From assembly GCA_043811535.1 (NCBI GenBank), contig JBDRNC010000020.1:8483-72482 (forward strand): DNA of 64,000 nucleotides, given 5' to 3'. Position numbers and translations under genes: made by a program. This document shows positions 1 through 64,000 of the stretch, piece after piece. Under the pieces are notes generated by a model, which worked only from the letters and a program-made list of their open reading frames with translations, did not search any database and was not told where the DNA came from. The stretch's first letter is position 1, and each line of letters starts with the position of its first letter. Source of the stretch: Elusimicrobiota bacterium. Lineage in GTDB: Bacteria > Elusimicrobiota > Endomicrobiia > Endomicrobiales > JBDRNC01.

Positions 1-1
1 G

Positions 2-1699
2 GAAATGAGGAAATGGCTGAAAATAATCCCGTCTTACAAGCTTGTTGACACGTGCGCCGGCGAATTTGAGGCCCGCACGCCTTATTTCTATTCTACGTAC
101 GAGAAAGAAGACGAGGTTACGCCGGGCAAGGGCAAAAAGGTCATGATACTCGGCGCCGGCCCGAACCGCATCGGGCAGGGCATAGAGTTTGACTACTGCT
201 GCGTTCACGCAGTTCTTTCTCTTAAAGACGACGGCTACCAGACTATCATGGTCAACTGCAATCCCGAGACGGTTTCAACCGATTACGATATCTCCGACAG
301 GCTGTATTTTGAGCCGCTGACCATAGAAGATGTGATGAATATCATAGAGAAGGAGAAACCTCTGGGCGTGATGGTCCAGTTTGGCGGCCAGACGCCGCTG
401 AACCTGACATCAGCGCTGGCAAAGGCGGGTGTGAAGATACTGGGCACGAGCCCGAGATCCATAAATATCGCGGAAGACCGGAAAGAATTCAGCAAGATAC
501 TCAATAAACTGAAGATACCGCAGGCGGCTTCAGGCACGGCGCTGACATTCGCCGAAGCAAAGACGATCGCCCACAAACTTACGTATCCTGTCATGGTAAG
601 GCCTTCTTATGTGCTGGGCGGGCGGGCGATGCAGATAATCTACGACGACACGATGTTGTCCGAATATATAGGGAAAGCCGTGCAGGCAAGCCCGGACCGG
701 CCGATACTGATAGATAAATTCCTGGACAGCGCGGTTGAGGTCGACGTTGACGCGCTAAGCGACGGGACGGACGTCTACATTGCGGGCATCATGGAGCATA
801 TCGAAGAAGCGGGGATACATTCCGGCGACTCGGCCTGCGTGATACCGACTAATTCTCTTAAAGACGAAACGTTGGAAACGATAAAAAAATATACGAAGGC
901 GCTGGCTCTTGAATTGCAGGTAAAAGGGCTGATAAATATTCAATTTGCCGTCAAAGACGGGGTGGTTTATATACTTGAAGCAAACCCGCGCGCTTCGCGC
1001 ACGGTGCCGTACGTCTCCAAGGCGACTGGCATACCGATAGCCAAACTGGCCGCGAAGGTCATGATGGATAAAAAACTGAAACAGCTGCTTCCAAAACAAC
1101 TGCTCGCTGATTCGCCGCCCAAGCTGAAGTGCGTCGCGGTCAAGGAAGTAGTTCTTCCATGGACGCGCTTCGCCAACGTAGATACTGTCCTCGGCCCGGA
1201 AATGAAAAGCACCGGCGAAGTGATGGGAATAGATATTGACTTTGGAAAAGCTTTCGCGAAAGCGGAGCTTGCTTCGGGCTCGGCTGTTCCGAGCGGCGGT
1301 TCGGTACTGGTCAGTCTCGGACCTGGCAAGAATGAATCTCTGCCGGTGCTGCGCGAGCTTATCGGATTGGGGTTTGAGATACTCGCGACAAAGCACACGG
1401 CGGAATTCCTTAGGCAGAACGGCCTTGAGGTCAGGGAAGTCAAGAAGATATCCGAGGGAAGGCCCAACGTAGTGGATGTTATCAAGAACCGGCAGGTAAG
1501 CCTTGTCATAAACACGCCCTCCGGAAAACGCAGCAGGGCCGACGGATACCATATAAGACGCAGCGCCGTCATGTATAATGTATCTATAGTAACAACTGTT
1601 GCCGCCGCAAAAGCCACAGTTGAAAGCATAAAAGCCGTACGCGCCAGCGGCTGGACCGTAAAATCATTACAAGAATACCATAAGAAATTAAAAGATTGA
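2..1699 (+). CDS. carB: carbamoyl-phosphate synthase large subunit, C-terminal half (5' end outside window, or a split carB)
   Basis: Frame is open to base 2. Product aligns to the second ATP-grasp plus MGS-like allosteric domain of CarB (GPNRIGQGIEFDYCCVH, MVNCNPETVSTDYD, LEANPRASRTVP). Confidence 0.9.
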   Translation, partial: EMRKWLKIIPSYKLVDTCAGEFEARTPYFYSTYEKEDEVTPGKGKKVMILGAGPNRIGQGIEFDYCCVHAVLSLKDDGYQTIMVNCNPETVSTDYDISDRLYFEPLTIEDVMNIIEKEKPLGVMVQFGGQTPLNLTSALAKAGVKILGTSPRSINIAEDRKEFSKILNKLKIPQAASGTALTFAEAKTIAHKLTYPVMVRPSYVLGGRAMQIIYDDTMLSEYIGKAVQASPDRPILIDKFLDSAVEVDVDALSDGTDVYIAGIMEHIEEAGIHSGDSACVIPTNSLKDETLETIKKYTKALALELQVKGLINIQFAVKDGVVYILEANPRASRTVPYVSKATGIPIAKLAAKVMMDKKLKQLLPKQLLADSPPKLKCVAVKEVVLPWTRFANVDTVLGPEMKSTGEVMGIDIDFGKAFAKAELASGSAVPSGGSVLVSLGPGKNESLPVLRELIGLGFEILATKHTAEFLRQNGLEVREVKKISEGRPNVVDVIKNRQVSLVINTPSGKRSRADGYHIRRSAVMYNVSIVTTVAAAKATVESIKAVRASGWTVKSLQEYHKKLKD

Positions 1700-1735
1700 A
1701 AGATTGGAAAGATTTAAAGATTAACGGCTTAACAG
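1691..1735. repeat. imperfect 7-9-nt tandem word array overlapping the carB stop
   Basis: AAAGATT GAAAGATT GGAAAGATT TAAAGATT AACGGCTT AACAG, read directly. Confidence 0.8.
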
Positions 1736-1762
1736 AACGACAGAAAAACTGAAAGAAACGAT

Positions 1763-1787
1763 AGCAATTAGCAATTGACAATTAGTC
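1763..1787. repeat. heptad array AGCAATT x3.5
   Basis: AGCAATT AGCAATT GACAATT AGTC. Confidence 0.8.
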
Positions 1788-1834
1788 AAAACTCGCAACT
1801 CATCACTAAATCTGCACAGCCCGGAGGAAAACAA

Positions 1835-4800
1835 ATGCCTCGCAGAAAAGACATCAGTAAAGTTCTGGTCATCGGTTCCGGTCCTATAATCATAGGGCAG
1901 GCATGCGAATTCGATTATTCAGGCACGCAGGCCTGCAAAGCGCTGAAGGAAGAAGGATACCAGGTTGTCCTCGTCAACTCTAACCCCGCCACTATCATGA
2001 CCGATCCCGAAATGGCCGACAGGACCTACATTGAACCGCTCAATGCGGAAATGCTTGAAAAGATAATAGAAAAAGAAAGGCCTGACGCGCTTCTCCCAAA
2101 TCTCGGCGGGCAAACCGGCCTTAATCTCTCTTCGGAACTCAGCAAGCTTGGGATTCTGGAAAAATATAACGTCAAATTAATCGGTTGTTCCGCGGACACC
2201 ATAGAGCGCGGCGAAGACAGGATAATTTTCAAGGAAACAATGGCGAAACTCGGCATTCCCGTGCCGAAAAGCTCCCCGTCGCATACCATTGAAGAAGCTG
2301 AAAAGATAGCGGAGGATATAGGATATCCGGTAATACTGCGGCCGGCATATACGATGGGCGGGACCGGAAGCGGTATAGTTTTCAACTGCGAGGAACTCAG
2401 AACCATAGCGGCAAGGGGCCTTGCGGTGAGCATGGTGCACCAGGTTTTAGTTGAACAGTGCGTGCTCGGATGGGAAGAGCTTGAGCTTGAGGTTGTGCGC
2501 GATACGAAAGGGCAGAAGATAACAGTTTGTTTCATAGAAAATATCGACCCTATGGGCGTGCACACCGGCGACAGCTTCTGCGTGGCGCCGATGCTGACGA
2601 TATCAAAGGAACTTCAGGCGAAACTGCAGGATTTTTCATACAGAATAGTTGACGCGATAGGTGTCGTGGGCGGGACGAATATACAGTTTGCCCATAACCA
2701 GGATACCGGCGAAGTCGTTGCTATAGAGATAAATCCGCGCACGTCGCGGTCTTCGGCGCTTGCGTCAAAAGCGACCGGATTCCCCATAGCCAGGATTTCG
2801 GCGAAACTCGCGGCGGGGCTGAATCTGGACGAGATTGATTACTGGCGCGACGGCACGCTGGATAAATACACACCGAGCGGCGATTATGTGGTGCTTAAAT
2901 TCGCGCGCTGGGCTTTTGAGAAGTTCCCGCAGGTTGAGGATAAGCTCGGCTCGCAGATGCAGGCGGTCGGCGAAGTGATGAGCATCGGCAAGAACTTTAA
3001 AGAGGCCTTTCAAAAAGCGATACGCTCGCTGGAAATCAAGCGTTACGGGTTGGGGGTTAAAAAGTTCTCCGAGATGTCCGAAAACGAACTAAGAACGCGC
3101 CTGAGTTATCCTTCAAGCGAAAGGTTTTTCCTGATGTACGAGGCGCTGCGCAAGGGATACAAGGTGGCAGAACTCTACCAGATGACGAAGGTGAAAAAGT
3201 GGTTCATCAGGCAGATGCAGGAGCTTGTCGAGTTCGAAGAAGACATAAAAAAATGCAAAAAACTTACGAAAGAAATACTCATTCAAGCTAAGGAAAACGG
3301 TTTTTCCGACAGGTATCTCGCGCAGCTGACCGGCGCGAAAGAAGCGGATATAAGGAAGCAGAGGCTCGCGGCCGGCAAGAAAGAGCATTACGAAGCGGTC
3401 CCGGTAAGCGGCGCCAAGGGGGAGTACTACTTCTCAACTTACTGCGCGAAAGATTCTGTTACGGTGTCGGATAAAAAGAAGGTCATAATTCTCGGGGGCG
3501 GACCGAACAGGATAGGGCAGGGAATAGAATTCGACTATACCTGCGTGCACGCCGCATTCGCGCTTAGGGAAGAAGGCATCGAATCGGTAATGATAAACTG
3601 CAATCCGGAGACGGTTTCAACCGATTACGACACGTCGAACAAGCTCTATTTCGAGCCGTTGACGGTTGAAGACGTGCTTTCCATATATGAAAAGGAAAAG
3701 CCCGAAGGCGTAATAGTCCAGTTCGGCGGCCAGACGCCGCTCAATATCGCTCAGGAGCTTGAAGACGCGGGCGTTAAGATACTCGGGACAAGCACGAAGA
3801 GCATCGCTATGGCGGAAGACAGGGAGCAATTCAAGGATATCGCCACTAAACTCGGCATACCACAGCCGGAGAGCGGCATAGCAAGGTCCGTTGACGAAGC
3901 GCTCGCGATAGCCAGGCGGATAGGATATCCGCTCATGGCGCGTCCTTCATTCGTGCTGGGCGGCCGCGGCATGCAGGTTGTATTCAATGAGAACATGTTC
4001 ATGGATTATATAAAGATGGCGGTGGACGTGAGTCCGGAGTACCCGATTCTGATAGATAAATTCCTGGAACAGGCCATAGAGACCGAGGTTGACGCCATTT
4101 CGGACGGCGAGGACGTATATATTCCGGCCATAATGGAGCACATAGAGCTGGCAGGCATACATTCGGGCGACAGCGCCTGCGTTATACCATCGCGCACTAT
4201 CCCTGAAAAGGCGAAAAAGGCCATGCTGGAATACACCGAAAAGCTGGCCAGGGAACTGAAGGTTGTCGGGCTCATGAACGTGCAGTACGCCATAGCCGAG
4301 GGCAAGGTCTACATACTTGAGGCCAACCCGCGCGCCTCGCGCACCGTGCCGCTCGTAAGCAAGGTCATGGGCATTTCCATGGCCAAGATAGCAACGAAAC
4401 TGATGATGGGCAGGAAGCTGAAAGATCTGACCGATTTCAAGATGCGCGAAGTAAAACATGTAGGCGTCAAAGAGGCCGTCTTCCCGTTCAACATGTTCCC
4501 GGCGGTTGATCCGCTGCTCGGTCCCGAGATGAAAGCTACGGGCGAGGTCCTGGGAATGGCGACGTCTTTCGGGCTCGCATACTATAAAGCAGAGGAAGCC
4601 GCCGGAATGCAGCTTCCGGCAGAAGGGACCGTGCTCATTTCGGTCGCGGACAGGGACAAGAAATACATAATTGACATAATAAACAAGCTTGTAAAACTCG
4701 GATTCAAGATATCCGCTACGCGAGGCACAAAGGATTATCTGGAAAAGAACGGGATTCAGGCCGAACTCGCGCTTAAGCTGACCGAAGGCAGGCCGTCCAT

Positions 4801-5017
4801 AACGGACGACATCGTGAATAAGAAGATCAGTATGATCATCAACACTCCGCGCGGCGAAGGCGGAAAATACGACGATAGTTACATCAGAAAAACCGCTATA
4901 CAGCAGAAAGTGCCCTATATTACGACCATCGCCGCCGCTTCTGCCGCTGTTGAAGGCATTGAAGCGATAAAGAACGATAAAATAGAAGTTAAGGCGCTGC
5001 AGGATTATCATAAATAA
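1835..5017 (+). CDS. carB: carbamoyl-phosphate synthase large subunit, full length (1060 aa)
   Basis: Both ATP-grasp halves, oligomerisation and allosteric domains are present. I moved the start to ATG 1835 (MPRRKDISKVLVIGSGPIIIGQACEFDYSG), which follows GGAGG at 1823-1827. The track start at 1775 adds 20 non-homologous residues. Confidence 0.95.
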   Translation: MPRRKDISKVLVIGSGPIIIGQACEFDYSGTQACKALKEEGYQVVLVNSNPATIMTDPEMADRTYIEPLNAEMLEKIIEKERPDALLPNLGGQTGLNLSSELSKLGILEKYNVKLIGCSADTIERGEDRIIFKETMAKLGIPVPKSSPSHTIEEAEKIAEDIGYPVILRPAYTMGGTGSGIVFNCEELRTIAARGLAVSMVHQVLVEQCVLGWEELELEVVRDTKGQKITVCFIENIDPMGVHTGDSFCVAPMLTISKELQAKLQDFSYRIVDAIGVVGGTNIQFAHNQDTGEVVAIEINPRTSRSSALASKATGFPIARISAKLAAGLNLDEIDYWRDGTLDKYTPSGDYVVLKFARWAFEKFPQVEDKLGSQMQAVGEVMSIGKNFKEAFQKAIRSLEIKRYGLGVKKFSEMSENELRTRLSYPSSERFFLMYEALRKGYKVAELYQMTKVKKWFIRQMQELVEFEEDIKKCKKLTKEILIQAKENGFSDRYLAQLTGAKEADIRKQRLAAGKKEHYEAVPVSGAKGEYYFSTYCAKDSVTVSDKKKVIILGGGPNRIGQGIEFDYTCVHAAFALREEGIESVMINCNPETVSTDYDTSNKLYFEPLTVEDVLSIYEKEKPEGVIVQFGGQTPLNIAQELEDAGVKILGTSTKSIAMAEDREQFKDIATKLGIPQPESGIARSVDEALAIARRIGYPLMARPSFVLGGRGMQVVFNENMFMDYIKMAVDVSPEYPILIDKFLEQAIETEVDAISDGEDVYIPAIMEHIELAGIHSGDSACVIPSRTIPEKAKKAMLEYTEKLARELKVVGLMNVQYAIAEGKVYILEANPRASRTVPLVSKVMGISMAKIATKLMMGRKLKDLTDFKMREVKHVGVKEAVFPFNMFPAVDPLLGPEMKATGEVLGMATSFGLAYYKAEEAAGMQLPAEGTVLISVADRDKKYIIDIINKLVKLGFKISATRGTKDYLEKNGIQAELALKLTEGRPSITDDIVNKKISMIINTPRGEGGKYDDSYIRKTAIQQKVPYITTIAAASAAVEGIEAIKNDKIEVKALQDYHK

Positions 5018-5032
5018 CTGCAGCAATTAGCA

Positions 5033-5051
5033 ATTGGCAATTAGCAATTAG
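5033..5051. repeat. heptad array GCAATTA/GCAATTG
   Basis: GCAATTA GCAATTG GCAATTA GCAATTAG immediately after the carB stop. Confidence 0.8.
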
Positions 5052-5154
5052 AAAAACTAACAGTCAAAAAAAATATTTTGGAAATATTTTTTGAGAAAAA
5101 CGTTCTCCGACGGAAAACCTGCCGGAAAATATTTTGAAATAAATTGAAAAAAAC

Positions 5155-5183
5155 TTGACACACAACTAGTTGTATGATATAAT
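5155..5183 (+). promoter_or_regulatory. consensus sigma70-type promoter TTGACA-17-TATAAT
   Basis: TTGACA 5155-5160, 17-nt spacer, TATAAT 5178-5183. Confidence 0.7.
5160..5175. promoter_or_regulatory. NrdR-box-like palindrome inside the promoter spacer
   Basis: ACACAACTAGTTGTAT with perfect inner palindrome ACAACTAGTTGT. It resembles the 16-bp NrdR box (ACACwAtATaTwGTGT). Confidence 0.55.
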
Positions 5184-5245
5184 CCCCTTAGACAAGATGT
5201 AGTGGTATTTGGCTTTGTTAGGGGGGATTTTATTATTCCTTGACA

Positions 5246-5261
5246 ACGCAATATATAGCAT
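5246..5261. promoter_or_regulatory. second NrdR-box-like site
   Basis: ACGCAATATATAGCAT, about 12/16 matches to the NrdR-box consensus by eye. It lies 86 bp centre-to-centre from the first site, which is not the usual tandem spacing. Confidence 0.35.
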
Positions 5262-5552
5262 AGGCTGGCTCTGAAATACAACCTGTAGTGTTCCGGACGC
5301 GCCCAAACAAACCTCAGAGGCCCTGTTAGATACTCCAAAACCTATACGCACAGACAGCCTTCTACCCGCAGTTTTTTGTTTTTTTAGCAGTTTTTAAAGG
5401 AACAATCTTTTAAATCTTTCTAATCCACCTTCGTCCATCATGATGGACTTCGGCGGATTTCAGCTTGCTGTCAAATGACTTATTCATATACGGGCTTACG
5501 CCCGTAGAGCTTCAATCTTTCAAATCTTTGTAATCTTGTAATTGTATCTATT

Positions 5553-6053
5553 ATGCGCTGCCCCTTCTGCAAGAGTTTTAACGACCAAGTCATAGATTCC
5601 AGGCCGATGGACGAATCTTCTGTCATCCGCAGGCGAAGGGAATGCCTGGAATGCAATAAAAGATTCACAACCTACGAACGCCTTGAGGAGATGCCTCTCA
5701 TGGTGGTCAAATCCGACCAGCGCAGGGAGCTTTTTAACCGCCAGAAAATCCGCGAAGGAATAGCCAAAGCATGCGAAAAACGCCCGATCTCGCAGGACAC
5801 AATTGAAAAGATAGCCAGCGAAGTGGAATACGAGTTGCAGGACTACGTGATGGAGGCCCCGAGCCGCACTATAGGCGGAAAAGTCCTTGAGAAGCTCAAG
5901 AAGATAGACCACGTGGCCTATATAAGGTTCGCTTCGGTCTATCACCAGTTCGAGGACATAGATAAGTTCATGAAAGAACTTAAAAAGATCAAAAAAGAAT
6001 ACAAAAATATGGAAGAATCAAAAGCGGAAGAAATCAAAAAAAGCAGCGAGTAA
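5553..6053 (+). CDS. nrdR: transcriptional repressor NrdR (zinc ribbon + ATP-cone)
   Basis: MRCPFC...CLECNKRFTTYE zinc ribbon followed by an ATP-cone. It sits directly upstream of an RNR gene. Confidence 0.95.
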   Translation: MRCPFCKSFNDQVIDSRPMDESSVIRRRRECLECNKRFTTYERLEEMPLMVVKSDQRRELFNRQKIREGIAKACEKRPISQDTIEKIASEVEYELQDYVMEAPSRTIGGKVLEKLKKIDHVAYIRFASVYHQFEDIDKFMKELKKIKKEYKNMEESKAEEIKKSSE

Positions 6054-6065
6054 GAAATAGAGAGA

Positions 6066-6093
6066 GTAGCCGGCACTTAAGTGCCGGTCTACC
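6066..6093. repeat. CTTAAG-centred palindromic hairpin, copy 1
   Basis: GTAGCCGGCACTTAAGTGCCGGTCTACC. A near-identical copy lies at 12401-12428. Confidence 0.85.
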
Positions 6094-6229
6094 TAAGACA
6101 GGTGTCAATACCCTTCGGGTATTTCGCAATAGGACAGTTCAATACTACGCTTAAGGTGCTCAATCCCCTTCGGGGATCTCACTTGCGACAATTTAGAAAA
6201 ACACTTAAGGTGTTCGAGGAGGCAGTGAA

Positions 6230-8548
6230 ATGGTTATGAGTTTAAATCGACAGGAGCTCTTGCAGAAAGTGAAACCGGTGTTAACGCAGAATTCCCTTAC
6301 TGTTCTGAAAAAACGATATTTACGCAAAGACGTAACCGGCAACGCTATCGAGGAGCCGGCGGAGCTTTTTTGGAGGGTTGCCGAGAACATCGCGCAGGCC
6401 GACAAGAATTATGATCAGAACGCCGATATTGAGTCGCTTGCTCAGGAATTCTACATACTCATGGCCACGCTTGATTTTCTCCCGAACTCGCCTACCCTTA
6501 TGAATGCCGGCAGGGAACTGCAGCAGCTTTCCGCGTGCTTCGTCCTTCCGATAGAAGATTCAATGGACTCTATTTTTGAGACGCTGAAAAATACGGCGAT
6601 TATACATAAATCCGGCGGCGGCACGGGTTTTTCTTTCACGCGCCTGCGCCCTAAAAACGACATGGTCGCCAGCACCAGCGGCGTTTCATCAGGCCCGGTA
6701 TCTTTCATGCAGGTCTTTAACTCCGCCACTGAAGCGATAAAGCAGGGCGGCACGCGGCGCGGCGCGAACATGGGGATCCTTCGGGTGGACCACCCGGATA
6801 TCATGGATTTCATATCCTGCAAAACTAAAAACGAGAGCCTCAACAACTTCAATATATCTGTCGCGCTCACGGCCGAGTTTATGGACGCCGTTGAAGACGA
6901 CAGTGAATTCGCGCTTTACAGCCCCAGGACAAAACAAGAGCTCGGGCGCATGCGCGCGAAAGACGTATTTGAAAAGATAGTGGACCAGGCGTGGAGGAAC
7001 GGCGAGCCGGGAATAGTATTCATAGACCGAATCAACGCGGCGAACCCGACGCCCGCGGTGGGCATGATAGAATCCACGAACCCCTGCGGGGAACAGCCGC
7101 TCCTTCCTTATGAATCCTGCAACCTCGGCTCAATTAACCTGTCGCACATGGTTTACGAAGGCAAGATAGACTGGAACCGCCTTGAAAAAGTCATAAAAAC
7201 CTCCGTGCATTTCTTGGACAACGTCATAGACATGAATAACTACCCGATTGAACAGATAGCCCAGATGACCAGGTCAAACCGGAAGATCGGCCTCGGCGTG
7301 ATGGGCTGGGCCGACATGCTTGTGCAGCTTAACATATCTTATAACTCGCATGAAGCGATGAAACTCGCGGAAAAGATAATGTCATTCGTGCAGGACAAGG
7401 CACGCGACGCGTCCGAGGTGCTGGCAGAAAAGCGCGGCGCTTTTCCGAACTTCAAGCAGAGCATTTATAGCGACCAGAAGCCGAGAAGGAACGCGACGCT
7501 CACGACGATAGCTCCCACGGGCACGATAGGCATAATCGCGAACGCCTCCAGCGGCGTTGAGCCCTACTTCGGGCTTGTGTACAAGCGCGCGAACGTGCTT
7601 GACAACCAGGAGATGATGGAGATAAATCCGTTTTTTGAGCAATCCGCCAAAGATATGGGCTTCCATTCCGACGGCCTTATGGGCCGCATAGCCGAGAGAG
7701 GCAGCATCAAGGAGTTCAAGGAAATCCCGGAAAAAACCCGCAAGGTATACACCACATCGCACGATATATCACCTGAAGACCACATCAGGATGCAGGCAGT
7801 TTTCCAGAAATACACCGATAACGCGGTATCAAAAACAGTCAACTTCTCGCATTCGGCGACCAGGGATGACGTCGCCAGCGTCTACATGCTGGCATACAAG
7901 CTCGGGTGTAAGGGCGTCACGGTTTACCGTGACGGCAGCCGCGATGTGCAGGTGCTCAATATTGGCAGCGCGCCGGCGGGCAAGGACGGCAAGATGGAGT
8001 TTAAGGAACGCCGGCCGCGCCACCGCCCGAAAGTCACGCACGGCTCCACGCTTCTCATGAATACCGGATGCGGAAAGATGTATGTCACGGTTAACGAAGA
8101 CGAGCAGGGCGCGTGCGAGGTATTCACTCAGCTTGGAAAATCCGGCGGGTGTACGGCGTCGCAGGCCGAGGCGGTAAGCCGCATGATATCGCTGGCGCTG
8201 CGTTCCGGGATAAGCCAGGAAGAGATCGTCTTCCAGCTGAAAGGGATACGCTGCCCGTCGCCGACGCTGGCCGAAGGCGGCGCGATACTTTCATGCGCGG
8301 ACGCGATAGCAAAAGCCCTTGAAAACTATCAGAAGGAAAGGGTTATACCGGACCTTTTCAGCGGAGATACCAAAGCGATCCCGGCGACAACGGTAATTGA
8401 GGCGAAGAAAAGCTCGGGAACAGGCGGCAATCTTAATAAACGCGACTTTGTCGGCTCGTGCCCGCAGTGCCCCGAATGCGGCGAGATGCTTGAATTCGGC
8501 GAAGGCTGTGTTGTGTGCCGGAGCTGCGGATACTCTAAATGTTGGTAG
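6230..8548 (+). CDS. nrdJ: class II (adenosylcobalamin-dependent) ribonucleotide reductase
   Basis: 772 aa with [15 protein letters not shown] and a C-terminal CxxC...CxxC zinc-ribbon tail. RBS GAGGAGG lies upstream. Confidence 0.9.
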
Positions 8549-8556
8549 TTAAGACA

Positions 8557-8628
8557 GCGATTGGCAATTGGCGATTAGTTAAAGGCTTTTTGTCGTTACT
8601 AATGGCTAATGGCAAATCGCTAATTGCT
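8557..8628. repeat. heptad-word inverted repeat (GCGATTG/GCAATTG arms vs ACTAATG/GCTAATG arms)
   Basis: Left arm GCGATTGGCAATTGGCGATTAGT, loop, right arm ACTAATGGCTAATGGCAAATCGC. The arms are imperfectly complementary. Confidence 0.75.
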
Positions 8629-8657
8629 AAAAAACAATAACAGGATAGTCCTAAGAT

Positions 8658-9212
8658 ATGATTAAATCTGACTCATGGATTAAAATGATGGCCCGCGATA
8701 AGGGCATGATTGAGCCGTTTGCGGAAGAGCAGGTGCGGAACGGCAATATATCTTACGGGCTTTCTTCGTACGGCTACGACATGCGCGTGGCGAACGAATT
8801 CAAGCTATTCAAGGAAAACGCAGGTTCGATACTGGATCCGAAGAATTTCAAGGAATCCGACTTTGAAACGCTGAAAGTCAGTGATTTCATTCTTATCCCG
8901 CCGAACTCGTTCGTGATAGGCAGAAGTGTTGAATATTTCAGGATACCAAGGAATGTCGTTACCTGCTGTTTCGGGAAATCGACATACGCCAGGTGCGGGG
9001 TTATAGTCAACGTGACTCCTTTTGAGCCGGAGTGGGAGGGTTTCGTGACCATGAGCATATCCAACACCGCGCCGGTGCCTGCGAAATTATACGTGAATGA
9101 AGGCATAGCCCAGGTTCTTTTCTTTGAGAGTGACGAGGTTTGCGCGGTTTCATACGCCGACCGCAAGGGCAAGTATCAGGCTCAGAAGACGATAACTTTA
9201 CCGAAGATATGA
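8658..9212 (+). CDS. dcd: dCTP deaminase
   Basis: 184 aa with [29 protein letters not shown] and EPEWEG, typical of Dcd. Confidence 0.9.
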
Positions 9213-9275
9213 GCCTGAAGCAAGTCCTTTGCGAAGCAGAAGGACTCAGAAAACTATCACTCTACCCAAGATATA

Positions 9276-9354
9276 GCCATTAGCAATTTGCTATTGGCAA
9301 TTAGTGAAAAACAATTAGAAGTTTACTAATAGCTAATGGCTAATTACTAATAGC
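9276..9354. repeat. heptad-word inverted repeat (ATTAGCA/ATTGGCA arms vs CTAATAG/CTAATGG arms)
   Basis: GCCATTAGCAATTTGCTATTGGCAATTAGT - GAAAAACAATTAGAAGTTT - ACTAATAGCTAATGGCTAATTACTAATAGC. Confidence 0.75.
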
Positions 9355-9376
9355 TGAAAACTGGAGGTTTTAACAA

Positions 9377-10537
9377 ATGAGTTTCTTTATCGGTCGTGAC
9401 AGGGAGGCCCGCAGGGCATACGGATTTGACGAGGTCGCAATTGTCCCGGGTGGTATGACGATAAATCCGGACGAAGTGGATATAAAAACGCATATCGGCC
9501 CTATAATGCTTGACATACCTTTCCTCGCGAGCGCGATGGACGGTGTAGTTGACGTAAAGTTCGCTGTGGCGATGGGGAAACTGGGCGGAATGGCGGTCCT
9601 TAACCTTGACGGCGTGCAGACCAGATACGAACATCCGGAAGAAATTCTTAAGAAAATCGCCGAAGCCTCGCCCGAACAGGCGACGGCGCTTGTTCAGGAC
9701 GTGTATAAGGAACCTATCAAGGAAAAGCTTGTCGGGCAGAGGGTAAAAGAGATAAAGAAGGGAGGAGTGCTTGCTGCGGTATCCTGCATTCCGTCGAACG
9801 CTCCGAAATTCGGTAAGCTGGCGGAAGAGGCCGGAGCCGACGTTTTCACGGTGCAGTCAACGGTTTCCACCGTGAGGCACATCTCCACGGCGTATGAAGC
9901 GATAAATTTCAAGAAATTCTGCAGCGATATGAAAATACCCATCATCATAGGCAACGTTGTCACGTACAACGCCGCTGTTGAGCTGATGGAAACAGGATGT
10001 TCGGCTCTGCTTGTCGGCGTCGGGCCCGGGGCGGCCTGCACGTCGCGCGGCGTGCTCGGAATAGGCGTCCCGCAGGTCACGGCGACCATAGACTGCTCGG
10101 CGGCGAGGGACTTTTTCTATAAAAAGACTGGAAAATACGTATCGATAATAACTGACGGAGGGATGAATTCGGGCGGAGACATCTGCAAGGCCTTCGCATG
10201 CGGAGCTGACGCGGTCATGGTAGGCTCGGCATTCGCAAGGACAAACGAAGCGCCCGGCCGCGGTTTCCACTGGGGCATGGCCACTCCGCATCACAACCTG
10301 CCACGCGGTACCAGGATAAAAGTAGGTGTAACAGGCTCGCTAGAAGATATCCTTATGGGGCCGGCACGCCTTGATGACGGAACTCAGAACCTCGTCGGCG
10401 CTGTGCGCACATGCATGGGGACGATCGGCGCGAAGAATATAAAAGAGTTCCAGCTGGCCGAGCTGATAATCGCCCCGGATATAAAATCTGAAGGCAAATT
10501 GTTCCAGAGGGCGCAAAAGATTGGCATGTGTAAGTAA
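9377..10537 (+). CDS. IMP dehydrogenase-related protein, GuaB3-like (no CBS pair)
   Basis: 386 aa IMPDH/GMPR TIM barrel with VGVGPGAACTSR and a short N-terminal region lacking the CBS insertion. It resembles mycobacterial GuaB3. Confidence 0.7.
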   Translation: MSFFIGRDREARRAYGFDEVAIVPGGMTINPDEVDIKTHIGPIMLDIPFLASAMDGVVDVKFAVAMGKLGGMAVLNLDGVQTRYEHPEEILKKIAEASPEQATALVQDVYKEPIKEKLVGQRVKEIKKGGVLAAVSCIPSNAPKFGKLAEEAGADVFTVQSTVSTVRHISTAYEAINFKKFCSDMKIPIIIGNVVTYNAAVELMETGCSALLVGVGPGAACTSRGVLGIGVPQVTATIDCSAARDFFYKKTGKYVSIITDGGMNSGGDICKAFACGADAVMVGSAFARTNEAPGRGFHWGMATPHHNLPRGTRIKVGVTGSLEDILMGPARLDDGTQNLVGAVRTCMGTIGAKNIKEFQLAELIIAPDIKSEGKLFQRAQKIGMCK

Positions 10538-10552
10538 TTCAAGCGAAGCTTG

Positions 10553-10590
10553 AATTACGATTACAAATTACAAATTTCAGATTACAAATT
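10553..10590. repeat. heptad array AATTACG/ATTACAA
   Basis: AATTACG ATTACAA ATTACAA ATTTCAG ATTACAA ATT. Confidence 0.8.
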
Positions 10591-10696
10591 CTTTCGCACG
10601 CGATGACGGGCAAAAGGTAGGCGGCACCTTCGGCGCCGCGATTGAGATACGAAAACGGGCTCCCTTGCCAAACTCGTATCAGAATTGAAAAGACGT

Positions 10697-10729
10697 CATT
10701 GCGAGTCCGCCGCGGCGGACGAAGCAATC
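10697..10729 (+). other. GC-rich hairpin in the guaA leader
   Basis: CATTGCGA-GTCCGCCGCGGCGGAC-GAAGCAATC. The inner part is the perfect 14-bp palindrome TCCGCCGCGGCGGA, and the outer ATTGC/GCAAT segments can pair. Confidence 0.6.
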
Positions 10730-10768
10730 TCAGGTATCGCTCAGTGAAGATGTATTGTCTTGGCTGTA

Positions 10769-10800
10769 ACGAAATACGAACTACGAAATACGGAATACGG
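10769..10800. repeat. heptad array AAATACG
   Basis: ACG AAATACG AACTACG AAATACG GAATACG G, just upstream of the guaA start. Confidence 0.8.
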
Positions 10801-10807
10801 TATTTAA

Positions 10808-12337
10808 ATGATTTTAATTTTAGATTTTGGGTCGCAGGTTACTCAGCTTATCGCCAGAAGGATAAGAGAAGCCAAGGTTTACTGCGAGATATATCCGGGA
10901 AATAAGCCGATAAGTTCTTTTGGGTCAATGGCTAATGTGACCGGGATAATCCTTTCGGGCGGGCCCTGCAGCGTTTATGAGAAAGGCGCGCCGTGGCCTG
11001 ATGAAAAGATATGGGACCTCGGTCTGCCGATCCTTGGCATCTGCTACGGCATGCAGCTTATAGCGGAAAAACTCGGCGGGAAGGTGAAGAAATCAAACCG
11101 CAGGGAGTTCGGCGTAGCGGAACTGTTCATTGACGATAACGATAAATTGTTTGCCGGTCTCGGTAAAAGAACAACTGTCTGGATGAGCCACGGCGATTCG
11201 CTCTCAAGACTGCCGAAGGGCTTCAAAAAGATTGCCCACACCAGCAACTCGCCGTACGCGGCGATAGCCGACCTTAAAAGGAATATATACGGCGTCCAGT
11301 TCCATCCGGAAGTGAAGCACACGCCGCAAGGCTATAAGATGCTTCGCGATTTTGTCTTCAATATCTGCAATGATAAGCCGGATTGGACGATGCACTCGTT
11401 CATCAGGGAAGAGATCAAGAAGATAAAACAGCAGGTTGGCGGCGGCAAGGTTTTGTGCGCTCTTTCGGGCGGCGTTGATTCGTCCGTTGCGGCCGTATTG
11501 ATGCACAAAGCGGTCGGGAAACAGCTTACCTGCGTGTTCGTCGATAACGGTGTTCTGCGCAGCGGCGAATGGGAAAGAGTTGAAAAAGTATTCAAAAAGA
11601 AATTCGGCAAGCGCATGATAATGGTTGACGCGGGCAAAAGGTTCCTTGACAGGCTCGCGGGTGTAGCTGATCCCGAGAGAAAGAGAAAGATAATAGGCCA
11701 CGAGTTCATAGCGGTTTTTGAAAAAGAGGCGCGCAGGCTTAAACACGTAGATTTCCTTGTGCAGGGGACGCTTTACCCGGATGTGATAGAAAGCGTGTCG
11801 GTAAAAGGGCCGTCAGCAGTCATCAAGTCCCATCATAATGTCGGCGGCCTGCCCGAAAAGATGAGGATGAAGCTGGTAGAGCCGTTGAAATTCCTTTTCA
11901 AAGACGAAGTGCGGGTGCTCGGTAAAGAATTAAAGATTCCTTCGGAGATTCTGTCGCGGCACCCCTTTCCGGGGCCCGGGCTTGCGATACGCGTGCTGGG
12001 CGATGTCACGAAAGAACGGCTTGACATCCTGCGCAAGGCCGACTTGATAGTGGAAAACGAGATAAGAGCCGCGGGATTGTACGAGAAACTATGGCAGGCA
12101 TTCGCGGTCATTCTGCCGGTTAAGACCGTTGGTGTCATGGGCGATTCGCGCACATATGAGAACGTTGTGGCATTGCGCATAGTGGAATCGGCCGACGCGA
12201 TGACGGCGGATTGGGCCAAGATTCCGTACGAACTGCTTGGAAAGATATCAAACCGGATAATAAACGAGGTGCGCGGCGTCAACCGCGTCGTTTACGATAT
12301 ATCGCAGAAACCTCCCGCCACGATAGAATGGGAGTAA
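10808..12337 (+). CDS. guaA: GMP synthase (glutamine-hydrolysing)
   Basis: 509 aa with an N-terminal GATase (GICYGMQ), the ATP-PPase SGGVDSS motif and a conserved C-terminal dimerisation domain ending TIEWE. Confidence 0.95.
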
Positions 12338-12359
12338 ATGTAAGGCGAGCTGTAAATGA

Positions 12360-12428
12360 GGGGACTTAAGTCCCCGAATGGCGAGACGAACAACCAAATT
12401 GTAGCCGGCACTTAAGTGCCGGGCTACC
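12360..12428. repeat. two CTTAAG-centred palindromic hairpins (copy 2 of the 6066 element plus a variant)
   Basis: GGGGACTTAAGTCCCC (12360-12375) and GTAGCCGGCACTTAAGTGCCGGGCTACC (12401-12428). Confidence 0.85.
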
Positions 12429-12440
12429 TGGGAGATTTAA

Positions 12441-13073
12441 ATGTTTAAGAAATTCTTTTGCAGGGAAACTGAGTTTGAAAAGTACATGTACGCCTACGCG
12501 GACAATATCGAAAAAGCGGGATGCACTTTCGCGGATTTCCTAAATGATTTTGACCCGGCAAAGATTAACCAGTGGGTTGAAAAAATGAATCAAATAGAAC
12601 ACGACCTTGACGATATCACGCACCAGACGATGAACTGGCTTGAAAGCACGTTCATCGTCAATTATGACCGTGAAGACATACACCGGCTCGCGTCAGACCT
12701 TGACGATATCGTTGACAACATGGACGGCGCGGCGGTTAGGATATCTCTTTACAACGTAAATAAACTCATACCTGAAGTTGTCAAGCTGGCGAATGAACTT
12801 AAATGCGCCTCGGCTGAGGTCGCAAAGGCAGTGCGGTCGATTACAAAGGATAAGCTTGACCGCAAAGTGCTGGACATATGCAAGGAAATCAAGAGCCACG
12901 AAGAAAAAGGCGATAAGATCTATCACAATGTCCTCGCCTCGTTGTTTAAAGACGGCAATGACCCCCTGCATGTGATAAAATTCAAGGAAATTGTTGAAGC
13001 CATCGAGCGCTCGCTTGACAAGTGCAACCAGTCAGCGATGAATGTAGAGTCGATAATATTCAAGTACAGTTAA
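12441..13073 (+). CDS. DUF47/PhoU-like putative phosphate-transport regulator
   Basis: 210-aa helical protein directly upstream of a PiT transporter, which is the typical DUF47-PiT pairing. Confidence 0.7.
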   Translation: MFKKFFCRETEFEKYMYAYADNIEKAGCTFADFLNDFDPAKINQWVEKMNQIEHDLDDITHQTMNWLESTFIVNYDREDIHRLASDLDDIVDNMDGAAVRISLYNVNKLIPEVVKLANELKCASAEVAKAVRSITKDKLDRKVLDICKEIKSHEEKGDKIYHNVLASLFKDGNDPLHVIKFKEIVEAIERSLDKCNQSAMNVESIIFKYS

Positions 13074-13110
13074 TGAATAAATTGCTAATTGATAATTGTT
13101 AATTGAAATA

Positions 13111-14145
13111 ATGGATATATTAATCTTAGGCATTCCGTTGCTGTTCTGGATAGTGATAATCACCGCGCTTGCGTTTGATTTCGCAAACGGCTGGCATGAT
13201 ACGGCAAACGCCGTTGCTACCGCGATTTCTACCAGAGTATTGAGGCCGTCTACGGCGATAATGATGTCGGCTGTGCTTAATTTCATAGGCGCGCTTCTAA
13301 GCACGAAGGTCGCGAAAACCGTGGGCGGCGGCATAGTAAATCCGGCCGTGATGCAGAATATCTCCGGGGAATATATTATTCTTGCGGCTCTTCTCGGCGC
13401 GATCATCTGGGAAATATATACCGTTTTGAAAGGGCTTCCTGTTTCGGGCTCGCACGCGCTGATTGGAGGTTTGATAGGAGCGGCGGTGGCCGTGCACGGG
13501 GTAAGCGTGGTTGTCGCGTCCGGAGTGATGAAAGTCTTGCTTGCTATGCTTATATCCCCGGTATTAGGTCTGATATTGGGGTATGTGGTTCTAAAAATAA
13601 GTTATTTCTTCGCTTCTAAAATCAAGCCCAGCAGGGTCCAAAAGATATTCGCAACATTGCAGATAGGCACATCGGGCCTCATGTCGCTTATGCACGGCCA
13701 GAACGACGCGCAGAAAGTAATGGGTGTAATAACACTGCTCCTTTTTGTGGGCGGCTATTTCGGCGCGGTTAGTTTCAGCACAGTGCACGTTCCAGTGTGG
13801 GTTATGCTCATGTGCGCCACGGCGATGGCTTTCGGCACGGCGGCGGGCGGGCGGGCGGTTATTAAGACCCTCGGGAAGAAGCTGTCCCATCTGCGGCCGA
13901 TAGAAGGCGCTTCGGCCGAAGGCTCGGCTTCAATCGTTTTAGAAGTTGCCGCTGCGATGGGCGTGCCGGTCAGCACGACGCACACAATTACGGGCTGTAT
14001 CGTAGGGGTAGGCACGGCCAAGAGAATGAAAGCCGTTAAATGGGCCACGGGACTGAAGATTATCTACGCGTGGATATTCACTTTGCCGATAACGGCGCTT
14101 ATAAGCGGGATTCTTTCGAAGTTATTTTTATTAATGACAAAATGA
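13111..14145 (+). CDS. inorganic phosphate transporter, PiT family
   Basis: Polytopic membrane protein with GWHDTANAVATAISTR and GVPVSTTH motifs. Start is ATG 13111 or the upstream TTG 13096. Confidence 0.85.
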   Translation: MDILILGIPLLFWIVIITALAFDFANGWHDTANAVATAISTRVLRPSTAIMMSAVLNFIGALLSTKVAKTVGGGIVNPAVMQNISGEYIILAALLGAIIWEIYTVLKGLPVSGSHALIGGLIGAAVAVHGVSVVVASGVMKVLLAMLISPVLGLILGYVVLKISYFFASKIKPSRVQKIFATLQIGTSGLMSLMHGQNDAQKVMGVITLLLFVGGYFGAVSFSTVHVPVWVMLMCATAMAFGTAAGGRAVIKTLGKKLSHLRPIEGASAEGSASIVLEVAAAMGVPVSTTHTITGCIVGVGTAKRMKAVKWATGLKIIYAWIFTLPITALISGILSKLFLLMTK

Positions 14146-14160
14146 GGATGGGGATTTTCA

Positions 14161-15051
14161 ATGAATGGCGCCCTGCAAAATGAAAAAATAGACCTGCCTT
14201 TGCTTCACCGCGGGAAGGTACGCGACGTTTACGGCATGGGACAGCAGCTGCTCATCGTTGCGAGCGACCGCATATCCGCCTTTGATTTCGTGCTTCCTAC
14301 GATGATACCGGACAAGGGAAAGGTTCTTCACCAGCTTTCCATGTTCTGGTTTGACCTCATCCAGAGCATAGTTCCCAATCATCTGATAACGGGTGATTTT
14401 GAACAGTTCCCGACAAAATTAAAGCAGTACCCGTACCTTAAACAGCGGACAATGCTTGTTAAAAAAACCAAAAGAGTGGATGTTGAGTGCATAGTCCGCG
14501 GGTACCTGTCGGGTTCGGGCTGGAAAGAGTATAATAAATCAGGGGCCATTTGCGGCATCAAACTGCCGAACGGAATGAGGGAATCATCTAAGTTCTCCGA
14601 GCCGATATTCACCCCGACAAGCAAAGAAGAGGGCGGAAAGCACGACGAGAACATTACTTTCGAAGAGATGTCGGACAGGATAGGAAAGGACATCGCCGCG
14701 AAAATAAGGGACGCGTCGGTCGCGGTATATAAGAAAGCGTCGGGATACGCGGAAACAAGGGGAATAATTATTGCAGATACCAAGTTCGAGTTCGGGATGC
14801 TTGATGACAAACTTATACTCATAGACGAGATCCTGACGCCGGATTCATCGCGGTTCTGGGAAAAGAGCAAGTACGAAGAAGGCCGGCCCCAGGATAGTTT
14901 AGACAAGCAGTATGTCAGGGACTTTCTTGAATCGATCAAATGGGATAAGCAGCCCCCGGTCCCGGGCCTTCCGGAAGATGTCGTTGCCAAAACGCGCGAG
15001 AAATATGTCGACGCGCATAAGAAGATAACGGGGAAAGATTTACTGATATAA
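14161..15051 (+). CDS. purC: SAICAR synthase
   Basis: 296 aa with GKVRDVY, ASDRISAFD and IIADTKFEFG. Confidence 0.95.
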   Translation: MNGALQNEKIDLPLLHRGKVRDVYGMGQQLLIVASDRISAFDFVLPTMIPDKGKVLHQLSMFWFDLIQSIVPNHLITGDFEQFPTKLKQYPYLKQRTMLVKKTKRVDVECIVRGYLSGSGWKEYNKSGAICGIKLPNGMRESSKFSEPIFTPTSKEEGGKHDENITFEEMSDRIGKDIAAKIRDASVAVYKKASGYAETRGIIIADTKFEFGMLDDKLILIDEILTPDSSRFWEKSKYEEGRPQDSLDKQYVRDFLESIKWDKQPPVPGLPEDVVAKTREKYVDAHKKITGKDLLI

Positions 15052-15124
15052 TTACAAATTACAGATTACACATTGAAAGACTCAAGGGCAGTTAATTTGT
15101 AATTTGGAATTTGTAATCTGTAAT
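15051..15124 (+). mobile_element. ~75-nt MITE-like element, family A copy 1 (ATTACAN heptad arms + conserved core)
   Basis: ATTACAAATTACAGATTACAC-ATTGAAAGACTCAAGGGCAGTTAAT-TTGTAATTTGGAATTTGTAATCTGTAAT. The core recurs at 18204, 26099 (reverse) and 51145. Confidence 0.7.
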
Positions 15125-15136
15125 AAGGTTAAATAT

Positions 15137-15607
15137 ATGATCTATCAAATCGAAGCCGTAAACAAGAAGGGGCATCCCGACCAGCACGGAAAGCATATCC
15201 TGCAGGATATCAGGGAGTCCGGGATAAAAGGCGTCAATAAAGTCGCCTATTCGCAGGTCTATCAGATAGAGGGACACTTGAATCTGAGAGAAGTGGATTT
15301 GATTGCCCGCGAACTGCTCATAGACTCGGTTACGCAGACCTATTCGCTGTGCAATCCGATGAACCCCAGGCACAGCGGCGTTACCGGCGGGCACGAGATA
15401 GAGATTTGGTACAGGCACGGCGTGACCGATACCGTCGCCGAAAGCGTGATAAAAGCGGTTCAGGACCTTGGAATGAGCAGGCACATAAAGGTAAGGACCG
15501 GGCAGAAATATCTTTTTGAGACCTCGCTGTCAAAGGGCGCGATTGAGCAGGTAGTCAAGAGATTGATAGTCAACACGCTCATACAGGAATATAAGAAAAT
15601 AAAGTAA
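15137..15607 (+). CDS. purS: FGAM synthase PurS subunit, tandem (double-length) form
   Basis: 156 aa made of two PurS-like halves (canonical PurS is about 80 aa). Position is between purC and purL. I moved the start to ATG 15137. Confidence 0.65.
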   Translation: MIYQIEAVNKKGHPDQHGKHILQDIRESGIKGVNKVAYSQVYQIEGHLNLREVDLIARELLIDSVTQTYSLCNPMNPRHSGVTGGHEIEIWYRHGVTDTVAESVIKAVQDLGMSRHIKVRTGQKYLFETSLSKGAIEQVVKRLIVNTLIQEYKKIK

Positions 15608-15721
15608 ACGCAGATTAGCGCAGATATATTCACGGATTATCGCAGAAACAGAGACGCAAATTATCGCAGACAAAGGCGTATCTGCGGAAATCAGCGGTTA
15701 AAAAATCAGTTTAATCTGCGC
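15608..15721. repeat. word-repeat spacer with inverted ends (CGCAGAT/ATCGCAGA words)
   Basis: ACGCAGATTAGCGCAGAT...ATTATCGCAGAAAC...ATTATCGCAGAC...ATCTGCGG...TAATCTGCGC. The termini ACGCAGATTA / TAATCTGCGC are complementary. Confidence 0.7.
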
Positions 15722-15731
15722 TTAAAAGAAT

Positions 15732-18170
15732 ATGAGACCTGTAAACATAAAAAACGTTGAGATTATCGGGTTGCCGGATGAAAAACTCATTGCTTTGAGT
15801 AAGGATAACGTGCTGTCCCTGTCCCTGCTTGAGATGAAAATCATTCAGAAATATTTCAAGGGACAGGGCCGCAACCCCACGGACGCCGAGCTTGAGACGA
15901 TAGCCCAGACGTGGAGCGAACACTGCAAGCATAAAACACTGACAGGTGTCATAAAATATACAGAGACTGAAGACGGAAGACTGAAGACGGAAGAATACCA
16001 AAACCTTCTCAAAGAGACGATATTCAAGGCGACGAAGGAACTTAAGAAAAAATGGTGCATATCGGTTTTTGAAGACAATGCAGGCGTCATTGAATTCAAT
16101 AAGGATTACGGGATAGCATTCAAGGTAGAAACTCATAACCATCCCTCCGCGCTGGAGCCGTACGGAGGGGCCGCTACCGGCATAGGCGGCGTAATAAGGG
16201 ATATTCTAGGAGTCGGGCTCGGTGCCAAACCCGTTGCCAACACGGATGTTTTCTGTTTCGGGCCGCCGGAACTTGAGTGGGATGACCTGCCTGACGGGAT
16301 GCTGCATCCGAAACGCATCGCGAAGGGCGTGGTATCCGGAGTGCGCGATTACGGCAACAGGATGGGCATACCCACAGTAAACGGCGCCGTGTATTTTGAC
16401 GAAGGATATATTTCAAATCCCCTTGTGTATTGCGGCACGCTCGGGATGATACCGACGGGCATGGCGTTTAAAAAAGTTAAACCCGGCGACCTTGTGCTTG
16501 TCGCAGGCGGACGGACCGGCAGGGATGGAATTCACGGCGCGACATTTTCGTCCACAAAACTTCACAAACATACAGATGCAACCGCGGTGCAGATAGGCAA
16601 CCCGATAGTTGAAAAGAAAGTGCTGGACACGCTGCTTAAGGCGCGCGATATGGGACTTTATCGCGCGGTTACCGATTGCGGCGCAGGAGGTCTTTCAAGC
16701 GCTGTCGGCGAACTTGGGGCTAAGTGCGGCGTGACGGTAAATCTTGAAAAAGTGCCGCTGAAGTACGCGGGACTCGCGCCTTGGGAGATATGGCTCTCGG
16801 AAGCGCAGGAGCGGATGGTTTTCGCGGTTCCAAAGGAACACCGGGACGCCATTATGCAGGTTTTTGAATCAGAAGGAGTGGAAGCGACTTTTATCGGCGA
16901 GTTCACAAAAGACAAGAAATTGATTGTTCTGTATAAGGAAGACCTTGTGGTCGTGCTGGATATGCAATTCCTGCATGATGGCGTGCCCAGGCCCACGCAT
17001 GCGGCTTCATGGGAAGTGAAGAGCCGGACGGCGGCTAAGTTGCCGAAGTCAAAGGATCTCGGTGTTGATCTCAAGCACTTGCTTTCAAGTCTTAATATTT
17101 GCTCGCGCGAATGGATAATAAGGCAGTATGACCATGAAGTCCAGGGGCAGACGGTAATAAAACCGCTTCAGGGCAGGCAGTCGGGACCCGGCGACGCGGC
17201 AGTGATATGGCCGTATACATTCACAAAAGACGGAAGTAGGAAGAAGGAAGCGGGAAGAAAAGGCAACGACAAAGAAACATATAAAGGCATTGTGCTTTCA
17301 AACGGGTTGAATCCGGAGTACGGCAAAATAGACCCTTACTGGATGGCGGCGTCGGCTATCGATGAAGCCCTGCGCAACGCGGTCGCCGTAGGCGCGGATA
17401 TAGAAAGAACAGCGCTTCTGGATAATTTCTGCTGGGGAAGCCCGGATAAACCGGAAGTTTTAGGCGGGCTTGTGCGCGCTTCAACTGCATGCTATGAGTT
17501 CTCAAAAGCGTTTGAGACTCCGTTTATATCGGGCAAGGACAGCCTGCATAACGAGTACATAGTTGACGATAAGGCGTATTCCATTCCTCCGGCCCTGCTT
17601 ATTTCCGCCGTGGGTATCATAACGGATATAAGAAAAGCCGTCAGGATGGATTTTAAGCACGACGGCAGCCTGATCTACGTCATCGGCGCCACGAAGAATG
17701 AACTCGGCGGGTCGCAGTACCTGAAATTGAAAAAAACCGATGGAGGAGAACTGCCTAAAGTCGACGCGAAAATATCAAGAAAGGCCATGATATCGCTCGG
17801 GAAAGCCATGCAAAAAGGGCTCGTTGCGGCATGCCATGATTGTTCCGAAGGCGGGCTGGGCGTGGCGATAGCAGAGATGTGTTTTGCCGGCGGCAAAGGC
17901 GCGACGGTAGAGCTCTCCGCGGTCACGGCGGATACCGCGATGAGCGACGCGGAAATTCTTTTCTCGGAATCTAACAGCAGGTTTATAGTTGAGGTTGGAG
18001 CCAGAAACAGGAGCGAATTTGAAAAACTAATGAAAGGCGTCGCTTTTGCAAAGATCGGGGTGGTTGAAGAGAAACCGGCGCTGATAATTAACGGGCAAGA
18101 AGGGAAAACAATAATTTCGGAAAAGACGGATGATTTGCAGGAAGCGTGGAGAAAGACTTTAAATTGGTAA
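15732..18170 (+). CDS. purL: FGAM synthase II (small-type PurL)
   Basis: 812 aa with WSEHCKHK, ETHNHPSA and DCGAGGL motifs. Confidence 0.95.
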   Translation: MRPVNIKNVEIIGLPDEKLIALSKDNVLSLSLLEMKIIQKYFKGQGRNPTDAELETIAQTWSEHCKHKTLTGVIKYTETEDGRLKTEEYQNLLKETIFKATKELKKKWCISVFEDNAGVIEFNKDYGIAFKVETHNHPSALEPYGGAATGIGGVIRDILGVGLGAKPVANTDVFCFGPPELEWDDLPDGMLHPKRIAKGVVSGVRDYGNRMGIPTVNGAVYFDEGYISNPLVYCGTLGMIPTGMAFKKVKPGDLVLVAGGRTGRDGIHGATFSSTKLHKHTDATAVQIGNPIVEKKVLDTLLKARDMGLYRAVTDCGAGGLSSAVGELGAKCGVTVNLEKVPLKYAGLAPWEIWLSEAQERMVFAVPKEHRDAIMQVFESEGVEATFIGEFTKDKKLIVLYKEDLVVVLDMQFLHDGVPRPTHAASWEVKSRTAAKLPKSKDLGVDLKHLLSSLNICSREWIIRQYDHEVQGQTVIKPLQGRQSGPGDAAVIWPYTFTKDGSRKKEAGRKGNDKETYKGIVLSNGLNPEYGKIDPYWMAASAIDEALRNAVAVGADIERTALLDNFCWGSPDKPEVLGGLVRASTACYEFSKAFETPFISGKDSLHNEYIVDDKAYSIPPALLISAVGIITDIRKAVRMDFKHDGSLIYVIGATKNELGGSQYLKLKKTDGGELPKVDAKISRKAMISLGKAMQKGLVAACHDCSEGGLGVAIAEMCFAGGKGATVELSAVTADTAMSDAEILFSESNSRFIVEVGARNRSEFEKLMKGVAFAKIGVVEEKPALIINGQEGKTIISEKTDDLQEAWRKTLNW

Positions 18171-18174
18171 AGGA

Positions 18175-18247
18175 AATTACAAATTACAGATTACATATTA
18201 CAGATTGAAAACTTTTAAGCAGTTAATTTGGAATTTGTAACCTATAA
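18175..18247 (+). mobile_element. MITE-like element, family A copy 2
   Basis: AAATTACAAATTACAGATTACATATTACAG-ATTGAAAACTTTTAAGCAGTTAAT-TTGGAATTTGTAACCTATAAT. Confidence 0.7.
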
Positions 18248-18255
18248 TCAAATAT

Positions 18256-19077
18256 ATGAACAATAAACCTAAAGCGATCATCCTGAGAACAGCAGGGACG
18301 AACTGTGATATAGAAACACAGGCGGCTTTTGAGCTTGCCGGCGCACACGCTGAAAGGATTCACATTAACAGGCTTATAAAGAAGGAAGTGAAACTTTCCG
18401 ATTACCAGATACTTGCGATACCTGGCGGGTTTTCTTACGGAGATGACATTGCGTCCGGGAAAATACTGGCAAACGAGATAAGGAACAAGCTGGGAGCCGA
18501 CCTGAAAGAGTTCGCCGATAACGGGAAGCCAGTGATTGGCATATGCAACGGGTTTCAGGTCCTTGTGAAAATAGGCCTGCTCCCGGATGAGAAGGAATTT
18601 AAGCAGAAAACAACATTGAGTCATAACAATTCGGACAAATTTGAATGCAGGTGGGTGTATTTAAAGCAGGGTCAAGGTGCAAGGGTCAAGGAAGCGGGAA
18701 AGAATAACTGCATATGGACAAAACAGCTTCCGGATATCATTGAAATGCCGGTGGCTCACGGGGAAGGCAAGTTCACGGCAATAGACGAAAAAACCCTTCG
18801 CCTTATTGAAAAGAATTGCCAGGTTGTTTTCAGATATTGCGACGATAAAGGGAAGTCCGCGAATTATCCCTGCAATCCGAACGGTTCCGTAAACGATATC
18901 GCGGGAATATGCAATCCAAAAGGCAATATACTCGGGATGATGCCTCATCCGGAACGGTTCATCTACAAATGGCAGCATCCCGGACGTTCCAGCCAGGAAA
19001 AGAACAGCGAATATGGATGGGGCTTGAAACTCTTCCAGAACGCCGTCAAATACATTACGGAAAATCTCTACGTTTGA
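18256..19077 (+). CDS. purQ: FGAM synthase I (glutaminase subunit)
   Basis: 273 aa class-I GATase with GICNGFQ and MPHPER. Confidence 0.9.
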   Translation: MNNKPKAIILRTAGTNCDIETQAAFELAGAHAERIHINRLIKKEVKLSDYQILAIPGGFSYGDDIASGKILANEIRNKLGADLKEFADNGKPVIGICNGFQVLVKIGLLPDEKEFKQKTTLSHNNSDKFECRWVYLKQGQGARVKEAGKNNCIWTKQLPDIIEMPVAHGEGKFTAIDEKTLRLIEKNCQVVFRYCDDKGKSANYPCNPNGSVNDIAGICNPKGNILGMMPHPERFIYKWQHPGRSSQEKNSEYGWGLKLFQNAVKYITENLYV

Positions 19078-19117
19078 TGCCCTGTAATTCAACAGACGCC
19101 CGGATAGAAGGATAATT

Positions 19118-20473
19118 ATGTGCGGTGTGTTCGGAGTATTCAACCAGCCTGAGGCCGCGAAACTAGCTTACCTAGGCCTATACTCGCTGCAGCACAGGGG
19201 CCAGGAAAGCGCCGGAATAGCTTCTTCCAACGGTGAAAAAATACATTCAATAATCAAGATGGGGCAGGTTGCCGATGTCTTTGACCAACCCAGCCTGGAA
19301 TCGCTTAAAGGGAATGCCGCAATAGGCCATGTCAGGTACTCGACCACCGGCGTTAGCCAGTTGAAGAATGCCCAGCCGCTTGTCATTAACTATAAAAAAG
19401 GCCAGTTAGCGCTAGCGCACAACGGAAATCTCATAAACGCGGGACATTTGCGCGCGAAACTTGAATCAGATGGTTCAATTTTCCAGACAACCTCGGACAG
19501 CGAGGTCATACTGCATTTAATAGCGCGCGCGAACGGGCGCCCCATTGAAAAAGCCCTGGAATACGCCTTGTCTAAAGTAAGAGGCGCATATTCACTGGTG
19601 ATGATGTCAGAGACGCAGCTTATTGCGGCGCGCGACCCGTGGGGGGTCAGGCCGCTCGTGCTCGGAAAAATCAAGAAAGGCTGGGTGGTCGCTTCAGAAA
19701 CCTGCGCTCTTGACCTGATAGGAGCGGAATATATCCGCGAGATAGAACCCGGGGAAATGGTCGTAATAGACAAAAAAGGCGCCAGGCCGGTCAAATTCGC
19801 CGAAAAAAAACGCGACGCGGCGATGTGCATATTTGAATATATATATTTTTCGCGTCCTGACAGCATTATTTTCGGAAAGAGCGTGCACGCGGTAAGGCAG
19901 CAGCTGGGCAAGCACCTCGCGCTGGAAAGCATGCCGAAAATAAAAGACGCGGACCTGGTTTTTTCGGTTCCGGATTCCGCGAACAGCGCGGCTATCGGGT
20001 TCAGCAGGGCATCCGGCGTTCCGTTTGAGACCGGGCTCATAAGGAACCATTATGTAGGAAGGACCTTCATCGAGCCTAGCCAGCATATCAGAGATTTCGG
20101 CGCGAAAATAAAATATAATCCCGTGCGTGATATCCTAAAAGGCAAGGACGTGGTGGTGGTCGATGATTCAATTGTCAGGGGAACGACGAGTCGCAAACTG
20201 GTGAAGATGATCCGTTCGGCGGGAGTCAGGAAAATACACATGGTTGTCAGTTCGCCGCCGATAATAGCTTCGTGTTTTTACGGAATCGACACGCCCACTA
20301 AAAAGGAACTCATCGCATCCAACTACTCGGTGGAAGGGATAAGGAAGTTTATCGGCGCGGACACGCTGAATTACCTGAGCGTGGAGGGCATGATCGCCGC
20401 GACCGGAGCGGCGGGATTCAAGTTCTGCACGGCATGTTTTACGGATAAGTATAAAATAACAGACAAGTGCTAA
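19118..20473 (+). CDS. purF: amidophosphoribosyltransferase
   Basis: MCGVFG N-terminal nucleophile, PRTase motif [13 protein letters not shown] and C-terminal Cys residues. Confidence 0.95.
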
Positions 20474-20536
20474 ATGGCTTAATGGCTGAATTGCTGAAAG
20501 GCTTAAAGCCATTTAACCATTTAACAATTTAGCAAT
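20471..20536. repeat. octad-word hairpin, family B copy 1 (AATGGCT / AGCCATT arms)
   Basis: TAAATGGCTTAATGGCTGAATTGCTGAAAGGCTT-A-AAGCCATTTAACCATTTAACAATTTAGCAAT. It starts on the purF stop codon. Confidence 0.75.
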
Positions 20537-20554
20537 CAAGCAGGTAAAGTTATT

Positions 20555-21838
20555 ATGAAGATATTAGTAATCGGTTCTGGTGGTCGCGAGCACGCGCTTG
20601 TCTGGAAGATCAAGCAGAGCAAGCTTGTGAAAAAGATTTATTGCGCGCCCGGCAACGCGGGGATGGCGCGGGACGCCGAGTGCGTGGCTCTAAAAACGGA
20701 TGATTTCGGCGCGATAGCCGATTTTGTCAATAATAACGGAATAAAAATGACCGTAGTAGGGCCTGAAGCGCCGCTCGCTTCCGGGATAGTTGATTATTTC
20801 CGCGCGCAAAAACTGGAAGTATTCGGGCCTGATAAAAAGGCCGCGCAGTTCGAGGCCAGTAAAGTATTTGCCAAGGATTTTATGCGGAAATACGGCATTC
20901 CCACGGCCTTATACAAAAATTTCACTGATTTAAGCGTCGCGATGGATACAGTCAATAAGTGGCCCGCGGGGATGAAGATGGTCATCAAAGCGGACGGCCT
21001 TGCCGCGGGCAAGGGCGTGATAATCTGCGAAGACGGAAAAACGGCCGAAGACGCGCTCAGGCAGATAATGCAGGAAAAAGTATTCGGGAACGCCGGCTCA
21101 AGAGTCGTCATAGAGGAGTATCTTGAAGGGGAAGAAGCCTCAGTGCAGGTTTTTACGGACGGGAAAAGTTATTCGCTGATGATTCCCGCGCAGGACCACA
21201 AGCGGGTTAACGATAACGACGCAGGGCCTAACACAGGCGGCATGGGTGCCTATGCGCCTGCCCCCGTCGCGGACAAAAAACTCCTTGAAAAAGTTGAGCA
21301 AAGGATACTGAAACCTTTCATGAACGGCATCAAGCAGGAAGGAATAGATTACAAAGGTGTTCTTTACATTGGATTGATGATAAATAAGGGCGAGCCTTAC
21401 GTCCTTGAGTTTAACTGCAGGTTCGGCGATCCTGAAACCCAGGTGGTGCTCCCGCTTCTCAAGACTGATCTTGTTGAAATAATACGGAAAATCTGCTCAG
21501 GAGCATTAGACAAAATAAAAATAGAATGGTATAATAATACAGCTGTATGCGTTGTTTTAGCTTCCGGGGGCTACCCGGGCGAATACAAAAAAGGCTTGGA
21601 AATCAAAGGGTTAAGTGAAGCTGCGTCCTTGAAAAACGTAACGGTATTCCACGCGGGAACCTCGGCGTCGGAAACAAAGACCGTGACTTCCGGCGGCAGG
21701 GTGCTCGGGGTCACGGGAACTGGCGGCGGGATAAAGGAAGCCATAGCCAAAGCGTACGAAGCGGTGAATAAGGTCAGTTTTGACGGCATGCACTTCCGTC
21801 GCGACATCGGCAAAAAAGCGCTCAACAAATTGAGTTGA
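20555..21838 (+). CDS. purD: phosphoribosylamine-glycine ligase
   Basis: 427 aa with MKILVIGSGGREHAL and an ATP-grasp fold. Confidence 0.95.
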   Translation: MKILVIGSGGREHALVWKIKQSKLVKKIYCAPGNAGMARDAECVALKTDDFGAIADFVNNNGIKMTVVGPEAPLASGIVDYFRAQKLEVFGPDKKAAQFEASKVFAKDFMRKYGIPTALYKNFTDLSVAMDTVNKWPAGMKMVIKADGLAAGKGVIICEDGKTAEDALRQIMQEKVFGNAGSRVVIEEYLEGEEASVQVFTDGKSYSLMIPAQDHKRVNDNDAGPNTGGMGAYAPAPVADKKLLEKVEQRILKPFMNGIKQEGIDYKGVLYIGLMINKGEPYVLEFNCRFGDPETQVVLPLLKTDLVEIIRKICSGALDKIKIEWYNNTAVCVVLASGGYPGEYKKGLEIKGLSEAASLKNVTVFHAGTSASETKTVTSGGRVLGVTGTGGGIKEAIAKAYEAVNKVSFDGMHFRRDIGKKALNKLS

Positions 21839-21881
21839 TTTTCAACTGGCTCAGAGTACATATAAAGGTGGTAAGTGCAGG

Positions 21882-22418
21882 ATGGCTAAAAACAAGATGC
21901 AAGTCGCGATAATAACAGGTTCAGATTCGGATCTCCCCGTAATATCCTCTTCTGCAAAGATTTTGGAAGAATTCGGCATATCTTATAAGATCACAGTAGC
22001 ATCCGCGCACAGAACCCCGAAAAAAGTAAAGAATTACGTAAAAAGCTCCGAAAGAAACGGCGCGGAGGTTTTCATCGCCGCGGCAGGCATGGCCGCAGCG
22101 CTCCCCGGCGTTGTGGCTTCGGAAACGACATTGCCGGTTATCGGCGTGCCGCTTGAGAGCAAGGGTCTCGCAGGGATTGACGCGCTTTTCTCGATAGTTC
22201 AGATGCCGCCCGGCATACCTGTGGGCACTGTAGCGATAGGGAAAGCGGGCGCAACGAACGCCGGGATTTTCGCGGTGCAGATACTTGCGCTGAAATACCC
22301 GAAACTCAAGGCAAAACTGGCAATATACCGCAGGAATATGGCGAAAACAATAGAAAACAAGGACATCCGTCTTCAAAAAATGGGAATAAAGAGATATATA
22401 GAAAAACTGCAGAATTAA
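21882..22418 (+). CDS. purE: PurE (N5-CAIR mutase / AIR carboxylase family)
   Basis: GSDSDLPV and SAHRTP motifs. No purK is present in the window. Confidence 0.9.
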   Translation: MAKNKMQVAIITGSDSDLPVISSSAKILEEFGISYKITVASAHRTPKKVKNYVKSSERNGAEVFIAAAGMAAALPGVVASETTLPVIGVPLESKGLAGIDALFSIVQMPPGIPVGTVAIGKAGATNAGIFAVQILALKYPKLKAKLAIYRRNMAKTIENKDIRLQKMGIKRYIEKLQN

Positions 22419-22457
22419 TCTGTATAATCTATCAAAGGAATCTGTGTAATCTTCGTT

Positions 22458-23021
22458 ATGGAATATCAAGAAAAGAAAGACATCCTCAATAAAGAAGAGC
22501 TTGGTCAGACGATAAAGCGTCTTGCGCTGGAAATCGTGGAAAAGAATTTCGGTGTGAAGGATCTTGCCATCGTCGGAATACAGACCAGAGGCGTGACGCT
22601 GGCTAAAAGGATTCTGGACGAGATACTGGGTTCCGCAAAAAATGATGAAGAAAAAGATATTCCTTTCGGCACGCTCGGGATAACGCTTTACAGGGACGAT
22701 GTAAGCACAATGGAGGCCCCGCCCGAAGTCAAGGATACGGACATCTCGTTCGATCTCACGGGTAAAAAGATAATACTGATTGACGATGTCATATGCACGG
22801 GCAGGACGATACGCGCGGCGCTGGACGAACTCATGGATTACGGCAGGCCGCAGTCTATACAGCTGGCGGTCGTTGTGGACCGCGGGCACAGGGAACTCCC
22901 GATAGAGCCGAATTTCGTCGGGAAAAAATTCCAGACATCAAAGGAAGAACTCATAGAAGTCGAACTTGAAGAAGTAGACGGCAGGGAAAGAGTTGTATTG
23001 AAAGAAAAAAGAAGTTCTTAG
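22458..23021 (+). CDS. pyrR: bifunctional pyrimidine operon regulator / uracil phosphoribosyltransferase PyrR
   Basis: 187 aa with ITLYRDD, LIDDVICTGRT and VVDRGHRELPI. Confidence 0.9.
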   Translation: MEYQEKKDILNKEELGQTIKRLALEIVEKNFGVKDLAIVGIQTRGVTLAKRILDEILGSAKNDEEKDIPFGTLGITLYRDDVSTMEAPPEVKDTDISFDLTGKKIILIDDVICTGRTIRAALDELMDYGRPQSIQLAVVVDRGHRELPIEPNFVGKKFQTSKEELIEVELEEVDGRERVVLKEKRSS

Positions 23022-23052
23022 TTCGTAGTTCATAGTTCGTGGAAAACGAACT
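23019..23052. repeat. heptad array TAGTTCG ending in a small hairpin
   Basis: TAGTTCG TAGTTCA TAGTTCG TGG, followed by AGTTCGT-GGAAA-ACGAACT. Confidence 0.8.
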
Positions 23053-23070
23053 TAAAACAAAGGACTAATA

Positions 23071-24024
23071 ATGCAACTGCAAAGCAAGGACTTGCTCGGA
23101 ATTGAGTATCTTGACAAAAAAGAGATCGAGCTGATAGTGGACGCGGCCCGGCCTTTTAAAAATCTTTTCACGCGCTCCATTAAAAAAGTCCCGACTCTCC
23201 GCGGCAAGACCGTAGTTAACCTCTTTTACGAACCCTCTACACGAACAAGAACCTCATTTGAGATCGCAGCGAAACGCTTATCGGCTGATGTCGTCAGCAT
23301 AGCCACTTCATCTTCCAGCGTGGTCAAAGGCGAAAGTCTGATAGACACCGGAAAGACCATGGAAGCTATGAAGGCGGATTTCATAGTGATACGCCACAAC
23401 ATGGCGGGGGCTCCCGCGGTGCTGGCAAGGAACCTGCACGCCGCGGTCATAAACGCCGGCGACGGCTTTCACGAACACCCGACGCAGGGACTGCTTGACC
23501 TGTACACTATCAAGGATAAAAAGAAGAAGATTGCGGGATTGAAAGTGCTGCTTGTAGGAGATATCCTGCACAGCCGGGTGGCAAAATCAAATATCTGGGG
23601 GCTTATAAAACTCGGCGCGGAAGTAAGGGTTTCCGGGCCTCCGACGCTGATACCTCCCAAGGTTGAAAACCTCGGCGTGAAAGTCTACTACGACCTTGAC
23701 GAGGCGCTGAAAGGCGTGGACGTGGTCAATATCCTGCGCATACAGCTTGAGCGCCAGCAGGAAAACCTGTTCCCTTCCGTGCATGAATACATTGAACTTT
23801 ATCAGATGACAAAGAATCGGCTTGCGGCCGCCAAACCGGATGTGATGGTGATGCACCCGGGTCCCATGAACCGCGGAATAGAAATATCGTCGGAAGTGGC
23901 CGACAGCCCATCGGCCGTGATAAACGAGCAGGTTACGAACGGCATCGTGGTGAGGATGGCCGTGCTTTACCTGCTTTCGGGAAAAGCCAGCGGAAAAACA
24001 AAACAGATAACCAAGGAAATTTAA
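23071..24024 (+). CDS. pyrB: aspartate carbamoyltransferase catalytic subunit
   Basis: STRTR, HEHPTQ and HPGP motifs. Confidence 0.95.
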
Positions 24025-25323
24025 ATGCCGAAACTTCTGATCAAGAACGGACGTGTGATAGATCCCGCGTCAAAGATTGACGGGGTGATGGATGTCCTCA
24101 TCTCCGACGGGAAAGTGGTTGAGGTAAAACAAAAGATATCAGAGAACGACTGCAAGGTGATAGACGCGTCCAAAAAGGCGGTCGTGCCGGGAATGATAGA
24201 TGTGCACACCCATTTGCGCGAGCCGGGCCACGAAGAAGAAGAAACGATAGCGACCGGGACGCGCGCCGCGGCGAAAGGCGGCGTCACGAGCATACTTTGC
24301 ATGCCGAACACGCACCCTCCGCTGGACAACGCGCCGGCAGTGGAGTTCGTGCTGCTGAAAGCGCAGAAGGAAGGACTTGTAAACGTGTATCCTATAGGGT
24401 GCATAACCAAGAACTCAGACGGAGAAGAGCTCGCGGAGATAGGCGTGCTTAAAAAAGCGGGAGTGATCGCGATATCCGATGACGGAAATCCGGTGATGAA
24501 CGCGCAGGTCATGCGCAGGGCCCTGGAGTACACTAAAATGTTCAACCTGCCGGTAATATCACACTGCGAGGACCTGAACCTCTCGAAGAACGGGGTTATT
24601 CACGAGGGGCACATGTCAATGGTTTTGGGGCTGCGCGGGATACCCAGTCAGAGCGAAGAAGTCATGATAAGTCGGGATATTATGCTGGCGGATCTCACGG
24701 GAGGCCACCTGCATATAGCCCATGTATCAACGGCCGGAGCCGTTGACCTTATCAGGGAAGCGAAGAAAAAGAAAATAAACGTTACGGCGGAGACTTGTCC
24801 GCATTACTTCTCACTGACCGACGAGGCGGTGAAGGGCTATAACACAAACACAAAAATGAAGCCGCCCCTGAGAACCGAGGAAGACGTAAAGGCCATCAAG
24901 CAGGGGCTTGCCGACGGAACGATTGACTGTATAGCGACAGACCACGCGCCGCATACGATAGAGGAAAAGAACAAGGAATACGACCTGGCGCCGTTCGGGA
25001 TAATCGGGCTCGAAACTCTGCTCGGGCTTGTCATTACAGAACTTGTGGACAAGAAAGTCCTTCCGCTGGCCGAAGCGCTGGCCAAGATGACTGTCAATCC
25101 GGCCGGGATATTCGGCCTTTCAGGCAAGGGCGCGCTGAAGCCCGGGAATGACGCCGACATAACAATAATAGACTTGGATAAGGAATATAATATAAAAGAG
25201 AGCGAATTCATGTCGAAGAGCAAGAACTCGCCCTTCATCGGCTGGAAATTGAAAGGATTTGCCGAGATCACAATAGTCGGAGGTAAGGTGGTTTGGCCAT
25301 TAAACGAAAAAACCAAATCGTAA
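24025..25323 (+). CDS. pyrC: dihydroorotase
   Basis: 432 aa amidohydrolase with DVHTHLREPG and ATDHAPH. The start abuts the pyrB stop (TAAATG). Confidence 0.95.
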   Translation: MPKLLIKNGRVIDPASKIDGVMDVLISDGKVVEVKQKISENDCKVIDASKKAVVPGMIDVHTHLREPGHEEEETIATGTRAAAKGGVTSILCMPNTHPPLDNAPAVEFVLLKAQKEGLVNVYPIGCITKNSDGEELAEIGVLKKAGVIAISDDGNPVMNAQVMRRALEYTKMFNLPVISHCEDLNLSKNGVIHEGHMSMVLGLRGIPSQSEEVMISRDIMLADLTGGHLHIAHVSTAGAVDLIREAKKKKINVTAETCPHYFSLTDEAVKGYNTNTKMKPPLRTEEDVKAIKQGLADGTIDCIATDHAPHTIEEKNKEYDLAPFGIIGLETLLGLVITELVDKKVLPLAEALAKMTVNPAGIFGLSGKGALKPGNDADITIIDLDKEYNIKESEFMSKSKNSPFIGWKLKGFAEITIVGGKVVWPLNEKTKS

Positions 25324-26069
25324 GAATACGGGAAAACAAGGCAATCGCCCCGGGCTATTATAAGATTTCGTTGATCTCACCTTTCTTAGCCCGGGTTTCT
25401 TGTCCCGGGCAGTTCTGCCTGCTCAATGTTCCGGGAGTGTTTTTAAAGAGGCCGCTTAGCGTCTATTCCGCGGGCGGAGCAAAGGTTGCGTTTCTTTATA
25501 AGGTTGTCGGCCCCGGGACGGAAAACCTATCAAAACTGAAACCCGGCCGGGAGATCGAAGTACTCGGACCTCTCGGAACCGGCTACAATGTCAAAACGCT
25601 CAACGGGAAAAGGCCGGTTTTAGTAGCCGGCGGAACGGGGATCGCGTCGCTCAATTTTCTTGCCGAGAAACTTAAGGTAAAGGGTATTCTTTTCTGCGGG
25701 GCTAAAACGAAAAAAGAACTTGCAGGGCTTGAGAAATTCAGGAAATCAGGCTGGAAAATAGAGATAGCCACTGACGACGGGACGCAGGGATTCAAAGGGT
25801 TTGTTACCGGTCTTTTAAAGGCATACTTGTCAGCTCCCGAAAGGAGAAATGAGAAAGGTGAGATACTTTACTGCTGCGGGCCCCGAGGGATGCTTAAAGA
25901 GTGCAAAAGTATTGCGGAAAAGCATGAAATAGAAGCTTGCGCGTCTATGGAAGAGATGGTGGCGTGCGGGACGGGCAGCTGTCAGGGCTGCGTAGTAAAG
26001 ATAAAAGGGGAATATAAAAGAGTTTGCGCTGACGGCCCGGTTTTCAGGCTTCAAGATATTGAAGCCTGA
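25293..26069 (+). CDS. pyrK: dihydroorotate dehydrogenase B electron-transfer subunit
   Basis: FAD/NAD-binding fold plus a C-terminal 2Fe-2S Cys cluster (CGTGSCQGC...C). TTG start follows GGAGG and overlaps pyrC by 31 nt. Confidence 0.85.
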   Translation: MAIKRKNQIVRIRENKAIAPGYYKISLISPFLARVSCPGQFCLLNVPGVFLKRPLSVYSAGGAKVAFLYKVVGPGTENLSKLKPGREIEVLGPLGTGYNVKTLNGKRPVLVAGGTGIASLNFLAEKLKVKGILFCGAKTKKELAGLEKFRKSGWKIEIATDDGTQGFKGFVTGLLKAYLSAPERRNEKGEILYCCGPRGMLKECKSIAEKHEIEACASMEEMVACGTGSCQGCVVKIKGEYKRVCADGPVFRLQDIEA

Positions 26070-26144
26070 AATTGCAGATTTCAAATTGCAGATTACAAAT
26101 TAACTGCCTTCCAGTTTTTCAATCTGAAATCTGAAATTTGAAAT
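26069..26144 (-). mobile_element. MITE-like element, family A copy 3 (inverted orientation)
   Basis: The reverse complement reads ATTTCAAATTTCAGATTTCAG-ATTGAAAAACTGGAAGGCAGTTAAT-TTGTAATCTGCAATTTGAAATCTGCAATTT. Confidence 0.7.
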
Positions 26145-26162
26145 GAGACAAAAACAATTATA

Positions 26163-27068
26163 ATGAAAGTGAATCTCCATACGCAGATCGCAGGGATAAA
26201 CTTCAGTAATCCGGTTTTAGTCGCTTCGGGCACTTTCGGCTACGGCGACGAGACCGCGGACCTTGTTGACGTCTCTAAAATAGGCGGCATAATAACGAAG
26301 ACAGTCACGCTGGAGCCGAGACAGGGCAATCCGCCGCCGCGCATTGCTGAAGTTACCGGAGGGATGCTTAACGCGATAGGCCTGCAAAACGTCGGGCTGG
26401 AAAAATTCATAAGCGAAAAGCTCCCCGGCCTGCGAAAAATGAAGACAAAACTTATCGTGAGCGTTGCCGGCGAAACTGAAAGCGAGTATATTGAGATAAT
26501 AAAGCGATTGTCTTCCGAAAGCGGCATTGCCGCTTTTGAATTGAACCTTTCGTGCCCGAATTTACGAAAAAGAATCATATGCGCCGATAAAAAGCTTGTT
26601 GAAGATATACTGCGCGGCGTAAAAAACGCTTCAAAACTTCCGGTCATAGCGAAGTTGTCCCCGAACGTCGAAGATATAGCCGAAACCGCGCGCGCCGCCA
26701 AGATATCGGGCGCGGACGCGCTTACCGTAGCGAATACGTTCACCGGAATGGCGATAGACGTGAAAACGTGGAAACCGAAGCTAGCGAATATTACCGGCGG
26801 GATGTCCGGCCCGGCGATAAAACCGATGGCGCTCAGGTGCGTCTGGGAGGTTTGCCGCAACGTTGATATACCGGTGATAGCGTGCGGCGGGATAGCGACC
26901 GCGGAAGACGCCGTAGAGTTCATACTGGCCGGAGCCCGCGCTGTTACGGTAGGGACGGCAAATTTTGCAGACCCTCAGTCGCCTGTTAAAATAGCCGCGG
27001 GCATAGGCGAGTACCTGAAAAAAAGAAAGCTTGAATCTTTAAGTGATATTATAGGGATGATGCGATAA
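26163..27068 (+). CDS. pyrD: dihydroorotate dehydrogenase 1B catalytic subunit
   Basis: 301 aa with NLSCPN and GGI motifs, paired with pyrK. Confidence 0.95.
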   Translation: MKVNLHTQIAGINFSNPVLVASGTFGYGDETADLVDVSKIGGIITKTVTLEPRQGNPPPRIAEVTGGMLNAIGLQNVGLEKFISEKLPGLRKMKTKLIVSVAGETESEYIEIIKRLSSESGIAAFELNLSCPNLRKRIICADKKLVEDILRGVKNASKLPVIAKLSPNVEDIAETARAAKISGADALTVANTFTGMAIDVKTWKPKLANITGGMSGPAIKPMALRCVWEVCRNVDIPVIACGGIATAEDAVEFILAGARAVTVGTANFADPQSPVKIAAGIGEYLKKRKLESLSDIIGMMR

Positions 27069-27101
27069 CAATTAACAATTAGCAATTATCAATTAACAGT
27101 T
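27069..27101. repeat. heptad array CAATTAA/CAATTAG
   Basis: CAATTAA CAATTAG CAATTAT CAATTAA CAGTT. Confidence 0.8.
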
Positions 27102-27122
27102 GACGAATATAGCGAAGGAAAA

Positions 27123-27800
27123 ATGAAAAAATTAATCGTAGCGTTGGACATGCAGGATAAGAACAAGGCCCTGGCTATGGTGGACAAGATATCGCCGTGG
27201 GTTGACATGTTCAAGATAGGGCCGATACTTTTCCTTCAAAATGGGCCCGAACTCCTGCGCATGATAAAATTGAGGAGAAAGGAAGTATTTCTTGACCTGA
27301 AATTCTACGATATACCGGCTACTGTCAAACGGGCCGTTGAATCAGCGTGCGAAATGGGAGTGTATTCACTGACGCTTCACTCATCGGGCGGGGAAGAGAT
27401 GCTGAAAGCGGCCGCGCAAGTCAGCCAGAGGCCGAAACTATGGGCAGTCACGATACTAACAAGCCAGCATGCCAGCGTGGAAGATGTCGTTGAACGGGCG
27501 AAACTGGCAAAATCCTGCGGCCTTGACGGCGTGATAGCTTCGCCGCTTGAGATAAAGGCGATTAAAGAGGCGTGCGGAGCAGACTTTACCGTTGTAACTC
27601 CCGGCATTCGCACTGACGGGGCGAAAGATGATCAGAAGAGAACGGCAACTCCTGTTGAAGCCGTAACTGCGGGAGCGGATTTTATCGTGGTAGGCAGGCC
27701 GGTGATAGAGGCGAAGGACCCGATAGCCGCCGCGAGAAAAATATTGGAAGAAATAGAAGTGAAACAAGAAGGAAGAAGGAAGATAGAAGAAGGAAGATAG
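27123..27800 (+). CDS. pyrF: orotidine 5'-phosphate decarboxylase
   Basis: ALDM...DLKFYDIP...GRP motifs. The C-terminal tail EVKQEGRRKIEEGR is encoded by a GGAAGAN repeat. Confidence 0.9.
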   Translation: MKKLIVALDMQDKNKALAMVDKISPWVDMFKIGPILFLQNGPELLRMIKLRRKEVFLDLKFYDIPATVKRAVESACEMGVYSLTLHSSGGEEMLKAAAQVSQRPKLWAVTILTSQHASVEDVVERAKLAKSCGLDGVIASPLEIKAIKEACGADFTVVTPGIRTDGAKDDQKRTATPVEAVTAGADFIVVGRPVIEAKDPIAAARKILEEIEVKQEGRRKIEEGR

Positions 27801-27835
27801 GTTTACTTCAATCTTCCGTCTTCCATCTTCGGTCC
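27768..27835. repeat. GGAAGAN heptad array plus its imperfect complement (hairpin across the pyrF stop)
   Basis: GAAGAAGGAAGA (left arm) pairs with TCTTCCGTCTTC (right arm) at 11/12 positions. The stop codon TAG lies at the top of the stem. Confidence 0.75.
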
Positions 27836-27858
27836 GTGATACAAAGAAAGGCGAAAAA

Positions 27859-28434
27859 GTGAAACCCGAACAGATAAAACAGTTGTTTGAACAGCATAAA
27901 GCCTTGTTAAGCGGGCACTTCTTATTATCCAGCGGGCTGCATTCCGACACCTATTTCCAGTCGGCGCTGATACTCCAGCATCCTAACGAGGCGGAAAAGC
28001 TCGCTTCTGCGCTTGCCGGTAAGATATTAAAAGATATCCCCGAAATTGACGTCGTGGTTTCTCCAGCTATGGGCGGCATAATCATCGGTCAGGAAGTAGC
28101 GGCTCAGATAGGCTGCCGGGCGATATTTACGGAGCGGGTTGAAAACAAGATGACGTTTCGCAGAGGATTTCAGATAGAAAAGGATGAAAAATGCCTGGTA
28201 GTGGAGGATGTCGTAACTACCGGTCTGTCCACGCGCGAAGTTGTAGAGGTAATAAAAACGCTTGGCGGCAGTGTTGTCGCTGTCGCGTCGCTTGTGGACA
28301 GGAGCGGAGGCAAGGCCGATCTGGGCGCTCCGCTGTTTTCGCTGCTCGCCCTGGAAGTCAAAAGCTATAAGGCAGAAGAATGTCCGATGTGCAAAGAGGG
28401 AAGCCAGCCAATAAAACCCGGAAGCAGAAAATAA
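27859..28434 (+). CDS. pyrE: orotate phosphoribosyltransferase
   Basis: 191 aa with PRTase motif LVVEDVVTTGLS and a GTG start. Confidence 0.9.
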   Translation: MKPEQIKQLFEQHKALLSGHFLLSSGLHSDTYFQSALILQHPNEAEKLASALAGKILKDIPEIDVVVSPAMGGIIIGQEVAAQIGCRAIFTERVENKMTFRRGFQIEKDEKCLVVEDVVTTGLSTREVVEVIKTLGGSVVAVASLVDRSGGKADLGAPLFSLLALEVKSYKAEECPMCKEGSQPIKPGSRK

Positions 28435-28508
28435 TTGCTAAATTGCCAAATTGCTAAATGGCTGAAAAGCTTTTAACCATTTAGCCATAAAGCCATTTAA
28501 CCATTAAC
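28433..28508. repeat. octad-word hairpin, family B copy 2
   Basis: AATTGCTAAATTGCCAAATTGCTAAATGGCTGAAAAGC-TTTTAACCATTTAGCCATAAAGCCATTTAACCATTAAC. Confidence 0.75.
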
Positions 28509-28522
28509 ATGAAAGGAATTCT

Positions 28523-29485
28523 ATGATAACTTATAAGAAATCTGGCGTAAACATTGACGCGGGAAACGAGCTGGTAAGGCGTATCAAAAGACGCCTGCCG
28601 AAGATAGGCGGTTTCGGGGGCGTATTTCCGCTTTCAGGAACGAAATATAACCTTGTCAGTTCCACGGACGGCGTCGGAACCAAACTTAAGCTGGCATTCA
28701 TACTCAACAAGCACGATACCGTAGGGATAGACCTTGTCGCGATGAGTGTAAACGATATTATCTGCTGCGGGGCGAAACCGTTATTTTTCCTGGATTACTT
28801 CGCGTGCGGAAAACTGAACGTTAATACCGCCGAGAAGGTCGTTTCAGGCATAGCGAAAGGCTGCAAACTCGCCGGCTGCGCGCTCATCGGCGGGGAAACG
28901 GCCGAGATGCCGGGTTTCTATCCTCCCGGCGAATACGACCTGGCAGGCTTCGCGGTAGGCGCGCTTGAAAAGGGGAAAGAAATAACCGGGAAAAGGATAC
29001 GGCCCGGCGACGTTGTTATCGGACTTCCGTCATCCGGACCCCACTCCAACGGCTATTCGCTCATAAGAAAAGTGCTGTCAAATAAGGAGATAAGAAAATA
29101 CCGGAAAGAACTGCTCGCTCCCACAAGGATCTATGTTAAGGAAATCTTAAAGTTGTTGTCAACCGTCAACCGTCAACTGTCAACTGTCGTTCACGGTATT
29201 GCCCATATTACGGGCGGAAGCTTTTATGACAAGATTGAAAGGATTCTCCCGGAAAAATGCAGGGTAATCATTAAAAAGAATTCATGGAAAGTTCCCGAGA
29301 TATTCAGACTCATTCAGAAGAAAGGCAAGATGAAAGATAAGGAAATCTACCGCACCCTGAACATGGGGATAGGTATGGTTCTTGTGGTCGGAGAGAAAGA
29401 GAGCAGGAGAATAAGAGAAAAGATCAAAGGCGCTAAGATAATAGGATATGTGGCAAAAGGAACAAGAGGAGTAGACGTCGTATAA
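28523..29485 (+). CDS. purM: AIR synthetase
   Basis: 320 aa with STDGVGTK, DYFA and AHITGGSF motifs. It contains an in-frame heptad-repeat insertion (next feature). Confidence 0.95.
   Translation: MITYKKSGVNIDAGNELVRRIKRRLPKIGGFGGVFPLSGTKYNLVSSTDGVGTKLKLAFILNKHDTVGIDLVAMSVNDIICCGAKPLFFLDYFACGKLNVNTAEKVVSGIAKGCKLAGCALIGGETAEMPGFYPPGEYDLAGFAVGALEKGKEITGKRIRPGDVVIGLPSSGPHSNGYSLIRKVLSNKEIRKYRKELLAPTRIYVKEILKLLSTVNRQLSTVVHGIAHITGGSFYDKIERILPEKCRVIIKKNSWKVPEIFRLIQKKGKMKDKEIYRTLNMGIGMVLVVGEKESRRIREKIKGAKIIGYVAKGTRGVDVV
29158..29189 (+). repeat. GTCAACY heptad array inside the purM coding sequence
   Basis: GTCAACC GTCAACC GTCAACT GTCAACT GTCG encodes STVNRQLSTVV. The region between YVK and the HxxAHxTGG motif is about 6 aa longer than I recall for E. 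coli PurM. Confidence 0.8.
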
Positions 29486-29502
29486 TGACAAAGCACAAAT
29501 GA

Positions 29503-29565
29503 TCCGACTTCGCATGCGACCACCTGCTATTTATTTAACCGAAGTCCCTCTTTCGGGGAGACTCC
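29503..29565 (-). repeat. 63-nt element E, left (inverted) copy
   Basis: The reverse complement is GGAGTCTCCCCGAAAGAGGGACTTCGGTTAAATAAATAGCAGGTGGTCGCATGCGAAGTCGGA, roughly 88-90% identical by eye to 31656-31719. Confidence 0.85.
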
Positions 29566-29666
29566 ATTGAAAATAATAATGAAGTCGCAAAATAAATTCA
29601 AATATATAAATCAAAAATTGTTTTAAGCTTTGATATTGTAGTTATATTTTGACATTTGAATTTAAT

Positions 29667-30266
29667 ATGATTGTTAACTTGGGTGTTTTAATTTCCGGCG
29701 GGGGGACGAATTTGCAGGCGATAATCGATGCCTGCCAATCAGGCATACTGAAAGATATCGCGCAGATAGCGCTGGTCGTTTCCAATAAGGCGGAGGCATT
29801 CGGGCTTGAACGCGCTAAGAAACACGGGATACCGGCGCTGTGGATAAATTCTAAGAATTTTCCGGATAATCAGTCATTTTACAAGAAAGTATCAAGCGAG
29901 CTCAAAAGGCATAGGGTGAATATTGTGTGTCTCGCGGGCTACATGCGCATGGTTGACCCGTGCCTGATAAAAGATTTTAAGAAAAAGGTCCTTAACATTC
30001 ACCCGGCGCTGCTGCCGAAATTCGGCGGGAAAGGCATGTACGGGCATTTCGTCCACGAAGCGGTAATAAAGGCCGGCGAGCCGGAATCGGGCGCTACGGT
30101 TCACATGGTGGACGAACAGTACGACCACGGCCCGATAGTTCTCCAGTATAAAGTACCTGTTTTCCCGAAAGACACCGCCGACGTGCTGGCAGAGAGAGTG
30201 ATTGAAGTCGAGCACAGAATATATCCCGAAGCGATTCTTAAAGTGATAACTGGAGGAAAACAATGA
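29667..30266 (+). CDS. purN: phosphoribosylglycinamide formyltransferase
   Basis: LGVLISGGGTNLQAIID and NIHPALLP motifs. I moved the start to ATG 29667. Confidence 0.9.
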   Translation: MIVNLGVLISGGGTNLQAIIDACQSGILKDIAQIALVVSNKAEAFGLERAKKHGIPALWINSKNFPDNQSFYKKVSSELKRHRVNIVCLAGYMRMVDPCLIKDFKKKVLNIHPALLPKFGGKGMYGHFVHEAVIKAGEPESGATVHMVDEQYDHGPIVLQYKVPVFPKDTADVLAERVIEVEHRIYPEAILKVITGGKQ

Positions 30267-31561
30267 TATCTCGCTATACTAGAAAAGAAATGGCCGCTAT
30301 TTGGTCTGAGGAGAACCGCTTCAGGACAATGCTTGAAGTGGAGATACTCGCCGCCGAGGCGATGGCAAAAACCGGGAAAGTGCCGAAATCGGCGATTCCG
30401 CTCATCAGGAAGCGCGCGAAGATCAACGTAAAACGGATACAAAAAATCGAGGAAACGGTAAAACATGACGTCATTGCTTTCCTCACTCAGGTAGGCGAGA
30501 CGATCGGCCCGCAGGCAAGGTTCCTGCATCAGGGGATGACCTCGTCCGATGTGCTGGATACGGCTACAAGCGTCCAGCTGAGGCAGTCGTGCGCTCAGAT
30601 ATTAACCGGGATAAACAATCTTCTGAAAACGCTCAGGCGGCTTGTCGTAAAATACAAGAAAACACCCATGATGGGCCGCACTCACGGCATTCACGCCGAG
30701 CCAATCACGTTCGGTTTCAAGGCGGCTTCATGGTATTCCGAGATGGTCAGGGCCAAAGCGCTGATAGAAAACACGAAAGATACCGTAAGTTACGGGAAGA
30801 TATCGGGCGCGGTCGGCACTTACGCGCATCTTGACCCAAAAGTTGAGAAATATGTCTGTTCCAAACTGGGATTGAAGCCGGAGCCCGTTTCCACCCAAGT
30901 GGTTCCCAGGGACAGGCACGCCGCGTACCTTTGCCGGTTTGCCATTGTAGGCGGCTCAATTGAAAGGATAGCGTTGGAGATAAGGCACCTGCAGAGGACC
31001 GAGGTTCAGGAAGCGGAAGAACCGTTTACAAAGGGGCAGAAGGGCTCATCGGCGATGCCCCACAAAAGAAACCCGATTCTATCGGAGAATCTTTGCGGGC
31101 TAGCGCGTTTGCTGAGGGGCTACGCGATGACCGGGCTTGAAAACATAGCGCTGTGGCACGAGCGCGATATAAGCCACTCGTCCGCCGAAAGAGTCGTCTT
31201 TCCCGACGCTTCGATAACGCTGGATTTCATGCTCGCGAGGGCGAATCATCTCTTATCAGGCCTGCAGGTGTATCCCAAAAACATGCTGGCGAACCTGAAC
31301 AGGTCGCAGGACATAATATTTTCCGGCAGGCTGCTGCTTGCTCTTGTGAGCAAGGGGATTTCGAGGGAGAAGGCATACGCCATAGTGCAGAAAAACGCCT
31401 TTAAGGCCCGCGAAGAGAACGTAAAGTTCGACAAATGCGTCTTGCACGACCCTGAAATAACAAAGCTCCTTAAGAAGCCTGAAATATCGGATTGCTTCAA
31501 GCTTGACCATCATTTCAGGAACCTGCCATACATCTTTAAGCGGGCGCTTTCCGAAAGATGA
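30263..31561 (+). CDS. purB: adenylosuccinate lyase
   Basis: 432 aa with the fumarate-lyase signature GSSAMPHKRNP. ATGA overlap with purN. Confidence 0.95.
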   Translation: MISRYTRKEMAAIWSEENRFRTMLEVEILAAEAMAKTGKVPKSAIPLIRKRAKINVKRIQKIEETVKHDVIAFLTQVGETIGPQARFLHQGMTSSDVLDTATSVQLRQSCAQILTGINNLLKTLRRLVVKYKKTPMMGRTHGIHAEPITFGFKAASWYSEMVRAKALIENTKDTVSYGKISGAVGTYAHLDPKVEKYVCSKLGLKPEPVSTQVVPRDRHAAYLCRFAIVGGSIERIALEIRHLQRTEVQEAEEPFTKGQKGSSAMPHKRNPILSENLCGLARLLRGYAMTGLENIALWHERDISHSSAERVVFPDASITLDFMLARANHLLSGLQVYPKNMLANLNRSQDIIFSGRLLLALVSKGISREKAYAIVQKNAFKAREENVKFDKCVLHDPEITKLLKKPEISDCFKLDHHFRNLPYIFKRALSER

Positions 31562-31655
31562 CGGCTTTTCCGGGAAGTTGGTGGAGCCCCTCCGAAAGCC
31601 CTCCTGGCGGGGCAAAAATTAAGCGACCTCCCGCGACCTCATTAACGTATTTAAC

Positions 31656-31719
31656 GGAGTCTCCCTAAAAAAGGGACTTCGGTTAAATAACATAGCAGAT
31701 GGTCGCATGCGCAGTCGGA
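31656..31719 (+). repeat. element E, right (direct) copy
   Basis: GGAGTCTCCCTAAAAAAGGGACTTCGGTTAAATAACATAGCAGATGGTCGCATGCGCAGTCGGA. Confidence 0.85.
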
Positions 31720-31817
31720 CGGTTCCACTCGTATTCCTCCCCTGGCGGAGTCAGGGGATTCAATAACGCGGGATTGAATTATCCGCAAAAATCTACTAAA
31801 ATATCGATTATCCGGAC

Positions 31818-31914
31818 GGGCAGTTAGCTCAGCGGAAGAGCGGGCCGACGCGTCGGCCTGGCCGCAGCGGCCACTCCGGGATCGTTGAAGGAATCTTTCG
31901 TATCGTTTCATTAC
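31818..31914 (+). pseudogene. tRNA-Val-derived pseudo-tRNA unit 1 (97-bp phase)
   Basis: The first 25 nt and the TGGCCGCAG segment are identical to the real tRNA-Val. The anticodon arm is replaced by GGCCGA-CGCG-TCGGCC, and there is no T-arm or 3' acceptor strand. Confidence 0.75.
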
Positions 31915-32011
31915 GGGCAGTTAGCTCAGCGGAAGAGCGGGCCGACATATCGGCCTGGCCGCAGCGGCCACTCCGGGAATCGCTAAAAGATTTATTGTAT
32001 TGTTACATTTT
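31915..32011 (+). pseudogene. tRNA-Val-derived pseudo-tRNA unit 2
   Basis: Same layout as unit 1, with hairpin GGCCGA-CATA-TCGGCC (stem conserved, loop changed). Confidence 0.75.
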
Positions 32012-32083
32012 GGGCAGTTAGCTCAGCGGAAGAGCGCTCGCCTTACACGCGAGTGGCCGCAGGTTCAAATCCTGCACTGCCCA
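32012..32083 (+). tRNA. tRNA-Val (anticodon UAC)
   Basis: Hand-folded cloverleaf: acceptor GGGCAGT/ACTGCCC, D-arm GCTC/GAGC, anticodon arm CTCGC-CTTACAC-GCGAG, T-arm GCAGG-TTCAAAT-CCTGC. No CCA is encoded. Confidence 0.9.
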
Positions 32084-32194
32084 TGATAGATAAAAGTTCC
32101 AGCGCAGCCGACAAGTAATTGGGGAAACGAAAGTTATTTGAGCGGATTTTGCGCCCCGTCTTTCGGGGCACTGCCTATATCAGCGGGAAAGCAA

Positions 32195-33061
32195 ATGGAA
32201 AAAATAAATCATTCCGAGATTTTTGAAATATTCCAGGATGTTTTTTCCAAACTTACCGGTCTTAATATCGCCTTCATCGATACCAACGCAGATTTCATAA
32301 AACGCGCCGGAGATTCAAGGGGTTTTTGCATCCTCATAGGCTCCATTGAAAGGAAAACCGGCGTTTCAAACTGCTGGATCAGTAATTACAGGGCTTGCAA
32401 GAGGGTCATTTCCGAGCAGAAGCCGCAGGTATATAAATGCCATGCCGGACTCACTGAGATAATCGTTCCCGTTCTGGACCACGGGAAAGCTATCGGAGCG
32501 ATCATTACCGGCCAGATAAGGACGAAGGGAAGAAGCAGATACCAGCCAGTTTCAATTCCCATCGGTTTCCGCGTAACTCAAAACCAGCTCAGGTCTGAAT
32601 TCTCAAAGGTACAGGAAATGCTTCCTTCACAGGTAAGGGCTGCGGCGAGAACTCTATATCTTCTCGCGAATGTCTCCTTCAGGGACGAACTGGTGCTCTT
32701 CCTGTCCCAAGGCAGGAAACACCGCTCATCCAACATGAAGAACATTATTCTGAAAGCGACTAACTTCATTCGGGAAAACTTCAAAGATCCGGAAATCTCG
32801 CTTAAACGGGTCGCGGACGAGGTGAGTCTTAATTCGTATTACCTGAGCCATATCTTCAAGAAGGAGCTTAAATCCACATTCGTGAATTACCTTACCAGAA
32901 TACGCATGGAAGACACGCTAAGGCAGTTGAAACACCAGCCCGACAAGAGCATCAAGGAGATCGCGTACGAATCGGGTTATTCCGATCCCTACTATTTCAG
33001 CAAAGTATTCAAGAAATTCTACCATTCATCCCCTCTGAAATACCGCCTAAAAAACGCCTAG
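32195..33061 (+). CDS. AraC-family transcriptional regulator with N-terminal PocR-like sensor domain
   Basis: C-terminal double HTH (YYLSHIFKK...GYSDPYYFSKVFKK). The N-terminal region has a YKCHAGL...VPV...G motif typical of PocR. Start is probably ATG 32195. Confidence 0.8.
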   Translation: MEKINHSEIFEIFQDVFSKLTGLNIAFIDTNADFIKRAGDSRGFCILIGSIERKTGVSNCWISNYRACKRVISEQKPQVYKCHAGLTEIIVPVLDHGKAIGAIITGQIRTKGRSRYQPVSIPIGFRVTQNQLRSEFSKVQEMLPSQVRAAARTLYLLANVSFRDELVLFLSQGRKHRSSNMKNIILKATNFIRENFKDPEISLKRVADEVSLNSYYLSHIFKKELKSTFVNYLTRIRMEDTLRQLKHQPDKSIKEIAYESGYSDPYYFSKVFKKFYHSSPLKYRLKNA

Positions 33062-33141
33062 AACCTTAAAAACCATCAAGACTAAGAAAACACCCGAAAT
33101 CTGCTACGCAAAAAAGTACATCTAATCGTCAATTTATTCCA

Positions 33142-33170
33142 TTGTGTTACCGCTACCATAAAAATAGAAT
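33142..33170 (+). promoter_or_regulatory. candidate promoter TTGTGT-17-TAGAAT
   Basis: Read directly, 26 nt upstream of the start at 33196. Confidence 0.45.
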
Positions 33171-33195
33171 GATTATAGATACAACGGGAGGGCTT

Positions 33196-35166
33196 ATGAA
33201 AATGACAATCTTGCTCTGTGCCGCCTTGTGTTTCCTGTCCGCGCTTTCGCGCGGCGCGGAACCTGGTTTCGTGGTGTTCGATCCCGGGACAGATGATATC
33301 ATAAATTATTCAAAACACGGCAATTTTGAAGGATTGGGCACTGATAAATACAAGTACGTAATGACCGATCCGGCCAGGTTGGGCAAGGCAGCTGGAGAAG
33401 GCATATATCCGAACAGCAGTTCGGTCCTGAAGGACCCCGCGTACATCAAACTTAACAATTCGGGCTTGTTGAACGGGAGCCAGTGGAATTTCCTTAATAA
33501 CGATGACCACCAGCTTAATTTTTTTAAATGGGCCACGGTCGGCGAGGAACCCGGAGTCAAGGCGTACTACTCGGCCCTGGCGCTTGAGAAGGCCGGAAAC
33601 ATCAAGCACGCTGTAAAGGCGTATTATTCCATAGTCGTTCATTTCCCGAAGTCGGTCGGGCGCACGTACTGGAATTCTCCGTGGTATGTCGGCCCTGTGG
33701 CGGTGGACAAAATAAAGTACCTTACCGCGAAAAATCCCGGACTGGGCATTAAGCTGGTAGGCGCATACGTTAAAGTCATAAACCGCTTTGACGACGATTC
33801 AAAGAACGATTCTTTTATCGTGAATCCGGGCAGGATTTTAAAGGTCAATCCGGTGAATATCAGGCCGGAAAGGGAAGATACCGCCAAATACAAAATCGAC
33901 AGGACTGTCGGCGCCGGAGCGGTGCGTCTGGTGAAGTATTCGAACGGCCACTGGCAGCTGTTAGTAGACGGGAAACCGTATACCGTCAAAGGGATGGCTT
34001 ATTCGCCCAATAAGATCGGTCTCAGCCCGGATAAAGGGACGTTAAACGTGTCCAGGGACTGGATGTTCGCGGATTTCAATAAGAACGGCGTCATTGACGG
34101 GCCTTATGAGGCGTGGGTGGACGCGAACGGAAACAATAAAAAGGACGCGGGAGAGGAAAATACGGGAGATTTTCAGCTGATGAAGGAAATGGGCGTAAAC
34201 ACTCTGAGAATCTATCATTACGACGGATTAAACGACGATCTCCTCCGTGAAGGATACGAAAAATACGGTTTTATGTATCTCATGGGGAACCTGATAGGGA
34301 TGTACTGCACCGATTCCGGCGCGGATTGGTTCAGCGGCACGGATTATACTGACGCTAAACAACGCGAAAAGATGCTGGACAGCGTGAGGAGGATGGTTGA
34401 GGCGTACAAGGATAAACCGTACGTACTCATGTGGGTGCTCGGAAACGAGAACAATTACGGGGCGCCAGGCACGTTCGGTATGGACGCGGGATCGGGCTGC
34501 AGGGCGAAGCTCCAGCCCGAAGCTTATTATAAATTCGTGAACGAGGCCGCCAGGCTTGTAAAATCGCTGGACCCGCAGAAGAGGCCCGTGGCGATATGCA
34601 ACGGGGACGCGCTGTTTCTTGACATCTGCGCGAAAAACGCGCCTGACCTGGATGTATTCGGGACAAACTGCTACAGAGGCGAGCAGGGATTTGGCTCGAT
34701 GTGGGATGACGTGTCCGAAGTCATGGGGAAACCGGTGGTTATAACCGAATACGGGTGCTCGGCGTACCATGAACTTTGGGACCTTAAGCGTGCCGAAGAA
34801 GGCCAGGCTGAATATCACAGGGGAAACTGGGAAGACATAGAGTTGAATCTCGCGGGAAGCGGGAGCGGCAACGCTCTCGGCGGGGTTGTTTTCGAATGGA
34901 CGGACGAATGGTGGAAAGCCAACGCTGACCTTCCCGACAGAATAAAGAGCCAGAAAAAAGGATGGTACAGCAGGCGCGAGGATAAATATAAAAACCTTAC
35001 ACCGGACGCACACGATGCGGTTCCCCAGTTCGGCGCTCCATTCCTGGACGGCTGGAGTTATGAAGAATGGCTTGGGATAACCGGCCAGGGAAACGGCAGG
35101 CATAGCCCGTTCATGAGACAATTAAGGCCGGCATATTTCGCATACAAAGAAATGTGGAACAAGTAA
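33196..35166 (+). CDS. secreted clan GH-A (beta/alpha)8 glycosidase-like protein, paralogue 1
   Basis: Signal peptide after GGGAGGG-ATG. LGNENNY (acid/base Glu) and VITEYGCSAY (nucleophile Glu) have spacing typical of clan GH-A (GH2-C/GH72-like). It carries an EF-hand-like insert DFNKNGVIDGPYEAWVDANGNNKKD. Confidence 0.6.
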   Translation: MKMTILLCAALCFLSALSRGAEPGFVVFDPGTDDIINYSKHGNFEGLGTDKYKYVMTDPARLGKAAGEGIYPNSSSVLKDPAYIKLNNSGLLNGSQWNFLNNDDHQLNFFKWATVGEEPGVKAYYSALALEKAGNIKHAVKAYYSIVVHFPKSVGRTYWNSPWYVGPVAVDKIKYLTAKNPGLGIKLVGAYVKVINRFDDDSKNDSFIVNPGRILKVNPVNIRPEREDTAKYKIDRTVGAGAVRLVKYSNGHWQLLVDGKPYTVKGMAYSPNKIGLSPDKGTLNVSRDWMFADFNKNGVIDGPYEAWVDANGNNKKDAGEENTGDFQLMKEMGVNTLRIYHYDGLNDDLLREGYEKYGFMYLMGNLIGMYCTDSGADWFSGTDYTDAKQREKMLDSVRRMVEAYKDKPYVLMWVLGNENNYGAPGTFGMDAGSGCRAKLQPEAYYKFVNEAARLVKSLDPQKRPVAICNGDALFLDICAKNAPDLDVFGTNCYRGEQGFGSMWDDVSEVMGKPVVITEYGCSAYHELWDLKRAEEGQAEYHRGNWEDIELNLAGSGSGNALGGVVFEWTDEWWKANADLPDRIKSQKKGWYSRREDKYKNLTPDAHDAVPQFGAPFLDGWSYEEWLGITGQGNGRHSPFMRQLRPAYFAYKEMWNK

Positions 35167-35179
35167 ACAAAAGGTTTTT

Positions 35180-36607
35180 ATGAAAATATATTCACGGATA
35201 CAGTGTATCGCGCTTGCGTTGGTGTTGGCCGGTACTGCGGCGGTTTTTTCTGAAACGGAATATTCAACGGAAACGCGCGGTGTTTCCGGCCCGGCCGGGC
35301 AGGATGATATTGCCGAAACAAAGGAAGTTATTGTGTCTACGGAAACACTGAAAGAGCCGGTAATTATCAGGGGAAGGGGAAGAGTGTCCCTGGTCAAAGC
35401 GAACGGAACGTGGCAGCTGCTCGTGGACAAGCAGACATACATAGTGAAAGGCGTGGAATACGCGGCGGATCCGGTCGGGCGCCCGTCAGGAGAAAGCAAT
35501 ATGTGGATGAACGACGATTTCAACGGCAACGGGAAATGCGACGGCCCGTATGACTCATGGATCGACTCAAACGGCGACAACTACCAGGACCTTGACGAAA
35601 AACCCGCCGGGGACTTCATGTTGTTAAAAAGAATGGGATGCAATACAATAAGGCTGTATCACCCCTCAAATATAAACGCTGAGATCCTGAATGACCTGTA
35701 CGGCAATTACGGCATAATGACTATAATGGGCAATCTTCTCGGGGCCTACACGGTTGATACGGGAGCGGGATGGGAGAAGGGGACCGATTATAACGACCCG
35801 GCGCAGAGAGAGAAGATGAAAAAAAGCGTTGAAGAGATGGTGCTCAGGTACAAGGATGAGCCGTTCGTGCTGATGTGGATACTCGGCAACGAAAACGACG
35901 CCGCAGGGAGCTACGACAATTCTACGTTTAATAATACGAACGCCGGCAAGTGCCCGGAAGCGTATGCGAGGTTTGTAGGCGAGGTCGCCAGGATGATTAA
36001 AAGGCTGGATCCGGAGCATCCTGTCGGGACCTGCGTCGCGTATTACAAGCTCTTGCCGTATTTCGCGAAATACGCGCCTGAGATAGACGTGATAGGGATG
36101 AACGCATACACGGGGCCGTTCGGCTTCGGAACGCTTTGGGGCCGGGTTTCAAACGCGTTCGACAGGCCCGTTTTGATAACAGAATACGGCGCTGACAGTT
36201 ACAACCAGGCGAATCAGGCGGTTGATGAGGATTTTCAGGCGCTCTACCACGCAAGGTCGTGGCAGGACATAGTTGACAACAGTTACGCCGGGCATAAAAA
36301 CGGGAACGCGATAGGCGGGGTCGCATTCTGCTGGATGGATAAGTGGTGGCTGTGCGGCTCACCGCTGGTCCATGACGCGGAACTGGGGGCGTGGCCCGGG
36401 CCGTCAAACGACGGGAAGTATAACGACGAGTGGATCGGAATCTGCGGGCAGGGGGACGGTTCAAAAAGCCCGTTCATAAGACGGCCGAAAAAAGTCTATT
36501 TCACGTACAAGAACGAATTATGGAACAAGTCGCTTGAGCAGATCGAAGAGTCCAATAAGGGTTATAGAAAAAACGCGGGGGACGGTTTAAAACCACAGTC
36601 CAAATGA
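35180..36607 (+). CDS. secreted clan GH-A glycosidase-like protein, paralogue 2
   Basis: LGNENDA and LITEYGADSY motifs, insert DDFNGNGKCDGPYDSWIDSNGDNYQD, signal peptide. Confidence 0.6.
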   Translation: MKIYSRIQCIALALVLAGTAAVFSETEYSTETRGVSGPAGQDDIAETKEVIVSTETLKEPVIIRGRGRVSLVKANGTWQLLVDKQTYIVKGVEYAADPVGRPSGESNMWMNDDFNGNGKCDGPYDSWIDSNGDNYQDLDEKPAGDFMLLKRMGCNTIRLYHPSNINAEILNDLYGNYGIMTIMGNLLGAYTVDTGAGWEKGTDYNDPAQREKMKKSVEEMVLRYKDEPFVLMWILGNENDAAGSYDNSTFNNTNAGKCPEAYARFVGEVARMIKRLDPEHPVGTCVAYYKLLPYFAKYAPEIDVIGMNAYTGPFGFGTLWGRVSNAFDRPVLITEYGADSYNQANQAVDEDFQALYHARSWQDIVDNSYAGHKNGNAIGGVAFCWMDKWWLCGSPLVHDAELGAWPGPSNDGKYNDEWIGICGQGDGSKSPFIRRPKKVYFTYKNELWNKSLEQIEESNKGYRKNAGDGLKPQSK

Positions 36608-38058
36608 AATTAATACATGGACTCCTGCTCGCGTCGCTTGTAACGGTATCAAATATGACAGAAACATCTGCCGCGGCACTGCCGCCGTCTTCGACAATCA
36701 AGGTTCAAGGTAGGAACCTTATAGTCAATAATTCGACCTTCACCGTGAAGGGGGTTTGTTATTCGCCGGTGAAGGCCGGATATACGAACGCCAATTTCGA
36801 CTGGTGGTCGGACCAGAACGCCTGCAAATCGGATTTTCCTTTGATAGCGGCCATGGGGGCGAACTGTATAAGGACTTACTCGCCATCGGCTGCGGACAGT
36901 TATGTGCAGGCAGTGCTTGACGCGGCGGCACGTCACGGCCTGTATGTTATATTGGGCTACAGCGTCCCGTGGAACCAGGATTTTTCCGTAGCAGCCAACA
37001 GGACTCCGGTCGTGAACGGTTTTACGGACTTCGTGAATAAATGGAAGGCGCATCCCGCGGTTCTCATGTGGTGTTTCGGCAATGAGATAGACGTGCATAC
37101 GGCCAGCGCCGCCGGCTGGTTCACTCTGCTTGACCAGGCTTCTGCGGCCGCTCATGCCGCGGAAGGGGCCGGGTATCATCCCGTGACTACGGCAAACCAG
37201 GAAATGGACGAAGTGGCCGTTTACGACTCCTCGGTCCCGAACCTGGACGTATGGGGATTGAACCTTTACAGGGGAAAAACCTTCGGCGCGATATTTTCGG
37301 TTTATTCTTCCACAAAACCTTTCATGATAACCGAATGGGGATGCGATTCCTTTGACGGCCGCGTCGGAAACGCTAACGAAACGCTGCAGTCAGAATACAT
37401 CGCGGGCCAGTGGGAAGACATAAACGGCCACCTTTCGCATAAAAATCCCGCGGAATGCTGCATAGGCGGGTGCCTTTTTGAATGGTGCGACGAATGGTGG
37501 AAGGGGGCGTCGTCGCCCGGGGATCTTTCGACTTTGGGAGGCGGGGGCGTGAAAGGGCCTGCCGTTCAGGATACGGCGGCGGACTGGACCAATGATAATT
37601 ACGCCGACCCCAACATGAATGAAGAATGGTGGGGCATAGTAGCGATTGAACTTGATTCATACACGCGGAAACCGAAAGAGGCTTATTACGCGCTGGGCAG
37701 GCTGTGGGAAGGAAGCACGGACGCTTCAGGCGATGCCGGCGGTTCCGCGGCGGGTATCATACAGGGTGAAGTGAGGAATTACCCGAATCCTTTCATTGCC
37801 GACGGAAATAACTCAACAAGGATAAAGTTCGCCGTAAGCGGCGCGCCCGAATTGAATATAGAGATCTTTGACCTGTCGGGCGCGAAGGTGCGCGAACTGA
37901 GCGGGATAAATTCCGCGGGCTCATTAAGGGAAGCTTACTGGGACGGGAAGGATTCGGATTCCGGTGTCGTTCCAAGCGGGCTCTATATCTGCAAAGTCAG
38001 CGCGGCATTGTCCGGAAGGGAAGAGATTAAATACCGCAAGATAGCGGCAGTTAAATAA
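36604..38058 (+). CDS. clan GH-A glycosidase-like protein, paralogue 3, with FlgD-Ig/T9SS-type C-terminal domain
   Basis: FGNEID and MITEWGCDSF motifs. C-terminus NYPNPF...IEIFDLSGAKV...WDGKDSDSGVVPSGLYICK...KIAAVK. ATGA overlap with the upstream gene. Confidence 0.6.
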   Translation: MKLIHGLLLASLVTVSNMTETSAAALPPSSTIKVQGRNLIVNNSTFTVKGVCYSPVKAGYTNANFDWWSDQNACKSDFPLIAAMGANCIRTYSPSAADSYVQAVLDAAARHGLYVILGYSVPWNQDFSVAANRTPVVNGFTDFVNKWKAHPAVLMWCFGNEIDVHTASAAGWFTLLDQASAAAHAAEGAGYHPVTTANQEMDEVAVYDSSVPNLDVWGLNLYRGKTFGAIFSVYSSTKPFMITEWGCDSFDGRVGNANETLQSEYIAGQWEDINGHLSHKNPAECCIGGCLFEWCDEWWKGASSPGDLSTLGGGGVKGPAVQDTAADWTNDNYADPNMNEEWWGIVAIELDSYTRKPKEAYYALGRLWEGSTDASGDAGGSAAGIIQGEVRNYPNPFIADGNNSTRIKFAVSGAPELNIEIFDLSGAKVRELSGINSAGSLREAYWDGKDSDSGVVPSGLYICKVSAALSGREEIKYRKIAAVK

Positions 38059-38073
38059 GCCGGAAGAGGGAAG

Positions 38074-39057
38074 ATGGAAGGCGGAAGAGTAATTAAAACG
38101 GTATTCCTTATCACACTGACAACTGTCATCTGTCAACTGTCAACCGCTGTTTATGCGCAGTTCCCGTACGCGTGCGGCGCCCGGGCGATAGGGATGGGCG
38201 GAGCTTTCAGCGCCGTATCTGCGGAGATATCGGCGCTGTACTGGAATCCAGCCGGGCTGGGATACTTGCAGAAAAAGGAAATATCGGCGATGTACGACAA
38301 GGATTTTATTGATACTAAAAACTGTTTTCTGGGTTACGGCCAGCCTGCGGCGGAGACCGGAGGATTCGGGTTCGGCTGGTACAGAGTGGCGAATGATTTC
38401 GAAAAGACGGATATTTCCGGGAATTCGCTGGGTTCGGGAGAGTATTCCGGGAATGTCTTGACCCTGGGCGCCGGTTACTACAGGGGCCTTCCATTTTCGG
38501 TCGGAATAAGCCTGAAATATATGGATGAAAGGATAGACAGCTACTCGATATCAGGGGCGGCGCTGGACGCGGGGCTTTTGTACGAGTATTCCTCGTTCAG
38601 ATTCGCGGTTGTCATGCAGAACGTTCTGAATACAGGGATGAGGGGCGATTCAACGGCTGGCGGAGAGTCAAAAGAGGATATCCCGTTTTCAGGAACGCTG
38701 GGAATAGCGTATTCAGGCCTGAGTGGAATAGAGTTCGCGGATAAACGTCCGCCAGCGGTCTCCGCGGCGCAGGAAAAAGAGCAAGAAAAAGAAGTCACAA
38801 AGGGAATCGTCGGCATTTCGTATATCATGGGATGCGATGTTACGGTCACGCCGGGCAACCCCTCGAAAACCGCGTTCAGTCCGGGTTGCGAGGTCTGGGT
38901 GAATGAAACGATAGGATTCAGGGCGGGCTACAGGCGGCTGAGGAACGTAACGGCCGGGCTGTCATTCAAATACGAGATATTCAGGATAGATTACGCTTTC
39001 GTGGCAAACCCGGACCTTGAAAACGGGAACATAGTGTCATCGTCGATGTATTTTTGA
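38074..39057 (+). CDS. PorV/PorQ-like outer-membrane beta-barrel protein
   Basis: N-terminal GARAIGMGGAFSAVSAEISALYWNPAGL motif, beta-strand-rich sequence and terminal aromatic residue (MYF). Confidence 0.6.
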   Translation: MEGGRVIKTVFLITLTTVICQLSTAVYAQFPYACGARAIGMGGAFSAVSAEISALYWNPAGLGYLQKKEISAMYDKDFIDTKNCFLGYGQPAAETGGFGFGWYRVANDFEKTDISGNSLGSGEYSGNVLTLGAGYYRGLPFSVGISLKYMDERIDSYSISGAALDAGLLYEYSSFRFAVVMQNVLNTGMRGDSTAGGESKEDIPFSGTLGIAYSGLSGIEFADKRPPAVSAAQEKEQEKEVTKGIVGISYIMGCDVTVTPGNPSKTAFSPGCEVWVNETIGFRAGYRRLRNVTAGLSFKYEIFRIDYAFVANPDLENGNIVSSSMYF

Positions 39058-39062
39058 TAAAT

Positions 39063-41732
39063 ATGAAAAAACTCCTGCTTGTGTATATATGCGTGCTGGT
39101 TCCGGTGTCTGAAATGAACAGAGTTTATCCGGCCGACTATGATACGGGAACCGTTAATCTGAGCGGAAAACTGCAGCTTGATTATTATTACCACCGGCTC
39201 GGGGATAACTGGTCGGCTTCGGGCGCAGGATATAAGGATACGAATTACAATTATTCCCTGAATAATACAACGCCTTCGACTCCGTCGTGGAGCGGCAGTT
39301 TCGGCCAGACCCTGTTCCTTGATATTGGAATAAAACCCTACGAAAACATTACTGGGGAATTCGGTTTTGAATTTATCTCAAACTACGCGGACAGGTACTG
39401 GATACCGTTGAATTTCGAGCACAGAATGAAAGAGGACAATATAAACGCGTTCTGGAAAAAAGGCGACGTGAAATACGAAGGCGACGGCCTGTCGCTCAGG
39501 TATTTCAGAGGAGTCGGCCACTACCACTGGGGTTATGAAGGCGACATGTTCAACCTTTACTATGAGCAGTATGAAACCGATAAATACCTGAGGTTAAGCG
39601 GAAGGCCGTCTCCCGAGGGAATTGAAATCAATTTGGCCGGTGACGCTGGCAATCTCAATGTGATACACGGCCCGGAAATATTATGGAACCACAAAAACGG
39701 GACGTACGCGAAGTACAACGTGTTTTTGGGGGGCATAGAGACATTCCTGATATACGCCGGTCACATAATTCCATACGGGGAACCGGATGAAACAATGCGC
39801 TCGTTCGAAGTGAGCACGAAATTCAATTTCATTGACCGGCCGGCGGCTGTCGGAGCCCTTTACAGGTCGTTCAGGCTCAACCGGGCATATTATTACGTTG
39901 AAGACGCGCCCGCGGGGGCAGGCGATCTCGGCTCGAATTATCTTAAGAAGTCCGGAACGACTTCTTCAGGCGACGCAACGGGCGTAAGCTTCCAGTATGA
40001 CCTTCTGCCGAAACCGTTTTTAAACAGCATGCTTTTCAAATATACGCGCCAGGGACTCGTGGCCGGAAACAAGCAGGAATATTCGGTGCAGATGAACAGG
40101 AGTTTTTCAAGGTCAATGACGGGCAGCCTTCTGGTTTCATGGAGACGGCCTTTGCTCGGACCGATCCCCTTGGTTTATGAAGGCACGGCGGCAAACCCCG
40201 GCCCTGTCCTTTTTGAACCAAGGGGCCCGCAGAGCCCTTTCTGGGTCAACTGGGAAAACAGGGAAGCGAACACCGTGACTACTGTGTTCACTTTTGACCC
40301 TACTCCGGGAACCTGGTTCTATCTCTTTCAACCCGACCAGCCGGATTCATGGAACCTGAATCCGGCTGAGAACGCGCCGGTTTCTTTTGCAGCGAGGTAT
40401 ACAATGTCAAAATACGCGACGGCTACGGACCGCCAGTACTATTTTGACGGCGACGGGAAAGTCGTCTGGGAACCGCCGCTGAGTGCCGGCGCCTGGCCGA
40501 CGAGAGGTTACATAGGATATTTTGATATCGTGAGCAAGCTCGTTTTTGGAAAGATAAGAATGGAATATGATATCGGCGCCGGCGATTCGCTCGCCGGTTC
40601 GGGATTGGCATACACCGCATCTTCAGCGGGAGAAAAACCGGCAACGAATTCATTTACCACCGGGTTGACCTTAATTTCCGGGGATAACACTTACAAATTG
40701 CGATACAGTCAGGACGTATGGGGGCCGGAAGAATGGCACCGCGCTTTCGGCGAAGCGTTTGACAGGCTTTACCAGCTGGAATACGCAAGAAAGATCGGAG
40801 AACATGTTGAGATTGGCTGCGGTTATACGGGAGCAAGGGAAGACGACGGGAAATACCTCGCGTCAGAACTGGGAGAGTATGACGAAATACGCGCTTTCAT
40901 ATCGCTGTCTTTCGGGCCCGTCGCCGCGTATTTCGGAGGGTCCCCCGGTCCGGCGCTGTCCGGAGAAGCACCCCCATCGGACAATGTAGCGCCGCGGGTT
41001 TCTATGAAGATTCAGGCGCCGAAGTTCACGCCCGACGGGGACGACAGGGACGATACTCTGCCGATAGAGCTTTTTGCTTCTGACGAAAACTCCATAACCG
41101 GATGGAAAGTAAGCATTCAGGACAATAAGGGCAGGGTGATTAAGGTCATGTCCGGGGATGGAGAGCCGCCTCATATCGTTGATTGGGACGGAACGGACGA
41201 CATTTACGGGAAAACCGTGCCTGAAGGCGCGTACAACGCTGTATTTGAAGCCACGGATTCTTATGATAATACCGCGGCGGCAGGCCCGCAGGGAATAAAC
41301 GTTGTCATCCCCGCGAAAGTAATTATCAGGGAAGTTACAAGGGAAGTAAAAGTCACCGAAACAGAAAGAGGCCTTCTGGTTTCTCTCACATCAAGGGTAT
41401 TGTTCGATTCCGGAAAGAGCAGGCTCAAAACCAGCGCAAACAAGGCGCTTGAAGAAGTAGTTAAAATATTGAACGCGTATCCGGAAAATCAGATATCCAT
41501 TGAGGGGCACACCGATAATACCGGCGGGGCGCGGTATAATCAGAGACTTTCCGAAGAGAGGGCCAAAAGCGTGGAGGATTACCTTGTTAAAAAGGGCGTG
41601 TCCCGCGAAAGAATCACATCAATGGGCCACGGCAAGGAGAAACCTGCGGCTACAAATTCAACTGCGGCGGGCCGCGAGGCCAACCGCAGGGTGGAGGTGA
41701 TAATATTAAGAAAAGACAGTACAGGGAAATAG
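39063..41732 (+). CDS. large outer-membrane protein: about 600-aa N-terminal beta-rich region + FlgD-Ig-like domain + OmpA C-terminal domain
   Basis: C-terminus LFDSGKSRL...IEGHTDNTGGARYNQRLSEERAKSV...ANRRVEV (OmpA_C). Internal segment DWDGTDDIYGKTVPEGAY. Confidence 0.75.
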   Translation: MKKLLLVYICVLVPVSEMNRVYPADYDTGTVNLSGKLQLDYYYHRLGDNWSASGAGYKDTNYNYSLNNTTPSTPSWSGSFGQTLFLDIGIKPYENITGEFGFEFISNYADRYWIPLNFEHRMKEDNINAFWKKGDVKYEGDGLSLRYFRGVGHYHWGYEGDMFNLYYEQYETDKYLRLSGRPSPEGIEINLAGDAGNLNVIHGPEILWNHKNGTYAKYNVFLGGIETFLIYAGHIIPYGEPDETMRSFEVSTKFNFIDRPAAVGALYRSFRLNRAYYYVEDAPAGAGDLGSNYLKKSGTTSSGDATGVSFQYDLLPKPFLNSMLFKYTRQGLVAGNKQEYSVQMNRSFSRSMTGSLLVSWRRPLLGPIPLVYEGTAANPGPVLFEPRGPQSPFWVNWENREANTVTTVFTFDPTPGTWFYLFQPDQPDSWNLNPAENAPVSFAARYTMSKYATATDRQYYFDGDGKVVWEPPLSAGAWPTRGYIGYFDIVSKLVFGKIRMEYDIGAGDSLAGSGLAYTASSAGEKPATNSFTTGLTLISGDNTYKLRYSQDVWGPEEWHRAFGEAFDRLYQLEYARKIGEHVEIGCGYTGAREDDGKYLASELGEYDEIRAFISLSFGPVAAYFGGSPGPALSGEAPPSDNVAPRVSMKIQAPKFTPDGDDRDDTLPIELFASDENSITGWKVSIQDNKGRVIKVMSGDGEPPHIVDWDGTDDIYGKTVPEGAYNAVFEATDSYDNTAAAGPQGINVVIPAKVIIREVTREVKVTETERGLLVSLTSRVLFDSGKSRLKTSANKALEEVVKILNAYPENQISIEGHTDNTGGARYNQRLSEERAKSVEDYLVKKGVSRERITSMGHGKEKPAATNSTAAGREANRRVEVIILRKDSTGK

Positions 41733-41762
41733 AGTTCCCTAAAAAATAAAGGAGGAAGGACC

Positions 41763-42392
41763 ATGAAAAAGATTTTGTTCTTTTGTTTGTCGGCAGTGTT
41801 AGCGTGTTCAGCCGGTTTGGCGTTCGCAGCTCCGAGGGCGTCCAAAAACGCGTCTTCGGGGACAGGCGACGGAAAGTCGAAGGCGTTTTTCGTGATATAC
41901 ACCGATCAGCAGTCCATGCAGAATCACTACGCCCCTTCCGGATGGATGGGAGATTACGGCGATATCAAGCTGAATAACGGTTGCCTGGAGAATCCAAAGA
42001 CCGGCAAGTCCTGTATCAAGATAACCTACAACGCGAAGGGCGCGCAGGGCGCGGGCTGGTGCGGCATTTACTGGCAGTACCCGCCGAATAACTGGGGCGA
42101 AAAGAAAGGTTATAACCTGACAGGAGCGAAAAAACTGACCTTTTGGGCGCGCGGAGCGTCCGGCGGGGAGAGGATCTCGGAATTTAAAGTGGGAGGCCTT
42201 ACCGGGAGTGTACCTGATACGGACTCAAACGCGATAGGACCGATTGAACTTGAGAAGAGCTGGAAGCAGTACACGATAGACCTGACAGGGAAAGACCTTT
42301 CCAATATCTGCGGAGGATTCGCGTTCTCGGCGTCAAGGGATGATAATCCCGACGGAATGGAAATGTACTTTGATGAAATAGTTTTTGAGTGA
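41763..42392 (+). CDS. small secreted CBM-like beta-sandwich protein (family member 1)
   Basis: Signal peptide, then YAPSGWMGD...CIKITY...WCGIYWQ...NNWG...LTFWARG...W..YTIDL...MYFDEIVFE. Confidence 0.5.
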   Translation: MKKILFFCLSAVLACSAGLAFAAPRASKNASSGTGDGKSKAFFVIYTDQQSMQNHYAPSGWMGDYGDIKLNNGCLENPKTGKSCIKITYNAKGAQGAGWCGIYWQYPPNNWGEKKGYNLTGAKKLTFWARGASGGERISEFKVGGLTGSVPDTDSNAIGPIELEKSWKQYTIDLTGKDLSNICGGFAFSASRDDNPDGMEMYFDEIVFE

Positions 42393-42471
42393 AGATGCAC
42401 CGGCCTGCGGGAAGCGGAAAAAGTGTTTCCCGCAGGCAGTGAAAAGGATAGGAAAAAAGCGGGAGGATGCA

Positions 42472-43188
42472 GTGAGAAGTGTCAAGGGATTGATAAGCGC
42501 CAGCGTTTTTGCGGTGATATTGCTATCTTTGGCCGCGCTGATATTCCTGGCGGGTTGCGCAAATATAGGTATCGCGAAACAAGAGAAAGGTATCGAAGAT
42601 TCACGCGGCGTTTTAGGTTCCGCGGGAACCGCTGATTCTTTCGAGATTCCGGCGTCAACAGCTCCCGCCAGGCCGTCTTTCAAGCCGTTCTATATATATA
42701 CCGACGACAGGTCAAAGGACAATCATTTCGCGCCTTCCGGGTGGATGGGCGACACGCAGGATTTAAAGATGTCCGGTTCATATCAGGATAATCCGCATTC
42801 CGGGAAAACATGCCTTAAAATAACTTACTTGGCGAAAGGTCCCGGAAAGTGGGCCGGGATTTTCTGGCAGCAGCCCGCCAATAACTGGGGGGACAGGAAA
42901 GGCGGATATGATCTCAGGGGGGCTCAGGCTCTGACATTCTGGGCCAGGGGCGAAAAAGGCGGTGAAAAGATAACGGAAATGAAAATGGGGGGCATTACGG
43001 GGAAATATCCTGATTCGGACACCGCCTGGATTGGCCCTTTAAAACTTACAAGAGAATGGAAGATGTATACGATATCTTTGACGGGCAAGGACCTGAGATA
43101 TATTAACGGAGGGTTCTGTATTTCGGTTCTCAGGGCCGAGAATCCGCGCGGCTGCACGTTTTATATCGATGACATAAGATACGAATAA
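42472..43188 (+). CDS. CBM-like lipoprotein (family member 2)
   Basis: About 60% identical by eye to 41763 over the domain. I moved the start to GTG 42472, which follows GGGAGGA and gives lipobox LAGC. Confidence 0.5.
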   Translation: MRSVKGLISASVFAVILLSLAALIFLAGCANIGIAKQEKGIEDSRGVLGSAGTADSFEIPASTAPARPSFKPFYIYTDDRSKDNHFAPSGWMGDTQDLKMSGSYQDNPHSGKTCLKITYLAKGPGKWAGIFWQQPANNWGDRKGGYDLRGAQALTFWARGEKGGEKITEMKMGGITGKYPDSDTAWIGPLKLTREWKMYTISLTGKDLRYINGGFCISVLRAENPRGCTFYIDDIRYE

Positions 43189-43220
43189 ATAGGGATCAGC
43201 GAATAGTGAATAGAAAAGAT

Positions 43221-43880
43221 ATGAAGAAAATATTGATGATTCTGCTAGTCACCAGTCACTGGTCACTAGTCACTATGTTTTGCGGATGCAGCAAGAATCC
43301 CGTTACACAGCTGATCGAACCTGTAACGGTCAATGCTTCTCCGCAGTGGAGCGGCAACTGGACGCTTTACGACGATGAATTGAAAACTGGCGGGGATGTT
43401 ATGATGATCGGATGGGGTGGCAATTTTACGGTTGATTTCAACTGCCGCGAAAATCCCTGCGAAGGCGTAAAATGCATAAAACTTGACTGGAACGGGGGCG
43501 CGGTTGAAATTTCCGGAGGAAGCACGGACCTTTACACAGGATTTTCGCTGATCGTTGCCAAAAGCTACAGCGACTATCTCTCTGCGAGCAGGGACCTGTC
43601 CCCGGGAGGCTACACGAAAGCCAGTTTTTACGCCAGGAAAGGTTTTATGTCCTCCAATGCCGTGTTGAGAATTGAGAGCCCGAACGGGAATAGCGATTCC
43701 GCAGCTCCCAACAACGTCTGGGAAGGAGCGCTTACGGAGAATTGGAAAGAATACACGCTTAACATTACGGGAAGTTTGTCGGCGGCCAGGCATTTTATGA
43801 ATATCGTCTTAAAAACAAGCGACGCGAAAAAGGGAAGCGGCGCGACGGTATATATTGACAATATCAAATTGACCAAATAA
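43221..43880 (+). CDS. CBM-like lipoprotein (family member 3)
   Basis: Lipobox FCGC. The signal-peptide h-region is encoded by the CTRGTCA heptad array (43245-43274). The protein ends VYIDNIKLTK. Confidence 0.45.
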   Translation: MKKILMILLVTSHWSLVTMFCGCSKNPVTQLIEPVTVNASPQWSGNWTLYDDELKTGGDVMMIGWGGNFTVDFNCRENPCEGVKCIKLDWNGGAVEISGGSTDLYTGFSLIVAKSYSDYLSASRDLSPGGYTKASFYARKGFMSSNAVLRIESPNGNSDSAAPNNVWEGALTENWKEYTLNITGSLSAARHFMNIVLKTSDAKKGSGATVYIDNIKLTK

Positions 43881-43954
43881 CGACTGCTGTCCTGGATATT
43901 GATGGCAAGAACGGTTGTACCGTGCCCGTGGGGGCGGATTAAGGACTTTAAAAT

Positions 43955-44458
43955 ATGAAAACGCTTAAGAAATTATCGGCAACAATCTTGGTTTTGGTCC
44001 TGTTGTTTCCTCGGCCGGGTTTGTGCGAAGCCGCCAAACTGGATCTAACAGCTTATACTCCGGCTAACGCCGCCGTAAGGTCCCTTGTTTTTCCCGGCTG
44101 GGGGCAGTGGTTTAACAGCCAGGATGTCAAAGCTTATATTTTGGGCGGACTCGCGCTGGCCGGGATAGCGGCCACTTATTCTCTGGATCAACGCGCGGAC
44201 AGCACGTACAGTGATTATGTTAATAGGGGTGTAAAGAACGACCCTCTCTACGATGATTACGAAGCTCAGCAGCAGCAGGCCGCGACGGCATTCTATTTCA
44301 CAGCGGCAGTATGGATATACGGGATAGCGGATGCGTATATTACAGCCGACAGGTACAATAAGAGTCAGAGGGGATCAAAAAATATTAACGCGGAGAGCGG
44401 CATGCGATTTGCCTGTAATTCAGGCGATATTTCCATAATATACCGGCTGCGCTATTAA
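43955..44458 (+). CDS. small membrane protein with PGWGQ motif (DUF5683-like)
   Basis: VFPGWGQWFN followed by a TM helix, and a second TM helix near the C-terminus. Confidence 0.35.
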   Translation: MKTLKKLSATILVLVLLFPRPGLCEAAKLDLTAYTPANAAVRSLVFPGWGQWFNSQDVKAYILGGLALAGIAATYSLDQRADSTYSDYVNRGVKNDPLYDDYEAQQQQAATAFYFTAAVWIYGIADAYITADRYNKSQRGSKNINAESGMRFACNSGDISIIYRLRY

Positions 44459-44472
44459 CGGTGGGTTAAACA

Positions 44473-45357
44473 ATGAATAATGCTAAATTTATGTATTTTG
44501 TCTGCATCTTCATTCTTCTATCATCCTTCTTCCTGTCCTCATGCGCTCAGAAAAAAGACCGGCTTACGGTAAGCACCATGGTAATAGCGATAGATCCCGC
44601 CGCAGACCAGAATATCGCGACGGGAGGGACACTGACCCTCACTGCTGCATGCAGGAGCGCGCGGGAATCAAGCCTTGACATCCAGCCGTCGTGGACAGTT
44701 GACAGCAACCTTGGAACTTTCAGCGCGGCAAAGGGAAAGACCACTACTTTCACGGCAGGCACAACACCGGGTACCTGCGGAATTTATGCCACATACAATG
44801 ATATTACTTCAAGCGTAACGGTAACGATAGGTCCTGCGGGGGGCGGCGGGACTGCCTATACTCTGCTTGCGGATGCGGGCGCGTCCACCGAACTGAAGGA
44901 TCCCGGCGCGGGAATATTCCAGTTTTTTGACGGCGGAGACGGCTCGCCCGACGCGGCCCCCTGGTTGATAGGGACTGTTACCGCTTTGCCGGGCTGCCCG
45001 GTTGACGGCACCGACTGCACGCAAGTGACTTACACCGGCGGAGCGGCCGGACACTGGGGGGGATTCTTTTTGGAATTTAACGCGGCAAAGAGCCTTTCGG
45101 CGTATTCAAGGCTGACCTTTTATACAAAAGGAGGCGCGGGGGGCGAAACTTTCAAGATAAAGATTAAAGGCGGCGGGACCGAAACAACGGTTGCAATAAC
45201 GTCTTATATAACATTGACGACATCATGGCAGAAAGTCACAATACCATTTGCCGATTTCGGCAGTGTAGACTTCTCTTCCGTCACCAATGCCTTTGTAATG
45301 GCTTTTGAAGGCAATACACCCGGAACAGTATATATAGATTTTATCAGATATGAGTAG
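44473..45357 (+). CDS. lipoprotein with Big_2-like Ig domain + CBM-like domain (family member 4)
   Basis: Lipobox LSSC. TLTLTA...WTVDS...TFTAG is Ig-like. The C-terminus ...W.KVTIPFADF...VYIDFIRYE is CBM-like. Confidence 0.45.
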   Translation: MNNAKFMYFVCIFILLSSFFLSSCAQKKDRLTVSTMVIAIDPAADQNIATGGTLTLTAACRSARESSLDIQPSWTVDSNLGTFSAAKGKTTTFTAGTTPGTCGIYATYNDITSSVTVTIGPAGGGGTAYTLLADAGASTELKDPGAGIFQFFDGGDGSPDAAPWLIGTVTALPGCPVDGTDCTQVTYTGGAAGHWGGFFLEFNAAKSLSAYSRLTFYTKGGAGGETFKIKIKGGGTETTVAITSYITLTTSWQKVTIPFADFGSVDFSSVTNAFVMAFEGNTPGTVYIDFIRYE

Positions 45358-45461
45358 GGTGTTACTATGGAAATTCATTAAATCAAAGAGTTTGACAAGG
45401 AATACATGTTAAATAAGGTATACCGGTAACATAAAGAATAAATAATATTTATATTACTCTA

Positions 45462-45490
45462 TTGACAACGGTATAATAATAAGTTAAACT
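45462..45490 (+). promoter_or_regulatory. candidate promoter TTGACA-17-TAAACT for the riboswitch operon
   Basis: Read directly. The predicted TSS lies about 25 nt before the aptamer. Confidence 0.5.
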
Positions 45491-45517
45491 GTTATCGATA
45501 ACATACAAATCTCACCG

Positions 45518-45622
45518 CAAATCAAGGTCCGATAGGGCAAACTCCGGGTAACCGGAGGGCGCAAAGTCAACGGCCCCGTGACAAACATTCCTTTAACGGG
45601 GGGCCGGACTGCCGAAACAAAT
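45518..45622 (+). promoter_or_regulatory. c-di-GMP-I (GEMM-I) riboswitch aptamer
   Basis: GGGCAAAC-UCCGG-GUAA-CCGGA-GGGCGCAAAGUC-AACGGCCCCG...CGGGGGGCCGGA-CUGCCGAA. The GNRA-capped P1b hairpin, the (A)CGCAAAG junction, the GC-rich P2 and the 3' GCCGAA all match the GEMM-I layout. Confidence 0.75.
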
Positions 45623-45658
45623 CCAAAATCACGGTTAAAAGGTCGATTTTCGAAAGAT

Positions 45659-45693
45659 CCTTATATTTCCAATAATATATTGGAAATATAAGG
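45659..45693 (+). other. perfect 15-bp AT-rich hairpin between aptamer and RBS
   Basis: CCTTATATTTCCAAT-AATAT-ATTGGAAATATAAGG. No U-tract follows. Confidence 0.8.
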
Positions 45694-45765
45694 TGATGGA
45701 CCGTTGCCATAGAATGCATCAGTCAGGTGAGGAAAAACACCCGTCAAGGGAATCAGGAGGACAGG

Positions 45766-46512
45766 ATGAAGAAAGTATTGTTGTTAGTAATCGCAGTTTC
45801 ACTGGCGGCCGCAATGTCATCATTCGCCGCAAGCTCAATCAGCAGGAGCACTTTTACGGCTTCGGTTGATTTCAGCACGTTTCAGGGAGTTACATACATC
45901 AATGTAGCGCTAAAGAACATTTACAGCGGGGCGAACGCGTCGCAATTCTCGTTTACTCCGAGTGCCGGGGCGCTAGGCATCGGAACGACGTGGTACACGG
46001 CGAACGAATATGCCGTCATATTCACGACATGGACCAAGGATAACGTCGGGCGCGTGCTTATTTATACGGATAATACCGCCGCAGACGCAAATCCAAAATA
46101 CGCTGGCGCGGGCAATGCCGCGGGTTTGGTCTGTTCCACATCGACCGTCTCCGGAGACGATCCGATCAATCTGTGCTGGCGCGCTACCGATGTATCAACC
46201 ACAACGTACAAGATCGGGTGGTATCTGCAGGGAACAGCCATGAAGCTGTACGGCCTGGGCCTTTCACAGGACTACTATTGTTTTCTTTGGATGAAGGATA
46301 AAGGATCGGATGGAAATTGGTATAATGTAGACAACGGCTACGCTTCAATAAAGTCGTTTGACAACAGCGGCTCATGGCTGCAGCATGCGGAGAGCCAGCT
46401 GGGAACAACGGCTTCGCCGGATTACTTTTATCTCGGCGCGAACCTGGAAAAAGCCAAAGCCGGCAGGACGTACAAGACTTCCACGCTCAGGTTTGACCTT
46501 GTAATGGATTAA
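45766..46512 (+). CDS. secreted protein of unknown family (shares a ~200-aa domain with the 47720 ORF)
   Basis: AGGAGG-N6-ATG and signal peptide MKKVLLLVIAVSLAAAMSSFA. Shared blocks are IYTDN..ANP[KR]Y[AT]G...GLVCST and Y.Y.GAN.E....GR.Y. Confidence 0.7.
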   Translation: MKKVLLLVIAVSLAAAMSSFAASSISRSTFTASVDFSTFQGVTYINVALKNIYSGANASQFSFTPSAGALGIGTTWYTANEYAVIFTTWTKDNVGRVLIYTDNTAADANPKYAGAGNAAGLVCSTSTVSGDDPINLCWRATDVSTTTYKIGWYLQGTAMKLYGLGLSQDYYCFLWMKDKGSDGNWYNVDNGYASIKSFDNSGSWLQHAESQLGTTASPDYFYLGANLEKAKAGRTYKTSTLRFDLVMD

Positions 46513-46537
46513 GAAAACCCGGCGCAGAGGAAAAAGA

Positions 46538-47299
46538 ATGTTTTGCAGAAAACTGTTAATCATGTTTTTAACGGCTATTGTCCCGGTTGCTCCACTGAGG
46601 GCCATCGGCGTAGATCCTACGCGATATATCTTTAAGGCCGAACACGGCAAAGAGTGTAACGGCAAATTCCTTGTGACGAACGACCACGACTGTGAAATGC
46701 AGGTTGATATCGAGATCAGCCGCGGCATAGAATCCGGGGAGAACAAGGATTTGCTTAAAGATACGGGATGGCTGAATATTAAGGAAAAGTCATTCGTCCT
46801 GCAGCCGAAGGAAGGCAGGACGGTCAACTTTTCCGTTAATGTCCCCGATGGAACAGCCGGGACATTTTCTGCAAAGATATCTTTCATTGACAGGTCAAAC
46901 GAAGCTTTCAGTTCTTCAGTCACGATACCTGTTTACGTGGTGATAAAAGGCACGGAGAGGGTTGAGTGGGACATGGATTCGTTTGAGATAAACGAAACGC
47001 CCGCAGGTCTGTCAGGCGGGCTGAGGCTGAAAAACAAAGGCAACGTTCATTTTTATGCGAACGGCACCATAATCATATGTGACCGCGGCGGAAATGAGTG
47101 TTACCGTTCAAGTGTCGGAGGCGGGAGGGCGGTATTTCCATCGACCGTCACGTTGCTTCCTCTGGATGTGTCAAAACTCAGCCTCAAGAACGGCAGGTAT
47201 GACGCGGAAATAGAGATCAAAGGCTACGGCGAACAACCCAGAAGCTTCAAATATAACCTTGAGAAAAAGGGAAGCAAATACATCATAAGGAGGCTGTAG
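46538..47299 (+). CDS. secreted two-domain beta-sandwich-like protein (function unknown; chaperone-like is only a guess)
   Basis: Signal peptide and alternating beta-strand pattern (FLVTNDHDCEMQVDIEI...TVNFSVNVP...TIPVYVVI). Confidence 0.4.
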   Translation: MFCRKLLIMFLTAIVPVAPLRAIGVDPTRYIFKAEHGKECNGKFLVTNDHDCEMQVDIEISRGIESGENKDLLKDTGWLNIKEKSFVLQPKEGRTVNFSVNVPDGTAGTFSAKISFIDRSNEAFSSSVTIPVYVVIKGTERVEWDMDSFEINETPAGLSGGLRLKNKGNVHFYANGTIIICDRGGNECYRSSVGGGRAVFPSTVTLLPLDVSKLSLKNGRYDAEIEIKGYGEQPRSFKYNLEKKGSKYIIRRL

Positions 47300-47301
47300 C
47301 C

Positions 47302-47760
47302 ATGCTTAGATCTATATGCGCCGCGCTTGCGTGCCTGTTGTTTGTTCCGTCAATATTCGGATTCAATCTTGATCCTCTTTCTGCCGATTTAAAACTCAAG
47401 AAGGGCGAAAAACACGAGCTTTTGTTCAGGATAAAGAACATTTACAAGGAGCCTATCATAATCGAGGTTTCAGCGATAGATAAGGCCGCCGTACATGAAA
47501 ATACCGAGGAACAGGCGCAAAAACCGATTTGGATAACCAAAATAAGACCGGAAAGACTAAGGCTGGACAAGGATAAATACACGTACCTGACCGCGATTAT
47601 CATGGTACCGCAGGATTCCGGAGATTCGCTTTCGGCCGAGATCATTTTTAAGGTTTCGGGATCGAAGAAAAAATCAAAGGTTGACAAAACGGTTGCTGTG
47701 CCTGTTAGCGTAACGATAAATGCTGACAAAAAGGCCGGCAAAACAAATACTGAAAAATAG
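47302..47760 (+). CDS. small secreted beta-sandwich-like protein resembling the N-domain of the 46538 product
   Basis: AGGAGG RBS and signal peptide. HELLFRIKNIYKEPIIIEVSA...AVPVSVTI parallels the 46538 N-domain pattern. Confidence 0.4.
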   Translation: MLRSICAALACLLFVPSIFGFNLDPLSADLKLKKGEKHELLFRIKNIYKEPIIIEVSAIDKAAVHENTEEQAQKPIWITKIRPERLRLDKDKYTYLTAIIMVPQDSGDSLSAEIIFKVSGSKKKSKVDKTVAVPVSVTINADKKAGKTNTEK

Positions 47761-48925
47761 ATATCTCACTGCAGGCGCCGCGTTGCTTCTGGTGTTTCTG
47801 CTGGTTTGCGGTGCGCGTTGCTGGGCCAGGGGCGTTTATCCGGTCTATTCCGATGCCGGAATGCCCGGCGATAATCTCTACACATGGGGTGACTGGTCCA
47901 AAGGCGCTCTGCTGGAAGAATCAACCGAATGCCCGGGAGGAAATGCGGAGGGTTTTCTCTGCATGAAGACATCCTGTCCTGCGGGAGCTAGCTATTGCGG
48001 CTACGGCATTTTCTTTAACAGTCCCGGAATAGATTTAAGCGCGTATCTGAACGGAAGCCTGAGGTTCTGGGTATACTCGACAACAGGCGACGCCAAGATA
48101 GAGATAGAGGACTGGGACGGGGATAATTCCGTTGTCTGGCTGCGAAGCTGCGGCTGGAACGAGATTAGCAGCAAGAATGTCTGGACACTGGTCAGCATAC
48201 CTATAAGTTCGTTTACCGCCGTAAATCCTAATCTTTCCCTTTCTAAGATAAAATATCCTTTCAAATTCACGCTTGACCATCAGGGCAATTACGCATATAC
48301 CGACCTGGTCAGGTGGGTTGAAAACCTTGCTACTAACACAGTTTACGCGTCCCTGCAAAAAACCGGCAGCACCTCTAATGTTTCGGTTTCGTCAATCACC
48401 TGGAATCCGGTTTATCCTTCAACATGGAATGTCGCCGATACATATATAAAGGTTGAATACGACCCGGGCACGATAAACTGGGGCATCAGAATCTACACGG
48501 ATAACAAAGACGCGGGCGCGAATCCCCGCTATACGGGACCTTTGGATGACGCGTCAGGGCTTGTGTGTTCCACAGGCGCTTTCAGCGCGGATACCCCCTT
48601 AAAAATGTCGTGGGCAGTGGAAGATTCAACGCATTCCGAGGCCGAACTGGGTTTCGGGACGCCGGACGACTGGGTGGCGGGCGGTTTCGCCTATAAATGG
48701 CTTATAGATAAAAGCCTGGGGAATCTGGACGGCGACAATCTCGGGTACGCGTCTTTGTGGACGAATGAAGGCCTGCTTTACGGAACATGGGACAGCGGGA
48801 CGCCGTCAACACGGGCGTGGAAAAACTCTCCGAATTACATTTACTTCGGGGCGAATTTTGAAACGGTCAGGCCGGGCAGAAGATACGGGACAAACCGGCT
48901 GATAGTTGAGCTGTATTATGAATAA
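47720..48925 (+). CDS. secreted protein: CBM-like N-domain + the novel domain shared with 45766
   Basis: The N-terminal half has the CBM-like pattern (LRFWVYS...W.LVSIPISSF). The C-terminal half aligns to the 45766 product. The start is uncertain (41-nt overlap with the upstream ORF). Confidence 0.55.
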   Translation: MLTKRPAKQILKNRYLTAGAALLLVFLLVCGARCWARGVYPVYSDAGMPGDNLYTWGDWSKGALLEESTECPGGNAEGFLCMKTSCPAGASYCGYGIFFNSPGIDLSAYLNGSLRFWVYSTTGDAKIEIEDWDGDNSVVWLRSCGWNEISSKNVWTLVSIPISSFTAVNPNLSLSKIKYPFKFTLDHQGNYAYTDLVRWVENLATNTVYASLQKTGSTSNVSVSSITWNPVYPSTWNVADTYIKVEYDPGTINWGIRIYTDNKDAGANPRYTGPLDDASGLVCSTGAFSADTPLKMSWAVEDSTHSEAELGFGTPDDWVAGGFAYKWLIDKSLGNLDGDNLGYASLWTNEGLLYGTWDSGTPSTRAWKNSPNYIYFGANFETVRPGRRYGTNRLIVELYYE

Positions 48926-50084
48926 AATATTTAAAACGGCATTGATCCTGGTTTTCCTGGCGGCCGGTGCGGAACGTTCCTCGGCCAGCACGCCGGGCGG
49001 CGCCGTACAGAGAATCGACGTGTTTACATTTTCCGCCGCATTGTATCTTGCGGATACACAACTGCCCCGGATAATCCACACGGGGCTCGAAAGGATATCG
49101 TCGGTTACAAAATATGCCGTAATTAAGGGGACGGCTGCGGATAATATAGGACTTAAGAGCCTGTCAATTGCTTATTATTCTTCAGGCGATACCGCGTTTT
49201 CAACCGCTACAATAGCGCTAAACGGCGAAACACAGTATTGCTTCAATCAGGCCATGACTCTGGGTTCTGCTAAGAATTCAGATTTCTTTTACAAAATAAC
49301 GGCTGAGGATGTGAATAACGGCATAACCATCTGGCCCGAATCCGGGGAATTCAATTGCGTGAAGATAACTCCTGGCAGAAGCAAGAAGTTCGACGTGAAC
49401 GGAGGCAAACTCATTCTTCCGGACGGGAATCCCGACGACGGCGAGACCTCGATCGAACTGCCCGACGGGGCGCTTGACGCGCCGGCGGACATCTCTATAA
49501 GCGAGATTGATCCTGACGACGAAAGTGTCCCGCGCGGCAATGCCCCGGCTATAAGCCACAGGCCGCTCGCAGTTTACAGATTTGAGCCATCCGGGCTTTT
49601 TTTCAAGAAAACCGTAAAAATTAATCTGCTTTTCAGGGATTTTAACAAGGACGGAGTAGTTGACGGGACTTTATACGGCGTTAACGACATGAAAATAATG
49701 TGGTGGGACGGTTTTGAATGGCGGCTGCTGGCGTCATCGGTTGACAAAGATATGAATCTGGTCTCGTCGCGTATCAAGCACTTCAGTTATTACGCGGTAT
49801 TCCCGGTGCCGGCGCTGACAGATGATGATTACAGGCCAAAGGAAAAAATCATAACACCGGCAAGCATTGACGGGTACAATGATTACGCCACATTCGGCGC
49901 GGTAGGTCCTGATGAGATGATAAACGTGTTTGATGTTACCGGACAGAGAATCAGGGAAATCAGAGGGGACATAACTTGGGATGGCAAAGACGACAGGAAC
50001 GAACTTGTTGAAAGCGGCATATATATATATCAGATAAAACTAAAGGACAAGATAATCAGCGGGACGATAGTTGTGGCAAAATAA
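48918..50084 (+). CDS. secreted protein with FlgD-Ig/T9SS-type C-terminal domain
   Basis: Signal peptide MNKIFKTALILVFLAAGA. C-terminus INVFDVTGQRIREI...WDGKDDRNELVESGIYIYQIK...TIVVAK. Confidence 0.55.
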   Translation: MNKIFKTALILVFLAAGAERSSASTPGGAVQRIDVFTFSAALYLADTQLPRIIHTGLERISSVTKYAVIKGTAADNIGLKSLSIAYYSSGDTAFSTATIALNGETQYCFNQAMTLGSAKNSDFFYKITAEDVNNGITIWPESGEFNCVKITPGRSKKFDVNGGKLILPDGNPDDGETSIELPDGALDAPADISISEIDPDDESVPRGNAPAISHRPLAVYRFEPSGLFFKKTVKINLLFRDFNKDGVVDGTLYGVNDMKIMWWDGFEWRLLASSVDKDMNLVSSRIKHFSYYAVFPVPALTDDDYRPKEKIITPASIDGYNDYATFGAVGPDEMINVFDVTGQRIREIRGDITWDGKDDRNELVESGIYIYQIKLKDKIISGTIVVAK

Positions 50085-50128
50085 GGGCAGACAGAAGACG
50101 GAAGAATGAAGATTGAAGCGGACTACAT

Positions 50129-51100
50129 ATGAAGAATACATTATTGGGAGTTAACATTTTGAAGATAATTAGGATGATGATTGTGTTTATACTTCCATCT
50201 TCCATCTTCCTTCTTCCATCTGTTATTGAAGGAGCATTCAAGGATTCCGGTTGGGGTGCGCGTCCTCTAGGAATGGGCGGAGCGTTTACCGCGGTGGCGG
50301 ACGATTCGAATGCGCCGCTTTTTAATCCGGCGGGAATTAGCCTGGCGGGCCGGATTGAAGTGACCTTCATGTCGGCAAAACTGTTTGCGGGACTGGAAGG
50401 CGTGGAAGTAGGGCAGAACTTTTTCAGCTGCATATATCCGCTGGGCGGAAAAAGGGGCGACATGGCGTTGAGCTGGTCATCTTTAAACTCCCCGGCTCTG
50501 TACCGCGAGGATTCGCTGGCTCTTTCGTACAGCCGTTACCTGCAAAAAGCCGATAATATCAACTTTTCGTTAGGCGCCAATTTCAAATATCTTAACCATG
50601 AATATACTCTTGACAAGAGAACGCTCAATGATCCAGTCTTCCGGAGTAAGAACGCTGCCGGAAATTTCGGGCTGGATCTAGGAGTCCTGGCCGTATGGCC
50701 GGAAAACGGGTTTTCAATGGGCGTCATGAGTAAGAATATCAATCAGCCGGATATCGGTATAAAGACTGAGGACCTAGTTCCAAACGAAAACGCGCTGGGA
50801 TTTTCTTTCTATCAGGAGAAAATGCGGAATCCGAGTCTCGAATATTTTACGTTCGCGATTGATCTGGTAAGCAGATTGAAGGATCTGGATGTTAGGGCGG
50901 GTGCCGAAAGCTGGTTCTTTAACGGAAGTTTCGCCGTTAGACTCGGTTATGCGACGCATTCCGTCACTTCGGGGCTGGGATATGAATTCAAAGCCGGCGG
51001 GAATACAAGTTTTGTTATTGACTACGCGTTCGCTTGGCCGCTTGAAATAGAAAAGACCGTGGGCACTCACCGCATGGGGCTTACTCTCCGGTTACCGTAA
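50129..51100 (+). CDS. PorV/PorQ-like outer-membrane beta-barrel protein
   Basis: WGARPLGMGGAFTAVADDSNAPLFNPAGI motif. The signal peptide is encoded by a CTTCCAT heptad array (50192-50222). Confidence 0.6.
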   Translation: MKNTLLGVNILKIIRMMIVFILPSSIFLLPSVIEGAFKDSGWGARPLGMGGAFTAVADDSNAPLFNPAGISLAGRIEVTFMSAKLFAGLEGVEVGQNFFSCIYPLGGKRGDMALSWSSLNSPALYREDSLALSYSRYLQKADNINFSLGANFKYLNHEYTLDKRTLNDPVFRSKNAAGNFGLDLGVLAVWPENGFSMGVMSKNINQPDIGIKTEDLVPNENALGFSFYQEKMRNPSLEYFTFAIDLVSRLKDLDVRAGAESWFFNGSFAVRLGYATHSVTSGLGYEFKAGGNTSFVIDYAFAWPLEIEKTVGTHRMGLTLRLP

Positions 51101-51106
51101 AAAATA

Positions 51107-51135
51107 TTGACAAAAAACCAAATATCTGGTAAAAT
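51107..51135 (+). promoter_or_regulatory. near-consensus promoter TTGACA-17-TAAAAT
   Basis: Read directly, about 170 nt upstream of tRNA-Asp. Confidence 0.55.
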
Positions 51136-51307
51136 ACCGCGACAATTGAAAGTGTAAAGACTATTGCAGTTCACTTATCAGTAAACTGTCAACCGTCAAC
51201 TGTCAACTGTGAACCGTCGAAAAATCTTTGAAATTTGATAGTTGAAAGTAGACCGTCCGCCACTGAGACTTTGGCGGACTCCAGATTTTTACGCAGTAAA
51301 AATCTTT

Positions 51308-51383
51308 GGGGATGTGGTGTAGCCTGGTTTAACACGCTGCCCTGTCAAGGCAGAGACCGCGAGTTCAAATCTCGTCATCCCCG
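51308..51383 (+). tRNA. tRNA-Asp (anticodon GUC)
   Basis: Hand-folded: acceptor GGGGATG/CATCCCC, anticodon arm CTGCC-CTGTCAA-GGCAG, T-arm GCGAG-TTCAAAT-CTCGT. Confidence 0.9.
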
Positions 51384-51475
51384 TTCACTTTTTGCTATGC
51401 AAAAAGTGAACGAAGTCCCGATTTATCGGGACGATCAAATTTCGGCAATATAAATACTCCTTCCGCAATATCCTC

Positions 51476-52258
51476 ATGACCTTCAATAAATACACAAAAA
51501 CTGCCATAAGAGCCGCTAAAAAAGCCGGTGAAGTCCTTCTTAAATATTATAAAACCAACCTAAAAGTTGATTACAAGGGCATAATCAATCCTGTTACGGA
51601 AGCAGACCGTTCCTCCCAGCGCGCTATCATTGAATTGATAAGAAAAGAATTTCCCGGCCACACGTTCGTGGGTGAGGAAGATGAGAAAAAACACGTCTGT
51701 GATGAATACTGCTGGATCATAGACCCGCTGGACGGGACGGTCAACTTTATACATCATATTCCACTATTCTCCATATCTATAGGATTAAGCCATAACGGAA
51801 AGATAATCGCGGGGGTCGTTTACGCGCCGTTTTTAGGAGAGATGTATGTAGCTGAAAAGGGCAAAGGAGCATTTGTAAACGGAAAGAGAATAAAGGTTTC
51901 AAATATAAACAGGATGGTAAGATCGGTAGTCATTACCGGTTTTTCGTACGATATACATAAAGACACCGAAAACGTTCTTAAAAGACTCGGCAGGATACTC
52001 AAGTCAGTCGAAGGAGTACGCAGGCTTGGTTCGGCCGCGATAGACCTGGCTTACGTGGCATGCGGGCGCGCTGAAGCGTTCTGGGAAGAAGGATTGTGTC
52101 CCTGGGACGTCGCGGCCGGTTCGCTGCTTGTGGAGGAGGCCGGAGGTAAAGTCACTGATTTCGACAACGGGGATAACTATATATACGGAAGGAGCCTTGT
52201 TGCTACAAACGGGATTGTGCACAAGCATGTAATCGGGCTCCTTAAAAAAGGAGAGTAA
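51476..52258 (+). CDS. suhB: inositol monophosphatase family protein
   Basis: EEDE...IDPLDGT...WD motifs, 260 aa. Confidence 0.85.
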   Translation: MTFNKYTKTAIRAAKKAGEVLLKYYKTNLKVDYKGIINPVTEADRSSQRAIIELIRKEFPGHTFVGEEDEKKHVCDEYCWIIDPLDGTVNFIHHIPLFSISIGLSHNGKIIAGVVYAPFLGEMYVAEKGKGAFVNGKRIKVSNINRMVRSVVITGFSYDIHKDTENVLKRLGRILKSVEGVRRLGSAAIDLAYVACGRAEAFWEEGLCPWDVAAGSLLVEEAGGKVTDFDNGDNYIYGRSLVATNGIVHKHVIGLLKKGE

Positions 52259-52259
52259 A

Positions 52260-52445
52260 ATGAGGGTAAGCGTTAACAAGGACACATGCATCGGCTGCGG
52301 GCTTTGCGAATCAAATTGCCCGGATGTGTTTGAGATGAAAGATAACATCGCAGTCATCAAATCAGAAACAGTGGCGGCCAAAGACGAGGAATGCGCAAAG
52401 CAGATGGTCAACGATTGCCCGGTAACGTGCATATCAGTTTCATGA
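52260..52445 (+). CDS. small ferredoxin (single [3Fe/4Fe-4S] cluster type)
   Basis: 61 aa with CIGCGLCESNCP...C..CP. Confidence 0.8.
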   Translation: MRVSVNKDTCIGCGLCESNCPDVFEMKDNIAVIKSETVAAKDEECAKQMVNDCPVTCISVS

Positions 52446-53077
52446 ATTCAGCATTCCGTGCCGGAGAAGTTATAACGCGACTCAGGAAGGAATACGCCGG
52501 CTCGCGCATAGCGCTGAATTATACAACCCCGATGCAGTTGCTAGCGGCAGTTATAATGTCGGCTCAGTGTACCGATGAAAGAGTGAACATCGTTACCGCG
52601 CAGCTATTTAAGAAATACAAGGCTGTTCAGGACTTTGCCGCGGCAGATTTGAAAGTGTTTGAGCGAGAGATACATTCAACCGGGTTTTATAGGGCAAAAG
52701 CGAAGAATATTATAAATTCGGCGAAGATGATCATTGAAAAATACGGCGGGAAGATACCCGATAGAATGGAGGAAATACTCAACCTGCCGGGTGTGGCGAG
52801 GAAAACAGCTAATATAGTGCTGGGCAACGCATACGGAGTCGTTGAAGGTATAGCTGTTGACACGCATGTAAGGCGCATTTCTCAGCGGTTAGCGCTATCC
52901 GGAAACGATGATCCCGTCAAGATTGAACAGGACCTTATGAAGATAGTGCCAAAGAAGGAATGGTTTAATTTTTCATATCTTTTGCAAAGTCTCGGAAGGG
53001 ACACGTGTATTGCGCGCAATCCCGACCATGCGGCATGTGTTTTGAGGGATATCTGTCCGTCAGCTAAAGTGTCTTGA
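52442..53077 (+). CDS. nth: endonuclease III
   Basis: HhH-GPD (LPGVARKTANIVL) and the C-terminal 4Fe-4S Cys cluster. ATGA overlap with the ferredoxin stop. Confidence 0.9.
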   Translation: MNSAFRAGEVITRLRKEYAGSRIALNYTTPMQLLAAVIMSAQCTDERVNIVTAQLFKKYKAVQDFAAADLKVFEREIHSTGFYRAKAKNIINSAKMIIEKYGGKIPDRMEEILNLPGVARKTANIVLGNAYGVVEGIAVDTHVRRISQRLALSGNDDPVKIEQDLMKIVPKKEWFNFSYLLQSLGRDTCIARNPDHAACVLRDICPSAKVS

Positions 53078-53143
53078 CTTGGACGTTTTGGTTTTGTAAT
53101 TTCCTTGAACTTTGAATGTTGAACCTGAAACTGTCTTCAAAAG

Positions 53144-53172
53144 TTGACATAAACTGCTTGTTTTGTTAGAAT
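53144..53172 (+). promoter_or_regulatory. promoter TTGACA-17-TAGAAT only 11 nt before the start codon
   Basis: Read directly. It implies a leader of about 5 nt or less for the receiver gene. Confidence 0.5.
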
Positions 53173-53183
53173 AATTTAATATT

Positions 53184-53582
53184 ATGAATAAAACAAGGGT
53201 GCTTGCGGTTGACGACGACCAGACAGTTTTGGACATTATTAAGCAAGGACTTGAAACACTGGATTATGAAGTGGATACGGCCGAGAGCGAGGCGGATGTC
53301 TGGATATCCCTTCACCGGACACGCCCCGATATAATATTGATGGATGTCAGCATGCCCGGGCTGGACGGCATAAGTCTTTGCAAAAATATCAGGACATCTC
53401 CGGGAATGAGCGATATACCTATTATTATGCTGACAGCTTTTTCCGATGAGAAGACTTTTCACGACGCGATGCTATTTGGGGCGACCGACTTTCTTATGAA
53501 ACCGTTTGAAATATCCGAAGTTCAGAAAAAAATTGAAGACTGCCTGTCCAAGACGTCTTCACAAAAAGGAACCGGCAAATGA
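53184..53582 (+). CDS. stand-alone response-regulator receiver (CheY-like)
   Basis: VLAVDDD...ILMDVSMPGLDG...LTA...K pattern, 132 aa, no output domain. Confidence 0.85.
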   Translation: MNKTRVLAVDDDQTVLDIIKQGLETLDYEVDTAESEADVWISLHRTRPDIILMDVSMPGLDGISLCKNIRTSPGMSDIPIIMLTAFSDEKTFHDAMLFGATDFLMKPFEISEVQKKIEDCLSKTSSQKGTGK

Positions 53583-53875
53583 ACACAGTATTAATGACAT
53601 GCGTAGTAACGCTAACGGTTGCGATCGTAGTCGCTGTCGTGTTTTTTGTAAAGACGATGATACAGGTCAGGCGCACGGCAGGCGAGGCGGAGACGCTTCT
53701 CAAAACCTTCAATTATGAAGCCGACAGGGTGAAAAGTTTCACGGAAAATGTTACGGGTTTCGTAGAAAACGCCATAAACTCCCCTTGGCTAAGGTTCGGC
53801 TCGGTTGCGAGCACGATCGTTTCCGGAATTGTCGGCGGACTGAGAAAAGGAAAGGCGAAAGCTTCAGCAGAATAA
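53579..53875 (+). CDS. DUF948-like membrane protein
   Basis: N-terminal TM helix followed by a coiled region. ATGA overlap with the upstream gene. Confidence 0.5.
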   Translation: MNTVLMTCVVTLTVAIVVAVVFFVKTMIQVRRTAGEAETLLKTFNYEADRVKSFTENVTGFVENAINSPWLRFGSVASTIVSGIVGGLRKGKAKASAE

Positions 53876-53906
53876 TCCGGCTTTTACAGCCGTATAAGGA
53901 GGAACT

Positions 53907-54191
53907 ATGTCAGAGAATAATTCAGGAGAAGTGATACTTGCGTTTTTGCTAGGCGGAATTATCGGGGCAGCGGCGGGAATTCTTTACGCTCCAAAGACAG
54001 GGAAGGAAACCCGCGAAAAACTAAGGGATCTGGCAGGTGATCTTGGCGGAAAGATAGAGCATTTCGGCGAAGAGATGAAATCTAAGGCGGAAGGCATTGT
54101 TTCGGAAGGCAAAGAGAAAGTGGTAGCCCAGAAGCAGCGTATTGAATCGGCTTTTGAGGCAGGCAAAAAAGCTTACGAAAATAAAGCCTGA
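53907..54191 (+). CDS. YtxH-like protein
   Basis: GGIIGAAAGILYAPKTGKETREKL is the characteristic YtxH N-terminus. Confidence 0.7.
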   Translation: MSENNSGEVILAFLLGGIIGAAAGILYAPKTGKETREKLRDLAGDLGGKIEHFGEEMKSKAEGIVSEGKEKVVAQKQRIESAFEAGKKAYENKA

Positions 54192-54204
54192 ATACATATA
54201 GTGT

Positions 54205-54277
54205 GCTGGGGTAGCTCAGTCGGTAGAGCACAGGTCTGAAAAACCTGGTGTCGACAGTTCGATTCTGTCCCCCAGCA
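54205..54277 (+). tRNA. tRNA-Phe (anticodon GAA)
   Basis: Hand-folded: acceptor GCTGGGG/CCCCAGC, anticodon arm CAGGT-CTGAAAA-ACCTG, T-arm GACAG-TTCGATT-CTGTC. Confidence 0.9.
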
Positions 54278-54381
54278 TTTTTAACAACGTTTACACAGAT
54301 TTAAGAGAGGAGATTTCACAGATTACGATAAACAAAATATCTGTGTAATCTATTTTTAGAATCTGTGTAATCGCATTTATT

Positions 54382-54453
54382 GCCGAGGTAGCTCAGCGGT
54401 AGAGCAATGGTTTCGTAAACCATAGGCCGTGGGTTCAAATCCCATCCTCGGCT
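54382..54453 (+). tRNA. tRNA-Thr (anticodon CGU)
   Basis: Hand-folded: acceptor GCCGAGG/CCTCGGC, anticodon arm ATGGT-TTCGTAA-ACCAT, T-arm GTGGG-TTCAAAT-CCCAT. Confidence 0.9.
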
Positions 54454-54540
54454 GTTAACTGCAGTTGGAAGTGGGAAGTTGGAAGACGGAAGTAAAAACA
54501 GGGACAACAAGGCATAAACTGGGATTTGAAGCCGACCTGA
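54437..54540 (+). repeat. 104-bp perfect direct repeat, copy 1 (includes the last 17 nt of tRNA-Thr)
   Basis: AAATCCCATCCTCGGCTGTTAACTGCAGTTGGAAGTGGGAAGTTGGAAGACGGAAG...GAAGCCGACCTGA is identical to 54613-54716. Confidence 0.9.
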
Positions 54541-54612
54541 GCGCGGCCGAAGAGGCCGAACAAAGCGAAGGCGGCCGGCTTTGAAGGAGTCCCGCCAGGG
54601 ACGGGTGAAAAG

Positions 54613-54716
54613 AAATCCCATCCTCGGCTGTTAACTGCAGTTGGAAGTGGGAAGTTGGAAGACGGAAGTAAAAACAGGGACAACAAGGCATAAACTGGGA
54701 TTTGAAGCCGACCTGA
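54613..54716 (+). repeat. 104-bp perfect direct repeat, copy 2
   Basis: 176-bp period. The 72-bp GC-rich filler between the copies contains the hairpin GTCCC-GCCA-GGGAC. Confidence 0.9.
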
Positions 54717-54796
54717 TAACGACAGTGGCTCGGGACTAGTATCTCGGGACTCGGAAGACAAAAATCAGCACTACCTTGAACGAGATACGGACTTTC

Positions 54797-55717
54797 ATGA
54801 TATTTAATAAAAACGCATTAGTTGCCTTAGCAATATTGTTCCTCGTTGGCGGATTTGTTGAAGCTTCATCGCCGGGGACAAGCGCATTCTCTTTCCTTAA
54901 GATAAATCCGGCGGCGCGCAGCGTAGGGATGGGGGAGCTTACTTGCGTCATTGCGGCGCAGAATTCCATTTTAAATCCCGCCATTCTTCCTTGGATTGAA
55001 AATTCACAGTTATCTTTCCAGCACATCAAATACCTGCAGGATACGAGCTACAGCCTTATCGGATACGTGCATACATTTCCGAACGAAGCGGCAATGAATG
55101 TTTCGGTCGGAATGCTGGGCGTCAAGGGCCTGACAAAAACCGAATATTCGGCGACTTCGGCCGAAGGTTATATAGAAAACGGAGAATTCGTTTTTGGCGA
55201 TAAACTTATCAATATCGGCTACGGGTTCAGGGTGTCCAGGGACGTATCATTTGGCGGTTCATTGAAATACGTGCAGGAGACAATTGAAACCAATTCCGTC
55301 GGCTCCGCCTTGTTTTCATTCGGCGGTTTTTATTTCCCATGGGCGACTGACTGGCAAATCAGTTTCGGCTGTTCAAATTTGGGCACTAAGGTCAAGGGTT
55401 TCGAGCCGCCGACGGCGCTGTTCGCCGGTGCCGGAAAACAGCTTTACCCGTACCTGTTCTGGGGCGTTGAAGGAATTAGCTATTTCGATCAGGTCACGGA
55501 AATCAGGACCGGCGTAGAATATAATTACGCACATGCCCTTTTTTTGAGGGCGGGATACAAGCATTTGCTGGAAGACCAAAAACTTGGGGAATTGCCTTGG
55601 ATAGACCTGACTGCCGGAATAGGTTTTATCTACGAAAATTTCTCTTTTGATTATGCGTGGGCGCCTTACGGCGACCTTGGGCAGGCACACCGCGTTACTA
55701 TGGGGTACACATTTTGA
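54797..55717 (+). CDS. PorV/PorQ-like outer-membrane beta-barrel protein (divergent)
   Basis: NPAARSVGMGELTCVIAAQNSILNPAIL motif, ends GYTF. Start is ATG 54797 or TTG 54776. Confidence 0.5.
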   Translation: MIFNKNALVALAILFLVGGFVEASSPGTSAFSFLKINPAARSVGMGELTCVIAAQNSILNPAILPWIENSQLSFQHIKYLQDTSYSLIGYVHTFPNEAAMNVSVGMLGVKGLTKTEYSATSAEGYIENGEFVFGDKLINIGYGFRVSRDVSFGGSLKYVQETIETNSVGSALFSFGGFYFPWATDWQISFGCSNLGTKVKGFEPPTALFAGAGKQLYPYLFWGVEGISYFDQVTEIRTGVEYNYAHALFLRAGYKHLLEDQKLGELPWIDLTAGIGFIYENFSFDYAWAPYGDLGQAHRVTMGYTF

Positions 55718-57948
55718 GCGCCGATACACGAGTCTATATCAATAATACGATTAATGAATATACAGGCAAATTGCTTGCCTACGGGCTTCCGATACTATAC
55801 TTCCTTATTTCAATTGCTTTTTACTTGCGCACATATGATTCGGCTCAGATAAAGATCACGCTTATTCAGATAGGCGGAGCCGTAATTCTCGCCGCGTGGC
55901 TTATTAAACTGATTGAAGAAAACGGCTTTCCTTTTTTCAAAAAAAATCTTATTGTTGTAGCGCCTTTTCTGCTTTTCCTGCTTTCAGGCGCGATCTCGAC
56001 GGCATTGTCCCCGCTGAAACTTGCTAGTATAAATGAATTATACAGAAGAATATTTTACATTACATTTGCTCTCGTAGTTATAAAGGAATTCGACAGCAAT
56101 GAGAAATTAAAAAGGCTTTTCTTCTGGTTGTACGCCGCCGCGTATGTCGCTACGGTATACGGCGTAATACAGTATCTTGACGTGAAGTACTTTCCTCCGA
56201 ATCCCGAACAGGGGCTGGATCCATTCATCTGGAGAGGCGCGTTCGGCCCGAGGATATTCTCAACATTCGGGAATCCTAATTTCTACGGTGATTTTCTGGT
56301 CGTAATGGGCCCCATAGTGCTTGCGGATTTTATCAGAACTAAGAAGTTCCACATGCTTGTTCTGTGGCTGTTGATAACGTTTAACGTCATAAACACATTT
56401 TCGAAAGGTGCCTGGCTAGGATACGCGGTCGGTATCTGGGTCTTCGCGTTCCTTTATATAGGATATTTCGCGCATGGGCAGAAGGCGAAGCTGCGGAAAG
56501 TGCTGTTAGGCATGGTTGTGGCCACCCTGCTTCTGCTGAGTATAGGAACGTATAATAATCTCAGGAACCGTCCGGACAGCGCGACATTCCGTATTTTCAC
56601 GTGGACTTCCACATGGGAAATGATAAAAACAAATCCTGTGTGGGGTACGGGGATAGGCACATTCTACGTCACATATCCCGCATGGAGAAGACCGCAGATA
56701 TTTTATGTTGAAGGCAGGCATAACACCGAGACCGACCATCCGGAAAACGAATATCTAGAAGTCTGGTACGATGAAGGGCTCGTGGGATTCGGAGGTTTCC
56801 TTTGGATACTTGCGACGTTCTTGTTCATATCTTTCAAGAACATGAATATCTTCAATCAGAATAAGACGGACGCAAGGGCTTTCTACCTGTTAGGGATCAT
56901 GACAGCGCTTATCGCTCAGCTCGCGCACAACTTCGTATGCGTTTCATTGAGGTTTGTTTCATCAGGAGTCTTTTTATGGCTTCTGCTCGGCTTGATAGCC
57001 GCATTGAATACACATAATCCGCTTCCTCTGGCATCCAGAGAGAATATTCCCCAAGGTAATAATCCAATTCCCAAAGGGTTGCGGCGCGTCCTGCAGGGGG
57101 GCATAGCGCTTCTTGCGGTGCATTTTATTTCTGTTTTTTACGGTTACTTTAACGCGGACATTAACCATAATATAGCCATAATGTTTTCAAAACAGGCGAA
57201 CTGGATACCCGCGCTTCAACACTATAATACGGTCGTTAAGGAGAATCCATCTTTCATTATGGCGCATTATTTCATGGGAAATGTCTATAATGACCGGTGG
57301 AGCGAAGGCGATCCGGAAAGGGCTGTCGGAAAATACAAGGATGTATGGAAGCTCGCGCCTAATTACGTACAATCGCATCACCAGGCAGGCCTGATATACC
57401 TGAAATGGGGGGAAGACGAGAAACGGCGCGCCGATGAGGCCAGGGCGAGGGGCGATATTAAAGCGGCGAATGAACATGAAAAGAAGAAGACGGAGGTCCT
57501 GATGGAGGCGCTCTCTGAATTCACAAAATACAAGACGATCGATCCGATATTTCCGTTGAATTACTACAGAATGCACGCCACGTACAGGGAACTGAATATG
57601 CCCGATAAGGCCGAAGAAATTCTCCTTGAACACGTTAACTTTCCCGAAAAGCTGCGGAAACCCCCTTATAGTATCTGGGACGAGGACTACTATAAACGCC
57701 GCCCTCACGAGACTTCCGAAACATACATGAATCTGGGCAACTTCGCTTTTACCAGGAACCAACTGGATAAAGCGGAGGTGTACTACAAAAAAGCGGTTGA
57801 AATTTACCCAAAAGCTCTAAACTCATGGAAAAATCTTGCCGTGCTTTACGGAAGGCAGAAGAGATATCAGGAGTCAACTGATGTGTGGAACAAGTTGCGG
57901 ATTATGGCTCCTCAGGATCCCGACGTCCAGAGAGTTTTCCAGCAGTAA
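55714..57948 (+). CDS. polytopic membrane protein with Wzy_C/O-antigen-ligase-like domain + C-terminal TPR repeats
   Basis: More than 10 TM helices, HPENEYLEVWYDEGLVGFGGF (Wzy_C-type H-N-x-Y-L motif) and a TPR-like C-terminus. Likely TTG start at 55714 overlapping the upstream stop (TTGA). Confidence 0.65.
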   Translation: MSADTRVYINNTINEYTGKLLAYGLPILYFLISIAFYLRTYDSAQIKITLIQIGGAVILAAWLIKLIEENGFPFFKKNLIVVAPFLLFLLSGAISTALSPLKLASINELYRRIFYITFALVVIKEFDSNEKLKRLFFWLYAAAYVATVYGVIQYLDVKYFPPNPEQGLDPFIWRGAFGPRIFSTFGNPNFYGDFLVVMGPIVLADFIRTKKFHMLVLWLLITFNVINTFSKGAWLGYAVGIWVFAFLYIGYFAHGQKAKLRKVLLGMVVATLLLLSIGTYNNLRNRPDSATFRIFTWTSTWEMIKTNPVWGTGIGTFYVTYPAWRRPQIFYVEGRHNTETDHPENEYLEVWYDEGLVGFGGFLWILATFLFISFKNMNIFNQNKTDARAFYLLGIMTALIAQLAHNFVCVSLRFVSSGVFLWLLLGLIAALNTHNPLPLASRENIPQGNNPIPKGLRRVLQGGIALLAVHFISVFYGYFNADINHNIAIMFSKQANWIPALQHYNTVVKENPSFIMAHYFMGNVYNDRWSEGDPERAVGKYKDVWKLAPNYVQSHHQAGLIYLKWGEDEKRRADEARARGDIKAANEHEKKKTEVLMEALSEFTKYKTIDPIFPLNYYRMHATYRELNMPDKAEEILLEHVNFPEKLRKPPYSIWDEDYYKRRPHETSETYMNLGNFAFTRNQLDKAEVYYKKAVEIYPKALNSWKNLAVLYGRQKRYQESTDVWNKLRIMAPQDPDVQRVFQQ

Positions 57949-57966
57949 CAGCGATCTTAAGAACAA

Positions 57967-60339
57967 ATGAATAATACCTTCCTGAAATACCTTATCTATT
58001 TCACGCTCTTCGTACCGCCTCTGGTTTTCTTCACCGATCTAACAAGGAATCCTTATTATTTCCAGATAGTGCTGGTTAACGCGCTTACGGTTTTCATATG
58101 GGTATATTGGCTTTACATCAATAATAACAAGGGCGATATTTCTCTTAAAACGACTCCGCTTGATCCGCCGATACTGGTGTTTTTCGGGGCAGCAACACTG
58201 TCTCTTATTCTTATATTTCTGGCTAATATCAAAGAGCCGTACCTGGCTTACGGCATATACAGCGAAGGCTCAAAGCGGTGGTTGTACCTGCTGGTCAACG
58301 CGGTTCTTGTATATTACGCGGCTGTTAATTTTACCGACGACAGCAATCGCAATAAATTCATAAATACGGCGATATTTGCGGGGCTCGCGGCATCAGTTTA
58401 CGGGGTAATGCAGTATTTCGGCATGGAATTTATTTGGCCGAAGGTGCTTAATCCCTTCGGAGGCAGAAGTGTATCCACGTTCGGCAACCCTAATTTCCTG
58501 TCTTCATACCTTGTCCTTATTATGCCGCTTATTTTTGTTTTCTTCTTTAGCGCGCAGACATCCGGAAAACGCAATTTCTACCTAATTGTTTTGGGGCTGG
58601 TTTTTGCCGGACTTCTATGCACGATGACGCGGTCTTCATGGATGGGAGCGTTTGTCTCTTTTGTTTTTGTGATTTGGGCGCTTTGGAAATACGAGCCAGC
58701 ACTGCTGAAAAGAGGAAAAAAACTAGTTTATATATGCGTTGTGCTGCTTATTGCGCTTACTGTGTTATGGCCGAGGAGCCGCATATCGGGATATAGTCCG
58801 ACTGTTGTTGAAAGGCTTACCGAAAGCGGGCAGGCGACAAAGATATTATACGGCGCGTGGGACCAGCGCCGCCTTATATGGTCGTGCGGATGGCACATGG
58901 TAAAGGAAAGGCCGTTGTTCGGAAAAGGATGGGGATGTTTTGAACTATTCTATCCGTTCTATCAGGGAAGGCATCTTTTTCTTGCGTCATACCATAATTT
59001 CAGGACTCACGCCAACAATACGCATAACGAATTGTTGGAAATCTGGTCGCAGACAGGGATTGTCGGGTTCGGGATATATTTATGGTTCATAGTAGCAGTA
59101 GTTGTCTACGGGATGTTCCTGATAAGGAATTCGAGCGGCGAAAAGCGATTGCTTTCCATAGCGCTGATGTCATCCCTGATAGGAATGTGGACTGACAACC
59201 TGCTGAACGTGTCGCTGCATTTCGCGATCCCGGGCTTCATGTATTGGTGGAATCTCGGACTGCTCGCGAGTCTGGGAAGGGGCGGGGAACTGAAAGTAAA
59301 TCTGAAAATTCCATGGAGAAAGCTGGTTCTCTGGTCGCTGGTGATTTTCGGCGCACTCCTTATAATCAGGTATTCAAGGAATTTCATGGCCGAAATACAC
59401 TATTTCGCCGGCTTTAAGGCTTCAAAGATGAATGATTTGCAGAAAGCGATTCCCGAACTCGAAGCCGCGCACAACCTGCAAAGGCTGGAAGTTAACAATA
59501 ACTACGAACTCGGCAACTGTTACGCGCGTTCGGGGCGTAAAGAAAAGGCCGTTTGGATGTATAAGGAATCCCTCAGGGCTAACGCAGGTTATGATGAGAT
59601 ATATTTCAACATGGCCACGGTTATGATGCAGACAGGCGACGTAAACGGCGCGATACCGGAATATTCCAGGGCGCTGTTCATAAACCCGATATCAAATGAA
59701 TCGTACATGGCCTTGGGGTCAGTATTCCTGCAAAACGCCGATTTTTACGCCGAACCGGGCATTGAACTGTTCAAGCAGTGCCTGCATTTCTTTCCGAACA
59801 ACAGGGATATCTGGAATAATCTCGGATACCTTTATACAAGGACAAACAGCGGTGAAGAAGCGCTGGAGGCCTACAAGAAAGCAGTGCAGATCGACCCGGA
59901 TTTTGACCTTGCAAGGAAGAATCTCGAGATAATATCGTCTAAACTCGGAAAGAAAGACGATTTTATGCAAAGGATGGATAATCTTTTCAGAAAAACAGAG
60001 AATGGAATAGTCGCGAAGAACTGGAATGAAGCCATGAAATCATGCGAAAAACTCGTCCAACTCGCTCCGAGAAGCGCGAAAGCGCGGCTCTATATGGCAA
60101 ATATATATTTTACGGTGGGGGATATAGAAAATGCGATAACCGAATATAACGTGCTTTTGTCCATGGATCCAGGCAATATCTCCGGAAGGACAAATCTCGG
60201 CCTGGCATATTTTGAAGCAAAGAGATTCGCTGAGGCGCAGAAGGAATTTGAAGCAGTCCTTAGAGCCGATCCCAATAACCAGATAATAAAACAGAAACTT
60301 GAAGAAATAAAGCTGAATTCTCCGCAGACGCTTCCGTAA
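57967..60339 (+). CDS. second Wzy_C/O-antigen-ligase-like + TPR membrane protein (paralogue)
   Basis: HNTHNELLEIWSQTGIVGFG motif and about 300 aa of TPR repeats. Confidence 0.65.
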   Translation: MNNTFLKYLIYFTLFVPPLVFFTDLTRNPYYFQIVLVNALTVFIWVYWLYINNNKGDISLKTTPLDPPILVFFGAATLSLILIFLANIKEPYLAYGIYSEGSKRWLYLLVNAVLVYYAAVNFTDDSNRNKFINTAIFAGLAASVYGVMQYFGMEFIWPKVLNPFGGRSVSTFGNPNFLSSYLVLIMPLIFVFFFSAQTSGKRNFYLIVLGLVFAGLLCTMTRSSWMGAFVSFVFVIWALWKYEPALLKRGKKLVYICVVLLIALTVLWPRSRISGYSPTVVERLTESGQATKILYGAWDQRRLIWSCGWHMVKERPLFGKGWGCFELFYPFYQGRHLFLASYHNFRTHANNTHNELLEIWSQTGIVGFGIYLWFIVAVVVYGMFLIRNSSGEKRLLSIALMSSLIGMWTDNLLNVSLHFAIPGFMYWWNLGLLASLGRGGELKVNLKIPWRKLVLWSLVIFGALLIIRYSRNFMAEIHYFAGFKASKMNDLQKAIPELEAAHNLQRLEVNNNYELGNCYARSGRKEKAVWMYKESLRANAGYDEIYFNMATVMMQTGDVNGAIPEYSRALFINPISNESYMALGSVFLQNADFYAEPGIELFKQCLHFFPNNRDIWNNLGYLYTRTNSGEEALEAYKKAVQIDPDFDLARKNLEIISSKLGKKDDFMQRMDNLFRKTENGIVAKNWNEAMKSCEKLVQLAPRSAKARLYMANIYFTVGDIENAITEYNVLLSMDPGNISGRTNLGLAYFEAKRFAEAQKEFEAVLRADPNNQIIKQKLEEIKLNSPQTLP

Positions 60340-60391
60340 TGCACAATCACTTCCGCAAGAAAAGCGCAAAACCAATATTTTCTGAAGCCTA

Positions 60392-60420
60392 TTGACAAAC
60401 AAGAAATGAGACATTATAAT
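60392..60420 (+). promoter_or_regulatory. perfect consensus promoter TTGACA-17-TATAAT
   Basis: Read directly, 60 nt upstream of the start at 60481 (RBS AAGGAGG). Confidence 0.7.
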
Positions 60421-60480
60421 ATACGTTGTAATCGTTTACAAAGGGCTAAAGGGGCAACCCGACAATAAAAAGGAGGTTTT

Positions 60481-61086
60481 ATGTTAAAAAATGCATTCAT
60501 TTATGCAGCATTATTGATGTTATTTTCTGTAGTCGGTTTCACGATTGAAAAGCCGTACCCGATGGGCGATGAGAAGAATACGCTTATGATAGCTGATTTT
60601 GACACTTGGGAGGAAATAAATAATTTGGGCGGTATGTTCAGCTCATGGACAAAAGATCCGAATGACGATACGCAGGGCTGCAGGGTGGAAATATCCGACC
60701 AGGAAAGAGTCGGCGATAAAGGGAACTGTTTGCGCCTGGTATACGATGTGGATTCGCCCAAGAATGCTTTTAACGGGATGTGGATAATGCTTGAAAACTC
60801 GGATTGGACACCGTACAAATATTTAGTACTTTCGGTCAAGGGCGAAAAGGAATCAGGATTTACGCCTCGCTTTAAGATAGAAGTGAAGAACAGGAAAGGC
60901 GAAACAGGCCGTTATGTTGTTTTGGGCATAGTGGATCAGTGGAAACAATTTTTGATACCGGTTTCCTCTTTCCGCGGACTTACAAAATTAAAGGACATGA
61001 GGGAGATGACAATTGTTTTCGACGACATGCGCTGCAACCCGAAAGTCGGCGCGGTATACGTAGATAATATCTACCTTTCGAAATAA
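60481..61086 (+). CDS. secreted CBM-like beta-sandwich protein (subfamily 2, copy 1)
   Basis: ADFD.W.EINNLGG...GC.V...RL.YDVDSPK...W.PYKY.VLS.KG...W.QF.IP...F...VYVDNIYLSK. Confidence 0.5.
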   Translation: MLKNAFIYAALLMLFSVVGFTIEKPYPMGDEKNTLMIADFDTWEEINNLGGMFSSWTKDPNDDTQGCRVEISDQERVGDKGNCLRLVYDVDSPKNAFNGMWIMLENSDWTPYKYLVLSVKGEKESGFTPRFKIEVKNRKGETGRYVVLGIVDQWKQFLIPVSSFRGLTKLKDMREMTIVFDDMRCNPKVGAVYVDNIYLSK

Positions 61087-61106
61087 TCATTTTAGTAGAG
61101 GTAAAG

Positions 61107-61700
61107 ATGTTTTATATACTAGTCGCAATGCTTTTTTTACTGCCGACAGCCGGATTTTCAGCAGAATTCCGCCCTATGACAGACCAGAAGAACACATTGG
61201 TTATAGCGGATTTTGATTCCTGGTCCGAGATCAACAATCTTGGCGGGAAGTTCGCCGCGTGGGCAAAGGATATGAACGACGAATCCCAGGGGTGCAAGGT
61301 GGGGATAACGGATTCGGAGAGGGTAGGCACGAAGGGGAATTCAATCCGCCTTATGTACGATGTTGATTCGCCGAAGATCGCCTATAACGGAATGTCCATA
61401 AATGTCATGGGAACCGACTGGACCCCCTACAAATACATAGTCCTATCGGCAAAAGGCGATGAAGAGGCGGGATACACTCCGCGGTTCAAGGTAGAGCTTA
61501 AGAACAAAAAGGGCCAAACGGGGATATATGTCCTTACGGGGCTTACAGGAGACTGGAAACAGTTTGCGCTGCCTCTTGCGGAATTCCAGGGAATAACACG
61601 ATTTCACCAGATGCAAGAGATGACAATCGTGTTTGATGACATGCGCTGCAATCCTCAGGTGGGTGTTATATACGTAGACAACATCTACCTTTCACAATAA
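61107..61700 (+). CDS. secreted CBM-like beta-sandwich protein (subfamily 2, copy 2; tandem duplicate)
   Basis: About 60% identical by eye to the 60481 product and collinear with it. Confidence 0.5.
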   Translation: MFYILVAMLFLLPTAGFSAEFRPMTDQKNTLVIADFDSWSEINNLGGKFAAWAKDMNDESQGCKVGITDSERVGTKGNSIRLMYDVDSPKIAYNGMSINVMGTDWTPYKYIVLSAKGDEEAGYTPRFKVELKNKKGQTGIYVLTGLTGDWKQFALPLAEFQGITRFHQMQEMTIVFDDMRCNPQVGVIYVDNIYLSQ

Positions 61701-61788
61701 CTAATTCCGCGCTATAGAATCCTCCCCAGCTCCCGCCGGGAAGGAATGCAAAGCGGAGCGCGGGATGTTCTGAAGGGACTCCACTAAT

Positions 61789-64000
61789 TTGATTAAGATC
61801 AGGCATATTCTACCGGCTTTATTGCTGTTGTGGGTGTTGCCGCGGCCTCTTCACGCCGAGGCGACTAAACTTATTGACGACTTTGAGGCTAAAAGATGGG
61901 TGAATAAGCTTAACGGCACGATGGGCGCGTGGGAGAAATATCCTTTTGACACGGCGGAATACTGCAGAGCTTCGTTTGTTGACGAACCTTGGAACGGTCA
62001 ACCGAACACAGCTCTGCGTTTGCTTTATAGCGCGTATTTTTACGACTATAACGGTTACTTCACGAAACTTAACGGTTTTGATATTCGTCCCTACCAGGGA
62101 CTGGTCTTTTGGGCGAAAGGCGGCCAGGAATTCAAGCCGGTCCCGTTTAAAATAGAGATTAGGAATAATTACCATACCATGTTCTATTATGTTGAGTCGC
62201 TGACGAAGGAATGGCAGAGATTCACGGTCCCTTTCGATAAATTCGAGAATTACAGCAAAATAAGCGACTGGGATGAAGTAAACGAGATGGTTTTTGTCTT
62301 TGAAGGCAGAAAAACCAAGCCTTCGGGCGGAAGCCTTTTTCTTGACGACCTGACTTTGTATTCATCCGATGAATATTTCGAAAAGATGAACGCTGAAATA
62401 AATGACGAGAATGAAGCGAAAAAGAAAGAATTTGAGGAGATTTCGCATCTGCCCGAAGACGAGCTTCTGGATTTCATTCAAAAGAAAACCTTTGATTATT
62501 TCTGGTACGAGGCAAGCCCGGTGACGTATCTTGTGAAAGACCGGAGCACTCTTTCGTCATCGGCCAGCACGGGGGCGACGGGTTTCGGGCTGACGGCTCT
62601 TTGCATTGGCGTTGAGAGAAAATGGATAACAAAAAGACAGGCCGAAACACGCGTTGTGAAAACGCTTGAGGCGCTAAAGGATATGGTTGCGAAAGAAAAC
62701 GGATATTTCTATCACTGGGTCAAGTCCCATACGGGAAGGCGCGACGGCGTGTCGGAGGTGTCTTCCGTAGATACCGCACTGCTTATAGGCGGCGTTCTGA
62801 CGGTGCGCGAGTACTTTTCCAGCCGCAAGATCAGGAAACTAGCCGACGAAATATTCCAGGCGATTGATTGGCCGTGGATGTTCGGGATGGACCAGTCTTC
62901 GGGGACGCTTTTAATGGGGTGGGATCCCGAGTCCGGTTTTGACAAATATATCCGGTGGGATATGTTCGCCGAAGAGATGATGATGTATCTGCTAGCTCTG
63001 GGCTCGCCCACGCATCCTATACCGGACGCGTGCTGGCACGCGTTCGGGCGTCCGGTGAAGGATTACTACGGGAACAAATACATATATCATGACGGGGAAT
63101 CCATGTTTGTCTACACGTATTCGCACGCCTGGGTGGATTTTCGCAACAGGCATGACCAGTACGCGGATTATTTTAAGAATTCTCAATCGGCCATCAGGTC
63201 GAATTTTGAGTTTTGCAGGAATAACGCGGATAAATTCAAGACTTACAGGGAAGGTTACTGGGGAATATCCGCATCCGACGGTCCCCGCGCCTACGCCGGT
63301 TACGGAGCGGTTTACGGCATGCACGACGGGACTATTCCGCCGTACTCGCTTTGCGCTGCGGTGCCGTTTACTCCGGATATCGCGATTCCCGCGATAAGAA
63401 AACTGCTAGCCGAATACGGTCCGCGGGTGTGGGGTAAGTACGGTTTTGTCAGCGCATTCAACCTTGATCAGGAATGGTTTGCGACCGAACACATTGGAAT
63501 AGACGAAGGTATCATATTGCTGATGATTGAAAACTACAGGACAGGCTTCGTATGGAAGAAATTCATGTCGAATCCGTACATACAGTCCGGCATGAAGAAA
63601 GCGGGTTTCCGGCAGGGAGAAAAAGAACTTGATTTCGTGTACATGGAAGAACTTCAAAGGAATATGGAAAAAACCGAGGAAGCCCGGAAGATGCTGATAG
63701 GTAGGTTCTCTCCGAAGATAGACGGCGATCTATCCGACTGGGAGGGGAAACTGACTGCGTACGACAATAAGGGAGATCTTGAATACGGAGAGATATCCTC
63801 AAAAGACGACCTTTCGGGTTCCATCGGAATGGCGTGGGACGAGAATTACATATATTTTGCGGCGAACGTTACGGACGACAAGCTTATGGCTACGGAAAAT
63901 CCTGCCGAAATATACCGCGGAGACTGCATTGAGCTGTACCTCGATACCAAAACAAAAGGAAAGAATTTCGCATGGGGCGATCAGGAGTATTTTCAGATAG
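61789..64000 (+). CDS. secreted multidomain glycan-active protein, 3'-truncated by the window: CBM-like N-domain + (alpha/alpha)6 putative-glucoamylase/GH144-like domain + CBM9-like domain
   Basis: Not in the supplied ORF track because no stop falls inside the window. I translated the frame by hand from TTG 61789 (stop at 61771) to base 64000 and found no stop. Signal peptide IKIRHILPALLLLWVLP. FDYFWYEASP...STGATGFGLTAL...YHW...SSVDTALL...WGISASDGP matches my recollection of the PF10091/GH144 pattern. C-terminal KIDGDLSDW...MAWDENYIYFAANVTDD...GDCIELYLD is CBM9-like. Confidence 0.6.
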   Translation, partial: MIKIRHILPALLLLWVLPRPLHAEATKLIDDFEAKRWVNKLNGTMGAWEKYPFDTAEYCRASFVDEPWNGQPNTALRLLYSAYFYDYNGYFTKLNGFDIRPYQGLVFWAKGGQEFKPVPFKIEIRNNYHTMFYYVESLTKEWQRFTVPFDKFENYSKISDWDEVNEMVFVFEGRKTKPSGGSLFLDDLTLYSSDEYFEKMNAEINDENEAKKKEFEEISHLPEDELLDFIQKKTFDYFWYEASPVTYLVKDRSTLSSSASTGATGFGLTALCIGVERKWITKRQAETRVVKTLEALKDMVAKENGYFYHWVKSHTGRRDGVSEVSSVDTALLIGGVLTVREYFSSRKIRKLADEIFQAIDWPWMFGMDQSSGTLLMGWDPESGFDKYIRWDMFAEEMMMYLLALGSPTHPIPDACWHAFGRPVKDYYGNKYIYHDGESMFVYTYSHAWVDFRNRHDQYADYFKNSQSAIRSNFEFCRNNADKFKTYREGYWGISASDGPRAYAGYGAVYGMHDGTIPPYSLCAAVPFTPDIAIPAIRKLLAEYGPRVWGKYGFVSAFNLDQEWFATEHIGIDEGIILLMIENYRTGFVWKKFMSNPYIQSGMKKAGFRQGEKELDFVYMEELQRNMEKTEEARKMLIGRFSPKIDGDLSDWEGKLTAYDNKGDLEYGEISSKDDLSGSIGMAWDENYIYFAANVTDDKLMATENPAEIYRGDCIELYLDTKTKGKNFAWGDQEYFQI

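Follow-up and report, generated by a model that had tools for sequence, protein, structure and literature searches.

Repeats that carry a piece of an adjacent tRNA gene have been described in Escherichia coli, where tRNA-linked repeats (TLRs) occur as tandem units in tRNA and rRNA operons, mostly without a known function, and close with the final 18-19 bp of the stable-RNA gene upstream of them (PMC8144298). The 178-bp TLRs located after tyrT are an example (Egan and Landy 1978, as reviewed in PMC8144298). Non-decoding RNAs derived from tRNAs can also be regulatory; these include tRNA-Other of Bacillus cereus, a free-standing, cloverleaf-like gene (PMC3399842), and E. coli 3'ETS-leuZ, a 3' trailer with defined base-pairing partners (as cited in PMC8144298). 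Literature searches for partial tRNA repeats located 5' of a gene found no nearer case than these TLRs and tRNA-Other.

The array considered here consists of two units directly upstream of a tRNA-Val(UAC) gene, in a 64-kb stretch of DNA (the window, meaning the whole stretch that was analysed) from a metagenome-assembled genome (MAG) of an uncultured member of the Elusimicrobiota. It resembles the TLRs in being made of short tandem non-tRNA units, each of which exactly repeats one end of the neighboring tRNA gene. TLRs are co-transcribed in a stable-RNA operon, and co-transcription of the window units is predicted from a promoter motif. However, the 3'-end identity that defines TLRs is absent: while TLRs carry the 3' end of a gene and lie downstream of it, the window units share the first 25 nt and 9 nt of the variable region (TGGCCGCAG) with the gene immediately downstream, and lie upstream of that gene in its probable leader. 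In addition, the remainder of each window unit is rebuilt into two perfect GC palindromes, TLRs have no sequence relationship to the array, and the array is found in one Elusimicrobiota MAG only. By analogy, TLRs appear to be the closest known counterpart, and the array could be regarded as their 5'-side mirror image. Both tRNA-Other and 3'ETS-leuZ provide a model for a functional interpretation of the units (see below), although the units have no cloverleaf and the likeness is only a potential one.

An earlier note on this DNA had described units phased at exactly 97 bp that share nt 1-25 and TGGCCGCAG with tRNA-Val, in which the anticodon arm is replaced by GGCCGA-NNNN-TCGGCC (with CGCG or CATA at the centre) and the T arm by a second hairpin, and from which the 3' acceptor strand is missing. 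The array is real and this description was accurate in each of these points (Table 1). The 25-mer GGGCAGTTAGCTCAGCGGAAGAGCG has three exact occurrences in the window, at 31818, 31915 and 32012, giving an exact 97-bp period (Tandem Repeats Finder: period 97, 2.3 copies, 88% matches). Shuffled sequences are expected to contain 0 copies of the 25-mer, and no further sites were found in the 64-kb window with up to 3 mismatches allowed. Each unit begins with tRNA nt 1-25 and continues with the first palindrome (H1), then with TGGCCGCAG, which in the tRNA forms the variable region and the start of the T stem, and finally with CGGCCACTCCGGGA and a 33-nt AT-rich spacer. Alignment confirmed that nt 1-25 and TGGCCGCAG are common to both units and the genuine tRNA-Val. 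The sequence that takes the place of the T arm, TGGCCGCAGCGGCCACTCCGGGA, is found at 31859 and 31956 only. GC content is 75% in the core, 36% in spacer 1 and 21% in spacer 2, and a blastn-short search of the window and the relatives' loci detected no similarity to spacer 1 elsewhere.

Table 1. Positions of the array, its promoter and the intact tRNA gene in the window.
Feature	Position	Strand	Description
Sigma-70-like promoter, putative	31774..31802	+	TTGAAT-17-TAAAAT (consensus scan); ends 15 nt before unit 1
Unit 1 core	31818..31881	+	tRNA-Val nt 1-25 (5' acceptor strand, D arm), H1, H2 including TGGCCGCAG, then CTCCGGGA
H1 of unit 1	31843-31858		16-nt perfect palindrome, centre CGCG
H2 of unit 1	31859-31873		15-nt palindrome containing TGGCCGCAG
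Spacer 1	31882..31914	+	AT-rich
Unit 2 core	31915..31978	+	Identical to unit 1 except for three bases at the H1 centre (CGCG to CATA)
H1 of unit 2	31940-31955		Centre CATA
H2 of unit 2	31956-31970		
Spacer 2	31979..32011	+	
tRNA-Val(UAC)	32012..32083	+	Third and only intact copy; functional-looking (ARAGORN and Rfam)

The intact gene was called as Val-tac at 32011-32084 by ARAGORN and scored 74.2 bits against the Rfam tRNA model at 32012-32083, and its cloverleaf is the minimum free energy (MFE) structure (z = -3.3). Units 1 and 2 gave no such signal. At E<=10, Rfam cmscan reported 32012-32083 alone, and ARAGORN, relaxed from 100% down to 60% of its thresholds, called no plus-strand tRNA in either unit. 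The H1 loop is 4 nt long, and the units have neither a T loop nor a 3' acceptor strand. As Rfam and ARAGORN both fail to call them, the units were rejected as tRNA genes and as cloverleaf pseudogenes. Similarity to the tRNA past TGGCCGCAG is no better than that of shuffled sequences; therefore, the 3' part of the unit was also rejected as a decayed T arm, and the T arm and 3' acceptor strand are effectively absent. The folding energy of the units is likewise no better than that of shuffles (MFE z = -0.8 and -1.5). A coding sequence across the units was rejected as well, since, apart from short ORFs, the region contains just one of 86 aa on the minus strand, which has no Pfam match.

The genes upstream of the array encode GAR synthetase, AIR carboxylase, aspartate carbamoyltransferase, dihydroorotase, dihydroorotate dehydrogenase and OMP decarboxylase, together with purM, purN and purB, while those downstream encode a PocR/AraC regulator, two GH2-like hydrolases, a GH72-like protein and an OmpA-domain protein. 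A Pfam scan of every plus-strand ORF of at least 150 aa between 20.5 and 44.5 kb, in which three ORFs had no Pfam match, identified no integrase, transposase or phage genes within ~11 kb on either side. The collections contain no close relative: the next PurB is 83% identical, the next PocR regulator, from a different relative, is 55% identical, and the best match in a PurB locus search of species-representative genomes was 64% identical. Among these relatives, L002 (PurB 78%) has purB followed by 58 nt, one tRNA-Val(UAC) and then GH2, while in L001 (PurB 83%) purB abuts the PocR gene and there is no tRNA. L003 and L004 (PurB 74%) have one tRNA-Val ~5 kb downstream. L087 (PocR 55%) has a promoter, a structured leader and one tRNA-Val(UAC), followed by PocR and GH2-GH2-GH72, and L088 (PocR 53%) has the same arrangement. 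The tRNA-Val of L087 differs from that of the window by one base. In a relative with a PurB of 82% identity, the gap between purB and GH2 is 236 nt. The comparison of related loci that the earlier note had proposed thus yielded one tRNA-Val or none, and never three intact tandem genes. Because the relatives carry one or none at the locus, a single tRNA-Val is ancestral, with the units derived and private to this lineage. The array is accordingly young on the scale of this clade, and it is known from one genome. As a separate observation, L003, L004 and L005, the relatives with a PurB of 74% identity, contain a gene with 23S_rRNA_IVP/bAvd domains between purN and purB (5587-5946) that the window lacks; bAvd proteins are of the type that serves diversity-generating retroelements as accessory protein.

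Wider searches did not extend the distribution of the array. The H1-H2 pattern GGCCGANNNNTCGGCCTGGCCGCAGCGGCC, with 26 specified bases, had 0 matches in 596 Gb of species-representative genomes and 0 matches in the JGI metagenome collection. A tandem D-arm pattern had a sole match in the metagenomes (L006), which proved to be an unrelated intact tRNA-Val(GAC) pair 101 bp apart, and blastn-short of the core, spacers and upstream region against the window and the relatives' loci returned only noise. A dispersed palindromic repeat of the REP/MITE type was rejected, given that there are only two copies in the 64-kb window and 0 in the genome and metagenome collections.

H1 of unit 1, formed by GGCCGACG and CGTCGGCC, is a perfect palindrome of 8+8 nt with no centre between its halves, and H2 of both units, TGGCCGC-A-GCGGCCA, is a perfect palindrome of 7+1+7 nt. 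In both H1 and H2, complementarity reaches into the supposed loops, at positions that an RNA hairpin could not pair, and the palindromy exceeds what an RNA hairpin requires. By inspection, 3 of the 7 H2 pairs are already present in the tRNA sequence TGGCCGCAGGTTCAA, and four of the changes between unit and tRNA in this stretch are exactly those that make the H2 palindrome perfect. The 3' half of H1 is an exact inverted copy of its 5' half, and GCC and ACGCG are common to H1 and the anticodon arm. Template switching during replication is expected to leave perfect inverted repeats where imperfect ones existed, a process termed 'quasi-palindrome correction'. A template-switch origin in a redundant gene copy is proposed for the units, whose palindromes, being perfect at the DNA level, fit what such mutation would be predicted to produce.

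Several features tie the units to the tRNA beside them. In a covariance-model alignment the units match tRNA-Val along nt 1-64, and a covariance model of the core scored 98-99 bits for the two units and 27-37 bits for genuine tRNA-Val genes in the window and 12 relatives' loci, where it had no other matches besides the units and true tRNA-Val genes. The units also carry the variable region TGGCCGCAG of the type found in the window and L087, together with G at nt 25, whereas L088, L002 and L003 differ from them at the variable region, at nt 25, or at both. Based on the alignment and these lineage-type bases, the units derive from their own tRNA-Val, and not from a foreign source. Alignment, shuffle tests and blastn-short over the window and the relatives' loci did not trace a source for the spacers or H1.

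Of the explanations offered in the earlier note, 'decayed gene copies' thus stands with respect to derivation from tRNA-Val and falls with respect to simple decay, as the remodelling towards GC palindromes was directed. Like tRNA pseudogenes and tandem duplicates, the units derive from a neighboring tRNA gene in tandem and have lost the cloverleaf (the pair in L006 illustrates, for contrast, a tandem duplicate in which both genes are intact). Ordinary tRNA pseudogenes, however, decay roughly evenly and towards AT, whereas in the window the cores are identical outside the H1 centre, GC-enriched and palindromic, and only the spacers drift. In the T-arm region, 6 of the changes from tRNA to unit are AT-to-GC versus 3 GC-to-AT, and the nt 26-64 segment is 82% GC in the unit compared to 62% in the tRNA. 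This GC-ward change runs opposite to the GC-to-AT drift between the spacers, and it counts against reading the array as a relic.

With regard to expression, the motif TTGAAw-17-TAnnnT precedes tRNA-Val in four lineages, namely the window, L087 (TTGAAA-17-TAAGAT), L088 (TTGAAA-17-TAAAAT) and L002 (TTGAAA-17-TAGACT), and local similarity between the promoter regions of the window and L087 is modest (p ~0.024). In L002, 16 nt separate the -10 hexamer from the tRNA start, versus 15 nt between the hexamer and unit 1 in the window; unit 1 therefore seems to occupy the ancestral promoter-proximal position. No comparable promoter was found in the spacers between units by consensus scan and alignment, and a terminator scan detected no terminator-like site between the units and tRNA-Val. 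Because the promoter motif lies so close upstream of unit 1, the units are probably co-transcribed with tRNA-Val as a ~200-nt 5' leader of the pre-tRNA. An intrinsic terminator or attenuator within the units was rejected, since the scan was silent at H1 and H2, and H2 is followed by CTCCGGGA with no U tract.

Downstream of the gene, a 35-nt element (32141-32175) lies between tRNA-Val and the PocR/AraC gene and is conserved at L088 4923-4957, with a score reached by 0 of 5000 shuffles. In the window and L088 alike, 57 nt separate the element from the tRNA end, so the intact tRNA appears to have kept its ancestral 3' context. The element is missing from L087. It consists of a GC hairpin, GCGCCCCG-loop-CGGGGC, whose loop has changed, and its end, GCACTGCC, is identical to the tRNA-Val 3' end; the counterpart of this end in L088, GCACTGCCCACCA, corresponds to the acceptor 3' strand, discriminator base and CCA. 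The element thus resembles a partial copy of the 3' terminus of the tRNA.

The leaders of the relatives form a different kind of structure. In L087 (1728-1796) and L088 (4722-4793), a leader of 70-95 nt that forms a long hairpin lies between the same promoter and tRNA-Val. These two leaders are alike (score reached by 0 of 2000 shuffles), with at least one compensatory pair change recognized by eye. Alignment of the leaders to the tRNA or the window units gave scores at shuffle level, on which grounds the leaders were rejected as tRNA-derived or unit-related, and they match no Rfam family. They may represent an undescribed pre-tRNA leader structure of this Elusimicrobiota clade.

Divergence between units 1 and 2 is unevenly distributed. 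There are 0 differences in the 60 core nt outside the H1 centre and 3 differences, all transitions, in the 4-nt H1 centre, while spacers 1 and 2 differ in 12 of 34 aligned columns (~35%; 10 mismatches and 2 gap columns). Six of the 10 spacer mismatches are GC in unit 1 and AT in unit 2. The contrast between nt 1-64 and the spacer gives a Fisher p of 1.4e-4, and a partition chosen post hoc, after seeing the data, gives 8.5e-8; both values come from two copies in one genome. As a plain neutral relic would lack such uneven divergence, gene conversion must be invoked if the array is a relic. The homogeneity of the core points to either gene conversion, for which the tRNA would be the donor of nt 1-25, or selection, and the two would explain it equally well. 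CRISPR arrays have identical 23-47 nt repeats, unrelated spacers and usually many units. A CRISPR array was rejected, as the window contains 64-nt cores in two full units only, with spacers that are 65% identical to each other.

If selection maintains the cores, these may be functional tRNA-derived RNA modules that are co-transcribed with tRNA-Val and act as cis competitors or as released RNAs. This reading, which the earlier note had offered as regulatory or decoy RNAs, is the main alternative to a relic and is considered less likely. In the cis form, the units would compete for the single 3' acceptor strand of the tRNA, tuning pre-tRNA-Val folding and RNase P processing; in the released form, stable RNAs resembling a tRNA 5' half would bind or decoy a partner that recognizes the D arm. 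Perfect conservation of the core between units in which the H1 centre and spacers diverge is a classical signature of constraint, and the units lie downstream of a likely promoter. The relatives, too, have a structured leader with a conserved hairpin, and such a leader may matter in this clade. In silico, pairing of the unit 1 5' strand with the tRNA 3' acceptor strand is nearly iso-energetic with the native helix (-117.1 versus -116.6 kcal/mol with forced helices in a modelled 280-nt precursor), and the probability of the unit 1-acceptor pairing (0.10 to 1.0) varies with the 5' end chosen for the precursor, as a thermodynamic prediction only. The model suggests that acceptor-strand competition is a cost or possibly a regulatory lever. 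As a cost rather than an obvious benefit, it would speak against a function, as do the presence of the array in one genome and its absence from the relatives and all collections searched, complementarity into loop centres that RNA folding does not need, and folding energies no better than those of shuffles. Moreover, the units belong to no Rfam family and show no covariation, two near-identical copies being all there are.

A narrower version of this proposal, in which the units are selected cis-acting 'decoy 5' half' leader modules or released small RNAs resembling tRNA 5' halves, is rather improbable. Such a device would present the 5' acceptor strand of tRNA-Val together with its D arm, both fixed to a pair of GC hairpins, and would set the amount of mature tRNA-Val(UAC), either through acceptor-strand competition or through titration of a D-arm factor.

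It is also conceivable that the palindromes act as DNA, as binding sites phased at 97 bp for a dimeric protein, such as one that represses the tRNA-Val/PocR region. Both H1 and H2 are perfectly palindromic, and conserved half-sites around a variable H1 centre are what two half-sites and a spacer would look like. Each unit contains four GGCC, which makes the array the densest GGCC cluster in the window, although GGCC is unremarkable in the genome (observed/expected 0.92), a ratio that also led to the rejection of GGCC restriction-site avoidance. We consider such binding sites very unlikely, since other intergenic and promoter regions of the window contain no similar palindrome, and allowing up to 2 mismatches gives no more matches than chance. 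In addition, the sites are positioned past the promoter and within tRNA-derived sequence, and the palindromes are missing from relatives that share the PocR-GH2 cluster. Protein binding would also leave the conservation of the 25-nt tRNA part unexplained.

Other repeats occur in the window. A perfect 104-nt direct repeat is located at 54437-54540 and 54613-54716, with a spacing of 176 bp. Its first copy begins within the T loop of tRNA-Thr(CGT) (54382-54453) and comprises the last 17 nt of the tRNA and 87 nt downstream, and each copy holds an inverted copy of T-arm sequence (TGGGATTTGAAGCC versus GGGTTCAAATCCCA). This arrangement is reminiscent of E. coli tyrT-type TLRs, although it may instead have been duplicated recently or stem from the assembly. 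The terminator of tRNA-Asp(GTC) is probably a perfect 14-nt inverted repeat, CGTTCACTTTTTGC/GCAAAAAGTGAACG, whose start overlaps the final bases of the gene; short tandem repeats of the GT(A/C)AAC(T/C)GTCAAC type lie ~100 nt upstream of the same gene (51181-51215). Finally, a perfect 14-nt tandem repeat, AGACTGAAGACGGA, is present in 2.2 copies at 15964-15994.

Since tRNA genes are common integration sites, the units might instead be scars of site-specific integration and excision (att-site duplications) at tRNA-Val, an idea to which the tRNA-Thr duplication and the partial copy of the tRNA-Val 3' end downstream of the gene lend some support. As in att duplications produced by tyrosine integrases, a partial tRNA copy adjoins an intact gene. 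However, att duplications copy the 3' part of the gene, and an integrase-bearing element stands between copy and gene, whereas the array has none of these features: its repeated part is the 5' part and lies upstream, a 97-bp spacing is too short for an element, and integrase, transposase and phage genes are absent within ~11 kb. Furthermore, the 25-mer is absent from IMG/VR viral contigs, and a shorter palindrome pattern had 19 matches in these contigs, a chance level, all in high-GC phages (62-72% GC) and with no extension of the similarity. Integration scars are thus highly improbable, and the suggestion in the earlier note that the units are relics of an unusual recombination system found no support in the gene content, the spacing or the viral contigs.

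The source of the sequence is a contig from a MAG, and the collections contain no second assembly of the same organism; the array could therefore be an assembly artefact, for example strain variants chained in tandem, and the 100%-identical tandem repeat next to tRNA-Thr could hint at trouble in assembling repeats. An artefact is nevertheless unlikely. The spacers and H1 centre differ between units, so each junction is unique and would be spanned by reads or k-mers longer than ~65 nt, and chaining of strains would need joins through merely 25-34 identical bases. Moreover, the units keep an exact register, and both flanks agree with the ancestral contexts at the promoter and on the 3' side.

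It is most likely that the array is a relic of duplication rather than a new system. In detail, we see an even chance that it represents a lineage-specific expansion of tRNA-Val(UAC) within its own transcription unit, of which a remnant was remodelled into palindromes and is carried in the leader. According to this history, the front part of tRNA-Val, to at least nt 51, would have been duplicated in tandem by unequal recombination or slippage, and the promoter-proximal copy, being redundant, would have lost its activity and been reshaped by mutations generating perfect inverted repeats. Template switching would have turned the anticodon-arm region into H1 and the variable-loop/T-arm region into H2; in the latter case, conversion of the tRNA quasi-palindrome TGGCCGCAGGTTCAA into TGGCCGCAGCGGCCA may have been a single template-switch event. 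The remodelled copy would then have been duplicated again in the 97-bp register, for example by an unequal crossover through the common 25-nt 5' segment. At present, the units would be transcribed as a structured part of the leader; RNase P would remove this leader at the real 5' end of the tRNA, and its degradation would follow without it having served any function. The cores would have stayed nearly identical through concerted evolution, with gene conversion acting from unit to unit and, over nt 1-25, also involving the tRNA.

Since the array is confined to one uncultured Elusimicrobiota genome, its general importance would be limited under any of these readings, and the finding carries modest weight. 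The array is a real but lineage-private curiosity; by analogy with the TLRs it would belong to a kind that is already known, while its 5'-side palindromic form appears to be new. If the core is functional, the leader of this pre-tRNA would carry a cis element derived from a tRNA, which is rare in bacteria, and the array would be a functional counterpart of TLRs on the 5' side. If the array is a relic, a redundant tRNA copy would have been destroyed by palindrome-creating (template-switch) mutations instead of point decay, and the remodelled product then amplified by unequal crossover, in which case tRNA-linked repeats would be able to form 5' of a gene as well as 3' of it.
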